From the NCBI GenBank assembly GCA_944372335.1, contig CALVYQ010000002.1, forward strand, positions 90,409 through 154,408: a stretch of DNA of 64,000 bases, written 5' to 3'. The stretch comes from an uncultured Clostridia bacterium. GTDB lineage: Bacteria; Bacillota; Clostridia; Christensenellales; UBA1242. The notes beneath the pieces are model-generated. The model was not told the DNA's origin and did no database searches. It saw only the letters and a list, made by a program, of their open reading frames with translations. Within the stretch, counting starts at the first letter, position 1; every line of letters begins with the position of its first letter. A program made the translations under genes and the position numbers. Of this stretch, positions 1 through 64,000 are shown piece by piece.

Positions 1-440
1 GTCCGCCATCATTGGGGCTTATAACAGTCAATGCTTTGACGGCAACTGACAGTGTGATAATCCCTATTCAATGCGAGTTTTTTGCACTCGAGGGGCTAAC
101 TCAACTGATGAACACTATAAAACTTGTTAAGGAATATCTCAATCCTGATATTGATATTGAAGGCGTTGTTATGACCATGAAAGATAAACGCTATAATCTT
201 ACAAATCAGGTAAGCAATGAGATAATAAAGTTTTTTAGTAAAAAGGTATATGTTACAACTATTCCAAGAAATGTTCGTCTTGCTGAAGCTCCAAGCCATG
301 GATTACCTGTTGCACTATATGACGCTAACTCTAAGGGAGCAGAAGCATATCTAAGTTTGGCAGAGGAAATATTAAAAAGAAGTGGAACTCCATTTAAGAG
401 AATTTCTAAAACTAGAAAAATAAGATTTTCGGAGGATTAA
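1..440 (+). CDS. parA: ParA/Soj chromosome partitioning ATPase (5'-partial, runs off window)
   Basis: The frame is open from the window edge ([16 protein letters not shown]). It has [12 protein letters not shown] and [14 protein letters not shown] Soj motifs and lies directly upstream of parB. Confidence 0.96.
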
Positions 441-443
441 TAT

Positions 444-1400
444 ATGATAAACAATAAGAAAGGACTTGGAAGAGGTTTAGATGCACTGTTCGGTGTATAT
501 AAAGAAGAAAGTTATAATAATATAACTAATGAACCACAAGAAAAAAAGGAAAACGTGGCGAAAGCTGGCGGAGTTTCAGAAATTGAAATAGAAAAAATAA
601 AGCCAAATCCAAATCAACCTAGAAAAAACTTCGACACTGAAGCTTTAAATGAACTTGCTTCTTCAATTAAAATGCATGGCATTGTTCAGCCTATTGTTGT
701 CAACGATATGGGCGATGGCACGTATATGATTATCGCCGGAGAAAGAAGATGGCGAGCTGCAAATATATGTGGATTAAAGACAGTTCCAGCTGTTGTAAGA
801 AATTACACCGACAAGCAGGTAAAAGAAATAAGTATCATAGAGAACTTACAGCGTGAAGATTTGAATCCAATTGAAGCGGCAAAGGCGATAAAGGAATTGA
901 TGGACGAATATGGATTAACACAAGAGGTTGTGGCTGACAGAATAGGAAAGAGCCGTTCTAGCATTGCCAATACTTTAAGATTGTTGACTTTATATCCTGA
1001 TGTTTTAAAGATGGTAGAAGATGGCAAATTGTCGGCTGGACACGCTAGATGTCTAGTGGTGATTGAAGATAAAAATCAACAGATAAAATTAGCACAACTT
1101 ACAGTCAATAAAAATCTAAGCGTTAGAGAACTTGAAAAGGCAGTTAAGAATTTAGAAAATCCTCAGAAACGTCATATTGTTATGCCAGAGCAATCGTTGG
1201 AACTTAAAGAATTGATTATACAGATGCAGAAAACCTTTGCAACGAAGGTGAGTGCGATTGGTAATGATAATAAAGGGCGTATTTATATAGATTATTATAC
1301 AAGAGATGACTTAGATAGGATTGCCGAATTATTAGAATTGTTAAATAAAAAAGAGATGACCTTGCAAGATTTACAGAATTACAATAAAAGACATAACTAA
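444..1400 (+). CDS. parB: ParB/Spo0J partitioning protein
   Basis: KGLGRGLDAL N-terminus, PNPNQPRK, IIAGERRWRA (GxRR CTPase box), IENLQREDL and HTH; GGAGG RBS inside the end of parA. Confidence 0.97.
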   Translation: MINNKKGLGRGLDALFGVYKEESYNNITNEPQEKKENVAKAGGVSEIEIEKIKPNPNQPRKNFDTEALNELASSIKMHGIVQPIVVNDMGDGTYMIIAGERRWRAANICGLKTVPAVVRNYTDKQVKEISIIENLQREDLNPIEAAKAIKELMDEYGLTQEVVADRIGKSRSSIANTLRLLTLYPDVLKMVEDGKLSAGHARCLVVIEDKNQQIKLAQLTVNKNLSVRELEKAVKNLENPQKRHIVMPEQSLELKELIIQMQKTFATKVSAIGNDNKGRIYIDYYTRDDLDRIAELLELLNKKEMTLQDLQNYNKRHN

Positions 1401-1420
1401 AACAGTTATGTCTTTTATTT
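1383..1420. terminator. Intrinsic terminator after parB (likely bidirectional)
   Basis: Inverted repeat AATAAAAGACATAACT-aaaac-AGTTATGTCTTTTATT with A/T tails. Confidence 0.75.
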
Positions 1421-1592
1421 TCTTACGATTAAATAAAGAAATGGATAAAACTACATTGTTTATGTATTTAAGATTAAAGCTTAAGTAAAAAGCATACTAC
1501 TTTAAAAATAATGCTATTATGTATTATTAATAAATAAATTCATGGTGATAGATAAATCTATCAAACTATATGTAGAATAAAAATTTAAAAAA

Positions 1593-1608
1593 TGTTTCAC
1601 GTGAAACA
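1593..1608. promoter_or_regulatory. parS site 1
   Basis: TGTTTCACGTGAAACA, matching the Firmicute parS consensus; the palindrome extends to 30 bp (1586-1615). Confidence 0.95.
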
Positions 1609-1770
1609 TTTTTTATTGTTAAAGTTTTAGATTTTATATAGATAAAAATGTTATTATTTTAAATATTGAAGAAGTTAATATTTAAGGATTGATAATACAA
1701 CCGTAAATGCTAAGAATTATAATAATAAGATATTTGTAATTAATATTAAATAATAATATTCAAAAGAAAA

Positions 1771-1786
1771 TGTTTCACGTGAAACA
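1771..1786. promoter_or_regulatory. parS site 2
   Basis: TGTTTCACGTGAAACA; the palindrome extends to 22 bp (1768-1789). Confidence 0.95.
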
Positions 1787-1894
1787 TTTAGTTAAAGTAT
1801 TTGCATTGATATATAAATAGACGTATAAAAAGAGCTAATGAATTTTAGTGTTTGTATGAATTCTATTATTTTAAAATATTATTGCTATTAAAAT

Positions 1895-1910
1895 TGTTTC
1901 ACGTGAAACA
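1895..1910. promoter_or_regulatory. parS site 3
   Basis: TGTTTCACGTGAAACA; the palindrome extends to 32 bp (1887-1918). Confidence 0.95.
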
Positions 1911-2112
1911 ATTTTAATTTAACAAAATATAAAGTGCAGCTATTTTAATTGAGAGTTTGAATAATATTTGATGTGTTTAAAGTGTTATATTAAATAAAAT
2001 ATCTAAGCTTCTTATCTTATATATTTTGTCAATAGATAATATTATAAAAAACAACAGGCTTTCTAATAAGTATAAAATATTCCTATTAAGGAATTGTATA
2101 ATAAAGGAAAAT

Positions 2113-2128
2113 TGTTTCACGTGAAACA
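2113..2128. promoter_or_regulatory. parS site 4
   Basis: TGTTTCACGTGAAACA; the palindrome extends to 26 bp (2108-2133). Confidence 0.95.
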
Positions 2129-2227
2129 ATTTTTAATGATGAAATGATATAGTTGATAAAATATGTGTATATGCAATGGATAAGATAGGAATATATGCCA
2201 TCTATTTATAAATCGGCTATAAATTGT

Positions 2228-2257
2228 TTGACTTTTTGTCATTATTTATGTTAATAT
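2228..2257 (+). promoter_or_regulatory. Putative sigmaA promoter of rubrerythrin
   Basis: TTGACT-18 bp-TAATAT with a TG extension, followed by a GGAGG RBS at 2264. Confidence 0.5.
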
Positions 2258-2274
2258 ATTATTGGAGGTAAACT

Positions 2275-2817
2275 ATGAAAGAATTAAAAGGTTCTAAAAC
2301 AGAAAAAAACTTAATGGAAGCATTTGCTGGTGAAAGTCAGGCAAGAAACAAATATACATTCTATGCTTCAAAGGCTAAAAAAGAGGGATATGAGCAGATA
2401 GCTGCAGTCTTTACAGAAACGGCAGATAATGAAAAAGAACACGCTAAACTATGGTTCAAAGAATTGCATGGTGGAGATATTCCTGATACTTTAAGTAACT
2501 TATTAGATGCTGCAGCAGGAGAAAATGGTGAATGGACCGAAATGTATAAAAGAATGGCAGAAGAAGCTCGTGAAGAAGGCTTTATGGCTATTGCTGCTAA
2601 GTTTGAAGGTGTTGCAGCAATTGAAAAAAGACATGAAGAGCGTTATAGAAAACTTGCAGAATTAGTAAAAAATAAAACGGTATTTAAGAAGACAGATAAA
2701 AAGATTTGGGTTTGCAGAAATTGTGGCCATGTATATGTTGGAAACGAAGCTCTAAAGATTTGCCCTGTATGTAATCACCCACAAGCTTTCTTTGAAGTTT
2801 TAGTAGAAGAGTTTTAA
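2275..2817 (+). CDS. rbr: Rubrerythrin
   Basis: AFAGESQARNKY, NEKEHA and EKRHEERY di-iron motifs; C-terminal rubredoxin-like CRNCG...CPVC. Confidence 0.96.
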   Translation: MKELKGSKTEKNLMEAFAGESQARNKYTFYASKAKKEGYEQIAAVFTETADNEKEHAKLWFKELHGGDIPDTLSNLLDAAAGENGEWTEMYKRMAEEAREEGFMAIAAKFEGVAAIEKRHEERYRKLAELVKNKTVFKKTDKKIWVCRNCGHVYVGNEALKICPVCNHPQAFFEVLVEEF

Positions 2818-2827
2818 TAAATTTAAC

Positions 2828-2858
2828 AAAAGCAGTCTTGAAAATAGGCTGTTTTTTT
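2828..2858 (+). terminator. Intrinsic terminator after rbr
   Basis: AAAAGCAGTCT-loop-AGGCTGTTTTTTT. Confidence 0.7.
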
Positions 2859-3076
2859 ATTTAGTTGTTTTTAATGCAAAAGATATAGTTATGTTTATAT
2901 AATTAAAATAGTCTATTTAAATACTTTAGCTGATTTTATTATATTAAATAATAGTTATTAAAATATAATTAAAAGCAATATTATGTTATTTGTTTTAAAT
3001 AAGAAAAATGCAATAATTTGGAATAAATTTTTTCTTAAAAATATATTATAAAGTTGAAAAAAGATATATAAAAACC

Positions 3077-3105
3077 TTGACAAAAGTTTCTAATAATGGT
3101 AAACT
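3077..3105 (+). promoter_or_regulatory. sigmaA promoter of tRNA-Ser
   Basis: TTGACA-17 bp-TAAACT with a TG extension, 14 bp before the tRNA. Confidence 0.75.
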
Positions 3106-3119
3106 AAAATAGTTAATTT

Positions 3120-3210
3120 GGAGAGTTACTCAAGAGGTCGAAGAGGCTCCCCTGCTAAGGGAGTAGTACTGTAACAGGTAGCGAGGGTTCGAATCCCTCA
3201 CTCTCCGCCA
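3120..3210 (+). tRNA. tRNA-Ser(GCT)
   Basis: GGAGAG/CTCTCC acceptor stem, anticodon arm CTCCC-CTGCTAA-GGGAG, long variable arm, GGTTCGAATCC T-arm, encoded G-CCA end. Confidence 0.96.
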
Positions 3211-3226
3211 TTTTTTTGGAGGAAAT

Positions 3227-3718
3227 GTGTTTAAAGGGCTTAGAGACGAAATAGTTTCGTTAAACTCTGATGTCAAAAATATTACAAACTGCGAGAAAGC
3301 CAAAAAATTGAGAAAGAAGCTTTTAGTTATCGGCTTGCCATTAGCAATAATTGGATATTTGGGCGTTTTTGTGTGCTTTGTGCTGTTTGCTACAGCCGGG
3401 GCTGATGGATTTAGCGAGAATGGATTTTCAGCACGATTAATAGTTCCTTTTGTTTTGATTATTCCTATGGCTGTTATAGCATGTATAGGGACAATGTTGT
3501 CTTCACTTGCTTTTAAAATTATAATTACAGGCTATACCACAGATTTGGCTGATTCAGTGGTGGGTAATAATTGTCCAAGTTGCGGAGATAAGATTACAGA
3601 AGAGGAATTATTTTGCAATAAGTGTGGTAAGCCTCTTCGTAGGCAATGTCCAAAATGTAATCATGTAAATAGTATTAAAAATGATTATTGTGAAAAATGT
3701 GGAGAAAAATTAAACTGA
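3227..3718 (+). CDS. Membrane protein with C-terminal double zinc ribbon
   Basis: Two hydrophobic helices followed by four CxxC pairs (CPSC, CNKC, CPKC, CEKC); GGAGG RBS and GTG start. Confidence 0.85.
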   Translation: MFKGLRDEIVSLNSDVKNITNCEKAKKLRKKLLVIGLPLAIIGYLGVFVCFVLFATAGADGFSENGFSARLIVPFVLIIPMAVIACIGTMLSSLAFKIIITGYTTDLADSVVGNNCPSCGDKITEEELFCNKCGKPLRRQCPKCNHVNSIKNDYCEKCGEKLN

Positions 3719-3739
3719 TATTTATTTATCAGTTTTTTT
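3712..3739. terminator. Terminator between the convergent DZR and ZIP genes
   Basis: AAACTGATA-tttatt-TATCAGTTTTTTT. Confidence 0.6.
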
Positions 3740-3866
3740 ATTTTATAATATTTTTAATTTAAATTTGTTAGCATGCTAATTGTCTTTAAAATACGAATAA
3801 ATAAATAGATTAAAAATTATTTATTTTTTTAATTTTATTTTATTTATTTTTAATTTTTAATTTATT

Positions 3867-4631
3867 TTAAAGGCATAAATCTAAGAGCATCATCAGAACA
3901 AATCCGATCATAAAAGCCCAAGTACCTATCGTTGTTTTTTCATTGATGTGTAGTTCTGGTAAAAGTTCCTCGATTACTACATATATCATTGCCCCTGCCG
4001 AAAATGCGAGTAGCCAAGGCATGAGGAAGGTAAGTTCGCTGGCCAAAAAGAAACCTAAAACTGCGAATATAGGCTCTACTAAGCCACTAGACATACCATA
4101 TAAAAACGCTTTATGTTTGCTACCAAGCGTTTTGTGCATCGGGAGGGCTACGGCCAGACCTTCTGGAAAGTTTTGCAATGCAATGCCAAGAGCTATCAAA
4201 AAGGCGGAAAGCATCGAATTTCCGGTTGCAAAAGCCGAACCGAAAGCAAAGCCAACAGCCAATCCCTCAGGAATATTGTGTATTGTGACCGCTGTAAATA
4301 ACTTGAAAGCCTTATTTTTGCCCTCATCTTTCTTTAGATTGCTAAAGTGTCCGGTTATTTTATCAAGAAGTACCATAAAAATGCCACCCAAAAGAAAGCC
4401 TATTGCCACCGGCAAGAAAAATAAATCTTGATATTGATTTTCTGAGTACTCAATTGAAGGCAATAGTAGCGACCAAATAGATGCAGAAAGCATAATGCCA
4501 GAAGCAAAACCGATGGTTAACATATTGACAAAGTTAGAGGGCTTCTTCAAAAAATATACGCAAACTGCTCCTAAAGTGGTCATCAGAAAGATAATCGAAA
4601 AGCCTAAAACGATAAAAATTGTGCACGACAT
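3867..4631 (-). CDS. zupT: ZIP-family divalent metal transporter (ZupT/GufA-like)
   Basis: GFASGIML, HNIPEGLAVG, QNFPEGLAV and SGLVEP motifs; about 8 TM segments. Confidence 0.92.
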   Translation of the reverse strand: MSCTIFIVLGFSIIFLMTTLGAVCVYFLKKPSNFVNMLTIGFASGIMLSASIWSLLLPSIEYSENQYQDLFFLPVAIGFLLGGIFMVLLDKITGHFSNLKKDEGKNKAFKLFTAVTIHNIPEGLAVGFAFGSAFATGNSMLSAFLIALGIALQNFPEGLAVALPMHKTLGSKHKAFLYGMSSGLVEPIFAVLGFFLASELTFLMPWLLAFSAGAMIYVVIEELLPELHINEKTTIGTWAFMIGFVLMMLLDLCL

Positions 4632-4697
4632 AGAGACCTCTTTTGTGTTTTTCTACTTACATAGTATGTTAAAAACAGAATAAGGTTAATGTGGAAA

Positions 4698-4706
4698 TGT
4701 GGATAA
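4698..4706 (-). promoter_or_regulatory. Perfect DnaA box
   Basis: TGTGGATAA (TTATCCACA on the minus strand), immediately preceded by a degenerate box TGTGGAAAT at 4690. Confidence 0.7.
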
Positions 4707-4887
4707 ATTTGAGTCAGAAAAAGTAAAAATAAAAACAATAAAAAATATCAACAAAAAGACAAATAATAAAAATTTAAAAAAAATACATGAAAAAATCAAA
4801 AAAATTAAAAAATAGACGTTTTTTTCTTAATTTTTTCTAAAAAATCAATATTTTTAATTAAATTTGAAAGATTTTTTGATGCGAAAA

Positions 4888-4896
4888 TGTGGATAA
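4888..4896 (-). promoter_or_regulatory. Perfect DnaA box
   Basis: TGTGGATAA in the same AAATGTGGATAAATT context as the 4698 box. Confidence 0.7.
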
Positions 4897-4966
4897 ATTC
4901 CAAGATTTGTTTTTAAAAATTTAGTAAAAAATTTTTATAAAATTATTTATTTTTTTATGATTAAAT

Positions 4967-4996
4967 TTGACTTTGTTTGCACATATATATTATAAT
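4967..4996 (+). promoter_or_regulatory. Putative sigmaA promoter of the giant surface protein gene
   Basis: TTGACT-18 bp-TATAAT, 55 bp upstream of ATG 5052. Confidence 0.6.
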
Positions 4997-5051
4997 ATTT
5001 TCAAGTAAGAATATGCCCATAGATGCGGGCGTAAATTACAAGGAGAAAGAT

Positions 5052-8000
5052 ATGGATAGATTTAAATCAAAACTAAATCTCGTGCTTGTTGTGGGGCTTT
5101 GTTTGTTTGCCTCCGCTTTTGGTATTGGAGTGAATACTTTAAACCTCCAACCTTTGGCAAGCACCAGCACGGCTGTGTCAAGTGACAATGACGAAGTGTC
5201 GATGTCGTCAGTCACAGAAGATGGCAATGTGATATACATCAATAACGAGTACTTTGCTGACGGCGTGTCGCAAATGCCGATTGAGGGAAGTGGAACGGCT
5301 CCAACCCTTGATGAACTTGCAATTACTAGTGGCGATGAAATACATATCACAAACAGCTTAATTGAGTTTAGTGATGCATCAGGCTTTGACAATTTACAAG
5401 GCGTGACGCTTTATATCAACCACTCGATCTTTGTCTATACAGGCAGTTCAACAAGTGGCATTTATATGTACGAAGGAACACCGACAACCTTGATTGCAAG
5501 TGACTCAATCTTTTTTGCAAGCAACGGTTCGACCGTGAATGTTCCAACGGCTACCTCAAGGAAACTCACCTCTTTTTATTATGATACAACAAGTGGTATA
5601 AGAGGATATGGCCCAGATAAAAGTGCTGTTTCTGGAAATGTTCAACTTGGTGCACCAACGGAAGGGGCTGATGTGGGGCTTGCTTATCGTGTGGGCTTTT
5701 TTGCTCAAAGTGCTTATCCTATCAATCTGAACAGCACAGCAGAAACCACGCTCTGGACTGGTGATTGGAATTTTTCTGGTGACACAATAGATGGTAACAA
5801 CGAAGGCTGGATGTTCTCAGCGGTTGAAGTAGGTGCTTCGGCAGATACTCTTCAGGGTACTGCACTTTATCCATATCCTAGAGACTATGTTTTAGCCAAT
5901 GCTAGCGGAAATATTGTGACCTTATATGCAAATTTTGAACAGCCAGAAGCTCAAACGGGAAAGGTAAAAATCGGACTATCTGGAACAAATACAATAACCT
6001 TGTCGGGAGATTATGCTTTGACAAGGCCAGGATATAAGCACATTGGTTGGAAATTATATCCTGACGCAACAAGCACTGTTACACAAATTCAGGTAACTGG
6101 TCCTATGTCCTTATATGCAGCTTGGGAAGTTGTAGAATATACCATAACTTATGATTTAAATGGCGGGTCTTTGGTGGGCGATGCCTCATCAACTAAAACA
6201 TATTATTATGATGATACATTTAATCTTCTTTCTGAAGAAGATGTAGAAAGAACGGGTTACAATGTTGCCCAAGACTTCTGGGTTGTAACAGTTGCTGATG
6301 GAAATTGGCCGTCTGGATTAAATAATGGACTAGGTAGGTATGATGCCGGCGAAGAGATAAGCAATATGTATGGTAATATAACATTGACAGCAAATTGGGC
6401 AGCTAATAACTTTATCATAAACTTTGATGGTAACGGTGCTACTAGTGGAAGTATGGCTCCTCAAGACTTTAATTATGGAATTGCCGAAAGTTTAACCCCT
6501 AACGAATTTGAAAGAACGGGCTACCGTTTTACCGGCTGGAATACAAGTGCTGAAGGAACCGGCACGGCTTATGCAGACCAACAAGATTTAAGCAGTGTGC
6601 CTGTTGCAGACGGAGGCACGGTTACACTTTATGCTCAATGGACTCCGGTAGTTTATACAATCACTCTTGACCATCAACAAGGTTCAAGCTCAACAAGCAC
6701 TATATATTTAAAATATGAAACCGGTTGGTATTCAAATTTGGCTGCGACTGCAGAAATATCAGAAGTTGAGGTTCCAACAAGAACGGGCTATACTTTTGGC
6801 GGATACTGGACGGACGCAAACGGAACAGGTGAGCAGATTATATTATCTAGTGGTGCTCTTGCAGAGAACAAAACTACATACACAACAGAGAGTGATATAC
6901 TTTACGCTCAGTGGACGCCAATCAATGTTACAATCACCTTCAATGCTAATGACTACAGCGAAGGCGGAAGAGACACCAATGATAATCCTATTATAGGCGA
7001 AGCAAATTTGACAGGCTTAAGCAATGCCAACACTTTGACTATCAATTACGGCACAAGTTCCTTAAGTGGAACACCAGGCGCAACCCTTGCTGGCTACACC
7101 CTTCAAGGCTGGGCAACATCAGCTAATGGAACAACTTATGTTATCAATGCTAACGGAACGGTAAATGGAACATGGACAGCGTCTGAAAACGCAAATGTAG
7201 ATACTGTCTATGCAATTTGGGCGCCAATAACCTACACAGTGACCTTAAATGCCAATGGCGGAACTTTGGGAACAGATACAAGTGTTGAGGCAACTTACGG
7301 TGCGTATATGGACACGATAACCTCGCTTCCATCACGTCCAGGCTATAGTTTTGCAGGCTTCTATGACACTCAAGAGGCAACAGGTGGAAATCAATATTTT
7401 GACGAAGACGGCGTATGCACAAATGTGTGGAATAAGCCAAACACGGCAACCTTATATGCACGTTGGACGGCAAATACTTACAGCGTAAGATTGAATATGA
7501 CCATCAATCGTGCAAGCTCAAGTGCGGTATCTGTTGATTATAACGTGGAAGGAACAGTTGGTGGCAGTATCAGTAGCGGTAGCTTGACCAACAGCACAAA
7601 CGCTATCACACTTTCTAATGTAGCTTTCGGCCAGACTTTGACTTTAAACTTCACAGCTCCTGCAAACTATTATATTTCCAACACGGCTCTCTCTTCTAAT
7701 CCAAGCGATTTATCTGCAAGTGGAAATCAGATAGAGATTACCAAAGAATTCAACGATGTCGGCGAGCTTTCTGATAATGTTTTAACTATTAATGTATATC
7801 TATATGAGGTATATACTATATCATACAATAGCAATACCGGTGCGGGCAATATGTCAAGTTCTTATAAGCTTCACAATGCAAGCATCAATTTAAAGGCTAA
7901 CAGCTTCACAAAAACAGGCTACAACTTTGATGGCTGGGCAACAAGTGAAAGTGGTGCTGTTCAGTATGATGATGCTGCTCCTTACACAGCAAATGCAAGC

Positions 8001-11000
8001 GTAACACTCTTTGCTAAGTGGGAGGCTAAGCAATACACCATAATCTTAGACGCAAATGGCGGTGAGGACGGTGCAACAACAAGTGTAACTGCAACCTACG
8101 ACGCAACCTTGCCAACTATTCCTTCGGCTAACTTGCCAACGAGAGCTGGTTGGGATTTTGAAGGCTTCTTTGATGAGGTAACGGGCGGAAATCAATATTA
8201 CAACGCAGACGGAACAAGCACTGATAGAACTTGGACAACCGATGGCGGTGACACACTCTACGCTCATTGGACAATTCACCAATATCAAATCATCTATACC
8301 TACAACAATGGCACAACCACAATCGAGCTTGGTAGGCCGTTTGACTACAACGTTAACACTGATATTGTTTTAGGACAAAATATTTCTCTTACAGGCCATG
8401 AAATCTCTGGTTGGACTGTTCTATCCTCAGTTGGATCGTGGATGGCAAACACTAACTTTGATAATGGTGCTGAGCTATCTGGTCAATGGGGGACGGTGAC
8501 TCTCCGTGCTCAGGCTTTGCCAATCCTATATCAAATTCATTTGAACGAAAATTCTCCTGTACCTGCAACAGTGGAAAATGCTGGTATTGGTGATGTTGTT
8601 TTGAGTGACGATGCTGATATCTATGTTGTCTATGGTACAAGAACACTCTACGATAACAGAACAAGCAACACTGCAGGCTCTGGCTCTGGTGCAGTAACTG
8701 CAAGCTTAAATGGCTATACCTTCCTTGGTTGGTCAACAGATTCTGAAGCGGACAGCGAAAGCGAATGCCAGATTGACGCAAACGGAAACTTGAAAAACAC
8801 TTGGACGTCAACCACGGCAGTGACTCAATTCTATGCAATTTGGGAACAAGATGAAGACGGCAATGTCATCACTTACAACTTTGCAGGTGGAAGTTACAAC
8901 GGTTCGACAAATAATATTCCTTATAAATACAAAGTAAATGCTGAGTTTAAGCTTTTGGATGGCGATGTTGTGACAAGAGCGGGTTACACGCTCACAGGCT
9001 TTGAAGCTTCCAACAGCACGGGAAGCAACTGGGGAACATCAACCTACACTCCTGGACAAGAGATTTCAGCGTTCTCAAAATATGGTTCTGTGACACTCAC
9101 TGCGGTTTGGAAAGCCAATGAATATGAGGTGACCTTAAACGCAAACGGTGGTGTGCTTGGTACGACAACAACTGTGACGGCTACCTATGACGCTTCTATG
9201 CCAGCTATCGCAAGAGAAAACTTGCCGACCTACTCTGGCTATACCTTTGCAGGCTTCTTTGATGATCCAACAAACGGCACAAGATACTATAACGCTGACG
9301 GAACAAGTGCAAGAACTTGGAATAAAGCAGAAGAGGGTGTCGTTCTCTATGCTCACTGGACGGCAAACGCAACAACAGTCACCTACAATCCAAACGGCGG
9401 AACAATGAGCGGATTAAACTACGCAACTCGCCTTGAAGATTGGTCAACAACAAAGAACGGTGTGACAATTAATTATAATGCTGAGACAAATGTGTTTACT
9501 TTCAATGGAACAACAACTAACAACTATGGTTTGGGTGATTTATTTAACACGTATGATTCTGATGTAAATTTTGCAGTAGGAACATATACTTTTGGTTATG
9601 ATGTGTTGTCAGGAGATTTATCATTTCAGCAAGTTGGTACAGATGCTCCATATTTTTCTATAAGTTTCTTAGCGGAAGATGGTAGTGGGTTTAGTGCAGG
9701 TATTTGGCCTAGATTAAATAACGGATTAAATCGCAGTATTAGTGCTACGGTGAATTTTACAGAAGAGATGCATGGGCAAGTTTATAGAATGCATTCAGGT
9801 TTTGCAAGTGCAGGAGCGACTATTACTTTCAACAACCTACAAATTCGCTTCTTTGCTTACTACAACTCATCTATGTCAAGTCAAGTAATTACTCACGATG
9901 AGAACACATATATACCAATCGCAGAGCGTGAAGGCTATATGTTCACAGGCTGGAATACAGAACAAAACGGCAGTGGAATAACATATAGTGCTGGAAATAT
10001 CGGCGAACTTACTGGCGGAGAAACCACGCTCTACGCTCAATGGGAAGCTAAGCGTATTCCTGTCACACTCAATCTTAACAAAGGTTCTGCTTCCACAGAT
10101 CCAAGCTATGATTATACAACTGTATATATCGAATATGACTCTCAAAATGTCTATGACTCTTGGGTAGGCGGAAATCAGCTTAAAGTTAGCGACTTTATTC
10201 CAACAAAGGCTGGTTATACATTTACTGGTTGGAGCTATAACGGTGACTTCTACACCAATGGCAACGGTGTATTTACCAAAGATTGGGATATTGTTGAAAA
10301 TGTTAGAAGTTGGAGCAATATAGTTTATCCTACTCTTACTGCAAATTGGACGGCTAAGCGTATAGAGGTTATACAAGATGCTGGCGAGGGCGAATACTCT
10401 GACACTTCTAAGACAAAGACGGTATATATTCAATTTGATAGCAATCTTATCTACTCAGCTTCCACAGGAACAACAACAGCAAGCTTAGAAGTTCCAACTA
10501 GAAATCTCTATGATTTTGACGGCTATTATTACGATAACGAAAATAATATTGTTGTAAATTACACCAACGGACAATTGGTGTTCAGTTCATGGACAATCTA
10601 TGATGAGGCAGACGATGACAATCCGATAACCATCCATGCTAAATGGAGTGTGCATGCTTATCAAATCGGCTTTGCTTCTAACGGTGGTAGATTTACAACA
10701 GGGGATGCTGACTTAAACGAAATGCCAATGTCAGCAGGCACAAACTTTACACTACACAATGCTTCTAACCTTGTGAGAGAAGGCTATTCTTTCCAAGGTT
10801 GGGCGCTTGAAGCTAATGAAACAAATCCTGACAATATCTATGCTGCAGGTATGGTGGTAACCGCTGACGAAGCAGAAACAAGCCTATTTTCTCAGATTGC
10901 AAGTCATGGTAGAATGTATGCAATCTGGAAGGCTGATCCTTACACTGTAACATATTCAGCAGGAGAGTTTGCTGACGAGGTAACTCTTCCTACTCAAACA

Positions 11001-14000
11001 TCCTTTGAATACAATTTTGAATCAACAACTGTTTTAAGTGCTAATGTTTCGCGCGAAGGCTATACCTTTGCAGGCTGGAAGCCAACCGAAGACGTGGGAC
11101 TACTTTCAACCGGCGAATATTCTTGGGATATGGACACGGTATATCAAGCAAACACAAGCGTTCAAGGCAAATATGGCCATGTAACTCTTGTAGCACAATG
11201 GACAAATAATACTTACACCGTTACTTTCGACGGAAACCATGCAACAAGCGGAGAAATGGATCCACAAGCATTTACCTATGATGTTACACAAGCACTTTCA
11301 TTAAATACTTTTAAACGAAACGGCTACACCTTCCTTGGCTGGTCAAGAGAAAGTGGTGCCAGCACTCCTACATACACTGACGGACAAGAAGTTGAAAATC
11401 TATCAAGCTCAGTGAATGGCAGTGTAACCCTATATGCTGTTTGGAAGGCTAATGTATATGCCGTAACTCTTGACACAAACTATTCGTCACTCATTAATAA
11501 TGGTGGCAGTCCAACATTATCTACACCTACAACAGTTTATGTGGTGTATGATTCAAATGTTATCTACTCATCGAGAACAGGCTCAACGCAAAGCGATTAC
11601 GCAGTATCCGACGTGGTAACTCCTGTGGTATCTAATCTTACAGGCTACACCTTTAGAGGCTGGGCTCTTGATGGGCAATTAATCACGAATAACCTCGGAA
11701 GTCTAACCGCAGTATGGAATAGATATGACGCTTCGTCATATACTTTGACTGCGCAATATGACCCGATTGAATATAATTTAACAATCAACTTTGCCGATTT
11801 TGCAGGCATCACTGCTCTTGGCGCAATGAACTCAACAAGCTTGACAGTGACAAGAAGTGATGATGAGGCTTACTCACAAACTCTAACCTATGGCAACAGC
11901 GTTGTTATAACAAAAGACTTTGATGATGAAGCTGTTGAAATCACTTTGACTAGAACAGGCACAGAAAACTATTATCTTGCTCTTGGCAGTGTTCCAACCT
12001 CTGGGGCAAGCAGAAACAGCATAACCATCAATTGGACACCAAACATTAACGATAGCGAAAATGTTGTGGTCAGAGAAATATATGATATCACTCTCAGCGT
12101 AAACGGCTCGACAAGTGTTGAAGAGAAAATTCATGACCAAAACGAAGTCTTTGAGGTAACTCCTCCAACTGGTTACGATTTCACAGGTTGGGTAATCTCT
12201 GAGACAGGCCCTGACACAGACGGAGATGTTCTTGCAGAGGGCGAGCCATTCACTTTGAACTGTGACGCAACTTTGACCGCTCAATTCGTTCCTATCGAAT
12301 ATGATATCACATATACCTTTGATGAAAGCATCTACACTGAGGTGCAATATAACGGCGAAACCCTCGCTCAAAGCTCAGTGACAATCGAGGGTGCTTACAC
12401 AATTGAAGACGATTTGGCTCTTCTTGGAAACGAAACTTTCACACGCTATGGCTACACAATCACAGAGTGGGATTTTGTCAGCGGAACAAATCAAAGCTAC
12501 GGCTGGCAATCAACTGAGTTCGTGCTTTCAGAAGAAAGCTTCGGCACAGGCTTCTTTGGTGATGTTGTCTTAAAGGCAGTGTTTAACACCGTTTCTTATA
12601 CAATAACCTATCAGGCAAATGGCGGAAACTTTACAGGCGATAGCTCTGATAATTATACCATTGAAAGTGGAGCGACTCTCTTTGGTGATGCTGATATTGT
12701 AAGAGAAGGGCACACACTTGTTGGCTGGAATTATCAGTCTGACGGAAGTGATACAGAAAACAATTGGAGCGTAAATAACGGCACAACTGTTGACTATCAA
12801 AAGGGTGCAACAGTGACCGGCAGATACGGCAATGTTACTCTCGTTGCTGAGTGGAGTGCAAACACCTACACTATCACCTACGATGCAAATCAAGGTAGAT
12901 TTAACACCGAAAACGATTCAACTCAAGAATATACCTATCCAAATACCATCACCTTAAGAAATGGCACAAACGTCATTCGTGATGGCTATGCTCTTGTTGG
13001 CTACACAATTTTGAACGATGAGGGCAATTGGGAAGAAAACTATCCTGACGGCATCAGCTTTGCTCAAGATGCAAGCTTCACAACAATAGCAAATCTCTAT
13101 GGAGATGTCACTCTTAGAGCGGTATGGCAACCATTAAAGACTAACTATGATGTTATCGTCTATATCCAAACAGCAGAGGGCGACAGCTATACAGAGCTTG
13201 GCAGATACTCTGACGGACAGACTTACAATGCTGGCGAAACTGTAAATATTGAAGCTGTCAAGAATGCAATTGCTGGTGGTAGAGTAAATGTAAACGGCTT
13301 TGAATATCGCACAGAAAATGGCTACACCACAAACTATGATAACGCTTTGACTGTTGTTGGTGACGGCTCACTTGATATATCGATTTACTATAACTATGTT
13401 GTCTATACGGCAACTATAAACGCAGGCGAAGGTGGCTCTTTCGCAAATGGCGGAGCTAACACCGCAACCATGTATTACAATGTTTACGGACGAGTTGAAT
13501 ATGCAAATCAAGTTGTGACAAATCAGTATGAGGGCTTCACTCTTCCAACTACAAGCGAAATTGTAAGAACCGGACACACTTTAACCGGCTTCACTCCATC
13601 AACCACAGAGGATATAACCGGAAGCTCCAAGTGGTTCGCTTCAAGCACACAATTAAATCCTGGCACAGTGATCTCCTCCGATGCTGACCTTGCTGATAAC
13701 AGTGGCAGATTGTTCGGCAATATCACCTTAACTGCTAATTGGCAAGTTAACACCTACACAATTCAATATAACCAAAACTATGGCACAGGTAACGCTGGTG
13801 TCAAAGGCCTTAACTATGCTATCCGTGCAGAAGATTGGAACACCACTCAAAACGGCGTGACCATTAACTATGATGCCGACACAAATGTCTTCACTTTGGA
13901 CGGAGAATCAGGAGCAGATGGCTTAACTCTTTTAACCTATGATGGAACATTCTCAGCAGGAACTTATGTCGTTGGTTATTATGTTTCTAGCGGTTCATTT

Positions 14001-17000
14001 ATAGCTGAATCAAACACTAACCTCTATTTCAGATTTAGATTTGATAGTGGTGAAACTAGCAATGTAACAGGAAACACAAGCTATGGTTCTACAACTATAA
14101 CCTTAGATAAAGAAAGAACTACTACATTTAGAGTAAATATTTCAACAATGGTGTACAATTTCTTTAATCTTAAAATTTCCTTCTTTGCTTATAGACAAGA
14201 TGAAGTTGTTTTGGAGCAACAGGTAACCTATGGGCTGGCACAACCTCTTCCTTATGCTGAAAGAACAGGCTATCACTTTGTCGGCTGGAATACCGAGCGT
14301 GACGGAAGTGGTACATACTATAGTTATGAAAATATCGACACTATAACAAGCAATGATATTCTCTATGCTCAATGGGAAGTTAATAACTATGTTGTCAATT
14401 TTGATGCAGATAATATCATTTATTATCCATATCATCTACAAACTCTTAATACCACCGATGGCGATATAGAAATAAGCTTAGTTGGTAATGAGATGGTTAC
14501 TTCCTATACCTTTACTGAGGTTGGAACTGGACTTAATTTGAGAGGTCCTGCACTTGAAGAAGGTGAAGAATATGTTTGGTCAGTGGATTTTAGGTCAACT
14601 CACGCACATAATCTATACGCAATAGGTCATGAGCAGGGTGGAAACATCTCCTACAAAATCACAGAGACAAATGAATGGGTGACCGTTACAAATAAATTTA
14701 CTGCTAACGATGGATCGGTCGGCTTCACATTCTACTCCAACTCTTGGACTGTCGGTGAAGTGTTCGAGTTTAAGAATGTTTCTGTTCAAAAGGTAAGTGA
14801 TATCGAAGCTGATCATGCTATCGGAAATAGAACGGTGAGATACAACGAACTCTATGGCACTCTTCCAACTCCAACAAAGACAGGTTACACTTTCAACGGT
14901 TGGTATTTGAATGGTGAACGCATAACCTCGACTTCCACCGTGACAACAGCTTCTAACCACACCTTAACGTCGCAGTGGACGGCAAACACCTACTATGTTC
15001 GCTTCAATCCAAACGGTGCAACAAGCGGAACAATGGCAAATCAACAATTTACCTATGATGCAGAGCCTACTGCACTTAGCTTAAATACCTATAAACGCCC
15101 TGGCTACATCTTCCGTGGCTGGGCGACAGCGGAAACTTTGAACGCTGAAACTTATGAAGAGAGAGTGGAATATCCGGACGAAGCAGAAGTTCAAAACTTA
15201 ACTGCAGTTCCTAACGGAATAGTTGACCTTTACGCTGTTTGGGAGCCAAGAACGGTTACTGTAACTTTTGACCTTAACGATGTAACAAACAGCAACGGCT
15301 CAACAGAAGCTACCTTCACTATTGACGCTCTCAACTCAAACGGCGGAGAGATGTTCGTTAAATTCTCAGAGAAATTCTCCGAGCTATATATCACTGATGA
15401 AAACTCTATCATCGGTATGCCTGAGGCTAGACGTGACGGCTACGAATTTATAGGCTGGTTCACAGATAGAACTGCAGGCTCAGAAGTGACAGAAAGCACA
15501 GTGGCAGAGAGCATTGTTAACCCTGACACACTTGCTATCACTCTCTACGCTCGCTGGACAGCAAATCAATACACCGTGACCTATAACGGCAACGGCGGAA
15601 CGGTGAATGGTGACGGCTCAACCGAAACTATTTCTGGAGCAGGAGCTACCTTTGATGCAAATTACACTTATCGTCCAAATGATGGAACGAATGAAACTAA
15701 CTTTGTTAGAACCGGCTATACCTTTGCAGGTTGGTCACTCACACAAAACGGAGCAATAGCATACACCGCTGAACAACTTGGAACAGAGGGCTATGAAACT
15801 CCATTTATCCACACCTCTAACATCACGCTCTATGCGGTATGGACAGAACACACATACACACTTACATTTAACTCGAATGATGAAAATTATTCGGGAAGCA
15901 TTTCTACTGTCAAGAGTGGACTTAGCGAAAGCGTGGTGCTTAGATACACACAAAACTACGAACTTGTTGAAATCTTCGATAAAGAAGGCTATGAATTTGT
16001 TGGCTGGGCAACTGACCCTGACACCACAGAAGATGACTTTGACAGCGACGCTCCGGGAATCTCTGACGGTATGGTTACTGTCGGAGAAACAGTTTCAAGA
16101 TTGACTCCAAATGCGAATGGAACTTATGACCTCTATGCGGTATGGCGTAGCGAACCTGTTTCCTACACTGTCAACTATATGTATCAGACAGTGGCAGCAG
16201 CAAGGGCAGGAACAACAAACCTCTCAACTGACTTTACAAGATTTAGCTACACAACCACAGATGAATATGCGGGAACAGAAATCGTGGTATCCACTCTTGC
16301 AAACGCATTTATCTCGGATAATGCTGAACTTAAGGCAACTTTCTTACAATCAACTTCAACTTCAAATATTGATGAAGACTATGTTGTTGCCGGTGACGAA
16401 AGCTTGGTTATTAACATCTACTTCACACGTGGAACTTACAATGTGACCATCGTGAAAGAGGCAGGTATTGACACTGTAACCGTGCGTGGAAATAACAACA
16501 CCGTGATAAGCGGAAATGGCACCTATGCTGTATATTATGAGGAGAGCATCACTCTCTCTGCAACCACACTTCCGGGCTATATCAATCCTGTATTCACAGG
16601 AACAAGCGGAACAATCACATCTCCTGTTCAAATTTTAGCGGACAGCACCTTTACAGCAAGTGCAACAGCAGATATAGTTAACTTCACTGTGGAAATCTAT
16701 CAGGCTGATTTAGACGGAAGCTATGAAGATACAACCGAAAACACAAGAACACTATCTGGCACAACTGACACTGATGTAAGTTTGACAGCAGTAAGTTATG
16801 GCGTCAATGTCAACACCACAAACTTTGAATTTGACGGCTTTAGATATGACGCAAGCACAACACAGAGCGCAAACGCTGACCTTAACGTCAACGGCGACGA
16901 AAGCACAGTTATCAAAATTTACTTTGCAAGAAGAACATTCGACTTTGTCATCGCTGATTACAAAAATGTTGGCATAGAAAGCGTAACCATTGATTGCGAC

Positions 17001-20000
17001 TATGCAACAAATGGACATGAAAGTGAAAGTGATGTGGGTGATTATGTAAACTACACTTGGAGAATTGTCTATGGTGCAAGCATAAATGTTACCCTTGTTG
17101 AGGAAACAGGTTATGAATTTACTCGTTGGACAACTAGTGCAGAAATTGAGAACTTTAATACTAAAACAGCAAATCAAACAAATCTCATAATGCCTGCATA
17201 CCATGTCTCCATTCACCCATTCCTTGATCTTGAAACTTACACCTTAACAATCAATCCTAATGGTGGAACATATATTGATTCTTCTGAGAACATAACAATA
17301 ACTCAAGACTACCTTACAACCTACACACTTCAAACTCCAACTCGCCGTGGCTATACCTTTGACCATTGGACTTTAAGTGGCACAGGCACCGGCTCACTTG
17401 ATGGCAATATCTTCACCTTTGGCGTTGGTGACAACACTGTGACAGCCGAGTGGACGGAGAATACATACACTGTAACATTTAGTGATGTTTTCAATTCTTT
17501 TGAGGTTGTGATTGCAGGATATGACGGCACTGTTAAATCAAGAGAAACAATCACATCAACCGACAATGTTATAACTCTCAACTTTACAGATATCTTAATT
17601 ACAACAGATACAGGAGTTTCTTCAAATCCTGAAGGAGCAACCTTTACTGAAATTAAAGGAACAAATCCAACTAGAAAGGGATATGTATTTGGTAGAAATG
17701 ATTCAAATATTGATACAACTACAGGCGTTCATTATACATTAAAATATGAAGTTTATGGTATTGAAACTGGAGGATATAGGCTGGCTGAAGATAATGGTGA
17801 AACAGAATGGTTATATAATTCTTTTACCGGTATGCATACTCGCACATTCGCTTGGACAATGCTTGTTGATGAAGGTAATGTCACCATAAATATTGACTGG
17901 TCACCGGAAGTTTATGAAATCTCATTCAATGGCAATCAGAGTGATGGTTCAACAGATGTTACTGTTTCAAATAGCACAACTTATATTGAATATAACGGAA
18001 ATGCTTTCTATACAACAATTACAGATGAAACATATCCTATTACCGAAGTTACCGGCAGTGCAATCACTCCAACCGCTTCGAGAGACGGCTATGAGTTTGC
18101 TGGTTGGTGGACTTTGGCTGACGGCGGAGTGCAGGTGATTTCAGAGGCTGGAAGATTGCTTTCAAATGTTTCTGGCCATACTGACGCTGACGGTAGATGG
18201 ACAAGAACGGACGGCGTGACACTTTATGCTCATTGGACAGCAAATAGATATGAAATCGAACTCAATGTCAACACAGGAACGCTTGACGGAGATAGCATTA
18301 TTGACTCTTCCGTTTGGGCAGAATTTGACTCAACAAATCTTTATGTTGACCAAACATCTACAACAACTGTAAATCCTACCGCTTCTAAGGTCGGCTACAC
18401 CTTCAACGGCTGGAAAACAACTCAAAATGATTTAGGCACACTATTTATAAGTGCAGAGGGAGAACTTCTTGCTCCATATAGAGCACTTACTGGCGATGAG
18501 GTATTTGCATACTTCACAGTCAATGATTACGAAATCACGCTTAACCTAAATGCAGGCACTGACTCTTCCGCTGTGCTTGATACTGCCGGCGTACAGCTTA
18601 CCGATAACAAGGTATATATCACATTCGGCACAAAGAACATCTATAACTCTATGGATACTTCTTCAAGAGTTACAGTTGCTCCAAAGGCAACACGCACAGG
18701 CTACGACTTCATCGGCTGGGCAACAAGTGCAGACGCAACAGCTCTTAGCGAATGTGCTATCAACGCTAGTGGACAACTTATCAACAATTCCACATTCAGT
18801 GAAGCAGATACTCTATATGCAGTATGGAGAATAGGCACATTTGTTATCACCACAGATTTAACTGACGCAAAAATAATAGATTTCAGCATTACAGGTGATG
18901 CAACTGTGCAAGAAACTGAAAATACCTATCGTGTAAACTTCGGCACAGAAGTGAGAATTGCCTTCAATAATATGCCAGGCTACTCCTTCACAGGCTTTGT
19001 AACAACTCCAAACGTCTCTATCTCAACAAATGAGGGCGGATATGAGTTCACAATGCCAGCATATAGCTTTACACTTAAATTAAATTCAGACAACAACTTA
19101 ATCTTAGTTAACCTTGACGCTAATGACGACGCTGGTGCAACAAAGGCAGATGCTCTTACATATAACCATATATATATTGGCTATGAGTCAAGAGAAATCT
19201 ACGCTGAGCGTGGCGAAAATCGTTGGGAAAATGTTGGAGGAACAATCGCTCCAACAGCACGCCGTGACGGTTATAACTTCCTTGGTTGGTCAACAAATGC
19301 CAATGCTACAACAGCTGACGAGTGCCTCATTAACGCTAATGGTGCATTAAATTCTGACTTTACAAATGCCACAGTTGACGGAGCAATCACACTCCATGCA
19401 ATCTGGCAGAAGACTGATGTTGCATACTCTGTGGAATACTACCTACAAAATGTCAATGATGATCTATACACACAAGATACTTCAAGAACAACATCGGGAA
19501 CAGGTGCAGTTGATACAAATGTAACTCTCAGCACCTATCAAACAACTATCAAAGGCTTCACTTTTGGTAGATATGAAACAAACAACACAGATACCTCCTC
19601 ACTCAATATTCGTGGTGACGGACAACTTGTTGTTAGACTTTACTACACAAGACTCTCTTACACTTTGACAATCGTTAAGGATAATGGAGAGGCAAATGAT
19701 ACAGTAGATAGACGCTTTGAGGCTACCTATACTTTACCTACGCTCTCTAAGACAGGTTATACCTTTGACGAATGGACGGTTGAACTTGGCGAAGGTTCAG
19801 TAAGTGGAAATACCTTCACATTCGGTGCTACCGATGCCACTGTTAAGGCTAATTGGACAGCTAATGTCATTAAAGTTAACTTGCTTCCTGGCGAGGGTGA
19901 CAGTGTAAGCGTAAGCACAATCTATGCAAAATATGATAGCTCAACACTCTATTCTGATGAAAGTGGAAATACTCCACTCACCACTATGCCAACGGCTAGC

Positions 20001-23000
20001 TATGTGGGCTATGACTTTGACGGCTTCTATCTTGATGAAACCCCTGTAATCTCAAAAACAGGGCTTGTATCAACTTGGAAATATGCTGACGAAACAACAC
20101 TGACCGCACACTTCACTCCACATACCTACACAATCACCTATCAAGATAACTATGGAAAACCATCACTCTCAAGTGACGAATACACAATCTTAGACGAGAT
20201 TGAACTTGCTACTTCTGAGCGTGCTGGCTACACCTTCCTTGGTTGGAGAGTTTCGGCAGACGCAGGCTCTTGGACAGCAAATGAAGAGTTCCTTGTGGCA
20301 GAAGATGAAATGACAGTTTCTGCCGGCAGACACGGAGATGTTACACTAGTGGCTATGTGGCAAGAAACTCCATACACCATCACCTACAACACTGATGGTG
20401 GCGAACCTATCGAGGCTCTTCCTTATGATATCTTAGACACAATCACTCTTCCTCTTCCAGAGAAAGAAGGCTTCAACTTCCAAGGCTGGCAAGCAACTCT
20501 TTCTGGTGAGGGAAATTGGAGCACAACCGTTCCTTATCAAGCAAATGCTGAGCTTAATAATATGTATGGCAATGTCACCTTGACGGCTCTTTGGTCAGCA
20601 AGCACCGACACCGCATACACCATCAACATTTACTTACAAAATATCAACGCTTCTAACGAACCAAGTTACGGCGAGCCTGAAACTCCTATCGTGAGATACG
20701 GCACAACCAACGAGGCAATCACAATCACAGTTTCTGAGGACGGAAACTTTGTGACTGTAAATGGTATTGACTATAACTACTATAGTCAAGGCTTCCACTT
20801 TGACGATAGTAAGGCAAACACAATGAGTGCTACTATCGAAGCCGACGGAAGCACAGTACTTTACTTCTACTTTGCTAGAAACACTGTAACGCTAACAGTT
20901 AATGCTGGAACAGGCGTGACGGGCGTTGTGCCAAATGGAGCAACATCCACTGTATTTGGTGCTACACATGCAATTTCCGCTAGCTTAGCAAACGGCTATA
21001 CCTTCTCTCAATGGACGGTGGCTGGAACAACTCCAAGCAAATTTACATCCACAGAAATGAATCAATCTATTGTTATGGCAAATGGCAATGTAACTCTCAC
21101 TGCTGTTGCCACAACAGAGAACTTCACAATCACCTATGTTGACGGAGAAACTGAAGATAAAGTTCCGTATGTTGTAACCGAAGCTATCACTTTGAAAGTG
21201 GTTGAGCGTGCAGGTCACACCTTTATGGGTTGGCGTGTTCGTGAAAATGCCGGTGTCCTTGGAGATAAATATTCTTGGACAGCAGACGAACTTATCACCT
21301 CTGCAACCCTTACTGCAGGCAGATTTGGAGATGTTATTCTTGATGCAGAGTGGCAACCAAACACCGTTGCTGTGACACTATACGCTAATGACGAAATTGG
21401 AACGCAGGATAGTGCAACCACACTTCCAAATGGCGGAACAATCTATATCACCTATGGCACAACAAATATCTATGCTTCAAGAACAACAGTAGCAGGACAT
21501 ACAACATATCCTTATGAACCTGTTGGAAGCACAATCAATCCAACAATTTCAAGACGTGGATACAACTTCCTTGGTTGGTCAACAAATAGAAATGCAACTA
21601 AGGCTAGCGAATGCTTGATTGATGCAAGTGGTGTATTAAAGGCTAATTGGACAACAAGCGAAGTTGACGGTCAGACGCTCTATGCTATCTGGCAAGCAAA
21701 GGCTATCACTTTGACGCTTACAGGCGAAAACGCAACTATTGCTGACACGGAAGTTCATGTTTACTTTGACGGAACTGTCATCTATGCAGATAGAGCTTTA
21801 TCCACACCTCTTGCAAGCGTGACAGCATCGAAGTATGGCTACAACTTCACAGGCTTCACATACAACTCTCAAACGGTTATCACATCTCTTGGTGTAATCA
21901 ACAATGTTTGGAACTATTCAGACACAGATTGCACATTAACCGCACAGTTTACAAGAGAGCAATACACAATAACCTATGAATATATCGACTCTGAGGGTAC
22001 AACTCAAACCTCAACTCAAAACTACTACACTGATGACAACATCACCTTGATGACACCTACTCGCACAGGCTACACATTCACAAATTGGAAGGTTGCTGAA
22101 AATGTTGGTGATATGGGTGAAAAATTTGCATGGATAAAAGACGAAAAGATTAATTCTGGCTCATTCTCAACAGCAGGAAGATTTGGTGATGTTAGACTTG
22201 TTGCAGAATATAACAATAACTCTTACACACTTCGCTATAACTCAAATGTAACAGGACTTATCGGCGCTGAAAATGTTTCTGGACAAGTCGCAGATGATAC
22301 GGCTTATTGGGATACAAAAACCACAATCGCACAATATGACTACACGCTCGCTGGCTACCATATGATTGGCTGGAGCACAAGAGCAGACGGCGAAGGCACA
22401 ACCTACACAGCAGGACAGGAAGTTGTGCTTAACCTTACAGCAACCGCTGGTGGAGAAGCTACACTCTATGCTATGTGGCAGATAGATAGCTTCACTCTCA
22501 CACTTGAAATCGCTGACGATGCTAATAGTACGGCAGGTGTTGCAAGCGTAACTGTAACAGAAACGACCGGCGTAACGGCGAATGATGACGGCACTTACAC
22601 TGTTGTTTATGGCACACAGGTTACTCTCAATGTGACCTATAACAATGGTTATCAATTCCTTAGATGGGAAGGTGGCACAGTCACAGATAGCATTTTCACA
22701 ATGCCAGCACAAGAAACCACTTTAACAATTGTTGCTGGACCTATCGGCTATCAACTTAACTATCAAGGAAATGAGGGAACAATCAATGGTAGTGCGACCT
22801 ACCCTGTTCCTGTTAAATTTAATGAAAATGTAACACTTTTAACTGATGAAAAGGTGACTATTTCAAGACCTGGTTACACCTTCACTGGTTGGAACACGCA
22901 AGCAGACGGAAAAGGCACTCACTATGACGAAGGAGCAATATATCATTATGCAACAGTTGGAAGTGTCAGCCTATTTGCTGAATGGCAAGCAAATGAATAT

Positions 23001-26000
23001 ACTGTGACCTATTATGCAAACAATGGGGCCGAAACTGAACAAACATATCCTGACAGCATAAAGGCAGTGTTTGACACAGATTACACAGTTCTTGCTAACA
23101 GCGTGACTAACTTCTCAAAAACAGGTTATCACTTTGTTGGTTGGGCAACAAGACGCACATCAAGTGAGGCAGGTTATGTTCTCTATAATGAGGGAGATGA
23201 ATTTAGCTATACAACTCCTAACAATACCATTCTCTATGCTCAATGGACAGCTAATCAATATACAGTTTACTACAATGCAAACGCAAACAACAAATATCAC
23301 TACGGCGTGGCAGAAGGCTCAACTTCTCCAACAGTGACCTTCTATGACGATGAGTTCGTTGTGAGTGATTATGAATTTACGCTAACCGGTTACACACCGA
23401 CAATAGACGAGACCTACAGCCTTGCTTATTGGACGGAAAATCCTAACGGCTCTGGCACAAGATATTATGTTGGGCAAAGATACAGCAATCTTACAAGTGA
23501 CTATAACGGCAGTGAGACACTCTATGCTCAATGGACTCCTGAAACTTATGAAGTTACTGTGAAAGATAGTGATAAAAAGACACATCAAGAAGATAAGGTA
23601 TTTAATGTTGTTTATGCAACCATTAAGGGAGCAGACTTCTTCCCTGAATACATCAACTATCAAAAAGAGGGTTGGACCCTTAAAGGCTTCTATATTGCAG
23701 ACGCTGAGGGCAATGCCTCAACAACAATGCTTATTGACGACAAGGGCAACTTGGTTCAAACCGTAAACTACAATGACGATAAGATTGTTGAGCTTGGTAG
23801 ATGGGTATATCCAAACGACATCACAGTTATTGCGGTATATGATCCAAATCCATATACAGTTACATTCAATGTCAATGAAAGACCTGACTATAAGACAGAT
23901 GATGAACAGGCAAAACCATATATTCAAGGTCATGGAGCAAATGAGTCAGTTGATAAAACTGTTTACTATGACCATAGATATAACGGCGAATACACCAACA
24001 GCGTTTACTGGCCAAGACCTATCTATGAGGGCTTCCTCTTCTATGGCTGGTCAACAAGAAGTGATTACTATATGCTTGCAGCAGATCTATTCAATGAATA
24101 TACAAACAATAGATTTGCAGACAGCCTTACAGATTATACCTTTGCCTATGTTTTAGGAACAAATCCAGATCACCAAGGCGAAGCTGAACAAGAAGAAGTA
24201 GATTTCGTCTTTGTAAAAGTTTCAGCAGTGGCAGAAGGTTCTGATCCATACAGTGGCTGGGCTGATATCACAAATATAGATGACTTGCTATTCACACGTG
24301 AAAATGTCAAAGGCACAGATGATATTGTTGAAGGAACAGACACAGTTCAACTCACAGCTGACCAAGACCTTTATGCAATTTGGATTGGTAGAAATGATGT
24401 TCCTTACACTGTTTACTACTTACAAGAAGAAATCACACATAGAGATTTAGGTGAAGGGCATGAGATTGAAAAGACTGATGGCGCAGGCGGAAATATCACT
24501 ACTTATCCAAACGTTAATGAATTGTTTGTTACAGATGGCGAAGAGAGATTTGTCAACTATGACGGCAAGACTTATAGAGTTCAACAGGAAGTGCCTGATG
24601 TCAATGGTATCACGGCAGACGCTGTTTTGAACTATCTATCTACTCAGGAATATGCAGGATTTAAATATAGTGCTTACGAATTCGCAGGCGACCAGATTGA
24701 CGGTAATGGTAAAACAATCATCTTTGCTTTCTATGCGCGTCAGAGCTATCAAATCACTTTGAATTCTGAAAACGGCGTTCAAAGTATGTTAGCGACTGAA
24801 GGTAATGGCGTAACAAGAGTAGGCGAGACCAATGCTTACAATGTTATGTATGGCGCGGGGGTTACAATTTCCGCAACCGTAAAAGCTGGTTACAACTTTG
24901 GTATCGACAACGCTGACCTTGTAAAATGGTCACAGAGTGCAGTTGGTTCAACGGTTACTTTAACTGACAGCTACACTCCAACAAGCGGAAAACACACTGC
25001 AATTTCCTCGACCTTTACAATGACCGCAACAAATAGAATTGACTTCACAATTTCGGCTCATGCTAACACCGACACAAAATACACAATCAAATATTACTTT
25101 GAAAAGGTGGACGGCTCTGATTATGAGCAAGATTTAAAAAACCATAAAGATGAGGTTCTTTTTGGCACAACCGACACAAATATTGATTACAGCGAACAAC
25201 AAATCGAAATAAACGGCTTCTTGTTTGACCGCTATGGTTCAACATCTACCACAGATACAACAGAGGGCACATCTCTCAATATCGACGGCGATGGTTCAAG
25301 AGTGATTAAACTCTATTACGATAGACGTGACGATATCAAACTCACCTTGACAACAGATATTCAAGAAGCAATCAGTGACATCTACATCACAATCGGTGAC
25401 TCTAAACAAGAGGGAACATCAAATGTAAATGTGACCTATGGCACAAGCGTAACTGTTTCAGTCACTGTTAAAAATGGTTATAGCTTTAATGGCTTCACCT
25501 CCTCTTCCTCACAGGTAGCTTCTGTGGATAAGGACGGGGCGGTAAAATCGGGAACAACCTATTCCTATACTTTCAATATGCCTTATGAAGATGTGACAAT
25601 CACTGCGAATATGCTTAGAAACACAGACACATCATTCAATATTGTGTATATGTTCGAGAAATTAGACGCTGAGGACTTCACAGGTAGTGAGAGATATGAG
25701 GAGCTTGCTAAATATCCACAAACAACAGGCGAAGGCACAACCGATGCTCTAATTACAAGAGAACTTCTTGCAGGACAAGGCAAGATTATCTCAGAAGCAG
25801 GATATGTTTATGCAAGCATCGGCAGTTTAACAAATGAACCTGTATATATCTCAGGCGAAGGCAACAGCACAATCTATGTTTACTACACACGTGATACCTA
25901 CACCGTGACAATCAACTATCTATATAGTGAAGCATCTCTCAACGATGGAACAATAACAGATGCAGAAATTCACGAAAGAGTTAGACTTGGTGAAAGCGTT

Positions 26001-29000
26001 GTTGTGACATATCCAACATTTGACGGCTATGAAATTGTTGGTGGAGAAACAGGCACAACAATCACAGTTCAAGATGACAGCGAAAATGCTAACATAAACA
26101 CAGTCAACGTTTACTATGATCCAATCGAATACACTGTTGAGTATTTAAAGAACAACGGAGCAATCACAGTTGACGGCTCGGCTACTTATACTATCGAAAC
26201 AGCAATCACTTTGCCTACTATTGAAAGAGAAGGATATTCTTTGAATTATTGGCACGCAACAGAAGACTCTGGACAGAAAGAGGACGACTCTTACGCTTGG
26301 ACAACAACCGAGCAGATTCGTGGAACAAGCATTCCAGCTGGCAGAATTGGCAATGTGACCTTGCAAGCTGAATGGTCAGCAGGTGACAACAATGTTACCT
26401 TCCAAGTTAATAACCTTTCAGTTACAGGTGACAGTACGGCCATCTCCGGCGAAGAATACACTGCAACCTTAAAGGCAGAGCTAGGCTATCTTCTTCCAGA
26501 CACCATTCAAGTTAGCATAAACGACGAAGAGTTGACAGCTGGCGACAGTACCTATACATATAGTAGCGAAACAGGCGTTATCACAATCGTTGGTGGTGCG
26601 GTTGTTGGTGATATTGTAATCACCGCTAACGGAGTTGCTGATAGATTTAAGGTAACCATTAATCTTAATGACGCAAACTTCGGAAAAGGTAGCACGAATG
26701 CAACTGTCAATATCACAACAAAGAACGATGTTGATGGAACTACAAGTGCGTTAAGCGTATCAGGTGGACTTATCACTCTCTACGCTGTATATGACGGAGA
26801 TTATTCTGTACTCTACACGAGTGAAGATGGCAATGAGTATGTCAGCCTTGCAGACTTCACAGCAACAACGGTAAATAGAAAGGGCTATGATTTTGTCGGC
26901 TTCTATTCAACAAGCTATGATGCAGACAATGTTGCAAGCGGTGCTGTTGTGGTTACAGCTTCCACTTCTTTTGCAACGGCAAACGACACAACTGTCATCT
27001 ATGCTTACTACACAGCTCATGCAATCACAATAACACTTGAAGCTGGTGAAGGTGCAACAGTAACAAACAGCACTGTCTATGTTAAATTTGACACTCAAAC
27101 CCTTTATAGTGTAAACACAAGCGGAGTTTTAAGCGGAGAGGTTAATCCAACGGCAAATAGACCGGGCTATGATTTTGAAGGCTTTGTGAGTGGAGAAGAA
27201 ACAGTTATCTCAGAGGCAGGCGTTCTTCTAAATGCTTGGATAATTGATGAGAACACCACTCTTACAGCAGACTTCACAGCAACACCTTATCAAATAACAT
27301 ACTCTGCTGGAACGGCAAGTGGTGTAACTCTTCCAAGTCAAGTGACAGTAGATTATGACATTGAAAGCAAATACACCCTTGCAGGTGCAACACGTGACGG
27401 TTATAACTTCCTTGGTTGGAGACCTACCTCAAATGTTGGCTTGATTGGTGAAGTATATACTTGGTCAACAAGCGAACTCTATGATGAGGACACTCCTGTT
27501 GCAGGAAAGTATGGCAATGTGACACTTGTAGCTGTGTGGGGTGTAATTCCATACACAGTAACCTACACTCTCAAAGCTGGCGAAAGCTTTGCAAGTGGCT
27601 TTGAGGCTACACAAAACTATGATATTGAAAGCGAAGAAAATATTTACGGCGTGACATCGATAACAAGAGATGGCTATACTCTATCATCATTCCGTGTTTT
27701 AAGTGAAAGCGTTGGCTCTTGGACAGAGGGAGCGATTGTCGCTCTTAACACAACCCTTACAGGAAAGTGGGGGAATGTAGAGTTAGAGGCGGTTTGGACG
27801 GCTGGAAATAACGATGTCGATGTTACAATCACAAACGCAACGCATAACGCTCCAATAAGTGTTGATAGTGGTGCTGAGCTTACCTTCACAATCACACCAA
27901 ATGCTGGCTACAGCTTGCCAACAAGCTTGACGGTTATGATAAATGGAGCTGAAAGTGATGAGTTCACATATCAAAACGGCGTTGTTACAATCGGAGAGAA
28001 TATTATTAACGGCGATGTGGTAATCACAGGCTCGGCTGTTGCTAATAGCTACGATATAACTGTAAATGGCGTTCATGCTCTAGTAAGAGTCGGAACAGAA
28101 GGCGAATATGAAACAAGTGCAACCTATAACGCAACAACAGGAACATCTTTCACAGTCTATGCTCAAGCAGTTAAAGGCTATGAAAATGTGACATTCACTG
28201 TTGAGGGCTTAGCAACTGTTACACCGCTAACTGAAAATAATGGAACATACAGTGCAGTTATCTCTGGCTTCACAGCATCATTCACAGTTACGGCAACCGC
28301 TGTTCCTATGAATAACAGAGTGACCTTTGAGCTTGAGAACTTAAATAGAGATTCTGGTGCAGATAATGTAAATACAGACGCTCCATACACTGCAAAACTC
28401 AGTGCACAAAATGGCTACAGTCTCCCAAGCGAAATCACAATCACAAATGGCACAGAACCACTTATAGCAGGTGAAGATTACACTTATAACGCTGAAACAG
28501 GTAATATTTCAATCAATGCAAATATTATCAATGACAATGTAACTATTGAAGCAAGCGGTGTTGCAAATAGATACATGGTGACCTTTGACCTTAATGACCA
28601 TGCTTCTGGCAACGGCTCAACAAACGTTGAAAGCGTAACTGTTGGTGATACACAACTCACCATCGCAAATGGCAACATCGAACTCTATGTGACCTACAAC
28701 ACAACCTATGCTACTCTATATGTTCTAGGTGAAGATGGCGGATATACTGCAATCGCTTATGATGACTTTGTAGATGCAATTTCAAGACTTGGCTACACAT
28801 TTGGTGGCTTCTATCAAGAAGAATTGGCAGTAAATGAAACACCTACAACCTCTCCAATCTCTTCTGCAACTCTATTTAAAACATGGAACCACACAACCGT
28901 TGTGTATGGTTATTGGACAACAAATGAAAACACTCAATATACCGTTATCCACAACATTCAAGGCTTTGGCGAAAGCGATGAGTTTGAAGCAACCATCACA

Positions 29001-32000
29001 AGAACGGCATACGGCGAAACGGACACAAGTGTTCAAGCGGCACTTTTGACAGCGGGAGATTTCTTAGGCGAAGGCTTAGATATTAACGGCTTTAATATGC
29101 CTGTTGTTCAAAATGTAACAATCAGTGCTGACGGAAATGCCTCTGTAACCTATCTCTACACAAGAAGATACTTTAGTTTGACCTTGATTGCAGGCACAGG
29201 CGTGGCTTCTACAAGTTACACAAGTGGTAATTCTAGTGGCCTTGCAGATGGCTATGTTTACTATAACGATAGCGTGACCTTAGATGCAACTCCAGCCACA
29301 GGCTATGAGGCTCCTATCACATGGAGTAAGACAGCAGACGTCACAACAACGCCAGATATCACAGGCAACACATTCACAATGGGCGTTGGTGAGGCAAGTT
29401 ACACTGCAACCGCAACCGCAAGAAAAATCACAATCACATTAAATGCAAACGATGGCGGATACTTTGGAGATAACTTACCTACAACACAAAGCGAAGTAAC
29501 CTATAATGAACTTTATGGCGATGCACTTATCACTCCAACTGCGAAAGACGGCTATACCTTTAGAGGTTACTACACAACTCTAATTCCTGCAGACGGAGAT
29601 ACATCAACTGCAACTCCAATTACAGAGAACACAACTGCTGATATTAACACTCTTGACCTTGAGAATGGCACAACCTTCTATGCATACTACACCATCAACT
29701 CTTACACTTTGACAATAAGATATCAAAAGGCTGATGGCTCTGAGATAGCAGAAACTCACACAGAATCTGTTAAGTTTGGTGCAACATATACAGTTCAGTC
29801 ACCATCAAATATCAGAGGTTACTACACAGAACAAACAACAGTTACAGGCACAATGCCAGCAGATAACCATAAAGTTATTGTGACATATTCACCTAAGACA
29901 TACAACATCGTGCTTAACTCTAACTTCCCTAGTGCAACGGGAGTAAAAAATATAACTGACACAACTCAAACAGCTACCTATGATGCAACATTCACTTTTG
30001 ACACAATGGCAACCTTGATTTCAAGAAATGAAGCTTGGAATCTTGCAGGTTACACCTTCCTAGGTTGGTTCAGTGACCCAACAGACGAAGATGCTCAACA
30101 TTATGCAAATGGTGCTTCAATTGACCCATGGAACTTTGATGGACAAGATACCTATAACTTCTATGCTAGATGGGAAGCTCGTGGTGATGTTAAATATACG
30201 GTTAATTCCTATTTAATGGATACAAACGGCACAACCTACACTATGACAAGTGATGTTCGTGAGAGCTTTGCTAACAGCGGAATCGTTGTAAGCTATGATG
30301 GTTCTGGTAACCCAATCATCAACAGCAAGCCATATCCAAACACAGGCTTTACCTACGACAATACTCAAGGCACAGATTTAAGTGAAACCTTATATGTAAA
30401 TGCTGATGGCACAACTGTTATTGAGCTTTACTATACAAGACAAGAATTTTTAATCACAATTGTGGCAGGTGAGGGAACAACCTTAACCGGTGCGAAAACT
30501 GATACTTACTACTATGGTGAACAGATAACAATCAATGCCAGCGTTCAAGACGGCTTTGTATGGAACGGCTGGACAGCAGAAGGCAACAGTCCAACGGGAC
30601 TTGTTCAAGGTGCAAGCGGACAACAACAGCAGACAATCACGATAGGACTTGGCACAGCGACAATCACTGCTAACGCAACAAGAGACATATATCAACTTAC
30701 AATCAATCCTAACGGCGGTGCATATAATGGCAGTACGGAATTACAATATGTAGAAGGAGCATTTGAATCTACATATACTCTATCCACACCTACCGACTAC
30801 ACCGGCTACACCTTCACAGGTTGGAAATTGACAGCGGGTAAAGGCGAATTCATCGGCTCATTGGAGACAGGATTTAGTTTTAAGTTTGCTGATAGTAATG
30901 CAACCATACAAGCTCAATGGGAAGCAAATCGTGTGGCTGTGACAATCAATGCAAATGACCTTACCGGTTCAACAAGAGCTAGTTTAACTCTCACAACAAA
31001 GAATGATACAGAGAGTGGCACAAGTGGAACTACTGTTAACTTCACAGATAGCAAGCTTACAGTCTATGCGGTATTTAACGGAACTTATGAGAAACTCTAT
31101 ATAAGCGAAGAAAGTGATGAATATATCTCACTTGCAGGTTTTGTAAATGAGTCAACTATAACAAGACCGGGCTATAACTTTACAAACTTCACTTTGAATG
31201 GCGAAGTTATCACAAGTGACACTAAGTTTGCAAGTGCAACACCTATTGAGTTACTTGCTAATTGGACAGCTAAGACCTATAGCCTTACAATTGTTGAAAA
31301 TCCTGAGGGTAAGGTGACAGTTGAGGTTGATAAGACTGCTGAAACTGACGGAAGATATAAGGTGGCGTTTGACAGCTCGGTTACCTTGACAGCAACTCCA
31401 AGCGAAGGCTACATGTTTGCAAACTTCTCTTCAAGTGGAGTGCTTTCAACAAGTGCAAGCTACACATTCTCTTACACAACTGTAGGTAATATGACAATCA
31501 CAGCGAATGTTACGGCAAATCCATACACTATCCTATATAATAACAACGGTGGTACAGGCGAAATCTCAACAACTTCTGCTACCTATGATGAGCCAAGAGC
31601 TATATCAAGTGGAGCGGGCTTCTCTAAGACAGGCTATACATTGACCGGCTGGACTTTGACACCAAACGGCACAACAAGTAATGTACAACCTATCGAAAGT
31701 CTTGATGATATTGAAACAGCAGGCCTATACAGCTTTGGCGGAACAGTTTATGCTTATAATCTTGCTCCAAGCGGAAGCGTAACAATCTATGCCGTTTGGA
31801 CAGCTAATACTTATAATGTCACAATCGACGAAAAGGGCGGAAGCGATATATCTGACCTTAGCAGTGTTGTCTATGATGATATTATTGCAATCGAAGGCAC
31901 TTCAACACGAGATGGCTACACCTTTATGGGTTACTCGTTTGAAGATGACAACGCAAGTGATGTTCAAGAAGTCACCGAAGAGATGATAAGCGAATATGAC

Positions 32001-35000
32001 GGACTTAAAGAATACCTACTTGGCGAACATTTAGGCAGAGGTATCTATCTATATAATGGCACTTACTATGTATTCAACCTTACTTCAACAAATGGCGGAA
32101 CTGAAACAATATATGTTGTTTGGAACGCTCACAATGTCAATGTAAAGTTTGAATACTATCTTGAAACACTCGACGGCGAGTTTAGACTAGATGGCGATCA
32201 GGTATTTAAAGATGAAAATCTTGGAAATACAGTAAATACCAGAACCGAGCAAAGACTTACAGGCTCAGAAGTAAGCATCAGCGTTGCTTATTACGAAGGC
32301 TTTACTTATAGTAGAGGCCATGAGGGTGAAGTTCTTTCCGCAACCGTGGACGGAAACGGCGAAACAACCCTTAAAGTTTACTACACAAGAAATACTTACA
32401 CTGTGAACTATACAACTCCTCAATTTGGTGTTGAAAGTGTGACAGTTACTGGCGCTGTGACTGCAAGTGGAAATACATTCAAGTATAACGAAGAAGTTAC
32501 AATCACATCTACCCTTAGTAAGGGCTACACATTTGGTAGGTACACATATGGCTCAGGAGATTCTGACTTCTCAGCACAAAACCCATACACATTTAATATT
32601 AAAGAAAATATGAACTTTGATATCACAGTCAATGCTGGTGGAGCAACCTTTAAGGTGGCATACTATGCCGAGAACCTTGACGGACAAGGCTATGCACTTG
32701 TTGAAAATGTTGACACCAATAGCTATTCAGGAAATGTTGACGATCTTATCACCAAGGAAGTTCTTGAAGGTTTAGGTATCTCCTTCGAAATGACAGGATA
32801 TCTATATGACCATATTGACGAAGGTAAGAGAATCACTGCTGACAATAGCACAGTTGTTGGAATTTACTTCAATAGAGATTACTTCACTTTGACACTCACG
32901 CGTGTTGCTGGTGTTAATACACTTACTGCAAGCGGAACTTATGTCGGCGAGGGTGTGGTAAGCGGACAATCAACCTCTTATGAAGTTAAGTTTGGTGCAG
33001 ATGTCACAATTTCCTATACACTTGCAGACGGATATGCATTCAAGGCTTGGAGTTCAACTCTTGTAACTGTTGGCACAAGTGAGACTCTTTCTGGCACTGG
33101 TACAATTGATGAAATGCCAGCAGAAAATCTCACAATCAACCTTGAAGTAACAGGATTGCCATCAAGCTTTAAAGTTATCTTCATGTTTGAAACATTCACA
33201 GACAATGTATATTCGGCAACCGATGAACTACATGCTAGTGGTGAAACACAAGTGATTAGCAAGGAAATTGGCGGAAACTTTGTTATAACTGGCGAAGAAA
33301 TTGACAGCTTAGATGAATTTACTCTTAACACCTTTACTGGCTTCACATATCATGACTTTGAGAAAGGCAAGATAGTTGCAGCTGATGGTTCAACAACCGT
33401 GATGGTATATTTGAAGAGAAATCCTGTAACTATCAATGTAACACTTGGCGCAGGCGTTCAAGACTTGACGCTCAGCGTTAATGAGAAAGAAGGAGCAATT
33501 GAGGGCGAAAATGACTACACATTATCGCAAGAATTTGATGCTGACGGCGAAATGGTGGTTAAATTTAATGCTGATGTAACAATTACCTATAATTTGTTAC
33601 CGGGATATGAGAACATCTCCTTCACAGGCGTGACTGTTTCGGGAGATACCTTTAAAGTTCCTGCAAACACTGTTAACCTTGTAGCTTCGGCTGAGACAGT
33701 TGAGACCACAATCACCTTCCACGGCGAAGGCGGAACGCATAATTTAGGCGGTGATGATAACACAACTTATACTCAAGAAAACGCAAAATATCTATCTCGT
33801 GTAACGCTTATGTCTAATGCATTCACAAGAACGGGTTATGCTTTTGAGGGTTGGGCAACAGAGGACTCTCTTGAAGAAGAACTATTAGAAGATAGAGTTG
33901 TTTACGATAATGGTGAAATCCTTGAACAATATCCATTCTATTCAGATCTCGACCTATATGCAGTTTGGAGCAACAACACTTATACCATTACTTACAACGG
34001 AAATGGCGGAAGTGTGGCTCAAGCTGAGGGCGATCCGATAACTGAGATTGACCACGAGGGCGAAGTTGAGTATGACACGGCTGAAGCACTTGTAGCTATA
34101 ACCACACTTGGCTTTACAAGAACAGGTCACAGCTTCGACGGCTGGACAACTGTAAGCGGTGGCACAACAAGTGAAGCGCAAGAGGTTGATAGCTTAGATG
34201 AAATTGTAACAAATGGCATCTATCGCTTAACAACAGACGGCACATATTATGCATTTAACCTTGCATCAAATAAAGGTGACAATGTCATCCTCTATGCAGT
34301 ATGGCGTGAACATACCTACACAGTTACTTACAATTCTAACTACACAAGCAAAGATGCAACAGATGACACTTATAGTGAAGAAGATAATACTTATAACTAC
34401 ACTGAACGCTTCAACGCAGTTTCTATCACAGACACAGACTTTGCTCTCACAGGTTATCACTTTGTCGGCTGGAATACTGAGCGTGACGGCTCTGATAGAT
34501 GGATAAGTGAGAACGAAGAAGTTTGGAGTTTAACAAGCGAAGATAACGGAGAAGTTATACTTTATGCTCAGTGGACAGCAAACTCTTACAGCATTGCTTA
34601 TAATGGCAATAGTGGAAGTGGAGAAATGACAGCAACTCCTGCTACTTATGATGCTGTTGTAGAATTATCTCCAAATGAATTTGTTAAACCTGCATACACG
34701 TTTGCTGGTTGGACAACAGTGAACGGTGGAACTACAAGTGAGGCAACCTTAGTTACATCTACCACCGAAATCAAAACAAGCGGACTTTACTATATTGTCG
34801 GCGAAAACGGCGAGAGAACCTACTATGCTTACAATTTAACTGCCGAGGCAAATGGCACAGCAAATATCTATGCTGTTTGGACGGCAACATCATATAACAT
34901 CACATATCTAGCTAATAACGGAACATTCGGTGCTAGCGTAGTAGGAGCAGAGAGCGGAGAATACATCTTCCCTTACACAATAGAAGACGATATTACATTC

Positions 35001-38000
35001 TTAACCGACATCTCACGTGAGGGTCATACACTTGTTGGTTACACGATAAGTGGTAACAGCACTTGGACGGGCGTATTCGGCGGAGAGGTGCTCTTTGAAG
35101 ATTATGCTGGATATACAAAAGGCACACTCTATGGCAATGTTACCTTAGAGGCTAAGTGGCAGATTAATTCTCATAAACTTACAATTAACTATGTTTATGG
35201 TGATACTGATCATCCACATTACAATGAAATAATAAAAACTTACAGTAATAGCTATAACTATGGTGCTACATACTCTATCACATCGCCAACAGACATCACA
35301 GGCTACTCATGCAGTGCGGAAGATGCAACAATCACTGGCGTTATGCCTGATGAGGATGTTACTGTAACCGTTTACTACTATGCAAAAGAAATTACAATCA
35401 CCTTCAATTATATGGACAGTGTAGCATCTCCTGCAACTAAGTTTGAATATGACAGTCTTGTTGTGAGATATGACTATGCGTTCTCGACGGCAAAAACTCC
35501 TGGCGATGACGGAGAAGTTGTAGGTCTTGTTGATGGCTATCGCGCTGGCTATGACTTTGCTGGTTGGTGGACAACTCAAAATTATCAATCAGGAACACAA
35601 GTTACAGACACTGATATAGTTAACACAACAAATAATATTAAGTTGTTTGCAAGGTGGACACCTAGAACAGATACTGACTACATCATCAACCTTCTATTTG
35701 AAGAGCTTAACACTGAAAACTATTCAATCAATCCAGATTATGCAGAAGCAATAAGCGCAGAGGGCACAACTGATGCAGTTCCAACCGAAGAGGCAATCTT
35801 AGACTATATCAATACAAAGTATCCTACCATTGTTGGCTTCACTTATGCTGATAGATTTGATCAAACACCAATAAGTGTAAATGGAAATACTGTAATCAAT
35901 GTTTACTTCGATAGAGATTATAACAGCTTGACACTTACTGCTGACTACGGCGTTGAGAACTTTGACGCTAAGTATGATACGACCGTTCACACTGGAGATG
36001 TTGAGTATATAAGAGGCTCAAATGGCTCGTTACAAGTAAGATATGGCACTACAATTGTACTTAGCGTAACAGAGCGTGAAGGCTATGAATTTACTACCTT
36101 TACGGCAACCGGAATTGAGCCAGCCGATATTGTGGATAACAAATTCACAATGATTGATGGCACTGTAACGATTAACGCTGGAGCTAGCGCAAGAACTTAC
36201 GAAATCAGGTACTACAGCAACTATAGCCTAGAAGACGCAAACTATAAAACAGCAACAGGAACCTATGCTCAGACTGAAACGCTAAAAACCGCCGAAGAGC
36301 TTAGCTTTGAACTTTCTGGTTATGGCTTCCAAGGTTGGGCAACCTCTCGTGAAGGTGGCGTAAAATATGCAGGCGGAGAACCCTTCAACATGAGCGGAAC
36401 ATATCAAGATGTAGTTGAACTCTATGCGGTTTGGGAAGCTGGAGCAGTTACGCTCACCTTCACAACAAGCACGGGTATCGACAGAAATAACATCTTAGTC
36501 TATGTAAATGACAGCGAAGAAGGCGTTTCAATTGACAATATTGGTTCGGTAAAATATGATGATGTCATCAAGGTTGATATCACAAATGCAGTGATGGCTG
36601 GTTATAACTTTAATAATTTCGTTGTAAACAGTGAACCACAAACGACAGAAGAACCAAATGTTTACACCTTTACACTTCATGGCAACACAACAGTAGAGAT
36701 TGATGCAACTCCTAAGACGGATGCTCAACTTAAAATTATCTATGTAACAAGAAATCTTGAAAACACCGAATTTGTAGTTAAAGACGAACAAATCATCGGT
36801 GGCCCAGATTCAGGCTTAGCAATTGCAACTGGAAGACCTATCACAGCTGAGTTTATGGTGGAACTTGGAGTCATCGACAGTGAAGATGGTGACGATAGAT
36901 ATGAAGGCTTCTATTACTCATCAATAACCAACAATTTACAAAATGTAGCAAGCACGGAATTCACTGTTATCTACAATACTAATATTGCAGAGAGCGAAGA
37001 GGGAACTTATACAACTGTTTACATCTTATATAGACGCCATATAAGACTTCTTACCCTTCAAACTGAGGGTGATGGCGTTGTAAGCTTTACAGCAACAGCG
37101 GAAGGCTCACCTAGTGACAATGTTGCTCCACAAGCAGAACAAGGTCAGTACAGAGTAACCTTTGGAACAAGCGTACGCCTTAACCTTGACTTAGAAGATG
37201 GTTATGTGCTTGACAGATTTGAAGTTAGCGCAATCGAAGCAGTTGGTAATGTCGAAAATCTCGCAGGCGCTATCGACTTAATCGCTCAGGAAATCGAAGA
37301 GGGTGTGATTGGGTATTATAAAGATGCTGTGGCAGATGATAATCTCCTATTCACAATAACCGAAGATGAAACGGGCTATATTCTTGAAACAATGCCAAAT
37401 TACAGTGTAAGCATCAAGGCAATAACAAAGGCAATTAACTTCACTGTTCAATACCATTCTAACTATGTCGCAGAGGGCGGAGAAACGGAAAAGATTTCTG
37501 AACTTGAAACCTGGACATATAATGTGGAAGGAACAATCAAGAATATCACTAACAGCACATTCGCAGGTTGGGCAAGAGCTGGCTATGAATTTGTTGGTTG
37601 GGCATACACCACTGACAGCGGAGTAGTATTCACATTTGCTGACGAAAATGACTTAGCACATAACTTCGACTACGAAACAATTGCAACTTATAACTTTGAA
37701 ATCAATCTATATGCAATTTGGTCGGCTGGTGATGTCGAGTATATAATCAACTATTATAGAGAAGATTTGACAACAGGCGAATATGTAATCCTTAAAGACC
37801 CTGTATCTAATACAGGCAAAGTTGGAACAACTGTTCGTGTTCCAGAGGAGGAAGCTCCGACAGGTTATAGACGCAATGACGGTGCATCAACCTTATCAAA
37901 AGTTCTTACTCCAACAGATAATGTTCTTGAAGTTTACTATGACCTCATTGTTAGCGAACTTACAGTGACGGCAAACAATGAAAATATTACAAATATTTCT

Positions 38001-41000
38001 GCAACAAGTAATCAAGCAGGCTTTACAGCTGGAACATTTGAAGATGGCGTATATACTGCAAGCATTAAGTATGGTGCACTAGTCACATTGTCAGCTAGTG
38101 CTAATGCCGGCTATAAGCTTGGCGATTGGAGTGTTGTAAGCGGTGGCATCAGCATCCCTGAAAACTCCTTCACAATGGGCTTAGTTAATGTTGAAATTGA
38201 GATTGATGTTGAATATGAAACATACATCTTGACATTCAACGGCAATGGCGGAACTTACGACAGTGGTGACGGAACTATGGTTAGCACACCATACACGCAA
38301 GAGTTCTATTACACTCAAATAGCTAACTTAACTGAAAACAAGTATAGCTTAGAGGGTTACACCTTTGGTGGTTGGTCAATCACGAAGGCTACCGAGCCTG
38401 AAACTTATGCTGACGGAGCAAGCTTCACCTATGATGTTACAAGCAATCTTGAAGCTACTGCCATTTGGACGCCTAACACAAATACCTCTTATAGCATCGT
38501 TGTAAGCATACCAAGTGCAACTGAAAATGAGAGGCTTGAGGTAACCGTTCCAATGACAGGCACAACAGCAAGCGAAATCACAGAAGACGAGGCTTGGGAA
38601 GCTCTCAATGATGCTCTTGACGACTTCAACATAACCTTACCAAGTGCGGAGGACGGCTTTGAGTTTGTCGGCTTCACAGAAGGAGCTCCAACAATTGGTG
38701 CTGACGGAGAAACAACTGTTCATGCAACCTTCTCAAGAAAGAATCTTTCCTACACCTTCCGTACAGCTGATGCAGGAGTAGAACGAATCACAGTGACCTA
38801 CTATTCAGTTCAAGAAAATACTGAAAAGAGTGTGGAAGTGACAACTGACCCTGTGACAGTTACAGATGTCGCATTTGGCGTTGATATAACAATCACTCCA
38901 ACCTTTGCATCTGGATATGAATATGGCTTAATCACAGCTTATAGACTTAACGCAGAAAGTGCAGAAGAGGCTGTTAACACTTGGACTTATGAACAAACAA
39001 CAAGTGGTGCTATTACAACAAATTCTGGCGTAGAAAGCGGATTCATATATGAAGTAAGGGCAGAAACTGAAACATACAAACTTATCTATCATGAAAACTT
39101 CAAAGGTAGCGAAGTAAGACAAGAAGTCGATATAACCTATCTTGGCAGAGTTGATATCCAAAGCGTATTTGCTCAAAATGGATATACTCTTCAAGGTTGG
39201 GCAACAAGCGAAGACGAGCCATTAGTTAAAGTTTATGAGCCAACAGACGTGATAGAAGTTTACGATACAGCGGGCGACTTACATCTCTATGCTATGTGGA
39301 CACCTAACTCTTACACTATAAGATATAACGCATATCTTGATGAAAGCAACGTTCCAATGGAAAGTACTCCTGCGATATATGATGAAGTGGTAGAGCTAAG
39401 AGCAAATACCTTCACAAGAACAGGCTATCATTTTGTAGGTTGGGCAACATCACAAGGCGGAGATGCAGTGTTCTCAACAGTCGCTTCTGTTGATGAAATT
39501 TTGACAGCAGGCATCTACTATGTAACAAGCGAAGATAAATACTACGCTCTTAACCTAACAGATGTCGATGGTGGAACTGTTCCACTCTATCCTGATTGGG
39601 AAATCAACACTTATACTGTAAATATCCATATAGATGAGGATAAGACGAAATCTATAAGTCTTGGCGAATTTGAGTATAGTGAGAATGTCACTATTCCAGC
39701 ATTCACAGATGCTCGCTTTACAGATTGGATAAATGATGGCTATGAGTTCAACGGCTGGTATTACTATGTTGATGAAGTTAAGACTCCACTTGACGCTACA
39801 GCCGAACAAGAACTATCAGTATCTATGCTCACCGATGTTGACGGCGGTGTGATTGACATTTATGTTAATTGGACAGAGGGTGAAGTTGCCTTTAAGATAC
39901 TTCTTCTATATCAACTTCTTGACGGAAATTATGATGAGTCGATGTTATCATCAGACAACTACACAATGTTAACAGAGATAAATGACGAGCCACTTGTTAT
40001 GGAAACAGGTTCCATCGTCACACCTGAACAAATCTATAATAACTACATTCTTGGTAATGTTGAAGTTAAAGATGGCTTCACATTCGATAGGGACGAAGGC
40101 GACCAAAGCATTGAAATTATGGCTGACGGTTCAACTACTGTAAATCTATACTTCACAAGAGATAGAGTTGACCTATATATCAACGTTGGAGACGGATTAG
40201 ACAGTGCTGGAATTATTTGGAAAGACACAAATCATAATTATGTCGGCCGTGAAGAAAATGGCGAACATTACACCGTTCTTCATGGAGACAGCGTAACGCT
40301 TACAGCAGTACCTTCTGCCGGATATGAAAATGTCGAATTTACAAGCGGAGATATAGAGCTTTCAGGTACAACCTTTGTAATGCCATTGAATGAGCAGATG
40401 AGAGTAACAATCAACGCTTCTGCTACTCCTAAGACAGACACGCCTTACACAATTGAAGTATATTTGGCAAATGAATTGGGCGTTTATGGTGATGAGGCAA
40501 CTTACACTACAACAGGTGAAGGCACAACAGATGAGGCAATTCCTACTGAAAATGCAAGAGCAATCATTGAAGATGAATTTGACCTATCAACCTATCATTA
40601 TAGCGAATTTAGATACGGACAAGATGAAGAGAGCGAAGATATAACAACAATTCTAGGTGATGGCACATCGGTTATCAAATTCTACTATTTGAGAAATGAA
40701 TATGCAGTTTCCTATGAAGTTACTTATCCAAATTCAATCAATGCTCTTCCGGCTAGCGACTATGTCGTGTTTGGCAATACTGTTCAGGCTACATTTACCA
40801 TTCAAGCGGGCTACACTTTTGATAGCATTACAGCAACACGTCCACAAGATGGCGAACTTGAAGACGAAGTGCTTAGCGATTTTGTAATAGTAACTCCTCC
40901 TGAGGAAGGAAGCACAACCTACACAATCAGCTTCACAATGCCAGCTCACAATGTCAATATTAGCATAAACACAACAGCTAATACTGACACTGCATATAAA

Positions 41001-43124
41001 GTTGTATATCATTATGAAAGGGTTACTTTAAATAATGAATACGATGAGGGCGAGACAATAGATAAAGAAGGCACAACAGGCGTGGTTATCACCGAAGAGA
41101 TGATTGGCATGGCTGATGGCACAATAACAAGTCCACGTGAAGGCTTCGAGTATTCAAGAAATGATCTTGTTGAAAACACAGTAATCCAAGGTGACGGTTC
41201 AACTGTTGTCAATGTTTACTTCAGCAGAATAAGAAAACAGATGCAAGTTTCCTATAACGACGATAACATGGGACTTTCTAACCTACAAGTTAGAGTAAAT
41301 GGTGTTGTCGTTGATGGCGAAGAGTCAGAGGGTTCAAGCGGTGTAATCATCACAACAAGAACATACTCAATCGCTTACGGCCAGACAGTTGAGGTAAGCT
41401 TCACACTTGCTGAAAACTTCGAGTTTGATGGCTTTGTGGTTGAAGGACTTACTGAGAGAGAGGCTGAGGGCGAACTTCAAGCAGGTGAATATAGAGAGAA
41501 TGGCACAGTAATTACCTATGTTCATGGCTTAGAAGATGTCAGAATAGGAATCACAGTTGAGGCTATCGAAGTTGAATATACAGTTAGATACTTCACACAA
41601 AATGTTGTTTCTTATGAAGAAGCAGATGACCAAGTTGTTGAAAATTACAGCTTAGAGGCTGTGTTCGAGGCTACAGGCTTAGCTCTTATCAACAACAACC
41701 TCACAGCGGACTTTATTAAGCAGACATACATTGACGGCATAAGCACTCTTCCAAACTACAACGCTGAATTGTTCGTTGGAATGAATGTTGCTTCTTACTG
41801 GTACAAAGCAACAAACAGCTCCGGTGGTGATATAACAGACTTCGTCACTGTCGCAGGTGATGGTTCAACCGTAATCAATATCTATATCAACAGACAGATA
41901 ATTGATATTAACCTTGACCTTGATGATAACTTTGCTGAAACAGAGGATAACATTAAATATGTTTATGGTTCAGAAGTTACTATCATGGCTTCCACAGAAC
42001 CTGGTTATGACTTCGTAGCTCTTGAAGTTAATGGTTCTGCCGTAGAAAGCGGGTATGAAGTTACTCAAGGCAATAATAATGAAGAGATTGTGACCTATAC
42101 CTTCACAATTTCTGAAGAAAATATTGTCTTTGATGAAGTGACTGAGGCTTACAAGATTGATGTTAAGATGACTAGTGTTGCAGGTGATGCAAACTACACA
42201 ATCAACATTTATCTTGAAAATATTGAGTTAAACGGAACCTCAAATATTTACAGCGAACCAACAGTTCACACATTAACAGGCATAACAGGAACAATTATAA
42301 ATTATGACGAATATTTGACAGCTCCTTTAGGCTACAACCTTATCAATGTTGAAGTTATGAGTAGCGTTAACGAAGAAGAAGAGCCTATTATCAATGGTAA
42401 TCAGGGAAGTGTAATCAACATCTACTTCAACTTGCAAGTTATCTACTTTGAAGTTGAACTTACAGAGGGCGTTGAGTCGTTCAACGTATCATCAAGATAT
42501 GGTTCTCACATAGATAATGGCGAAGAGGGAATTATACATTCTTACCTTGCTAAATACGGTGAAATTCTTCAAAGCTTCAATGTAGCATTCACGCCGGGCT
42601 TCACATATCGTGGAATAAGACTATCGTTTAGAGACGATGATAGCAATTGGACAGAGGGCGAGATACAACAAGACTCATTATCTCTCAACAATTACAGTTA
42701 TAATGTTCCAGCTATGGAATTCAAGATGACCGTGGTAACAGAATCACAAGAATTCATAGTTTACTATGACCCTAACGATGGAAGTGCTGGCGTTCCTGAT
42801 CCAAATTCGTATAGTTATGGTGACCAGGTTATTATCATGGATAATATGTTCGAGAGAGAAGGCTACACCTTCCTTGGCTGGGCAATTTCACCTGAAAATG
42901 CCGAACTTGGAGAAGATGGTGTCGCTTATAGAGCAGGTGACCAAATAACCATTCAAAGCTCTATGACGTTATATGCTGTTTGGGCAAGAGCAAGCTCTAA
43001 CAATTGGTGGATCTATCTTGTGATTGGACTTGGAATTCTACTTCTTTTAATAATCATAATAATAATTATAATTGTTACAAGAAGAAAGAAAGACAAGGAA
43101 AAACAAAAGATGGCTTCTAAATAA
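5052..43124 (+). CDS. Giant (12,690 aa) membrane-anchored surface protein with InlB B-repeat/Listeria-Bacteroides repeats, MucBP-like repeats and inserted lectin-like domains
   Basis: One uninterrupted ORF with an AAGGAG RBS at 5040 before ATG 5052. The N-terminus is signal-like (RFKSKLNLVLVVGLCLFASAFG). It has dozens of YTITF/Y-NGG...PTRxGYxFxGW...TLYAxW units and YTVxY...GF...IxxDGxxVxxxYYxR units. It ends in a TM helix (WWIYLVIGLGILLLLIIIIIIIIV) plus a basic tail, with no LPXTG. Confidence 0.93.
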   Translation: MDRFKSKLNLVLVVGLCLFASAFGIGVNTLNLQPLASTSTAVSSDNDEVSMSSVTEDGNVIYINNEYFADGVSQMPIEGSGTAPTLDELAITSGDEIHITNSLIEFSDASGFDNLQGVTLYINHSIFVYTGSSTSGIYMYEGTPTTLIASDSIFFASNGSTVNVPTATSRKLTSFYYDTTSGIRGYGPDKSAVSGNVQLGAPTEGADVGLAYRVGFFAQSAYPINLNSTAETTLWTGDWNFSGDTIDGNNEGWMFSAVEVGASADTLQGTALYPYPRDYVLANASGNIVTLYANFEQPEAQTGKVKIGLSGTNTITLSGDYALTRPGYKHIGWKLYPDATSTVTQIQVTGPMSLYAAWEVVEYTITYDLNGGSLVGDASSTKTYYYDDTFNLLSEEDVERTGYNVAQDFWVVTVADGNWPSGLNNGLGRYDAGEEISNMYGNITLTANWAANNFIINFDGNGATSGSMAPQDFNYGIAESLTPNEFERTGYRFTGWNTSAEGTGTAYADQQDLSSVPVADGGTVTLYAQWTPVVYTITLDHQQGSSSTSTIYLKYETGWYSNLAATAEISEVEVPTRTGYTFGGYWTDANGTGEQIILSSGALAENKTTYTTESDILYAQWTPINVTITFNANDYSEGGRDTNDNPIIGEANLTGLSNANTLTINYGTSSLSGTPGATLAGYTLQGWATSANGTTYVINANGTVNGTWTASENANVDTVYAIWAPITYTVTLNANGGTLGTDTSVEATYGAYMDTITSLPSRPGYSFAGFYDTQEATGGNQYFDEDGVCTNVWNKPNTATLYARWTANTYSVRLNMTINRASSSAVSVDYNVEGTVGGSISSGSLTNSTNAITLSNVAFGQTLTLNFTAPANYYISNTALSSNPSDLSASGNQIEITKEFNDVGELSDNVLTINVYLYEVYTISYNSNTGAGNMSSSYKLHNASINLKANSFTKTGYNFDGWATSESGAVQYDDAAPYTANASVTLFAKWEAKQYTIILDANGGEDGATTSVTATYDATLPTIPSANLPTRAGWDFEGFFDEVTGGNQYYNADGTSTDRTWTTDGGDTLYAHWTIHQYQIIYTYNNGTTTIELGRPFDYNVNTDIVLGQNISLTGHEISGWTVLSSVGSWMANTNFDNGAELSGQWGTVTLRAQALPILYQIHLNENSPVPATVENAGIGDVVLSDDADIYVVYGTRTLYDNRTSNTAGSGSGAVTASLNGYTFLGWSTDSEADSESECQIDANGNLKNTWTSTTAVTQFYAIWEQDEDGNVITYNFAGGSYNGSTNNIPYKYKVNAEFKLLDGDVVTRAGYTLTGFEASNSTGSNWGTSTYTPGQEISAFSKYGSVTLTAVWKANEYEVTLNANGGVLGTTTTVTATYDASMPAIARENLPTYSGYTFAGFFDDPTNGTRYYNADGTSARTWNKAEEGVVLYAHWTANATTVTYNPNGGTMSGLNYATRLEDWSTTKNGVTINYNAETNVFTFNGTTTNNYGLGDLFNTYDSDVNFAVGTYTFGYDVLSGDLSFQQVGTDAPYFSISFLAEDGSGFSAGIWPRLNNGLNRSISATVNFTEEMHGQVYRMHSGFASAGATITFNNLQIRFFAYYNSSMSSQVITHDENTYIPIAEREGYMFTGWNTEQNGSGITYSAGNIGELTGGETTLYAQWEAKRIPVTLNLNKGSASTDPSYDYTTVYIEYDSQNVYDSWVGGNQLKVSDFIPTKAGYTFTGWSYNGDFYTNGNGVFTKDWDIVENVRSWSNIVYPTLTANWTAKRIEVIQDAGEGEYSDTSKTKTVYIQFDSNLIYSASTGTTTASLEVPTRNLYDFDGYYYDNENNIVVNYTNGQLVFSSWTIYDEADDDNPITIHAKWSVHAYQIGFASNGGRFTTGDADLNEMPMSAGTNFTLHNASNLVREGYSFQGWALEANETNPDNIYAAGMVVTADEAETSLFSQIASHGRMYAIWKADPYTVTYSAGEFADEVTLPTQTSFEYNFESTTVLSANVSREGYTFAGWKPTEDVGLLSTGEYSWDMDTVYQANTSVQGKYGHVTLVAQWTNNTYTVTFDGNHATSGEMDPQAFTYDVTQALSLNTFKRNGYTFLGWSRESGASTPTYTDGQEVENLSSSVNGSVTLYAVWKANVYAVTLDTNYSSLINNGGSPTLSTPTTVYVVYDSNVIYSSRTGSTQSDYAVSDVVTPVVSNLTGYTFRGWALDGQLITNNLGSLTAVWNRYDASSYTLTAQYDPIEYNLTINFADFAGITALGAMNSTSLTVTRSDDEAYSQTLTYGNSVVITKDFDDEAVEITLTRTGTENYYLALGSVPTSGASRNSITINWTPNINDSENVVVREIYDITLSVNGSTSVEEKIHDQNEVFEVTPPTGYDFTGWVISETGPDTDGDVLAEGEPFTLNCDATLTAQFVPIEYDITYTFDESIYTEVQYNGETLAQSSVTIEGAYTIEDDLALLGNETFTRYGYTITEWDFVSGTNQSYGWQSTEFVLSEESFGTGFFGDVVLKAVFNTVSYTITYQANGGNFTGDSSDNYTIESGATLFGDADIVREGHTLVGWNYQSDGSDTENNWSVNNGTTVDYQKGATVTGRYGNVTLVAEWSANTYTITYDANQGRFNTENDSTQEYTYPNTITLRNGTNVIRDGYALVGYTILNDEGNWEENYPDGISFAQDASFTTIANLYGDVTLRAVWQPLKTNYDVIVYIQTAEGDSYTELGRYSDGQTYNAGETVNIEAVKNAIAGGRVNVNGFEYRTENGYTTNYDNALTVVGDGSLDISIYYNYVVYTATINAGEGGSFANGGANTATMYYNVYGRVEYANQVVTNQYEGFTLPTTSEIVRTGHTLTGFTPSTTEDITGSSKWFASSTQLNPGTVISSDADLADNSGRLFGNITLTANWQVNTYTIQYNQNYGTGNAGVKGLNYAIRAEDWNTTQNGVTINYDADTNVFTLDGESGADGLTLLTYDGTFSAGTYVVGYYVSSGSFIAESNTNLYFRFRFDSGETSNVTGNTSYGSTTITLDKERTTTFRVNISTMVYNFFNLKISFFAYRQDEVVLEQQVTYGLAQPLPYAERTGYHFVGWNTERDGSGTYYSYENIDTITSNDILYAQWEVNNYVVNFDADNIIYYPYHLQTLNTTDGDIEISLVGNEMVTSYTFTEVGTGLNLRGPALEEGEEYVWSVDFRSTHAHNLYAIGHEQGGNISYKITETNEWVTVTNKFTANDGSVGFTFYSNSWTVGEVFEFKNVSVQKVSDIEADHAIGNRTVRYNELYGTLPTPTKTGYTFNGWYLNGERITSTSTVTTASNHTLTSQWTANTYYVRFNPNGATSGTMANQQFTYDAEPTALSLNTYKRPGYIFRGWATAETLNAETYEERVEYPDEAEVQNLTAVPNGIVDLYAVWEPRTVTVTFDLNDVTNSNGSTEATFTIDALNSNGGEMFVKFSEKFSELYITDENSIIGMPEARRDGYEFIGWFTDRTAGSEVTESTVAESIVNPDTLAITLYARWTANQYTVTYNGNGGTVNGDGSTETISGAGATFDANYTYRPNDGTNETNFVRTGYTFAGWSLTQNGAIAYTAEQLGTEGYETPFIHTSNITLYAVWTEHTYTLTFNSNDENYSGSISTVKSGLSESVVLRYTQNYELVEIFDKEGYEFVGWATDPDTTEDDFDSDAPGISDGMVTVGETVSRLTPNANGTYDLYAVWRSEPVSYTVNYMYQTVAAARAGTTNLSTDFTRFSYTTTDEYAGTEIVVSTLANAFISDNAELKATFLQSTSTSNIDEDYVVAGDESLVINIYFTRGTYNVTIVKEAGIDTVTVRGNNNTVISGNGTYAVYYEESITLSATTLPGYINPVFTGTSGTITSPVQILADSTFTASATADIVNFTVEIYQADLDGSYEDTTENTRTLSGTTDTDVSLTAVSYGVNVNTTNFEFDGFRYDASTTQSANADLNVNGDESTVIKIYFARRTFDFVIADYKNVGIESVTIDCDYATNGHESESDVGDYVNYTWRIVYGASINVTLVEETGYEFTRWTTSAEIENFNTKTANQTNLIMPAYHVSIHPFLDLETYTLTINPNGGTYIDSSENITITQDYLTTYTLQTPTRRGYTFDHWTLSGTGTGSLDGNIFTFGVGDNTVTAEWTENTYTVTFSDVFNSFEVVIAGYDGTVKSRETITSTDNVITLNFTDILITTDTGVSSNPEGATFTEIKGTNPTRKGYVFGRNDSNIDTTTGVHYTLKYEVYGIETGGYRLAEDNGETEWLYNSFTGMHTRTFAWTMLVDEGNVTINIDWSPEVYEISFNGNQSDGSTDVTVSNSTTYIEYNGNAFYTTITDETYPITEVTGSAITPTASRDGYEFAGWWTLADGGVQVISEAGRLLSNVSGHTDADGRWTRTDGVTLYAHWTANRYEIELNVNTGTLDGDSIIDSSVWAEFDSTNLYVDQTSTTTVNPTASKVGYTFNGWKTTQNDLGTLFISAEGELLAPYRALTGDEVFAYFTVNDYEITLNLNAGTDSSAVLDTAGVQLTDNKVYITFGTKNIYNSMDTSSRVTVAPKATRTGYDFIGWATSADATALSECAINASGQLINNSTFSEADTLYAVWRIGTFVITTDLTDAKIIDFSITGDATVQETENTYRVNFGTEVRIAFNNMPGYSFTGFVTTPNVSISTNEGGYEFTMPAYSFTLKLNSDNNLILVNLDANDDAGATKADALTYNHIYIGYESREIYAERGENRWENVGGTIAPTARRDGYNFLGWSTNANATTADECLINANGALNSDFTNATVDGAITLHAIWQKTDVAYSVEYYLQNVNDDLYTQDTSRTTSGTGAVDTNVTLSTYQTTIKGFTFGRYETNNTDTSSLNIRGDGQLVVRLYYTRLSYTLTIVKDNGEANDTVDRRFEATYTLPTLSKTGYTFDEWTVELGEGSVSGNTFTFGATDATVKANWTANVIKVNLLPGEGDSVSVSTIYAKYDSSTLYSDESGNTPLTTMPTASYVGYDFDGFYLDETPVISKTGLVSTWKYADETTLTAHFTPHTYTITYQDNYGKPSLSSDEYTILDEIELATSERAGYTFLGWRVSADAGSWTANEEFLVAEDEMTVSAGRHGDVTLVAMWQETPYTITYNTDGGEPIEALPYDILDTITLPLPEKEGFNFQGWQATLSGEGNWSTTVPYQANAELNNMYGNVTLTALWSASTDTAYTINIYLQNINASNEPSYGEPETPIVRYGTTNEAITITVSEDGNFVTVNGIDYNYYSQGFHFDDSKANTMSATIEADGSTVLYFYFARNTVTLTVNAGTGVTGVVPNGATSTVFGATHAISASLANGYTFSQWTVAGTTPSKFTSTEMNQSIVMANGNVTLTAVATTENFTITYVDGETEDKVPYVVTEAITLKVVERAGHTFMGWRVRENAGVLGDKYSWTADELITSATLTAGRFGDVILDAEWQPNTVAVTLYANDEIGTQDSATTLPNGGTIYITYGTTNIYASRTTVAGHTTYPYEPVGSTINPTISRRGYNFLGWSTNRNATKASECLIDASGVLKANWTTSEVDGQTLYAIWQAKAITLTLTGENATIADTEVHVYFDGTVIYADRALSTPLASVTASKYGYNFTGFTYNSQTVITSLGVINNVWNYSDTDCTLTAQFTREQYTITYEYIDSEGTTQTSTQNYYTDDNITLMTPTRTGYTFTNWKVAENVGDMGEKFAWIKDEKINSGSFSTAGRFGDVRLVAEYNNNSYTLRYNSNVTGLIGAENVSGQVADDTAYWDTKTTIAQYDYTLAGYHMIGWSTRADGEGTTYTAGQEVVLNLTATAGGEATLYAMWQIDSFTLTLEIADDANSTAGVASVTVTETTGVTANDDGTYTVVYGTQVTLNVTYNNGYQFLRWEGGTVTDSIFTMPAQETTLTIVAGPIGYQLNYQGNEGTINGSATYPVPVKFNENVTLLTDEKVTISRPGYTFTGWNTQADGKGTHYDEGAIYHYATVGSVSLFAEWQANEYTVTYYANNGAETEQTYPDSIKAVFDTDYTVLANSVTNFSKTGYHFVGWATRRTSSEAGYVLYNEGDEFSYTTPNNTILYAQWTANQYTVYYNANANNKYHYGVAEGSTSPTVTFYDDEFVVSDYEFTLTGYTPTIDETYSLAYWTENPNGSGTRYYVGQRYSNLTSDYNGSETLYAQWTPETYEVTVKDSDKKTHQEDKVFNVVYATIKGADFFPEYINYQKEGWTLKGFYIADAEGNASTTMLIDDKGNLVQTVNYNDDKIVELGRWVYPNDITVIAVYDPNPYTVTFNVNERPDYKTDDEQAKPYIQGHGANESVDKTVYYDHRYNGEYTNSVYWPRPIYEGFLFYGWSTRSDYYMLAADLFNEYTNNRFADSLTDYTFAYVLGTNPDHQGEAEQEEVDFVFVKVSAVAEGSDPYSGWADITNIDDLLFTRENVKGTDDIVEGTDTVQLTADQDLYAIWIGRNDVPYTVYYLQEEITHRDLGEGHEIEKTDGAGGNITTYPNVNELFVTDGEERFVNYDGKTYRVQQEVPDVNGITADAVLNYLSTQEYAGFKYSAYEFAGDQIDGNGKTIIFAFYARQSYQITLNSENGVQSMLATEGNGVTRVGETNAYNVMYGAGVTISATVKAGYNFGIDNADLVKWSQSAVGSTVTLTDSYTPTSGKHTAISSTFTMTATNRIDFTISAHANTDTKYTIKYYFEKVDGSDYEQDLKNHKDEVLFGTTDTNIDYSEQQIEINGFLFDRYGSTSTTDTTEGTSLNIDGDGSRVIKLYYDRRDDIKLTLTTDIQEAISDIYITIGDSKQEGTSNVNVTYGTSVTVSVTVKNGYSFNGFTSSSSQVASVDKDGAVKSGTTYSYTFNMPYEDVTITANMLRNTDTSFNIVYMFEKLDAEDFTGSERYEELAKYPQTTGEGTTDALITRELLAGQGKIISEAGYVYASIGSLTNEPVYISGEGNSTIYVYYTRDTYTVTINYLYSEASLNDGTITDAEIHERVRLGESVVVTYPTFDGYEIVGGETGTTITVQDDSENANINTVNVYYDPIEYTVEYLKNNGAITVDGSATYTIETAITLPTIEREGYSLNYWHATEDSGQKEDDSYAWTTTEQIRGTSIPAGRIGNVTLQAEWSAGDNNVTFQVNNLSVTGDSTAISGEEYTATLKAELGYLLPDTIQVSINDEELTAGDSTYTYSSETGVITIVGGAVVGDIVITANGVADRFKVTINLNDANFGKGSTNATVNITTKNDVDGTTSALSVSGGLITLYAVYDGDYSVLYTSEDGNEYVSLADFTATTVNRKGYDFVGFYSTSYDADNVASGAVVVTASTSFATANDTTVIYAYYTAHAITITLEAGEGATVTNSTVYVKFDTQTLYSVNTSGVLSGEVNPTANRPGYDFEGFVSGEETVISEAGVLLNAWIIDENTTLTADFTATPYQITYSAGTASGVTLPSQVTVDYDIESKYTLAGATRDGYNFLGWRPTSNVGLIGEVYTWSTSELYDEDTPVAGKYGNVTLVAVWGVIPYTVTYTLKAGESFASGFEATQNYDIESEENIYGVTSITRDGYTLSSFRVLSESVGSWTEGAIVALNTTLTGKWGNVELEAVWTAGNNDVDVTITNATHNAPISVDSGAELTFTITPNAGYSLPTSLTVMINGAESDEFTYQNGVVTIGENIINGDVVITGSAVANSYDITVNGVHALVRVGTEGEYETSATYNATTGTSFTVYAQAVKGYENVTFTVEGLATVTPLTENNGTYSAVISGFTASFTVTATAVPMNNRVTFELENLNRDSGADNVNTDAPYTAKLSAQNGYSLPSEITITNGTEPLIAGEDYTYNAETGNISINANIINDNVTIEASGVANRYMVTFDLNDHASGNGSTNVESVTVGDTQLTIANGNIELYVTYNTTYATLYVLGEDGGYTAIAYDDFVDAISRLGYTFGGFYQEELAVNETPTTSPISSATLFKTWNHTTVVYGYWTTNENTQYTVIHNIQGFGESDEFEATITRTAYGETDTSVQAALLTAGDFLGEGLDINGFNMPVVQNVTISADGNASVTYLYTRRYFSLTLIAGTGVASTSYTSGNSSGLADGYVYYNDSVTLDATPATGYEAPITWSKTADVTTTPDITGNTFTMGVGEASYTATATARKITITLNANDGGYFGDNLPTTQSEVTYNELYGDALITPTAKDGYTFRGYYTTLIPADGDTSTATPITENTTADINTLDLENGTTFYAYYTINSYTLTIRYQKADGSEIAETHTESVKFGATYTVQSPSNIRGYYTEQTTVTGTMPADNHKVIVTYSPKTYNIVLNSNFPSATGVKNITDTTQTATYDATFTFDTMATLISRNEAWNLAGYTFLGWFSDPTDEDAQHYANGASIDPWNFDGQDTYNFYARWEARGDVKYTVNSYLMDTNGTTYTMTSDVRESFANSGIVVSYDGSGNPIINSKPYPNTGFTYDNTQGTDLSETLYVNADGTTVIELYYTRQEFLITIVAGEGTTLTGAKTDTYYYGEQITINASVQDGFVWNGWTAEGNSPTGLVQGASGQQQQTITIGLGTATITANATRDIYQLTINPNGGAYNGSTELQYVEGAFESTYTLSTPTDYTGYTFTGWKLTAGKGEFIGSLETGFSFKFADSNATIQAQWEANRVAVTINANDLTGSTRASLTLTTKNDTESGTSGTTVNFTDSKLTVYAVFNGTYEKLYISEESDEYISLAGFVNESTITRPGYNFTNFTLNGEVITSDTKFASATPIELLANWTAKTYSLTIVENPEGKVTVEVDKTAETDGRYKVAFDSSVTLTATPSEGYMFANFSSSGVLSTSASYTFSYTTVGNMTITANVTANPYTILYNNNGGTGEISTTSATYDEPRAISSGAGFSKTGYTLTGWTLTPNGTTSNVQPIESLDDIETAGLYSFGGTVYAYNLAPSGSVTIYAVWTANTYNVTIDEKGGSDISDLSSVVYDDIIAIEGTSTRDGYTFMGYSFEDDNASDVQEVTEEMISEYDGLKEYLLGEHLGRGIYLYNGTYYVFNLTSTNGGTETIYVVWNAHNVNVKFEYYLETLDGEFRLDGDQVFKDENLGNTVNTRTEQRLTGSEVSISVAYYEGFTYSRGHEGEVLSATVDGNGETTLKVYYTRNTYTVNYTTPQFGVESVTVTGAVTASGNTFKYNEEVTITSTLSKGYTFGRYTYGSGDSDFSAQNPYTFNIKENMNFDITVNAGGATFKVAYYAENLDGQGYALVENVDTNSYSGNVDDLITKEVLEGLGISFEMTGYLYDHIDEGKRITADNSTVVGIYFNRDYFTLTLTRVAGVNTLTASGTYVGEGVVSGQSTSYEVKFGADVTISYTLADGYAFKAWSSTLVTVGTSETLSGTGTIDEMPAENLTINLEVTGLPSSFKVIFMFETFTDNVYSATDELHASGETQVISKEIGGNFVITGEEIDSLDEFTLNTFTGFTYHDFEKGKIVAADGSTTVMVYLKRNPVTINVTLGAGVQDLTLSVNEKEGAIEGENDYTLSQEFDADGEMVVKFNADVTITYNLLPGYENISFTGVTVSGDTFKVPANTVNLVASAETVETTITFHGEGGTHNLGGDDNTTYTQENAKYLSRVTLMSNAFTRTGYAFEGWATEDSLEEELLEDRVVYDNGEILEQYPFYSDLDLYAVWSNNTYTITYNGNGGSVAQAEGDPITEIDHEGEVEYDTAEALVAITTLGFTRTGHSFDGWTTVSGGTTSEAQEVDSLDEIVTNGIYRLTTDGTYYAFNLASNKGDNVILYAVWREHTYTVTYNSNYTSKDATDDTYSEEDNTYNYTERFNAVSITDTDFALTGYHFVGWNTERDGSDRWISENEEVWSLTSEDNGEVILYAQWTANSYSIAYNGNSGSGEMTATPATYDAVVELSPNEFVKPAYTFAGWTTVNGGTTSEATLVTSTTEIKTSGLYYIVGENGERTYYAYNLTAEANGTANIYAVWTATSYNITYLANNGTFGASVVGAESGEYIFPYTIEDDITFLTDISREGHTLVGYTISGNSTWTGVFGGEVLFEDYAGYTKGTLYGNVTLEAKWQINSHKLTINYVYGDTDHPHYNEIIKTYSNSYNYGATYSITSPTDITGYSCSAEDATITGVMPDEDVTVTVYYYAKEITITFNYMDSVASPATKFEYDSLVVRYDYAFSTAKTPGDDGEVVGLVDGYRAGYDFAGWWTTQNYQSGTQVTDTDIVNTTNNIKLFARWTPRTDTDYIINLLFEELNTENYSINPDYAEAISAEGTTDAVPTEEAILDYINTKYPTIVGFTYADRFDQTPISVNGNTVINVYFDRDYNSLTLTADYGVENFDAKYDTTVHTGDVEYIRGSNGSLQVRYGTTIVLSVTEREGYEFTTFTATGIEPADIVDNKFTMIDGTVTINAGASARTYEIRYYSNYSLEDANYKTATGTYAQTETLKTAEELSFELSGYGFQGWATSREGGVKYAGGEPFNMSGTYQDVVELYAVWEAGAVTLTFTTSTGIDRNNILVYVNDSEEGVSIDNIGSVKYDDVIKVDITNAVMAGYNFNNFVVNSEPQTTEEPNVYTFTLHGNTTVEIDATPKTDAQLKIIYVTRNLENTEFVVKDEQIIGGPDSGLAIATGRPITAEFMVELGVIDSEDGDDRYEGFYYSSITNNLQNVASTEFTVIYNTNIAESEEGTYTTVYILYRRHIRLLTLQTEGDGVVSFTATAEGSPSDNVAPQAEQGQYRVTFGTSVRLNLDLEDGYVLDRFEVSAIEAVGNVENLAGAIDLIAQEIEEGVIGYYKDAVADDNLLFTITEDETGYILETMPNYSVSIKAITKAINFTVQYHSNYVAEGGETEKISELETWTYNVEGTIKNITNSTFAGWARAGYEFVGWAYTTDSGVVFTFADENDLAHNFDYETIATYNFEINLYAIWSAGDVEYIINYYREDLTTGEYVILKDPVSNTGKVGTTVRVPEEEAPTGYRRNDGASTLSKVLTPTDNVLEVYYDLIVSELTVTANNENITNISATSNQAGFTAGTFEDGVYTASIKYGALVTLSASANAGYKLGDWSVVSGGISIPENSFTMGLVNVEIEIDVEYETYILTFNGNGGTYDSGDGTMVSTPYTQEFYYTQIANLTENKYSLEGYTFGGWSITKATEPETYADGASFTYDVTSNLEATAIWTPNTNTSYSIVVSIPSATENERLEVTVPMTGTTASEITEDEAWEALNDALDDFNITLPSAEDGFEFVGFTEGAPTIGADGETTVHATFSRKNLSYTFRTADAGVERITVTYYSVQENTEKSVEVTTDPVTVTDVAFGVDITITPTFASGYEYGLITAYRLNAESAEEAVNTWTYEQTTSGAITTNSGVESGFIYEVRAETETYKLIYHENFKGSEVRQEVDITYLGRVDIQSVFAQNGYTLQGWATSEDEPLVKVYEPTDVIEVYDTAGDLHLYAMWTPNSYTIRYNAYLDESNVPMESTPAIYDEVVELRANTFTRTGYHFVGWATSQGGDAVFSTVASVDEILTAGIYYVTSEDKYYALNLTDVDGGTVPLYPDWEINTYTVNIHIDEDKTKSISLGEFEYSENVTIPAFTDARFTDWINDGYEFNGWYYYVDEVKTPLDATAEQELSVSMLTDVDGGVIDIYVNWTEGEVAFKILLLYQLLDGNYDESMLSSDNYTMLTEINDEPLVMETGSIVTPEQIYNNYILGNVEVKDGFTFDRDEGDQSIEIMADGSTTVNLYFTRDRVDLYINVGDGLDSAGIIWKDTNHNYVGREENGEHYTVLHGDSVTLTAVPSAGYENVEFTSGDIELSGTTFVMPLNEQMRVTINASATPKTDTPYTIEVYLANELGVYGDEATYTTTGEGTTDEAIPTENARAIIEDEFDLSTYHYSEFRYGQDEESEDITTILGDGTSVIKFYYLRNEYAVSYEVTYPNSINALPASDYVVFGNTVQATFTIQAGYTFDSITATRPQDGELEDEVLSDFVIVTPPEEGSTTYTISFTMPAHNVNISINTTANTDTAYKVVYHYERVTLNNEYDEGETIDKEGTTGVVITEEMIGMADGTITSPREGFEYSRNDLVENTVIQGDGSTVVNVYFSRIRKQMQVSYNDDNMGLSNLQVRVNGVVVDGEESEGSSGVIITTRTYSIAYGQTVEVSFTLAENFEFDGFVVEGLTEREAEGELQAGEYRENGTVITYVHGLEDVRIGITVEAIEVEYTVRYFTQNVVSYEEADDQVVENYSLEAVFEATGLALINNNLTADFIKQTYIDGISTLPNYNAELFVGMNVASYWYKATNSSGGDITDFVTVAGDGSTVINIYINRQIIDINLDLDDNFAETEDNIKYVYGSEVTIMASTEPGYDFVALEVNGSAVESGYEVTQGNNNEEIVTYTFTISEENIVFDEVTEAYKIDVKMTSVAGDANYTINIYLENIELNGTSNIYSEPTVHTLTGITGTIINYDEYLTAPLGYNLINVEVMSSVNEEEEPIINGNQGSVINIYFNLQVIYFEVELTEGVESFNVSSRYGSHIDNGEEGIIHSYLAKYGEILQSFNVAFTPGFTYRGIRLSFRDDDSNWTEGEIQQDSLSLNNYSYNVPAMEFKMTVVTESQEFIVYYDPNDGSAGVPDPNSYSYGDQVIIMDNMFEREGYTFLGWAISPENAELGEDGVAYRAGDQITIQSSMTLYAVWARASSNNWWIYLVIGLGILLLLIIIIIIIIVTRRKKDKEKQKMASK

Positions 43125-43129
43125 AAAAT

Positions 43130-43166
43130 AAAAACACCTTTTAGATTTCTAAGAGGTGTTTTTTTA
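43130..43166. terminator. Bidirectional terminator after the giant gene
   Basis: AAAAACACCTTTTAG-attt-CTAAGAGGTGTTTTTTT. Confidence 0.75.
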
Positions 43167-43187
43167 TATTTAAAATAATAAAATAAA

Positions 43188-43400
43188 TTATAAATCAAAA
43201 TTAAAAATTTCGTTTGGAGTTATATTTAGTAATTTACATATATCAACAATTTGTTGATAGTTTAATTCAAAAACGCCGTTTTCAAATCGGCTATATTGTT
43301 GCTGTGTCATTCTCAGTTTATCTGCCACTTCTTTTTGAGTAAGCCCAAGGCTTTTTCTCGCACACTTTATATTATTTCCTACCATTTTCGCTATATTCAT
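43188..43400 (-). CDS. XRE-family helix-turn-helix regulator (cI/Cro-like, apparently leaderless)
   Basis: IKCARKSLGLTQKEVADKLRMTQQQYSRFENG is an HTH_3 pattern; no RBS upstream. Confidence 0.9.
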   Translation of the reverse strand: MNIAKMVGNNIKCARKSLGLTQKEVADKLRMTQQQYSRFENGVFELNYQQIVDICKLLNITPNEIFNFDL

Positions 43401-43408
43401 ATTGAATA

Positions 43409-43462
43409 TATATCATAAAGTGATGTAAAATATTTGACATACATCAGAAAATGATGTAAAAT
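43409..43462. promoter_or_regulatory. Tandem operators T-AYATCA-N5-TGATGT-A overlapping divergent promoters
   Basis: TATATCA-taaag-TGATGTA (43409-43427) and TACATCA-gaaaa-TGATGTA (43440-43458); a + strand TTGACA (43434)-17 bp-TAAAAT (43457) brackets the second operator. Confidence 0.7.
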
Positions 43463-43499
43463 AATCTAAGTTTAAGTTATGGAGTATCTTAAATGCGAC

Positions 43500-43742
43500 T
43501 TAAACAGTCTCTTCTTCAATATTGTCAAAAATTGGGTCATTAAAAAATTCTTTAACGGTTATACCTATGCCTTGGCAAAATTTACCAAGAGTTCGTGTTG
43601 AGCAAAAGACATCTTTAGAGGATAGATAAGTGCTTAATGTAGATGTTGTCATAAAACTTTTCTCACAAATCTTATTCACTGATTGTCCACTTGATTTTAT
43701 CAGATTAATCATTCTTAGCCTTATTGCTTCACAAAGTCTCAT
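43500..43742 (-). CDS. XRE/Cro-like helix-turn-helix protein
   Basis: AIRLRMINLIK...SVNKICEKSFMTTSTLSTY...TLGKFCQGIGITVKEFFNDPIF is typical of small clostridial HTH_26-like proteins; AGGAG RBS. Confidence 0.82.
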   Translation of the reverse strand: MRLCEAIRLRMINLIKSSGQSVNKICEKSFMTTSTLSTYLSSKDVFCSTRTLGKFCQGIGITVKEFFNDPIFDNIEEETV

Positions 43743-43784
43743 ATATGCTCCTAAATTAATTTTAGCATTCTATAAAATTAAAAG

Positions 43785-43804
43785 ATTGACGATTAACCGT
43801 CAAT
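43785..43804. promoter_or_regulatory. Inverted repeat / back-to-back -35 elements between divergent genes
   Basis: ATTGACG-attaac-CGTCAAT. Confidence 0.5.
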
Positions 43805-43856
43805 TTGTTTTGAGTTATTAAATTACTATACATAATGAGTAAGATAGGAGGTATTT

Positions 43857-44294
43857 ATGAAAGTATGTGGTTTTATCGGGCAGATGGGAATTAATATGCC
43901 TAATTATATAGAGGAAGTCTTAAAGCAGGATTTAAAACAGATTGTAGAAGAATTTGATGTTATATATGTCAGTTTTTATGGAGAATTTCAAAATTATGTG
44001 CTTCATTTTTTAAGAGAAAATTTTAGAAAAGGCTTAAAGATAGTGGGAGTTCATGGTTATGATAATTCTTATAATGATTTGGAGCAAAAATATCTTGGAA
44101 GACTTTACGATGATGTTATAAAAATTAATGAACAAGATATGTTTCTTCATACAAATCAAATTATATTAAAAAATTGCTCACAGCTATATTTCTATGTAAA
44201 TGAAAATAGACATTCTGATGAATTAATAGCCTTAAATGAAGCGAGGAATAAAGATATGGCTTTTAAAAACTATTTTAAATATATCAAATTGTGA
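43857..44294 (+). CDS. Hypothetical protein, degenerate SLOG/YpsA(DUF1273)-like
   Basis: AGGAGG RBS. The CGFIG...YVSFYGEF...NQIILKNCSQLYFYV...ALNEARNK pattern resembles clostridial SLOG proteins; the family call is from recall. Confidence 0.6.
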   Translation: MKVCGFIGQMGINMPNYIEEVLKQDLKQIVEEFDVIYVSFYGEFQNYVLHFLRENFRKGLKIVGVHGYDNSYNDLEQKYLGRLYDDVIKINEQDMFLHTNQIILKNCSQLYFYVNENRHSDELIALNEARNKDMAFKNYFKYIKL

Positions 44295-44406
44295 CCTGCA
44301 ATTTTAATTCATTTTTTATTCAAATACTAATCAAAAGAAAAAAATCTAGCTATTTTGTTTGATATTTTTTCCGGATTGATATAAAATAAACTTAGGAGGA
44401 ATTATT

Positions 44407-45555
44407 ATGAGTAAAATAAGTGTTGTTCAATATGGCTGTGGCAAGATGAGCAAATACACCATGCGTTATGTGTTTGAAAAAGGGGCAAAAATCGTCGGTG
44501 CTTTTGATTGTGACGAAAAGAAAATGGGCTTGGATATCGGCGAGATAATCGGAGATGGAAAAGAATATAAGGTTAAAGTTCAAGATAGTGCAACCTTTGA
44601 AAAATGGCTAAAAAAGCATAAGGTTGATATTGTCATTGTCACAACGATGAGCTATATCAAGGATATGTATGAGCCACTCTTAATCTGTGCAAAATGTGGA
44701 GTAAATGCGATTACAACGGCGGAAGAGGCATTCTTTCCACAAAATAGCAATCCAAAGATATTTAAGATGATTGATGCTCTTGCTATGGAGAATGGCTGTA
44801 CGATAACAGGAAGTGGCTATCAAGATGTCTTTTGGGGAAATTTAATCAGCGTACTTGCAGGTGCTACTCACAAGATAACAAAAATTGTCGGCAGTTCTTC
44901 ATATAATGTGGAGGACTATGGCATTGCTCTTGCAAAAGCTCATGGAGCAGGATTAAGTCTTGAAGACTTCGATAAAGAGATAGCTTCTGCTGACAGAATA
45001 AGCGAGGCAGAGCTCAAAAAGATTATCAAAAAGGGTGATTACACTCCTAGTTATATGTGGAATGTCAATGGCTGGCTTTGCAGTAAACTAGGACTTCATG
45101 TGACAAAACAGACTCAAAAATGTGTGCCACAAGTTGCTAAACAAAAAATCTACTCTTCCACTCTTGACATGACCATTCCAAAGGGCTATGCAACAGGCAT
45201 GAGTGCCGTTGTAACAACAGAAACTAAAGAGGGAATCACCATTGAAAGTCAGTGCATCGGGAAGGTGTATGATAAGACGGAATTTGATCGCAATGATTGG
45301 ACGATTGAGGGCGAGCCATCTACCCGTGTTGTTATTGACAGGCCTAGCACAGTAGAGCTCACTTGTGCATCAGTGGTAAATAGAATACCAGAAGTTTTGA
45401 TGGCTCCAGCAGGCTATATCACCACTGAGATGATGCCTGAAAATATTTATAAGCAAGAGAGCCTAGACAAATATCTCTTTGATATGGACGAATACTTGGA
45501 AGCTATGACAGATAATTGCGATTGTCACGACGATGATTGCGATTGCAACAAATAA
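44407..45555 (+). CDS. NAD(P)-dependent amine dehydrogenase, 2,4-diaminopentanoate dehydrogenase (Ord)/DapB-like
   Basis: VVQYGCGKM Rossmann start, GVNAITTAEEAFFP, TITGSG, IEGEP, TCASVVNRIPEVLMAPAG. Confidence 0.8.
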   Translation: MSKISVVQYGCGKMSKYTMRYVFEKGAKIVGAFDCDEKKMGLDIGEIIGDGKEYKVKVQDSATFEKWLKKHKVDIVIVTTMSYIKDMYEPLLICAKCGVNAITTAEEAFFPQNSNPKIFKMIDALAMENGCTITGSGYQDVFWGNLISVLAGATHKITKIVGSSSYNVEDYGIALAKAHGAGLSLEDFDKEIASADRISEAELKKIIKKGDYTPSYMWNVNGWLCSKLGLHVTKQTQKCVPQVAKQKIYSSTLDMTIPKGYATGMSAVVTTETKEGITIESQCIGKVYDKTEFDRNDWTIEGEPSTRVVIDRPSTVELTCASVVNRIPEVLMAPAGYITTEMMPENIYKQESLDKYLFDMDEYLEAMTDNCDCHDDDCDCNK

Positions 45556-45559
45556 TCAT

Positions 45560-45592
45560 AAAAAGCATTATCTTTTTAGATAATGTTTTTTT
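45560..45592 (+). terminator. Intrinsic terminator
   Basis: AAAAAGCATTATCT-tttt-AGATAATGTTTTTTT. Confidence 0.7.
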
Positions 45593-45663
45593 ATTAAATT
45601 TGTTTTTATATTTTAAAATTTATGATAAAATATTTGAAGAAATAAATTTTAAAGGAGAAAGAG

Positions 45664-46626
45664 ATGCTTATAACTTTTGAAGGTGGAGAGGGGTGTGGGA
45701 AAAGCACGCAGATTAAATTGTTTGAGAAATATCTAAAGGAAAACAACATTGACTATATCCTTTCACGTGAACCGGGAGGCACACCACTTTGTGAAAAAAT
45801 ACGCACGCTTTTGCTTGAAAACAAGGAGGATATGAATGCAAAGACAGAATTTTTGCTCTTTTCAAGTGCACGTGCTGAACACGTTGAAAAGGTGGTCAAG
45901 CCCAATCTCGAGGCGGGCAAGGTGGTGGTACTAGACAGATACTATCACTCTTCCTATGCCTATCAAGGCTATGCTGGTGGACAAAACTTAAACGAACTTA
46001 AAGCGATAACCGAATTTGCCATATCTTTTTGCGTGCCTGACCTTGTGATACTCTTAGATATAAACTATGAAGACGGATTTGCTAGAAAAAGTATGGACGA
46101 AAAATTGAAAAAATTAGACAGAATTGAAAGCAAGGGTAAAGCTTATCACGATGCTGTGAGAAAAGGTTATTTAAAATTAGCACAAGAAGAGAAAGATAGA
46201 TTCGTTGTTATAGACGCTACAAAGGGCGTAGAAGAGCTTTCCAAAAGAATTATTGAAGAATTTGAAAAGCGATTTATCCACAGAATGCATATAAAAGAAG
46301 AATATTTTAAAAAAATAAAGAGTGGCGAGAAAAACTATGAAGTTCGACTTTATGATGAAAAGCGAAAGAGAATCAAAAGAGGAGACATGATAGTTTTTCA
46401 AAATGGTGAAAGAGAAGTAAAACGATATGTGGATAATCTTTTCACTTTTTCCACCTTTGAAGAGATGTTAGATTCTGTGCCTGCAAAAAATTTAGGCTTT
46501 TCCTCTAAAGAGGAAGCCCTTGATGTTTATAAGTCATTATATCCCAAAAAAGGCGATTTAAAAGTTCTAGCCATAAAATTAAAAAATGAAAAAAATCAAG
46601 AAAAAACAAATAAAATTAAAACATAA
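45664..46626 (+). CDS. tmk: Thymidylate kinase fused to a C-terminal ASCH domain
   Basis: ITFEGGEGCGKSTQ, REPGGT, DRY and PDL Tmk motifs in about 205 aa, then HRMHI..YF..IKSGEKNYEVRLYDEKR..IKRGDMIVF (ASCH GxKxxExR). Confidence 0.92.
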   Translation: MLITFEGGEGCGKSTQIKLFEKYLKENNIDYILSREPGGTPLCEKIRTLLLENKEDMNAKTEFLLFSSARAEHVEKVVKPNLEAGKVVVLDRYYHSSYAYQGYAGGQNLNELKAITEFAISFCVPDLVILLDINYEDGFARKSMDEKLKKLDRIESKGKAYHDAVRKGYLKLAQEEKDRFVVIDATKGVEELSKRIIEEFEKRFIHRMHIKEEYFKKIKSGEKNYEVRLYDEKRKRIKRGDMIVFQNGEREVKRYVDNLFTFSTFEEMLDSVPAKNLGFSSKEEALDVYKSLYPKKGDLKVLAIKLKNEKNQEKTNKIKT

Positions 46627-46711
46627 ATTGTATTTTTTCATTAAAATTTAGTTTATTTTAAAATAATATTATATTTTTATAAAAATTAAAATTAAATTAT
46701 TTATTTATAAG

Positions 46712-46746
46712 AAAACACCTTAACTAAAACAAGTTAAAGTGTTTTT
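46712..46746. terminator. Bidirectional terminator between tmk and the GNAT gene
   Basis: AAAACACCTTAACT-aaaaca-AGTTAAAGTGTTTTT. Confidence 0.6.
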
Positions 46747-46791
46747 ATTTTTTTTATATATTAATTTAAATTTTATTTCTATAGTTTTTAT

Positions 46792-47274
46792 TTATTCAAT
46801 TTTTAAATATTTAAATGCTCGTGGGAATTTTATTTCACAATTTAATTCTTCATCATCATTATTTAAGCTTAAAATTAAAGAATTTTCATCACCAATTACA
46901 CCATAAGTTTCAAGAGGTCTAAAATTGTATTTCTCATAAAATTTGACATTTCCGATTGCAATCACATAGTCATAGCCCAGCGTTTCTGCAACATTCAAGC
47001 CTCTTTTTAAAAGATGTTTGCCTAGTCCTTTATGTTGAAACTCTGGCTCTATGAGAAGTGGAGCAAGAGTCAAGCCCGTAACCTTATTGAGTTTATTTTT
47101 AGAGAATATCATAAGCCCAATAAGTTTTTCTTCATTTTCAAGCACAAAGGAAAGTTCGTTTATGTAAGAAGAGGAGCTATATAGGCTGTCAAAGAATGTG
47201 CTATTAACATTAAAGCTATCAAGTAAGGCTTTAACATTACTTAAATCACTTTCTTTTATATTTCTAATTGTCAT
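46792..47274 (-). CDS. GNAT family N-acetyltransferase (YhbS-like)
   Basis: LAPLLIEPEFQHKGLGKHLL acetyl-CoA motif; G...FYEKYNF. Confidence 0.88.
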   Translation of the reverse strand: MTIRNIKESDLSNVKALLDSFNVNSTFFDSLYSSSSYINELSFVLENEEKLIGLMIFSKNKLNKVTGLTLAPLLIEPEFQHKGLGKHLLKRGLNVAETLGYDYVIAIGNVKFYEKYNFRPLETYGVIGDENSLILSLNNDDEELNCEIKFPRAFKYLKIE

Positions 47275-47283
47275 AGTTTCCTC

Positions 47284-47982
47284 TTATAGTCCAAGAAGAA
47301 TAAATAAGGCAAACATATTTTGAGCGAGATAATAGAGAATGTGATTTATATAGATGAATATCTTTTGACTTTTGCCTCCAAAGTATTGCATGGAAAGCAC
47401 GAGGTCAGATAAGAGGAAGATGAGCATTCCGCCAGCAAATATCCAGAATATTGGTGAATATATTGCCACAAACACGGAGAAGAAGAACATGAATGTTAAG
47501 ATTATGCTATAAGAGATAACTGCCCATTTAACACTTCCAAATTCCATATTCATCTTTTTTGATGAGAGCATGATAGCAAGAGTAGCAAGTCCTGCAAGTA
47601 CAAGTGCAACAGGTATAGCCCAAGCAAGCATCATGGTGTTAATATTTATAATGTAAAGCACCACTGCTGTGAAGTAAAAAGCGTGTCCGACAGCGAATGA
47701 AGCTGTACCAGAATAAAAATAGGCGTTGTTATGCTCAGGATACATAATTTTTAAATCTAAGAGGATATCTCCAGCAAGTCCACAGATAAGTCCGACCAAA
47801 ATCAAAATACCTATTGTCGAAAAGCCGATAACACGCAATGCGAGTATTCCTGCAAAAATGAACGCTATTGATGATAAAATTTTAAGCGTCAGCGAAAAGC
47901 CGGTTGCCTTTTGGGCTCTAAGAAAACAGAAAGCCACACACAAAAGCATAGATAAAACAATAAAAATTATACTTCCAATCAT
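47284..47982 (-). CDS. YhhN/TMEM86-family lysoplasmalogenase-like membrane protein
   Basis: LKILSS, GDILL, F.VGH.FY, YS.IL, F.LSD.VL and YYLAQ are the YhhN family motifs. Confidence 0.85.
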   Translation of the reverse strand: MIGSIIFIVLSMLLCVAFCFLRAQKATGFSLTLKILSSIAFIFAGILALRVIGFSTIGILILVGLICGLAGDILLDLKIMYPEHNNAYFYSGTASFAVGHAFYFTAVVLYIININTMMLAWAIPVALVLAGLATLAIMLSSKKMNMEFGSVKWAVISYSIILTFMFFFSVFVAIYSPIFWIFAGGMLIFLLSDLVLSMQYFGGKSQKIFIYINHILYYLAQNMFALFILLGL

Positions 47983-48002
47983 AATTTACCTCCTTTTAAT
48001 GA

Positions 48003-49139
48003 TTAGCTGTTAAAGAACTCTAAAACATCATTATAAACTTCTTCTTTGTTAAGTTCATTTAGAAGCTCGTGCCTACAATCTGGATAAATCTTACAGCGAG
48101 AGTCAATATTGTTGTTAAGATAGAATTTGTTGAGAGAAGTGATCTGTTTGCCCTTTGAACCAACAGGGTCGCAAGCTCCGGCAATGATAAACACCTTCTT
48201 CCTTCCAATTTTATTTACTCCAGAATTCATCTTGCTCATGTTTGTCAGCATACTTTTGTAGAAACTAAATGGGAAAGAACCACCACAAAATTCGTCCTTA
48301 CAATATGCTTCAAACACCGCATCATCTCTTGTCAGCCAATTATTATGCTCAAATTTTTTACCATAATTTTTGATGCACATCTTTTCGATAAATCCGCCTT
48401 CAGATTTTTCATTTTTGAAGAAAGATAAAAATTTTGCAAGCCCACTTCCACTCTTCATTATGGCACTCGAACCGTTTGCCGTTCCACATAGCACACATTT
48501 TTCCACAACATTTGTGTTTTGTATTATTGCCTGACTGAGCATTGAGCCATAAGAGTGACCAAAAAGATAGACAGGAAGTTTATAGGCGTCTTTTATCTTT
48601 TCTAATATGATAATTTCATCTTGAACGCTCTCAGAAAAGATATCTTTTTCACCATAGCCGAATTTTTTATCAATGGCACTATGCCCATGCCCACGTAAGT
48701 CATTAGCAATCACTATGTAGCCGTTAGCATTTAAAAATTTTGCAAAATCATAATATCTGCCAGCGTGCTCCATCATGCCATGAACAATTAAAACAACAGC
48801 CTTAGGATTTTCTACATTGTCATAGACATAGGTGTAAAGCTTTAAGTGTTGATAACCTTCAACTGACAAAATATCATATATTTCCTTTTTTGACCTTTTA
48901 GGCTTCTTCACCTTGCTTTTTTTCTCTTCTGTTTTTGCGGTTGTTTCACTTACTTCTTTTTCTACTGTGCTTTCCGCCATTTCTTCTTTCTTTGCGACTC
49001 CTTCCTTTTTTGTTCTTTTGGTGCTAGCTTTAGCCTTCTCCACTTTTTCAGGTGATTTAGCTTTTTCTACCTTTTTTACTTTGCTTGTAGTCTTTTTTTC
49101 GCTTTTAGCTTCGACAACTTCTTCTTTTTCTTCTGCCAT
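48003..49139 (-). CDS. Alpha/beta hydrolase (lysophospholipase/monoacylglycerol lipase) with a Lys/Glu-rich N-terminal extension
   Basis: HGMMEHAGRY, DLRGHG, GHSYG nucleophile, D-P-V, RHELLNE; start moved to ATG 49139, which has an AGGAGG RBS. Confidence 0.88.
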   Translation of the reverse strand: MAEEKEEVVEAKSEKKTTSKVKKVEKAKSPEKVEKAKASTKRTKKEGVAKKEEMAESTVEKEVSETTAKTEEKKSKVKKPKRSKKEIYDILSVEGYQHLKLYTYVYDNVENPKAVVLIVHGMMEHAGRYYDFAKFLNANGYIVIANDLRGHGHSAIDKKFGYGEKDIFSESVQDEIIILEKIKDAYKLPVYLFGHSYGSMLSQAIIQNTNVVEKCVLCGTANGSSAIMKSGSGLAKFLSFFKNEKSEGGFIEKMCIKNYGKKFEHNNWLTRDDAVFEAYCKDEFCGGSFPFSFYKSMLTNMSKMNSGVNKIGRKKVFIIAGACDPVGSKGKQITSLNKFYLNNNIDSRCKIYPDCRHELLNELNKEEVYNDVLEFFNS

Positions 49140-49149
49140 TTTTCCCTCC

Positions 49150-50604
49150 TTAAACTTTTTTGATGGCTTTTTGCCAACCATCGTAATATTTTTTGCGTTC
49201 AGCGTCTGTCATATTAGGGCAGAACACCTCTTTCCCGCTAGACAACTTGATTATCCCTTCCTTATCGATAAGCTTAAGTGACAACATAGCTACATATATC
49301 GCTCCCATAACGGTTGCTTCGCTAGTTTTACTTCGCACAACATCATGATTTAGCATATCAGCAAGAAATTGCAGTAAAAAGTCATTGTTGCTTCCACCGC
49401 CATCGACAGATATGTGTGAAAAGCGTTGCCCTTCTTTTCTCATCTCATCAAACACTGCCTTTGTATTATATGCCATACTTTCCAGCATTGCTCGCACAAT
49501 ATGCTCTTTTTTCGTAGCGAAGGTAATTCCGGAAATCTCTCCACGAGCATCATTGTTCCAATAAGGAGCTCCAAGTCCGGTGAAAGCAGGCACAAAATAG
49601 ACACCTTCATTGTCAGGAAGCGAGCGTGCCATATCACTTGTCTTTCGGACGTCATCATAGAGCGAGAGGTTGTGTTTTAAAAAGTTAAGTCCACTGCACG
49701 CACTATATATGCTACCTTCAATTGCGTACTCTGTTTCTCCGTTTAGCGTTGATGCGACAGTTACAAGCAGTTTTTCTGGAAGCTTGTTGATGTTTTTACC
49801 TATGTTTGTCAAGATAAATCCGCCTGTGCCGTAGGTCACTTTGGTGCTACCATAGCTAACTGCACCTTGTCCAATCATGCTTGACTGCTGGTCACCGATA
49901 ATGGAGCAAAGTGGAGCACCAAAAAACTTCTTTATATTTCCAAAATGACTGTCGGACGGCAAGATTTTTGGAAGAGATGAACGAGGTATTTTAAAAAAAT
50001 TTAGTAGTTCGTCATCATAGTCAAGAGTTTTAATGTTCATAAGCATGGTGCGGGAGGCGTTTGTGACATCTGTGACAAAATTGCCGGTTAGCATTGTGGC
50101 AAGGTAGCAATCAATCGTTCCAAAGCAAAGGTTATTTTGTTTTAAAAGTTTCTTGGCTTCTTTGACGTTTTCTATTATCCATTTCATCTTAGAAGCACTA
50201 AAATATGGGTCAGGAATAAGTCCTGTTTTTTCTTTGATTTTTTTCTTTATTTCATTTGGCAAAGTTTTCATATACTTTGTGGTTCGCCTACATTGCCATA
50301 CTATGGCGTTATAGATAGGTTTTCCAGACTCTCTATCCCACGCAACAATTGTTTCACGCTGATTTGTTATGCCAACGCCGAGTAGTTCCTCTTTTTTAAC
50401 CTTGTTTCTTGTTAGCACTGTTTTAGAGGTAGAGATTATGCCATTTAAAATTTCAGTGGCGTCTTGTTCCACATATCCACTTTCTGGATAGTATTGGTGA
50501 AAAGAGCGTTGATTGATATCGACAATTTTATTTGAGTCAATATCGTATAGCACGCTTCTTAAATTTGTTGTGCCTTCATCTAGCCCCAAGATAAATCTTC
50601 TCAT
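49150..50604 (-). CDS. glpK: Glycerol kinase
   Basis: DEGTT, GITNQRET, AIVWQCRRT, TDVTNASRT, GDQQS, KVTYGTG, VPAFTGLGAPYW, VDGG. Confidence 0.95.
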   Translation of the reverse strand: MRRFILGLDEGTTNLRSVLYDIDSNKIVDINQRSFHQYYPESGYVEQDATEILNGIISTSKTVLTRNKVKKEELLGVGITNQRETIVAWDRESGKPIYNAIVWQCRRTTKYMKTLPNEIKKKIKEKTGLIPDPYFSASKMKWIIENVKEAKKLLKQNNLCFGTIDCYLATMLTGNFVTDVTNASRTMLMNIKTLDYDDELLNFFKIPRSSLPKILPSDSHFGNIKKFFGAPLCSIIGDQQSSMIGQGAVSYGSTKVTYGTGGFILTNIGKNINKLPEKLLVTVASTLNGETEYAIEGSIYSACSGLNFLKHNLSLYDDVRKTSDMARSLPDNEGVYFVPAFTGLGAPYWNNDARGEISGITFATKKEHIVRAMLESMAYNTKAVFDEMRKEGQRFSHISVDGGGSNNDFLLQFLADMLNHDVVRSKTSEATVMGAIYVAMLSLKLIDKEGIIKLSSGKEVFCPNMTDAERKKYYDGWQKAIKKV

Positions 50605-50672
50605 AAACTCCTCATAGCTTTATTTTATCACATTCCAAAAAAAATACGAAACAATTTGCCACTTTTTCTTTT

Positions 50673-50704
50673 TGTTTGACAAACATTTTTTTTATAGTTA
50701 AAAT
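50673..50704 (+). promoter_or_regulatory. sigmaA promoter with an overlapping inverted-repeat operator (glycerol operons)
   Basis: TTGACA (50676)-17 bp-TAAAAT; the TGTTTG-A-CAAACA inverted repeat covers the -35. Confidence 0.6.
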
Positions 50705-50722
50705 TATTCAAAAGGAGGGTGA

Positions 50723-52141
50723 ATGATTTACGACTCTATGATTATCGGCGGTGGTGTTGTCGGCACGGCAATTTTTAACAAGCTTGTCCGCATTGGCAAA
50801 AAGGTGGCACTTATCGACAAGGCGAGCGATGTGTCAACCGGAGCAAGCAAGGCAAATAGCGGGCTTGTTCATGCAGGCTATGACCCAGAGCCCGGCACGC
50901 TGAAAGCAAAATTAAATGTCAGAGGTAGTGAACTTTTTCCAAAGCTTACTAAAAGGCTTCATGTGCCATATAAAAGAACAGGGGCATTGGTAGTTGGTGA
51001 CAACAAGGAGATGATAGAGAGACTTTACGAAAGAGGAAAGAGAAACGGCGTAAAAGAGCTTTCCATTCTAACTCGTGAGGAAATTTTAAAACTCGTGCCA
51101 GATCTAAAGGAGGGCAATAATTATGCTCTTTACGCCAAAACTGCCGGGATTGTCAGCCCATATTTACTCACCATTGCACTTGCCGATGAGGGAGTTTTAA
51201 ATGGCGGCAAAATATTTTTAGAAGAAGATATTAAAAAGGTAGAGCGAGAGGGTGAGATATTTAAGGTTGTAACGAAGAAAAATACCTTTCTTGCAAAAAA
51301 TATCATAAATAGTGCCGGTGCTGGCTATAATGAGGTGGCTAAGCTTTTAAAGAGCGAAGAATATCCTCTCACTTTTAGGCGTGGCGAATACTTTGTCTTT
51401 TCAAGTACTGCACCGCTTGATGTTCCATGCACAATCTTTCCACTTCCAACGAAGCTTGGAAAAGGAGTTTTAATTACGCCGACAGTTGACGGAAATTTTC
51501 TTATCGGCCCAACAAGTGAGGACGGCGAGGATATCACAAAGACAACGGACAGCGGACTTAATGATATTAAAAAAAAGGCAGGCTTGATACTAAATAATAT
51601 TAATTTTAAAAACGCTATTCGTGAATTTTCCGGAGTGAGAGTGATTAGCGGTGACGACTTCATTATCGAAAAAAGTCAAAAGCAACCGGGGATTATCAAT
51701 CTTGCAGGCATCTGTTCGCCTGGACTGTCGAGTGCACCAGCGATTGCTGAGTACGTTGTTGAACTTTTAGGCTATGATTTGAAGGAGAAAGAAAACTTAA
51801 AGGAATTAAAGGACTACACTCTCTTAAAAAATCTACCACTTAATAAGCAAAAAGAGTTGATAAAGGGAAATCCTGACTATGGCGAAGTGGTGTGTAAGTG
51901 TGAAAAAATTACAAAGGGCGATATTTTATCTGCGCTCAACCGTCCACTAAAAGTGCGTTCAGTTGACGGAATAAAGAGAAGAACAAACGCTGGTATGGGT
52001 GGTTGTCAAGGAGGCTTTTGCTTCACAAAGGTAGTAAATCTTATTTTAAAGAGTAGAAAGATTAAATATGAGGAAGTTTTAAAAGAAAATCGTGGAAGTG
52101 AAGTTGCGGTTGGCAATATCCGGGAGGTGGATAAATGGTGA
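50723..52141 (+). CDS. FAD-dependent glycerol-3-phosphate dehydrogenase subunit (GlpA-like) with BFD-like 2Fe-2S domain
   Basis: IIGGGVVG, GASKANSGLVHAGYD, ICSPGLSSAPAIA, VCKCE...IKRRT.AGMG.CQGGFC; divergent from glpK. Confidence 0.88.
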   Translation: MIYDSMIIGGGVVGTAIFNKLVRIGKKVALIDKASDVSTGASKANSGLVHAGYDPEPGTLKAKLNVRGSELFPKLTKRLHVPYKRTGALVVGDNKEMIERLYERGKRNGVKELSILTREEILKLVPDLKEGNNYALYAKTAGIVSPYLLTIALADEGVLNGGKIFLEEDIKKVEREGEIFKVVTKKNTFLAKNIINSAGAGYNEVAKLLKSEEYPLTFRRGEYFVFSSTAPLDVPCTIFPLPTKLGKGVLITPTVDGNFLIGPTSEDGEDITKTTDSGLNDIKKKAGLILNNINFKNAIREFSGVRVISGDDFIIEKSQKQPGIINLAGICSPGLSSAPAIAEYVVELLGYDLKEKENLKELKDYTLLKNLPLNKQKELIKGNPDYGEVVCKCEKITKGDILSALNRPLKVRSVDGIKRRTNAGMGGCQGGFCFTKVVNLILKSRKIKYEEVLKENRGSEVAVGNIREVDKW

Positions 52142-53352
52142 CAGATGTTTTAATTATTGGGGGTGGGCCTGCCGGCATGAGTTCGGCACTTTCTGCCTCT
52201 GAAAATGGAAGTAAAGTGGTGATTGTCGAGCGTGATGGCGTGCTTGGTGGAATACTTAACCAGTGCATACACAACGGCTTTGGACTTCACTATTTTGGAG
52301 AAGAGCTGACGGGACCAGAGTTTGCTCACCGTTTTAGGAAAATGGTAGAAAAGGATAAAAACATCACAGTTCTAACAAGCACGCTTGTCACAGATTTAAA
52401 GGAAAATGTAGCAACGGTGCTTGGAAGAAGTGGTATCATGGAAATCAAGTTTAAAGCGTGTGTGCTTGCCATGGGTTGTCGGGAGAGAACGGCGGGCAAT
52501 ATCTCACTAAACGGCACGAGGCCTATGGGGGTAATAACTGCAGGCTCAGCACAGAAAATGGTCAATATAGACGGCAAGATGATAGGCAAAGATATTGTCA
52601 TCTTGGGAAGCGGAGATATTGGACTTATCATGGCAAGGCGTTTGACTTTAGAGGGTGCGAAAGTTCACGCTGTTTTTGAAATTAATTCCACATCAAGCGG
52701 ACTAAGGCGAAACATCTTGCAGTGTCTAGACGATTTCAACATTCCACTCTACTACAACACCACCATATTTGAAGTTGTGGGCAAAGATAGAGTGGAGGGC
52801 GTATATTATGGACAGGTTGACGAAAACTTCCAAAAGATAGAAAGCACAAAAAAATTTTTAAAGTGTGACACCGTAATTTTGTCGGTTGGCTTAGTACCAG
52901 ATTTGCAACTACTTCCAAATTTTGAAACCAATCCAAAAACAAACGGCGTTTTTGTCAATGAGCATTATCAAACCAAGCTACCTTGGCTTTTCTCTTGTGG
53001 GAATGTTTTGCACGTACATGACCTTGTCGATAATGTGGCTCTTGAGGGGAAGCAGGTTGGCTTGTTCGCTTCGCTATACGCACAAAAGAAATTAAATAGT
53101 GGCAAATTAATCAAAGTTTCTCACTCAAAAGACTTTGCCTATGTGCTTCCATATACTCTCTTTGAGGGCAATGAAGATGTGGAGATGAAATTTAGATTAA
53201 AGAATAAGATTGTCAGAAAGTGGCTTGTTGTTAAAAGCGAGGGCAAGGAGATTGCAAAAAAATTTGTGCTTGCCGGCGTTCCAGGAGAGATGATGACGAT
53301 GAAGTTCAATAAAAGTGGCATAAAAAATGAAGTTGCCATGGAGGTGCAATAA
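52135..53352 (+). CDS. NAD(P)/FAD-dependent oxidoreductase, partner subunit of the G3P dehydrogenase
   Basis: GGGPAG, LGGILNQCIHNGFG, GCRER, GSGDIGLIMARR, CGNVLHVHDLVD; overlaps the upstream gene. Confidence 0.88.
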   Translation: MVTDVLIIGGGPAGMSSALSASENGSKVVIVERDGVLGGILNQCIHNGFGLHYFGEELTGPEFAHRFRKMVEKDKNITVLTSTLVTDLKENVATVLGRSGIMEIKFKACVLAMGCRERTAGNISLNGTRPMGVITAGSAQKMVNIDGKMIGKDIVILGSGDIGLIMARRLTLEGAKVHAVFEINSTSSGLRRNILQCLDDFNIPLYYNTTIFEVVGKDRVEGVYYGQVDENFQKIESTKKFLKCDTVILSVGLVPDLQLLPNFETNPKTNGVFVNEHYQTKLPWLFSCGNVLHVHDLVDNVALEGKQVGLFASLYAQKKLNSGKLIKVSHSKDFAYVLPYTLFEGNEDVEMKFRLKNKIVRKWLVVKSEGKEIAKKFVLAGVPGEMMTMKFNKSGIKNEVAMEVQ

Positions 53353-53693
53353 TGGAAAAGCGAGAATTAACCTGCATAATGTGTCCGCTAGGCTGTCAGC
53401 TTACCGTGACGATAGACGGAGAAATTATAACCGTTACAGGCAACAACTGCAAGCGTGGCGAGATATTTGGCAAAGAGGAAGTGACTTGCCCTATGCGTAT
53501 TGTCACAAGTTCAGTTAAAACTGAGAAAGGCGTGCGTGCCTGCAAAACTTCAAAACCTGTGCCAAAATCAATGATTTTCGAGGTGATGAAAGAGATAGAA
53601 AAACTCCGCCTAAAAAATGCAAAATTCGGCGAAGTGGTGATAAAGAATGTGCTTAACACTGGCGCTGACATTGTGATAACAGCAAATGAATAA
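53352..53693 (+). CDS. DUF1667 small CxxC Fe/Zn protein (third G3P dehydrogenase operon gene)
   Basis: TCIMCPLGC...GNNCKRG...P.R...KT.KP.PK; translationally coupled via TAATG. Confidence 0.88.
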   Translation: MEKRELTCIMCPLGCQLTVTIDGEIITVTGNNCKRGEIFGKEEVTCPMRIVTSSVKTEKGVRACKTSKPVPKSMIFEVMKEIEKLRLKNAKFGEVVIKNVLNTGADIVITANE

Positions 53694-53726
53694 GTGAAGA
53701 AAAAAATGGCTTAATTAGAAAAATAA

Positions 53727-53744
53727 TTATAGGAATTCCTATAA
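53727..53744. promoter_or_regulatory. Candidate operator of the R-M operon
   Basis: Perfect 18-bp palindrome TTATAGGAATTCCTATAA, just upstream of the -35 position of an extended -10 TGCTATAAT (53770-53778). Confidence 0.65.
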
Positions 53745-53806
53745 AATGATATACAACTTTTGAGTTTTATGCTATAATATAATTTATAGTATAAAAGGAG
53801 TACAAA

Positions 53807-55015
53807 ATGGAACTTGCTCAACTTTTGCAAAAAACGATTAATGAAAACGGATTAAATCAAACTATTTTTGCAAAGCGAATAAACGCAACTCAAGCACAAG
53901 TAAGCGATTGGTTATCGGGAAAATCTAAACCTAATTATGAGAATCTACGTTCAATAGCAATAAATTTCAAAATAGATGCTAATAATTTATTAAATATAAA
54001 AAGCAATAGAGAGACCTTTACTAATGTAGAATTGTTTGCTGGTGCGGGAGGCTTAGCCTTAGGCTTGGAACAGGCTGGATTTATCAATTTATTATCTAAT
54101 GATTTTGATAAGGATTCATGCAACACTTTAAAAACTAATAGGCCAGATTGGAATGTTGTCTGTGATTCTGTTGAAAATTTGGCTGAGCAGAATTTATTAA
54201 AGAAGTTAAACTTACAAGAGGGTGAATTAGACTTGTTGTCGGGCGGATATCCGTGCCAATCTTTTAGCTATGCAGGCAAAAAACTAGGACTGAATGATGT
54301 TAGAGGAACAATGTTTTATTATTTTGCAAAAATATTAAAGCAGTTAAAACCTAAAATGTTTTTAGCTGAGAATGTTAAAGGGTTAGTTAGTCATGATGGT
54401 GGTAAAACACTACAGACAATGATAAATGTATTTGAAGAAATAGGATATCATGTTCAATATAAAGTGTTAAACGCATGGGATTTTGGAGTTGCTGAAAAAA
54501 GAGAAAGAGTGGTTATAATTGGAATAAGAAACGACATTAAGGGTGAATATAATTATCCTACTCCTTATGCTTATAAACCTGTTCTTCGAGATGTTTTAAA
54601 TGATGTTCCAAAATCCGAAGGAGCTTCGTATCCGCAAAGTAAAAAAGAAGTCTTTGATTTAGTTCCTCCTGGTGGTTGTTGGAGAGATTTGCCTGAAGAT
54701 GTTGCAAAAGCATACATGAAAGGATCGTATAATCTTGGTGGAGGGAAAACAGGTATGGCTAGGAGAATTTCATGGGACGAACCAAGTTTGACAATCTTGT
54801 GTTCACCGTGTATGAAACAGACTGATAGGTGTCACCCAGAAGAAACAAGGCCGTTTACTGTAAGAGAAAGTGCAAGGATTCAGTCTTTTCCTGACGAATG
54901 GCAATTTAGTGGTAATATGTATAGCAAATACAAACAAATTGGCAATGCTGTGCCGGTTAATATGGCCAAAGAAATAGGATTGTCAATAGTAAGATTTTTA
55001 AAGGAGGTTAAGTAA
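53807..55015 (+). CDS. dcm: C5-cytosine DNA methyltransferase with N-terminal XRE HTH (Eco47II/Sau96I-like)
   Basis: ELFAGAGG (motif I), GGYPCQSFS (IV), ENVKG (VI), RERV (VIII), RESARIQSFP (IX), YKQIGNAV (X); the first ~62 aa form an HTH. Confidence 0.95.
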   Translation: MELAQLLQKTINENGLNQTIFAKRINATQAQVSDWLSGKSKPNYENLRSIAINFKIDANNLLNIKSNRETFTNVELFAGAGGLALGLEQAGFINLLSNDFDKDSCNTLKTNRPDWNVVCDSVENLAEQNLLKKLNLQEGELDLLSGGYPCQSFSYAGKKLGLNDVRGTMFYYFAKILKQLKPKMFLAENVKGLVSHDGGKTLQTMINVFEEIGYHVQYKVLNAWDFGVAEKRERVVIIGIRNDIKGEYNYPTPYAYKPVLRDVLNDVPKSEGASYPQSKKEVFDLVPPGGCWRDLPEDVAKAYMKGSYNLGGGKTGMARRISWDEPSLTILCSPCMKQTDRCHPEETRPFTVRESARIQSFPDEWQFSGNMYSKYKQIGNAVPVNMAKEIGLSIVRFLKEVK

Positions 55016-55762
55016 ATGGCATATTTAAATTTTATAAGCGACACTGATCTAGAAAAACATATAAAGGAAACATTAGATGAATATCGTGAAACTCTAAAAA
55101 AAATTGACTTAAGTAAGTTTAATGAAAATATTATAGATCCGATTAAATTAACATTTGACTCTATTGTCTATAATAAAAAGATAAAAACTATTTTAAATGA
55201 AGAGATTGCTAGGCAAAGGGACAAAAGTAACACAAACGCTATTGGTTATTTTCATCAAAAAATTTTTAAATACATAAAAAATTGTGAGGTTCCGCAAAAA
55301 GGCTTTGATATAATATTTGATGATGGCAAACAAAAATATTATGTAGAGTTAAAGAATAAGCATAACACAATGAATAAAGGCGGGGCGGATAGTGTGTATA
55401 TCAATTTACAAAATCAAGCCTTAAAAGATACTAATTGTATATGTGCTCTAGTTGAAGTTATTGCTAAAACTAGCCAAAATATCAAATGGCAAAGAACTTT
55501 AAATGGGAAAAAAGTTGAAAATGAAAGGATTAGAAGAATTTCGATTGATAAATTTTATGAGATTGTTACAGGAGAAAAAGATGCTTTTGCTAAGCTGTGC
55601 AAAGTATTGCCAGAAATAATAACAAAAATAGTGAATAAAACAATTGCAAATAAAAGAGAAAAAGATACGGTATTTAAAGAACTTAAACAAAAAGATAAGA
55701 ATTTGTTAAAGGCTCTTTACTTGCTAGCGTTTAAAACTTATGAGGGATTTGATAAATTTTAA
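55016..55762 (+). CDS. Type II restriction endonuclease, Eco47II family (probably GGNCC-type)
   Basis: IDPIKLTFD, RQRDKSNTNAIGYFHQ, GFD...VELKNKHNTMN (PD-ExK), FYEIVTG; abuts the dcm stop codon. Confidence 0.88.
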   Translation: MAYLNFISDTDLEKHIKETLDEYRETLKKIDLSKFNENIIDPIKLTFDSIVYNKKIKTILNEEIARQRDKSNTNAIGYFHQKIFKYIKNCEVPQKGFDIIFDDGKQKYYVELKNKHNTMNKGGADSVYINLQNQALKDTNCICALVEVIAKTSQNIKWQRTLNGKKVENERIRRISIDKFYEIVTGEKDAFAKLCKVLPEIITKIVNKTIANKREKDTVFKELKQKDKNLLKALYLLAFKTYEGFDKF

Positions 55763-55817
55763 AGTAAAAATATTGAAAAAATTGTTATATTGTTTAAAGA
55801 TACAAAATTTATAAAAT

Positions 55818-55845
55818 AAAACACTTAGATTTTCTAAGTGTTTTT
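55818..55845. terminator. Bidirectional terminator
   Basis: AAAACACTTAGA-tt-TTCTAAGTGTTTTT hairpin between convergent genes. Confidence 0.7.
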
Positions 55846-56617
55846 AAAATTTTTTGTCACGAATAACTTCCATAATTATATCAAAGCTTGTTCGCTTTTT
55901 CTTTTTTATATATTCACTTATTGCAAACGGTGTGATGGCAACAACTGAGCAGGCAAGCACGAGAATAAAATAGGTGAAATAGAAGTGCAATCCAAACAGC
56001 GTGAATGGCAGACCATTTTCTTTGAGATATAGGAAGTTGGCACCATCGACAAGGGCATTACCTAAGCTTGACCAAAGGGCTATGATAAACATACCGACAT
56101 ACGCTTGCCAAAAATCTTTAACTCTCACCTTATAGTAGCCGTCTGCAATGCAGGCGATGACAACGGTGGAGAGAGCAAAGTGAAGAATGATACTTTCAAC
56201 ATGATAAAAAGATAGAGTTGAGAGATAGTAGTAGTCGCCAAAGATAAAGGTGATAACTCCGCCGAAGAAGGAGGCGACAAGCACAGGAAGAAAGAATTTT
56301 TTAGTTTTTGTGAAATAAAAAATTGGAAGCACAAAACTCATAAGGTGGCATAGATGCCACGGCAATATCTCCACAAAGGAAAAATCCCCGCTTGCTAATT
56401 GCACTATCATTCTAATAATTCTCACTGTTGGCATGATTATGCAAAGGACAAAGGTGAATTTGCGTGAGAAATTTTTGTATTTTCTAAAAATAAAGAAAGC
56501 GACCACAAGCCACACGAGCATAATTACTATGAGTGCGATATGAAGCGGACACCAAAGTCCCGGGCCTGTGCCAAGTGCTTCCTTATTTTCAAAAAGCCAA
56601 TCGGTGAAGGAAAACAT
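55844..56617 (-). CDS. YwaF/TMEM164-family integral membrane protein
   Basis: PLH in TM1, LPWHLCH, later ILH and N...ANFLYL; start moved to ATG 56617, which has a GGAG RBS. Confidence 0.8.
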   Translation of the reverse strand: MFSFTDWLFENKEALGTGPGLWCPLHIALIVIMLVWLVVAFFIFRKYKNFSRKFTFVLCIIMPTVRIIRMIVQLASGDFSFVEILPWHLCHLMSFVLPIFYFTKTKKFFLPVLVASFFGGVITFIFGDYYYLSTLSFYHVESIILHFALSTVVIACIADGYYKVRVKDFWQAYVGMFIIALWSSLGNALVDGANFLYLKENGLPFTLFGLHFYFTYFILVLACSVVAITPFAISEYIKKKKRTSFDIIMEVIRDKKF

Positions 56618-56773
56618 ATAAACTCCAACTTTCAAATATGTATGAATAAAGCATAGAAGATATTACACCTTAAACAAATTCATTATAGTGGTATTGACAA
56701 AAAAAGTAAAGAAAAGTAGCTAAATTAGTTTTATTATTTTTATTTATTTGATATAATAAAATGAGGTTTCCAA

Positions 56774-57358
56774 ATGGAAAGCGTAAAAAATTTAAAAAAA
56801 GAACTAAAATTAAAAGATAAATCTTTTAATGAAATAGAGACAATAAATATTAAAATCAAGAGCGAAGAGGAACTTTATTCAGGCTATAACTACGATAGAA
56901 ATGAAGTTTTAAATCCAGCGCTTGGAGATTTTTTATTGGAAAAGGCGGAGTCATTGCCGGCAAAGAGCAAGCTTCGTCTAAAATTTTTCTCTGACGTCAA
57001 CATAAAGGAACATGAACTTTTTTCTGCAATAAAAAATAAATTTAAAGGGGAGTTTGAAAACTATCAAAGAGAGCTCAAAAAAACTGCACTCTTTTCTCTG
57101 GTTGTGCTTATCTTGGGCTTGTTATTTTTAGGAATTTTTATCCTAGAAGAAATATTTTTTCACAATATCGTGCTGTCAATAATCTTGGAGATAGCATCAT
57201 GGGTGTTTATCTGGGAAGCGGTTGATGCATTTTTCTTGCAACGGCTATCATTAAAAGCCAAACGAATGCAAATGGCTCGCATCTATGACGCCGAAATGGA
57301 GGTTGTTATAGTTGATTTTGATGATATTGAAAAAGTAGAAAATAAAAAGGAGATTTAA
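56774..57358 (+). CDS. Hypothetical membrane protein (2 TM)
   Basis: Long ORF with a GAGG RBS; two C-terminal hydrophobic helices ending in SWVFIWEAVD. Confidence 0.75.
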   Translation: MESVKNLKKELKLKDKSFNEIETINIKIKSEEELYSGYNYDRNEVLNPALGDFLLEKAESLPAKSKLRLKFFSDVNIKEHELFSAIKNKFKGEFENYQRELKKTALFSLVVLILGLLFLGIFILEEIFFHNIVLSIILEIASWVFIWEAVDAFFLQRLSLKAKRMQMARIYDAEMEVVIVDFDDIEKVENKKEI

Positions 57359-57360
57359 AT

Positions 57361-58191
57361 ATGAAATATCAAATAATTGTAGATAGTTGTTCGGATATAG
57401 ATAAGTATTATTTGGAAGGAACGGGAATCGGGTTAAAAATTGTTCCTCTCACCATAAACGTTGGAGATAAAGAGTACGTCGATGAGGGTGATGTTAAAAT
57501 TGAAGAGATGCTTAAAGGCCTTAAAACGCCAAAGATAAAAAGCGGAAGTGCTTGCCCTTCGCCACAGGCTTTTAAAGATGAGTTTGACAAGGCAGATTAC
57601 ACCTTTGTTGTCACAATCACAAGTAAACTTTCGGGTTGCTACAATTCCGCACTTGTCGCCAAAAATGAGCATACAAACTCTGCTCACATTCATGTTATCG
57701 ACTCAAAGGCGGTATCAGGCACTGAGATTCTTATAGTGGATAAACTTGTGGAGCTTATAAACAGCGGACTTGACTTTGATACGATTGTGTCCGAGATAGA
57801 AAAATATCGTGATAACTGCACGCTTTTCTTTGTGTTACAACGCTTTGATAACTTGGTGAATAATGGCAGAATGAGTAAAATTGCTGGACTCATCGCCAGC
57901 ACCATATCCTTAAAGCCAATATGTAAAGCTGTTGATGGCGAGATAAGGATAATAAAAAAGATTATAGGCACAAAACATCTTTTTTCTAAACTTGCAGAGA
58001 TGATTAAGGAAGTTTTAAAAGGTGATAAAGAGAGAAAGATAATCATCAGTCATTGCTATGCAGAAGAGGAGGCCGAGGAACTAAAATATCACATTGAAAA
58101 ACTGTGCGGAAATTACAACATAAAAATCATTCCAATGCGTGCACTTACAAGCTACTATGCCTTAGAGAAAGGAGTTATTGTTTGCTTTTAA
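57361..58191 (+). CDS. degV: DegV/FakB family fatty-acid-binding protein
   Basis: IIVDSCSD, VPL, SACPSP, TITSKLSGCYNSA, IDSK, L.NNGR, KPI, IISH. Confidence 0.92.
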   Translation: MKYQIIVDSCSDIDKYYLEGTGIGLKIVPLTINVGDKEYVDEGDVKIEEMLKGLKTPKIKSGSACPSPQAFKDEFDKADYTFVVTITSKLSGCYNSALVAKNEHTNSAHIHVIDSKAVSGTEILIVDKLVELINSGLDFDTIVSEIEKYRDNCTLFFVLQRFDNLVNNGRMSKIAGLIASTISLKPICKAVDGEIRIIKKIIGTKHLFSKLAEMIKEVLKGDKERKIIISHCYAEEEAEELKYHIEKLCGNYNIKIIPMRALTSYYALEKGVIVCF

Positions 58192-58210
58192 AAAAAATTA
58201 TTAAAATCTT

Positions 58211-58239
58211 TTGACAAATTTTTCTAAACATGAGATAAT
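58211..58239 (+). promoter_or_regulatory. sigmaA promoter
   Basis: TTGACA-17 bp-GATAAT with a TG extension. Confidence 0.55.
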
Positions 58240-58262
58240 ATCACTGTTAAAAGGAGAGGGAT

Positions 58263-58781
58263 ATGAAAGAATCAACAAAAAATGCCATTTTCACACTTAT
58301 TTCTTTGGTATTTGCCGGGCTTGTTTTGGTGTTTATGGCAGTGCCAAATGTGACACTTGGAGCTAATTTTGGAAGTATTGGCGGAACAGTTTCAGAATGG
58401 TCAGGATTTAGTTTCTATGAAAATGCTGTTGCCACAGACTTTATGAAAGCGATGCTTATCATCACTGCAATCGTTGCGTGCGTGACAGTTATTCTTGGAA
58501 TTTTGAAACTTATAACCGACAGCAAGCTATGCAAAAGCAAATCTCTTGCAAACATTGTGAGCTTTCTTTTTAAGATAGTTGCTGTGGCTCTATTTGTTAC
58601 ATCACTTCTATACATGATTTCAGTGATAACAATGTGCAACGACCTTAGCGGTGGCGGAGAAGGAATAAGCGGTGGCTTCACACCTGTTTATTGGGCAGTA
58701 ATACTTCTTATGGTGTTTGGCCTTATCAGTGCGGTATCTTCATTCTTCACAACTACAACAGCAAAGAAAAAGAAAAAATAA
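58263..58781 (+). CDS. Hypothetical four-TM membrane protein
   Basis: AGGAG RBS; four hydrophobic segments and a basic C-terminal tail. Confidence 0.75.
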   Translation: MKESTKNAIFTLISLVFAGLVLVFMAVPNVTLGANFGSIGGTVSEWSGFSFYENAVATDFMKAMLIITAIVACVTVILGILKLITDSKLCKSKSLANIVSFLFKIVAVALFVTSLLYMISVITMCNDLSGGGEGISGGFTPVYWAVILLMVFGLISAVSSFFTTTTAKKKKK

Positions 58782-58867
58782 ATAAAAAAGCACCTATAAA
58801 AATGAACAAAACTTCAAAAGTTTGACGCTTAATGAGGTTCACTTCATGAGAATAGGTGTTTTTTATT
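58781..58867. terminator. Bidirectional terminator stem with an inserted element in its loop
   Basis: AATAAAAAAGCACCTAT (58781-58797) pairs with ATAGGTGTTTTTTATT (58852-58867) across a 54-nt loop. Confidence 0.55.
58803..58846. mobile_element. Possible IS3/IS150-family end remnant (mini-element)
   Basis: TGAACAAAACTTCAAAAGTTTGAC...GAGGTTCACTTCA: TG...CA termini and resemblance, from recall, to Firmicute IS3-family terminal inverted repeats. Confidence 0.35.
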
Positions 58868-58871
58868 GTGT

Positions 58872-60824
58872 TTAAATTAAAAGAGTGACAAGTTTTTCAA
58901 TATCATAAGGACGAATGACCTTTTGATTTTCTTTTGCTTCATAGTTTCTGTCAAAGACGTAGTCGGCCTTTGTCTTTGACTTGATTACATTGCCACGAAG
59001 AGATAGAAGTTTGTAAAGATTGAAATTTGAAAGATAGTTGGTGTTAAGATATGGCAAAATTGATTTGACAACTCCACTTGATACCACGCTGGCATCACTT
59101 GCAAGCACTTGATTGATGATTACTATTTCGTTTGTATCAAAATCAATAGCAAAGCCAATATACGCACGACTTTCGCCTTTAACGTGGATTTTAAGTTCAA
59201 TATTGTTTGGTGCCCATACTTTGGTGTTGAGATTATCTTTATTTTGATAACCGCAATAGATTTCTCCACTATTCAAGGTGGAGCCGTAACCGTTTAGCGT
59301 GAATACCGCATATTTATATCCAAGAGCTTTCAATTCTTCTATATCAAAATCGATAAACTCAGAGCCGTTTCTATCTCTGTTATCTCCAGAAGTTAGGGCA
59401 CTGCTTCCAAAAAGTTTTTTGCTGTAATTTCCCCAATAGAGAATTTGTGGGTTATTTTTTGAGTGCAAAAAGACAACAGATGCATCAATGTCAAATGCGT
59501 CTTTCCAATAGCTAAAAGTTCTAATATATTTGCCGTTAATTGGAAGCCTACTGCCGGTAGGTAAAACATCTAAGCCTGTTCCGATGGCACTCGTATTTAA
59601 AGGCAAACCTAGATGCTTAAATTCTCTATCTATGTAGATATTGCCAAGGCTTTCTTTGCTCTTATAATATTTTTCGATTTTTTCAAGCATAACCTTCTTT
59701 ACCATCATTTTTGTGGCTTTTGACAATTTAGATTTTCTATGAGTAAATTCATATTCCGTTTCAACATGATTTTTCATAGTGTTGTCTTTGAAAAATTTAA
59801 ATATTCTTGGCTTAGAATAGTCATCTAAAAGAATGCCTTGAAGAAGTTGTATTAAAACTATTGGATTCTTATCTTTGACATAACTTAGAATTTCTCCAAT
59901 TTCCTCCTTTTTAGCACGTGATAAAAGAAAGATGAGATTTCTTTCAAGAAGAGAACCGTTTTGAGCAAAAAGCTTTGTCGCTTCAATTATATCCCCTTTA
60001 TCAATTAATTTTTTTGCAATAGAAAAAGGACTTGACAAGTTGTTTTCAAGAGGCAATTCCAAATTTAATTTTTTAATTATTCTGTTATAGTATTTTGCTT
60101 GCTTTTTTGTCAAAAAACAGTCTTTGGCATTTTTTATCACAAGTTCTAAAAGTATTTTTTTGTCGTCAGGAATACTGAAAGTCTTTTTTTCACCAATAAG
60201 CCTGACACTGAGTTTGACAACGTCTTTCTTATCGAGCATTTTTGCGAAAAAGTCATTCTTGTATTCCATTAAAGCTAATATTATGTTGTCTTTACATTTT
60301 ATCGGCTCGCCATTATAGTAGCCATTTAAGTAAAGCCAAAAAAATTCATTTTTTTCATCTATTGCCCAAGGACGAGTGTAGGAGCAAAAATTAAGCAAAA
60401 TTTCCTTTAAAATTTTTTCGCTTTCAACTTCTGTTATCATTTTGTATTTTCTTAAAACGACCTCATCTCCCTTATTATATTTAGGAAGGATTTTTTTAAA
60501 CACAGGCACACGCTCAAAAACACTTTCATCAAGAGAGAAAGGGTCGGTTGACTCAATTTTTAAATAGGACACCAACTGCTCAATCAAAAGTTCATCGCAA
60601 GAATAATATTTAGCGTCCTGAGGATTTTTATAGAAAGAGGCGGGTATCTTTTCGCCGTAAAAGTTTGAAAGGGTGATTAAATTTTTATTAGAAAGAAGCT
60701 TTGGCTTATCAACAACTATGCCAAATTGATTTAATAATTTTATAGATAAATACAGTGCGTTTTTCTTGTCCGCATTTTCGTCAACAATCAAATATCTTCT
60801 TTTTAGTAATATTTGCTCTTTCAT
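58872..60824 (-). CDS. ROT/TROVE-like helical protein with a C-terminal TerD-like domain
   Basis: The C-terminus has TerD-type motifs (LPTGSRLP...IRTFSYW...DIDAS...SGD....GSEFIDFDIEEL..LGYKY). It is preceded by FYKNPQ...ELLIEQLVSY and a long helical region with LERNLIFLLSR. The architecture resembles Prok-RING_4-associated proteins but lacks the RING. Confidence 0.72.
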   Translation of the reverse strand: MKEQILLKRRYLIVDENADKKNALYLSIKLLNQFGIVVDKPKLLSNKNLITLSNFYGEKIPASFYKNPQDAKYYSCDELLIEQLVSYLKIESTDPFSLDESVFERVPVFKKILPKYNKGDEVVLRKYKMITEVESEKILKEILLNFCSYTRPWAIDEKNEFFWLYLNGYYNGEPIKCKDNIILALMEYKNDFFAKMLDKKDVVKLSVRLIGEKKTFSIPDDKKILLELVIKNAKDCFLTKKQAKYYNRIIKKLNLELPLENNLSSPFSIAKKLIDKGDIIEATKLFAQNGSLLERNLIFLLSRAKKEEIGEILSYVKDKNPIVLIQLLQGILLDDYSKPRIFKFFKDNTMKNHVETEYEFTHRKSKLSKATKMMVKKVMLEKIEKYYKSKESLGNIYIDREFKHLGLPLNTSAIGTGLDVLPTGSRLPINGKYIRTFSYWKDAFDIDASVVFLHSKNNPQILYWGNYSKKLFGSSALTSGDNRDRNGSEFIDFDIEELKALGYKYAVFTLNGYGSTLNSGEIYCGYQNKDNLNTKVWAPNNIELKIHVKGESRAYIGFAIDFDTNEIVIINQVLASDASVVSSGVVKSILPYLNTNYLSNFNLYKLLSLRGNVIKSKTKADYVFDRNYEAKENQKVIRPYDIEKLVTLLI

Positions 60825-60835
60825 CTTCCACCTCT

Positions 60836-60916
60836 AAAAAAATATAAGCATATTAGGCCAATCTAGTTTATATCTTTTAGATTCATTGAAATAAGAGTTG
60901 GCTCGAATGCTTACAT
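60836..60916 (-). ncRNA. Candidate structured leader / Y-RNA-like small RNA
   Basis: It begins at the predicted TSS. The 5' end (AUG)UAAGCAU pairs with the 3' AUGCUUA(UAU). An inner stem GCCAA(C)UCU/AGAUUGGC has a single bulged C, and the RNA ends in U7 before the RBS. Confidence 0.5.
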
Positions 60917-60920
60917 ATAG

Positions 60921-60949
60921 AGTATAGTATAAAAATATCCACTTGTCAA
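60921..60949 (-). promoter_or_regulatory. sigmaA promoter of the leader RNA and TROVE-like-TerD gene
   Basis: On the minus strand: TTGACA-17 bp-TATACT. Confidence 0.8.
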
Positions 60950-61045
60950 TAGATTTTTAATTATGATTTTTAGATATTGCTAGTTTTTAACGAAATTTTT
61001 TATATTTGTTTGTAATTTTTATATGCTTTTTGTTAAAATACTTTT

Positions 61046-61816
61046 ATGTTTATCTGGACAAGTTCAGAAGCAATTGTTTTACCTATTGCGCTTATAGTTG
61101 CAATATTAATAGCTCTTGTTGTCAGCTTTTTAACAAGAAAGAAGGGAGAGGTTGTTAGGCGTATTCCTCTTATGGTTCTATCAATCATAGTTTGGCTTTT
61201 AGAGATAGTAAAGCAAGTGCTAAATATTGTAAGCGGTTATTCCTTATGGGCTATTCCTCTTCATTTTTGTAGTTTGTTTTTATATTTTTATCCTCTTGCA
61301 AGTTTTTGCCGTGGAAGAGTGGGAGAATTTGGAAGAACAATGTGTTTTGTGACCGGTAGTTTGTTTGTTATTCTATTTTACTTTAATCCTAGCTCAATAA
61401 TTGGTTCATCATGCAATAATATCTTTCAAGACTTTTCAAGTTTCCACACCTTTACATATCATCATATCATTATCTTATTTTACTTAACAATGCTGTTTTC
61501 TAAACTATACCTTCCGTCAAAAAAAGATTTTATCTTTGTGCCAATAGGTATATTAGGCTATGCTTTAATAGCAATACCGCTAGCCTATATATTAAACGTC
61601 AACTTTTGCAACATTCTTGAAAGCAATATTCTATTTATGGAAACACTAAGAGTTAATGCTGGGCAAGTGGCTTACACAATTTTGCTAATTTTAGTTGGTG
61701 TTATTGGTGGAGAATTAATTGTTTTATTTTCAAACTTGATTTATAATAAAAAGAAGCATGATAAAGAAGATATAGAATTTAAAAAAATTATGGCTATTCT
61801 AAAAAGCGAGGTGTAA
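61046..61816 (+). CDS. YwaF/TMEM164-family integral membrane protein
   Basis: LEIVKQ...IPLHFCS...FTYHH...N.NFC; multiple TM segments. Confidence 0.8.
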   Translation: MFIWTSSEAIVLPIALIVAILIALVVSFLTRKKGEVVRRIPLMVLSIIVWLLEIVKQVLNIVSGYSLWAIPLHFCSLFLYFYPLASFCRGRVGEFGRTMCFVTGSLFVILFYFNPSSIIGSSCNNIFQDFSSFHTFTYHHIIILFYLTMLFSKLYLPSKKDFIFVPIGILGYALIAIPLAYILNVNFCNILESNILFMETLRVNAGQVAYTILLILVGVIGGELIVLFSNLIYNKKKHDKEDIEFKKIMAILKSEV

Positions 61817-61819
61817 AAG

Positions 61820-62701
61820 ATGAATATATTTGAGAAGTTTTTGGCGAGTTTAAATGGCAAGATGCCAACACCAGAGGCATTTGGTTGGTTTCATTTGATG
61901 AGTTGGGGTATAGTGATACTTCTAACAGCTTTTTTATGCACCTTGGCTTTGAAGAATAAAAAGGAAGGTAAAAGCAACGACAAGTTTATCCGTGGCGTTG
62001 TGCTAACCTATGCAATATTAGGGATAATTCTTGAAATCTATAAGCAGTTGAATTTTTCTTTCAATTCATCGACAGGCGAGTGGAGTTATCAATGGTATGC
62101 TTTTCCTTTCCAATTTTGTTCCACACCTATGTATGTTGCTCTTATTGCTGGTTGTCTTAAAAAGTGCGAATTTCAAAAATATCTATACTCATATTTAGGA
62201 ACCTTTGCTCTCTTTGCAGGGCTCTGTGTCATGTTTTATCCAGGGGATGTTTTCACTCGTACAATCGGAATAAATATTCAAACGATGGTATGCCATGGTG
62301 GCATGGTTGTTATGGGTATTTTCTTATTGGTAAGTGGAGCTATTGATTTTAAATGGAAGAGTATTTTAAAAGCTATGGCTGTTTTCTCTGTCTTAGTCGT
62401 AGTAGCTCTTGTTATGAACATAATCTTCCATAGCACCGGCAACACGGCCACATTCAATATGTTCTTTATCAGTCCATATTTACCTTGCACCTTGCCACTT
62501 TTAAACGTTATTTATGATAAAGTCCCATATATTATCTTCTTACTCATTTACTTTATCGGTTTTTCGTTGGCGGGTTGTTTAGTATTCTCCATCGCAATGG
62601 CTATAAATGGCTTTATTAAAAGTCAGCATGAAAAGAAAAACAGTTTTGATGATAAACATATTATGGATATAATTTTCAAAAATCTTAAAAATTTAGATTG
62701 A
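61820..62701 (+). CDS. YwaF/TMEM164-family integral membrane protein
   Basis: FGWFH, LEIYKQ, FPFQFCSTP, QTMVCHG, FNMFFISP. Confidence 0.82.
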   Translation: MNIFEKFLASLNGKMPTPEAFGWFHLMSWGIVILLTAFLCTLALKNKKEGKSNDKFIRGVVLTYAILGIILEIYKQLNFSFNSSTGEWSYQWYAFPFQFCSTPMYVALIAGCLKKCEFQKYLYSYLGTFALFAGLCVMFYPGDVFTRTIGINIQTMVCHGGMVVMGIFLLVSGAIDFKWKSILKAMAVFSVLVVVALVMNIIFHSTGNTATFNMFFISPYLPCTLPLLNVIYDKVPYIIFLLIYFIGFSLAGCLVFSIAMAINGFIKSQHEKKNSFDDKHIMDIIFKNLKNLD

Positions 62702-62757
62702 TTTAAAATAAAAAAAGATAGCATTAGTCGCCAATTTTTAAAACTAGCGGAATAATA

Positions 62758-62797
62758 AAAGAAACTATAGACAAAAATCAGTCTATGGTTTCTTTTT
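62758..62797. terminator. Intrinsic terminator (bidirectional)
   Basis: AAAGAAACTATAGAC-aaaaatca-GTCTATGGTTTCTTTTT. Confidence 0.7.
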
Positions 62798-62982
62798 GTA
62801 TTATCAAAATTTGCATTGTTTTGATTAACAAATTATGCGAGAGCGGTGCTAAACTCAGTTGAACGGGATATTAGAGTTTGCCATTACCCCCCCCTTATTT
62901 CTTTTACTAGTATATTCCCCACGCTTTTTATCATAATCAAAACATGACCTGCTGAATTTTACAAATTAAATCTGAAATTAAA

Positions 62983-63999
62983 TTATTTTAGTTGAGACTC
63001 GTGCTTTTTAAAGAAGTCAAATCTTGGCTCAATAAATTTAAAGGAATCAACCTCTGGATATATTTCTGCAAAAGTTTTTTCGCTGTTGTCCCAATCATAT
63101 ATTTTCTCGTCTGCGTTTATATATTCTCTGACAAGTTCGCAAGCTTTTGGAGTAATTGGGTGCAAAAGAAGAGCCCCTGTTTTTATTGCATGAATTGTAT
63201 CTGCAATAAGTTGTGCTCGCACAGAATTGTCATCAATTTTTGATTTCACCGACCAGTTGAGATTTACTTCTCTGAAATAAGTGTCAAGAAGTGGCATTAT
63301 TTCATTAAGTTTAATGTCTTTCATTTTATTTACATAATTGTGTTGAAGCTCATTTGCCATTTTAACAAACTTTTCATCAGGTCTATTTTTTGGAAGTTTT
63401 CCATCAAAATAAGTTTGCACGCTGTAGAACACAGAACGAATTATTCTGTTAAATACATTTGTTAAAATGTTTCCTTGTGCAACAACAGGATCTCCACATT
63501 TTTCAAAGTCTTCAGGGTTAAACACTTTTGATTTGAAATTTACAGCAAGAGTGTTAAGATTTTGGCTTAAAAAGTGCGTTCTTAATTGATCAACTGTGTA
63601 GTATTCCAAAAGATTATCAGCAGTTGGAGCTTTTTCACCTCCACTTGAACTTGCCTTAACATTTTCAACAAGAAGGTGTTTGTTTGCAATGACTGTTGTA
63701 ATTTGAAGATCGTTTTCAAGTGGTGTCACAGATTTTTTGTCTTGAATAGCAAGCCACAGTGCGTTTTGAGCAAGGGTGTAAAAATAAACATTATCTTCGC
63801 CAATAAATTGAGTTATTGTGCAGTTTGGACTTTTCCACCAATCTTGCCAGGTTGTATTTGATTTTGATTGCTCAAGATAAACTTTTGTAAACGAAATAGG
63901 AGCCCACAAACTCTCTGGCCACACATAAAAGGTCAAGGATTTAGCATCTTCTCCAGCACTTTGTGGAAGAGGGACTCCCCACTTTGCGTTTCCAGAAAT
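62983..63999 (-). CDS. metG: Methionyl-tRNA synthetase, divergent (5'-partial, runs off window)
   Basis: The frame is open to the window edge: ISGNAKWGVP...FYVWPES...QFIGEDNVYFY...KASSS (KMSKS equivalent)...DQLR, then a helical anticodon-binding domain with LHPITP. Confidence 0.8.
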   Translation of the reverse strand: MSGNAKWGVPLPQSAGEDAKSLTFYVWPESLWAPISFTKVYLEQSKSNTTWQDWWKSPNCTITQFIGEDNVYFYTLAQNALWLAIQDKKSVTPLENDLQITTVIANKHLLVENVKASSSGGEKAPTADNLLEYYTVDQLRTHFLSQNLNTLAVNFKSKVFNPEDFEKCGDPVVAQGNILTNVFNRIIRSVFYSVQTYFDGKLPKNRPDEKFVKMANELQHNYVNKMKDIKLNEIMPLLDTYFREVNLNWSVKSKIDDNSVRAQLIADTIHAIKTGALLLHPITPKACELVREYINADEKIYDWDNSEKTFAEIYPEVDSFKFIEPRFDFFKKHESQLK

Positions 64000-64000
64000 T

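What the first reader, a model, noticed from the sequence alone, without database searches (positions are those of the whole stretch)
60836..60949. Promoter-bounded, end-paired ~80-nt RNA with a bulged C directly upstream of a ROT/TROVE-like-TerD gene: candidate Y-RNA-like ribonucleoprotein system
Seen: a near-consensus promoter (TTGACA-17-TATACT, minus strand) would start transcription at about 60915, giving GUAAGCAUUCGAGCCAACUCUUAUUUCAAUGAAUCUAAAAGAUAUAAACUAGAUUGGCCUAAUAUGCUUAUAUUUUUUU-AGAGGUGGAAG-AUG. The two ends pair (UAAGCAU/AUGCUUA, extendable to 10 bp). After an internal loop, a second stem GCCAA-C-UCU/AGA-UUGGC has one bulged C. The apex could form two mini-hairpins (UUC-AAU-GAA, AUCU-AAA-AGAU), and a U7 run follows. 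Established: Ro60/Rsr TROVE proteins bind Y RNAs whose 5' and 3' ends pair into a stem with a bulged helix, and ROT/TROVE-like repeats fused to TerD are described for Prok-RING_4-type proteins with a proposed RNA-processing role. Inference: this RNA is the partner of the downstream protein, either released by termination at U7 or acting as an autoregulatory attenuator.
Basis: partly seen in the sequence, partly recalled or inferred. Interest (0 to 1): 0.82.

Follow-up and report, generated by a model that had tools for sequence, protein, structure and literature searches.

The report
New Y-RNA-like RNA with TerD protein
A small hairpin RNA with its own promoter and terminator sits in front of an uncharacterised protein gene, and the same RNA-protein pair recurs in over a hundred gut bacteria and large phages, which looks like an undescribed relative of the Ro60/Y-RNA particles that handle damaged RNA.

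Summary

**Conservation and covariation**
- A covariance model of the inner stem finds 193 copies in 99 homologous loci. All 193 lie on the gene's strand and none lies inside the gene.
- 75 of 84 loci with enough upstream DNA have a copy 24-201 nt before the start codon.
- 6 of 9 base pairs covary, and 99.8% of cells are paired across 134 distinct sequences.

**Link to the protein**
- The RNA was found in 0 of 40 related genomes searched that lack the protein.
- The window's genome has one copy.
- Compared with its closest relative, promoter, RNA and gene together form a ~2.1-kb insertion.

**Relation to Y RNA**
- In distant relatives and in large phages the same stem carries a permuted tRNA-like insert. 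These inserts give full-length but sub-threshold matches to Rfam YrlA.
- The modules form arrays on both sides of the gene, often inside phage tRNA clusters and next to RNA end-healing enzymes.

**The protein**
- It is a helical-repeat domain joined to a TerD fold, related to the core of SCO0854/Prok-RING_4 proteins.
- TROVE homology was not shown: sequence tests were negative and structural hints were weak.

**Verdict:** a new Y-RNA-like RNA family with a non-Ro60 partner. Binding is inferred, not shown.

The parts
60944..60949 (-). -35 box TTGACA
   Evidence: A -35/-10 pair with a 17-nt spacer is present in 15 of 15 clade members.
60921..60926 (-). -10 box TATACT. The predicted start of transcription is about 60914-60915.
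   Evidence: The start site is inferred from spacing and was not measured.
60836..60915 (-). Predicted ~80-nt RNA, from the promoter to the end of the U7 tract
   Evidence: Fold z -2.66. The consensus structure has compensatory changes in 15 orthologous RNAs.
60907..60915 (-). Outer stem, 5' arm (UGUAAGCAU)
   Evidence: Pairs 7/87, 9/85, 12/82 and 13/81 of alignment A3 change on both sides.
60843..60851 (-). Outer stem, 3' arm (AUGCUUAUA)
60855..60904 (-). Core module: G, bulged A, 5 bp, 1-nt bulge, 3 bp, invariant UAUUUC, variable loop, then the 3' strand. This is the family-defining element.
   Evidence: Model R1 scores 46.8 bits, E 1.4e-9. It is the only credible hit in the window and in the whole genome.
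60897..60897 (-). Bulged C on the 5' strand of the inner stem. The position is conserved but the base is not.
   Evidence: U 116, C 15, A 3 of 134
60888..60893 (-). Single-stranded UAUUUC directly 3' of the inner stem's 5' arm. It is nearly invariant and is the candidate protein contact.
   Evidence: five of the six positions are identical in all 134 distinct sequences; the third is U in 129 and C in 5
60836..60842 (-). U7 tract after the outer stem (terminator-like)
   Evidence: A T run follows the 3' arm in 15 of 15 clade members.
60828..60834 (-). Ribosome-binding site GAGGUGG, one base after the U tract. This leaves no room for a second promoter.
   Evidence: read directly from the sequence
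58872..60824 (-). Gene for the 650-aa protein (P0001)
   Evidence: At least 427 homologues. AF2 model has pLDDT 89.4 and pTM 0.88.
59565..60824 (-). N-terminal helical-repeat domain (residues 1 to about 420), an unclassified family
   Evidence: No Pfam hit. 339 representatives at E<=0.001.
59058..59543 (-). C-terminal TerD-fold domain (residues 428-589)
58782..61045 (.). Spacer that holds the whole cassette. The same two flanking genes are 176 nt apart in the closest same-genus genome.

Best explanation
This is a self-contained RNA-protein cassette. A strong sigma-70 promoter drives an ~80-nt RNA. The RNA's ends pair into an outer stem, which closes a conserved bulged helix followed by an invariant single-stranded UAUUUC. 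The hairpin plus U7 acts as an intrinsic terminator, so most transcripts would end there as a free small RNA. Read-through transcripts carry the gene for a helical-repeat + TerD protein, whose RBS starts one base after the U tract.

The bulged helix plus UAUUUC is the recognition handle for that protein, and RNA and protein form a ribonucleoprotein. The window's RNA is the minimal form, comparable to YrlB. In relatives the same handle carries a permuted tRNA-like domain, comparable to YrlA.

By analogy with Ro60/Y RNA, and given the tRNA-array and RNA end-healing neighbours in phages, the particle probably works in surveillance, protection or repair of tRNA-like or damaged RNAs.

**Shown:** anatomy, conservation, covariation, strand and position bias, co-occurrence with the gene, the TerD fold, and the YrlA-like inserts.

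**Inferred:** transcript ends, termination and read-through, physical binding, and the cellular role.
For: **RNA reality**
- R1 gives 193 hits at E<=0.01 in 99 loci (461 kb, both strands). 193 of 193 are on the gene strand and 0 are inside the gene.
- In 24 viral loci there are 70 further hits, all on the gene strand, in 23 of 24 loci.
- Covariation: 99.8% of 1205 cells are paired. 6 of 9 pairs and 195 cells change on both sides. The score is 0.501, against 0.162 for shuffles (0 of 500 reach it) and at most 0.076 for slid partners.
- A test not based on pairing: 174 of 208 distinct CTTATTTC anchors on the gene strand have a perfect 7-bp partner within 135 nt, against 13.1 expected with a shuffled arm. 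The other strand has 9 anchors and 0 partners.

**Link to the protein**
- 75 of 84 loci with at least 300 nt upstream have a copy 24-201 nt before the gene, and 88 of 99 loci have some copy.
- The RNA was found in 0 of 40 relatives that lack the protein.
- The window's own genome has one copy.
- A 22-base pattern for the commonest variant hits 3 stretches in 596 Gb of species genomes. Two encode the protein and the third is another contig of one of those MAGs.
- Promoter, RNA and gene together form the insertion relative to genome G346.

**Free RNA rather than only a leader**
- 53 copies lie downstream of the gene, in 29 loci.
- Modules form arrays of up to 5.
- L019 has two tandem units, each with its own promoter and T run.
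- Orphan modules lie on a separate contig.

**Y-RNA likeness**
- 27 of 160 distinct modules have loops over 80 nt. 24 of them have a T-loop motif and 19 have both T and D arms.
- Five such modules match Rfam YrlA over positions 1-114 of 114 at 34-45 bits.

**Context**
- In phage contigs of 65-237 kb the gene lies in tRNA arrays.
- An AAA_33 kinase + HD ORF lies directly upstream in 5 loci. Among 107 neighbouring ORFs of 33 loci, AAA_33 occurs 7 times, Metallophos 3 times and RNA_lig_T4_1 2 times.
Against: - No experiment or read data show the RNA, its ends or binding. The only RNA-library data are short assembled contigs inside the gene, with no cover over the RNA.
- The N-terminal domain is not detectably TROVE by sequence, and only weakly so by structure.
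- The Ro60-binding motif is absent.
- 9 of 84 loci have no upstream copy, and 11 of 99 loci have none at all. Nine of those 11 are truncated on the 5' side (under 300 nt before the match, or only the C-terminal part of the gene); L074 and L086 are not.
- RNA-repair neighbours occur in a minority of loci and not in the window.
- Covariation counts come from an alignment fitted to the model. Many sequences are related, so the counts are not independent events.
Confidence: 0.6

Rival explanations
1. The hairpin is purely a cis-acting leader. It is a transcription attenuator in the 5' UTR, and the protein (or another factor) binds it to autoregulate the gene. The RNA has no function of its own as a free molecule.
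For: - The module lies 24-201 nt before the start codon in 75 of 84 loci.
- In the window the U7 tract abuts the RBS, so the gene can only be expressed by read-through.
- The hairpin plus T run is conserved in 15 of 15 clade members.
Against: - 53 copies lie downstream of the gene, in 29 loci, and modules form arrays of up to 5.
- Tandem units have their own promoters.
- Orphan copies lie on another contig.
- tRNA-like inserts matching YrlA have no role in an attenuator.
- Attenuation and a free RNA product do not exclude each other.
Confidence: 0.15
2. The modules are independent small RNAs of mobile elements and phage tRNA clusters, such as tRNA-like decoys or processing signals. They travel with the gene but are not bound by its product.
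For: - In viral contigs both the modules and the gene sit within tRNA arrays on one strand.
- Modules occur without the gene within 8 kb in L134.
- No binding data exist.
Against: - The minimal cassette in the window's clade contains only the RNA and the gene, with no tRNAs, and was inserted as a unit.
- The RNA was found in 0 of 40 relatives that lack the gene.
- The pattern occurs only in genomes that carry the gene.
- The invariant UAUUUC and the bulges are conserved across protein identities of 39-86%.
Confidence: 0.15
3. It is a canonical but highly diverged Ro60/Rsr-Y RNA system. The helical domain is a true TROVE ring in which TerD has replaced vWA.
For: - 1yvp_A Ro60 residues 255-361, the last repeats before vWA, align to residues 267-387, the last repeats before TerD.
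- A phage TROVE protein reaches Foldseek probability 0.69.
- The tRNA-like inserts resemble YrlA.
- The label 'ROT/TROVE-like repeats' for the SCO0854-type proteins is recalled from the Pfam/Aravind descriptions. I did not read it here.
Against: - No Pfam TROVE hit, and 0 of 32 diverse relatives match.
- hhalign probability is 0.2% and 0.8%.
- The stem of the YrlA model does not fit (the non-pair marks), and the GNCGAAN0-1G motif is absent.
Confidence: 0.08
4. It is a chance hairpin, or an ordinary promoter and terminator with no specific RNA function.
For: The genome is A+T-rich, so promoter-like hexamers are common: 21 found against 10.7 expected in the 3-kb scan.
Against: All the conservation, covariation and co-occurrence results.
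Confidence: 0.01

Closest known systems
Bacterial Y RNAs YrlA/YrlB with Ro60/Rsr (Salmonella Typhimurium, Deinococcus radiodurans, mycobacteriophages; Chen et al. 2014, PMC4201824, Results section read; Rfam RF02553)
   Same: - Small RNAs encoded next to, and on the same strand as, a helical-repeat protein gene.
- Often several per locus.
- A stem with a bulge serves as the presumed protein handle.
- One subclass carries a permuted tRNA-like domain (V, T, acceptor-like stem-loop, D), and another is short and lacks it.
- Both occur in phages.
- Both are associated with RNA repair genes.
   Different: - The handle sequence is GA-5bp-bulge-3bp-UAUUUC, not GNCGAAN0-1G or GGUCCGA.
- Rfam YrlA scores stay below the gathering threshold (34-45 against 69 bits) and fit only the tRNA-like part.
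- The window's RNA gives no Rfam hit at E<=10.
- The protein has no detectable TROVE or vWA domain and ends in a TerD fold.
- The neighbours are kinase-HD, metallophosphoesterase and Rnl1-type enzymes rather than RtcB/RtcA.
MXAN_6230/SCO0854 family RING-domain proteins (NCBIfam NF041916; Pfam Prok-RING_4 PF14447)
   Same: They share the helical + TerD core. NCBIfam matches residues 274-578 to profile positions 397-711 at E 3.5e-18. Atlas model similarity is TM 0.80 over residues 1-650.
   Different: - The score of 65 bits is far below the 600-bit family cut-off.
- There is no RING finger: the protein is 650 aa against about 840-990 aa.
- No RNA partner of that family appeared in my searches of the held library.
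TerD / tellurite-resistance proteins (2KXT, 2QZ7, 3IBZ)
   Same: The C-terminal domain adopts the TerD beta-sandwich fold.
   Different: Sequence is too diverged for Pfam TerD (0 of 32). The domain is fused to a 420-residue helical domain. There is no ter operon context.
Protein-binding leader RNAs and intrinsic-terminator attenuators (for example ribosomal-protein leaders)
   Same: A structured 5' element with a U tract lies directly before the RBS of the gene whose product may bind it.
   Different: The same element also occurs downstream of the gene, in arrays, on other contigs and with tRNA-like inserts.
Phage tRNA-repair sets (T4 Pnk + Rnl1 type)
   Same: In large phage contigs the cassette lies in tRNA arrays beside a P-loop kinase-HD ORF, metallophosphoesterases and T4-Rnl1-type ligases.
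   Different: These neighbours are present in only a minority of loci and are absent from the window. No RNP component is known for the T4 system (this last point is recalled).

Membership tests
Y RNA / YrlA (Rfam RF02553; Chen et al. 2014) | The 5' and 3' ends pair into a stem that closes the RNA | tested here: met
   9-bp end pairing in the window. It covaries across 15 orthologues.
Y RNA / YrlA (Rfam RF02553; Chen et al. 2014) | Ro60-binding motif near the 5' end: GNCGAAN0-1G in bacteria, GGUCCGA in vertebrates (definition) | tested here: not met
   The 5' strand reads GAGCCAACUCUUAUUUC. The family consensus is GAGCCnAUnCUUAUUUC.
Y RNA / YrlA (Rfam RF02553; Chen et al. 2014) | Score at or above the Rfam gathering threshold (69 bits) | tested here: not met
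   The window has no YrlA hit at E<=10. Long modules of relatives score 34.5-45.3 bits.
Y RNA / YrlA (Rfam RF02553; Chen et al. 2014) | Permuted tRNA-like domain (T arm, acceptor-like stem-loop, D arm) | tested here: not met
   The window's module has a 29-nt unstructured, non-conserved loop. The domain is present in 19-24 of 27 long modules of relatives.
Y RNA / YrlA (Rfam RF02553; Chen et al. 2014) | Encoded within 4 kb of, and on the same strand as, a TROVE (Ro60) gene | tested here: not met
   Same-strand proximity holds (193 of 193), but the neighbouring protein is not a detectable TROVE protein. PF05731 finds nothing in the window's genome.
Ro60/Rsr (TROVE + vWA) | Pfam TROVE (PF05731) match | tested here: not met
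   0 families at E<=1. 0 of 32 diverse relatives at E<=0.1. hhalign probability 0.2% and 0.8% against four real Rsr proteins that do match TROVE.
Ro60/Rsr (TROVE + vWA) | Ring of HEAT-like repeats (fold) | tested here: inconclusive
Ro60/Rsr (TROVE + vWA) | C-terminal vWA domain with a MIDAS site | tested here: not met
   The C-terminal domain has a TerD fold.
TerD family (PF02342) | TerD beta-sandwich fold | tested here: met
TerD family (PF02342) | Pfam TerD sequence match | tested here: not met
   No hit. 0 of 32 relatives.
TerD family (PF02342) | Calcium-binding acidic motifs | not tested
   Only noted: invariant S479 G480 D481 ... G487 E489 D492. That this corresponds to the TerD Ca site is recalled, not tested.
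MXAN_6230/SCO0854 RING family (NF041916, Prok-RING_4) | Full-length match above the curated cut-off (600 bits), including the RING finger | tested here: not met
   65.2 bits, profile positions 397-711 of 842 only. No RING family in Pfam.
MXAN_6230/SCO0854 RING family (NF041916, Prok-RING_4) | Shared helical-repeat + TerD core | tested here: met
   E 3.5e-18. Atlas structural TM 0.80 by query to a cluster with PF14447 in 98% of members, tested on the 60%-identical homologue P0006.
Intrinsic terminator | G+C-rich hairpin followed directly by a U tract | tested here: inconclusive
   A long hairpin (-15.7 kcal/mol) plus U7 is present and conserved. The consensus scan did not list it, and no 3'-end data exist.

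The most novel reading that the evidence does not exclude
A second lineage of Y-RNA-type ribonucleoproteins that does not depend on Ro60. A helical-repeat protein capped by a TerD domain (TerD is known as a calcium-binding fold; that point is recalled) reads a doubly bulged helix plus UAUUUC. This one handle is fused to interchangeable effector modules: none, a T arm only, or a full permuted tRNA mimic. Gut Firmicutes and large phages would use these modules to recruit tRNA-handling or RNA end-healing enzymes and so protect or repair tRNAs during phage-host conflict. The window carries the minimal two-part version, acquired as a mobile cassette.
Probability: 0.35. Interest if true: 0.9.

Novelty: new variant of a known kind. 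Interest (0 to 1): 0.82.

Why it matters
Ro60/Y RNA particles are the only well-studied bacterial RNPs of this kind, and their function is still only partly understood.

This finding offers:
- a compact RNA family that Rfam does not hold, with 193 instances in 99 bacterial and metagenome loci plus 70 in 24 viral loci, the two sets overlapping (L112 and L057 are one contig). It has clean covariation, an invariant hexanucleotide and two fixed bulges;
- a specific candidate protein partner that has no Pfam family for its first 420 residues;
- a natural series of handle-plus-effector variants, including tRNA mimics.

Together these give an uncharacterised protein family (339 representatives at 50% identity) a testable function. 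They also suggest that the Y-RNA design, a protein handle plus a tRNA-like module, arose or was reused with a different protein. The two-part window cassette is small enough (~2.1 kb) to move into a laboratory host for pull-down, EMSA and structure work.

Tried and rejected
**Rfam**
- No family matches the window's RNA at E<=10.
- No family matches the short modules in 8 whole loci at E<=1, where only tRNA, sub-threshold YrlA and weak tmRNA hits appeared.
- At gathering thresholds, 20 loci gave only tRNAs.

**Protein sequence searches**
- PDB with the protein and with the N-terminal profile: nothing useful.
- Pfam: nothing.

**Fold searches**
- The whole model found only TerD. Other rows were long, poor alignments (TM about 0.1) with no meaning.

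**TROVE homology**
- Profile-profile comparison was negative twice. The TROVE side had only 4 similar sequences, so sensitivity was limited.

**Other collections**
- Isolated phages hold only one partial, 27%-identity match.

**Public sequencing runs**
- All runs are kept as assembled contigs.
- Two metatranscriptome runs of one study hold 153- and 227-nt pieces inside the gene only. A third run labelled RNA is probably DNA.
- There is no cover of the RNA in true RNA runs and no strand or end information. This says nothing either way about expression.

**Earlier findings and literature**
- Earlier findings of this scan: none for this genome or protein.
- Searches for TROVE/TerD/Y RNA, Prok-RING/SCO0854, YrlA, Y RNA + tRNA-like + phage, and RNA repair + TROVE found no description of this RNA or of an RNA partner for this protein family in the held library.
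- The 2026 preprint on bacterial tRNA mimics (abstract and one passage read) covers other families.
- The Annual Review by Sim et al. 2020 was not held.
- The original Prok-RING and RNA-repair papers from the Aravind group were not found, so their wording is recalled.
- Supplementary tables of Chen et al. 2014, which list YrlA loci, could not be seen and might include some long modules.

- Alignment A4 had a wrong window row from a mistyped coordinate. It was replaced by A5.

- The two apical mini-hairpins are rejected as a conserved feature.
Full report
**1. What is in the window**

On the minus strand, one search shows the following in order:
- TTGACA (60949-60944), 17 nt, TATACT (60926-60921);
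- an RNA-like stretch from about 60915;
- a T7 run (60842-60836);
- GAGGUGG;
- the ATG (60824) of a 650-codon ORF (58872-60824).

The promoter is the best of 21 promoter-like sites in the 3-kb scan, with 11 of 12 matches. The 80-nt RNA folds with its two ends paired over 9 bp and with an inner stem. MFE is -15.7 kcal/mol, z is -2.66, and 1 of 200 shuffles folds as well. Rfam has no match at E<=10.

**2. The protein**

- Sequence searches found no Pfam family and no PDB relative.
- There is a partial NCBIfam match to the MXAN_6230/SCO0854 RING family: residues 274-578, E 3.5e-18, 65 bits against a cut-off of 600.
- The AF2 model is confident, with pLDDT 89.4 and pTM 0.88.

Ro60 appears among the matches but does not stand out:

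| Match | Result |
|---|---|
| Phage TROVE protein in BFVD | Probability 0.69, E 0.28 |

Sequence tests for TROVE homology were negative:
- hhalign against four genuine Rsr proteins fetched from the same phylum gave probability 0.2%.
- With a more diverse family alignment it gave 0.8%.
- None of 32 diverse relatives matches Pfam TROVE or TerD at E<=0.1.

The ESM Atlas, queried with the 60%-identical homologue P0006, places the whole fold next to SCO0854-type proteins that carry Prok-RING_4 (TM 0.80). It labels several near clusters as largely viral.

In summary, TerD is confirmed and the relation to the Prok-RING_4 protein core is confirmed. 'TROVE-like' remains an unverified label, which I recall from the Pfam and Aravind-group descriptions and could not read here.

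**3. The RNA is conserved with the gene**

The family has at least 427 members in the large protein collection, mostly about 650 aa. It has 339 representatives at 50% identity for the N-terminal profile. I fetched 19 loci from species genomes, 80 from metagenomes and 24 from viral contigs.

Reading the 260 nt upstream showed one motif almost everywhere: GAGCC-NNNN-CUUAUUUC, a variable loop, then NNNN-GGCC. The changes between the two arms are obviously compensatory.

A covariance model (R1) was built from 68 short modules (A5). Its results:

| Searched | Result |
|---|---|
| The window | 1 hit, 60855-60904, 46.8 bits, E 1.4e-9 |
| The window's whole genome | 1 credible hit |
| 40 relatives that lack the protein | None |
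| 99 loci | 193 hits at E<=0.01, all 193 on the gene strand, none inside the gene |
| 24 viral loci | 70 hits, all on the gene strand, in 23 of 24 loci |

In the relatives search only the best 138 or so first-look candidates per genome were scored.

Position in the 99 loci:
- 140 hits lie upstream, in 78 loci, and 53 lie downstream, in 29 loci.
- 75 of 84 loci with at least 300 nt of upstream DNA have a copy 24-201 nt before the gene.
- 8 of the 9 exceptions have downstream copies instead.
- 11 of 99 loci have no hit; nine of these are cut on the 5' side (under 300 nt before the match, or only the C-terminal part of the gene), while L074 and L086 are not.

**4. Structure evidence**

On the model-fitted alignment of the 150 best hits (134 distinct sequences), one search gives:
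- 99.8% of 1205 cells paired;
- 6 of 9 pairs changed on both sides, in 195 cells;
- a covariation score of 0.501, against 0.162 for shuffles (0 of 500 as high) and at most 0.076 when partners are slid by 1-3 columns.

That alignment leans towards the model, so I added a test anchored on sequence alone. Of 208 distinct CTTATTTC sites on the gene strand, 174 have a perfect 7-bp partner within 135 nt, against 13.1 expected when the 5-nt arm is shuffled. The opposite strand has 9 sites and no partner.

The consensus anatomy runs as follows:
- G1 paired to the C after the 3' arm;
- an invariant bulged A2;
- 5 variable base pairs;
- a one-base bulge (U 116, C 15, A 3 of 134);
- one variable pair, then invariant C-G and U-A pairs;
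- single-stranded UAUUUC (five positions invariant; the third is U in 129 and C in 5 of 134).

**5. The window's clade**

Fifteen RNAs from protein relatives of 41-86% identity share an outer stem around the core (A3). RNAalifold predicts 17 pairs, and 9 of them have compensatory changes.
- All 15 have a TTGACx-17-TAxxxT promoter, 9-12 of 12 matches, ending 18-24 nt before the inner stem.
- All 15 end in a T run.
- L019 has two such units in tandem, each with its own promoter.
- In L004 the unit lies about 100 nt further upstream.

In the window the RBS starts one base after U7. The gene can therefore be transcribed only by read-through from the RNA's promoter. This follows from the sequence and is not measured.

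**6. Relation to Y RNAs**

Of 160 distinct pattern-defined modules:
- 115 have short loops, up to 40 nt;
- 18 are intermediate, and 4 of them have a T-loop motif;
- 27 have loops over 80 nt, of which 24 contain a T-loop motif and 19 contain both T and D arms.

With permissive thresholds, five long modules match Rfam YrlA over the full model (positions 1-114 of 114) at 34.5-45.3 bits, E 3.6e-7 to 5e-4, below the gathering score of 69. Two more match partially.

The alignment for L015 shows that the T arm, the acceptor-like hairpin and the D arm fit. The stems of the YrlA model do not fit. Chen et al. 2014 define YrlA by exactly this permuted tRNA-like domain plus a GNCGAAN0-1G Ro-binding motif. 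They report that such RNAs lie within 4 kb of Ro60 on the same strand (Results read).

The effector-like module is therefore shared with YrlA. The handle is different, and so is the neighbouring protein. The window's RNA is the handle alone, comparable to the short YrlB.

**7. Context**

*In the window.* The cassette stands alone between membrane-protein genes. The closest same-genus genome (G346) has the same flanking genes 176 nt apart. The window has 2264 nt between them, so promoter, RNA and gene form one inserted unit. The gene is missing from the 24 same-genus genomes first searched.

*In viral contigs.* Many of these contigs are 65-237 kb. There the gene and its modules lie within tRNA arrays on the same strand.

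*Neighbouring genes.* Among 107 neighbouring ORFs from 33 non-redundant loci (two on each side where present), Pfam families occurred as follows:

| Pfam family | ORFs |
|---|---|
| AAA_33 | 7 |
| KTI12 | 5 |
| DnaG primase domains | 4 |
| Metallophos | 3 |
| T4-type RNA ligase 1 | 2 |
| HD | 2 |

An ORF of about 310 aa containing an AAA_33 kinase domain lies directly upstream in L113, L115, L120, L124 and L015; two of them (L113, L015) also match Pfam HD. This is the domain content of RNA end-healing enzymes; that reading is recalled.

*Collection-wide scan.* A strict 22-base pattern for the commonest handle variant occurs in only 3 stretches of the 596-Gb species collection. Two are contigs that encode the protein. 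The third is another contig of one of those MAGs, with two modules and no copy of the gene within 8 kb.

**8. Expression data**

The DNA occurs in chicken-gut and other animal-gut metagenomes. All runs offered are assembled contigs. Two metatranscriptome runs of one study contain short pieces inside the gene. Nothing covers the RNA, and contigs cannot show ends or strand. This is not evidence either way.

**9. Interpretation**

The best reading is an RNA-protein pair of the Y-RNA type with a different protein. The bulged helix plus UAUUUC is the protein's handle. The RNA is made as a terminated small transcript, and the gene is expressed by read-through.

Three rivals remain open:
- a purely cis-acting attenuator, weakened by downstream copies, arrays, orphan copies and tRNA-like inserts;
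- co-travelling RNAs that this protein does not bind, weakened by the two-part minimal cassette and strict co-occurrence;
- a true but extremely diverged Ro60, for which sequence tests were negative and structure was ambiguous.

Binding, transcript ends and function are all inferred.

**10. Novelty**

My searches of the held library found no description of this RNA or of an RNA partner for this protein family. Rfam 15 has no model for the handle.

Supplements of Chen et al. 2014 were closed and could list some of the long modules as YrlA candidates. The key Aravind-group papers were not available to read.

I rate this a new variant of a known kind: the Y-RNA-type RNP design with a new handle and a new protein. 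It is of high interest because it is compact, abundant in gut bacteria and phages, and directly testable.

Noticed in passing
L134:3430-3560 (another contig of the MAG that holds L015): Two tandem handle modules with no copy of the protein gene within the 8-kb stretch. These orphan copies argue for RNAs that act in trans.
   Followed up: partly
L113:2333-3268, L115:2623-3552, L120:2811-3734, L124:2828-3754, L015:1796-2737: An ORF of about 310 aa with an N-terminal AAA_33/KTI12-type P-loop kinase domain lies directly upstream of the RNA/gene cassette in five loci; in L113 and L015 Pfam also finds a C-terminal HD phosphohydrolase domain. It looks like an RNA end-healing enzyme.
   Followed up: partly
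L126:7189-7580: ARAGORN calls a tmRNA gene, with a tag peptide, inside the tRNA array of a 124-kb viral contig, about 1.2 kb downstream of the cassette.
   Followed up: no
L119:5979-6053 and L124:8807-8881; L111:8974-9047: ARAGORN reports tRNA-like genes with a 4-base (aaag) or 2-base anticodon in phage tRNA arrays next to the cassette. They may be frameshift-suppressor-like tRNAs or mis-called tRNA mimics.
   Followed up: no
window 53807-55762 (+): A 402-aa ORF that looks like an HTH-fused cytosine-5 DNA methyltransferase is followed directly by a 248-aa ORF. This may be a restriction-modification pair. I read this from the translation only, and the motifs are recalled.
   Followed up: no
window 58782-61045 versus L133:1531-1706: The closest same-genus genome has a 176-nt spacer where the window has the 2.26-kb spacer with the cassette. 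I looked for no repeats or integrase at the junctions.
   Followed up: partly
L008, L010, L011, L016 (about 5090-6920 in L008/L010/L016; 3442-5187 in L011): Pfam finds DnaG primase domains in 4 of the 107 neighbouring ORFs. Which ORFs these are was not determined. By size, the ~580-aa ORFs directly downstream of the cassette in these four Christensenellaceae-type loci are the likely ones.
   Followed up: no
BFVD hits H6SUA9 (Campylobacter virus IBB35) and A0A291I9M6 (Lactobacillus phage LpeD): Isolated large phages encode distant structural relatives of the N-terminal domain: about 14% identity, Foldseek E 5.5e-5 and 2.3e-3. They could serve as culturable systems if they also carry handle RNAs. 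I did not check this.
   Followed up: no
L042:1110-1189, L068:3690-3766, L082:1027-1101: Intermediate modules carry a T-arm-like hairpin plus a second hairpin but no D arm. This recalls the partial tRNA likeness described for D. radiodurans Yrn1.
   Followed up: partly
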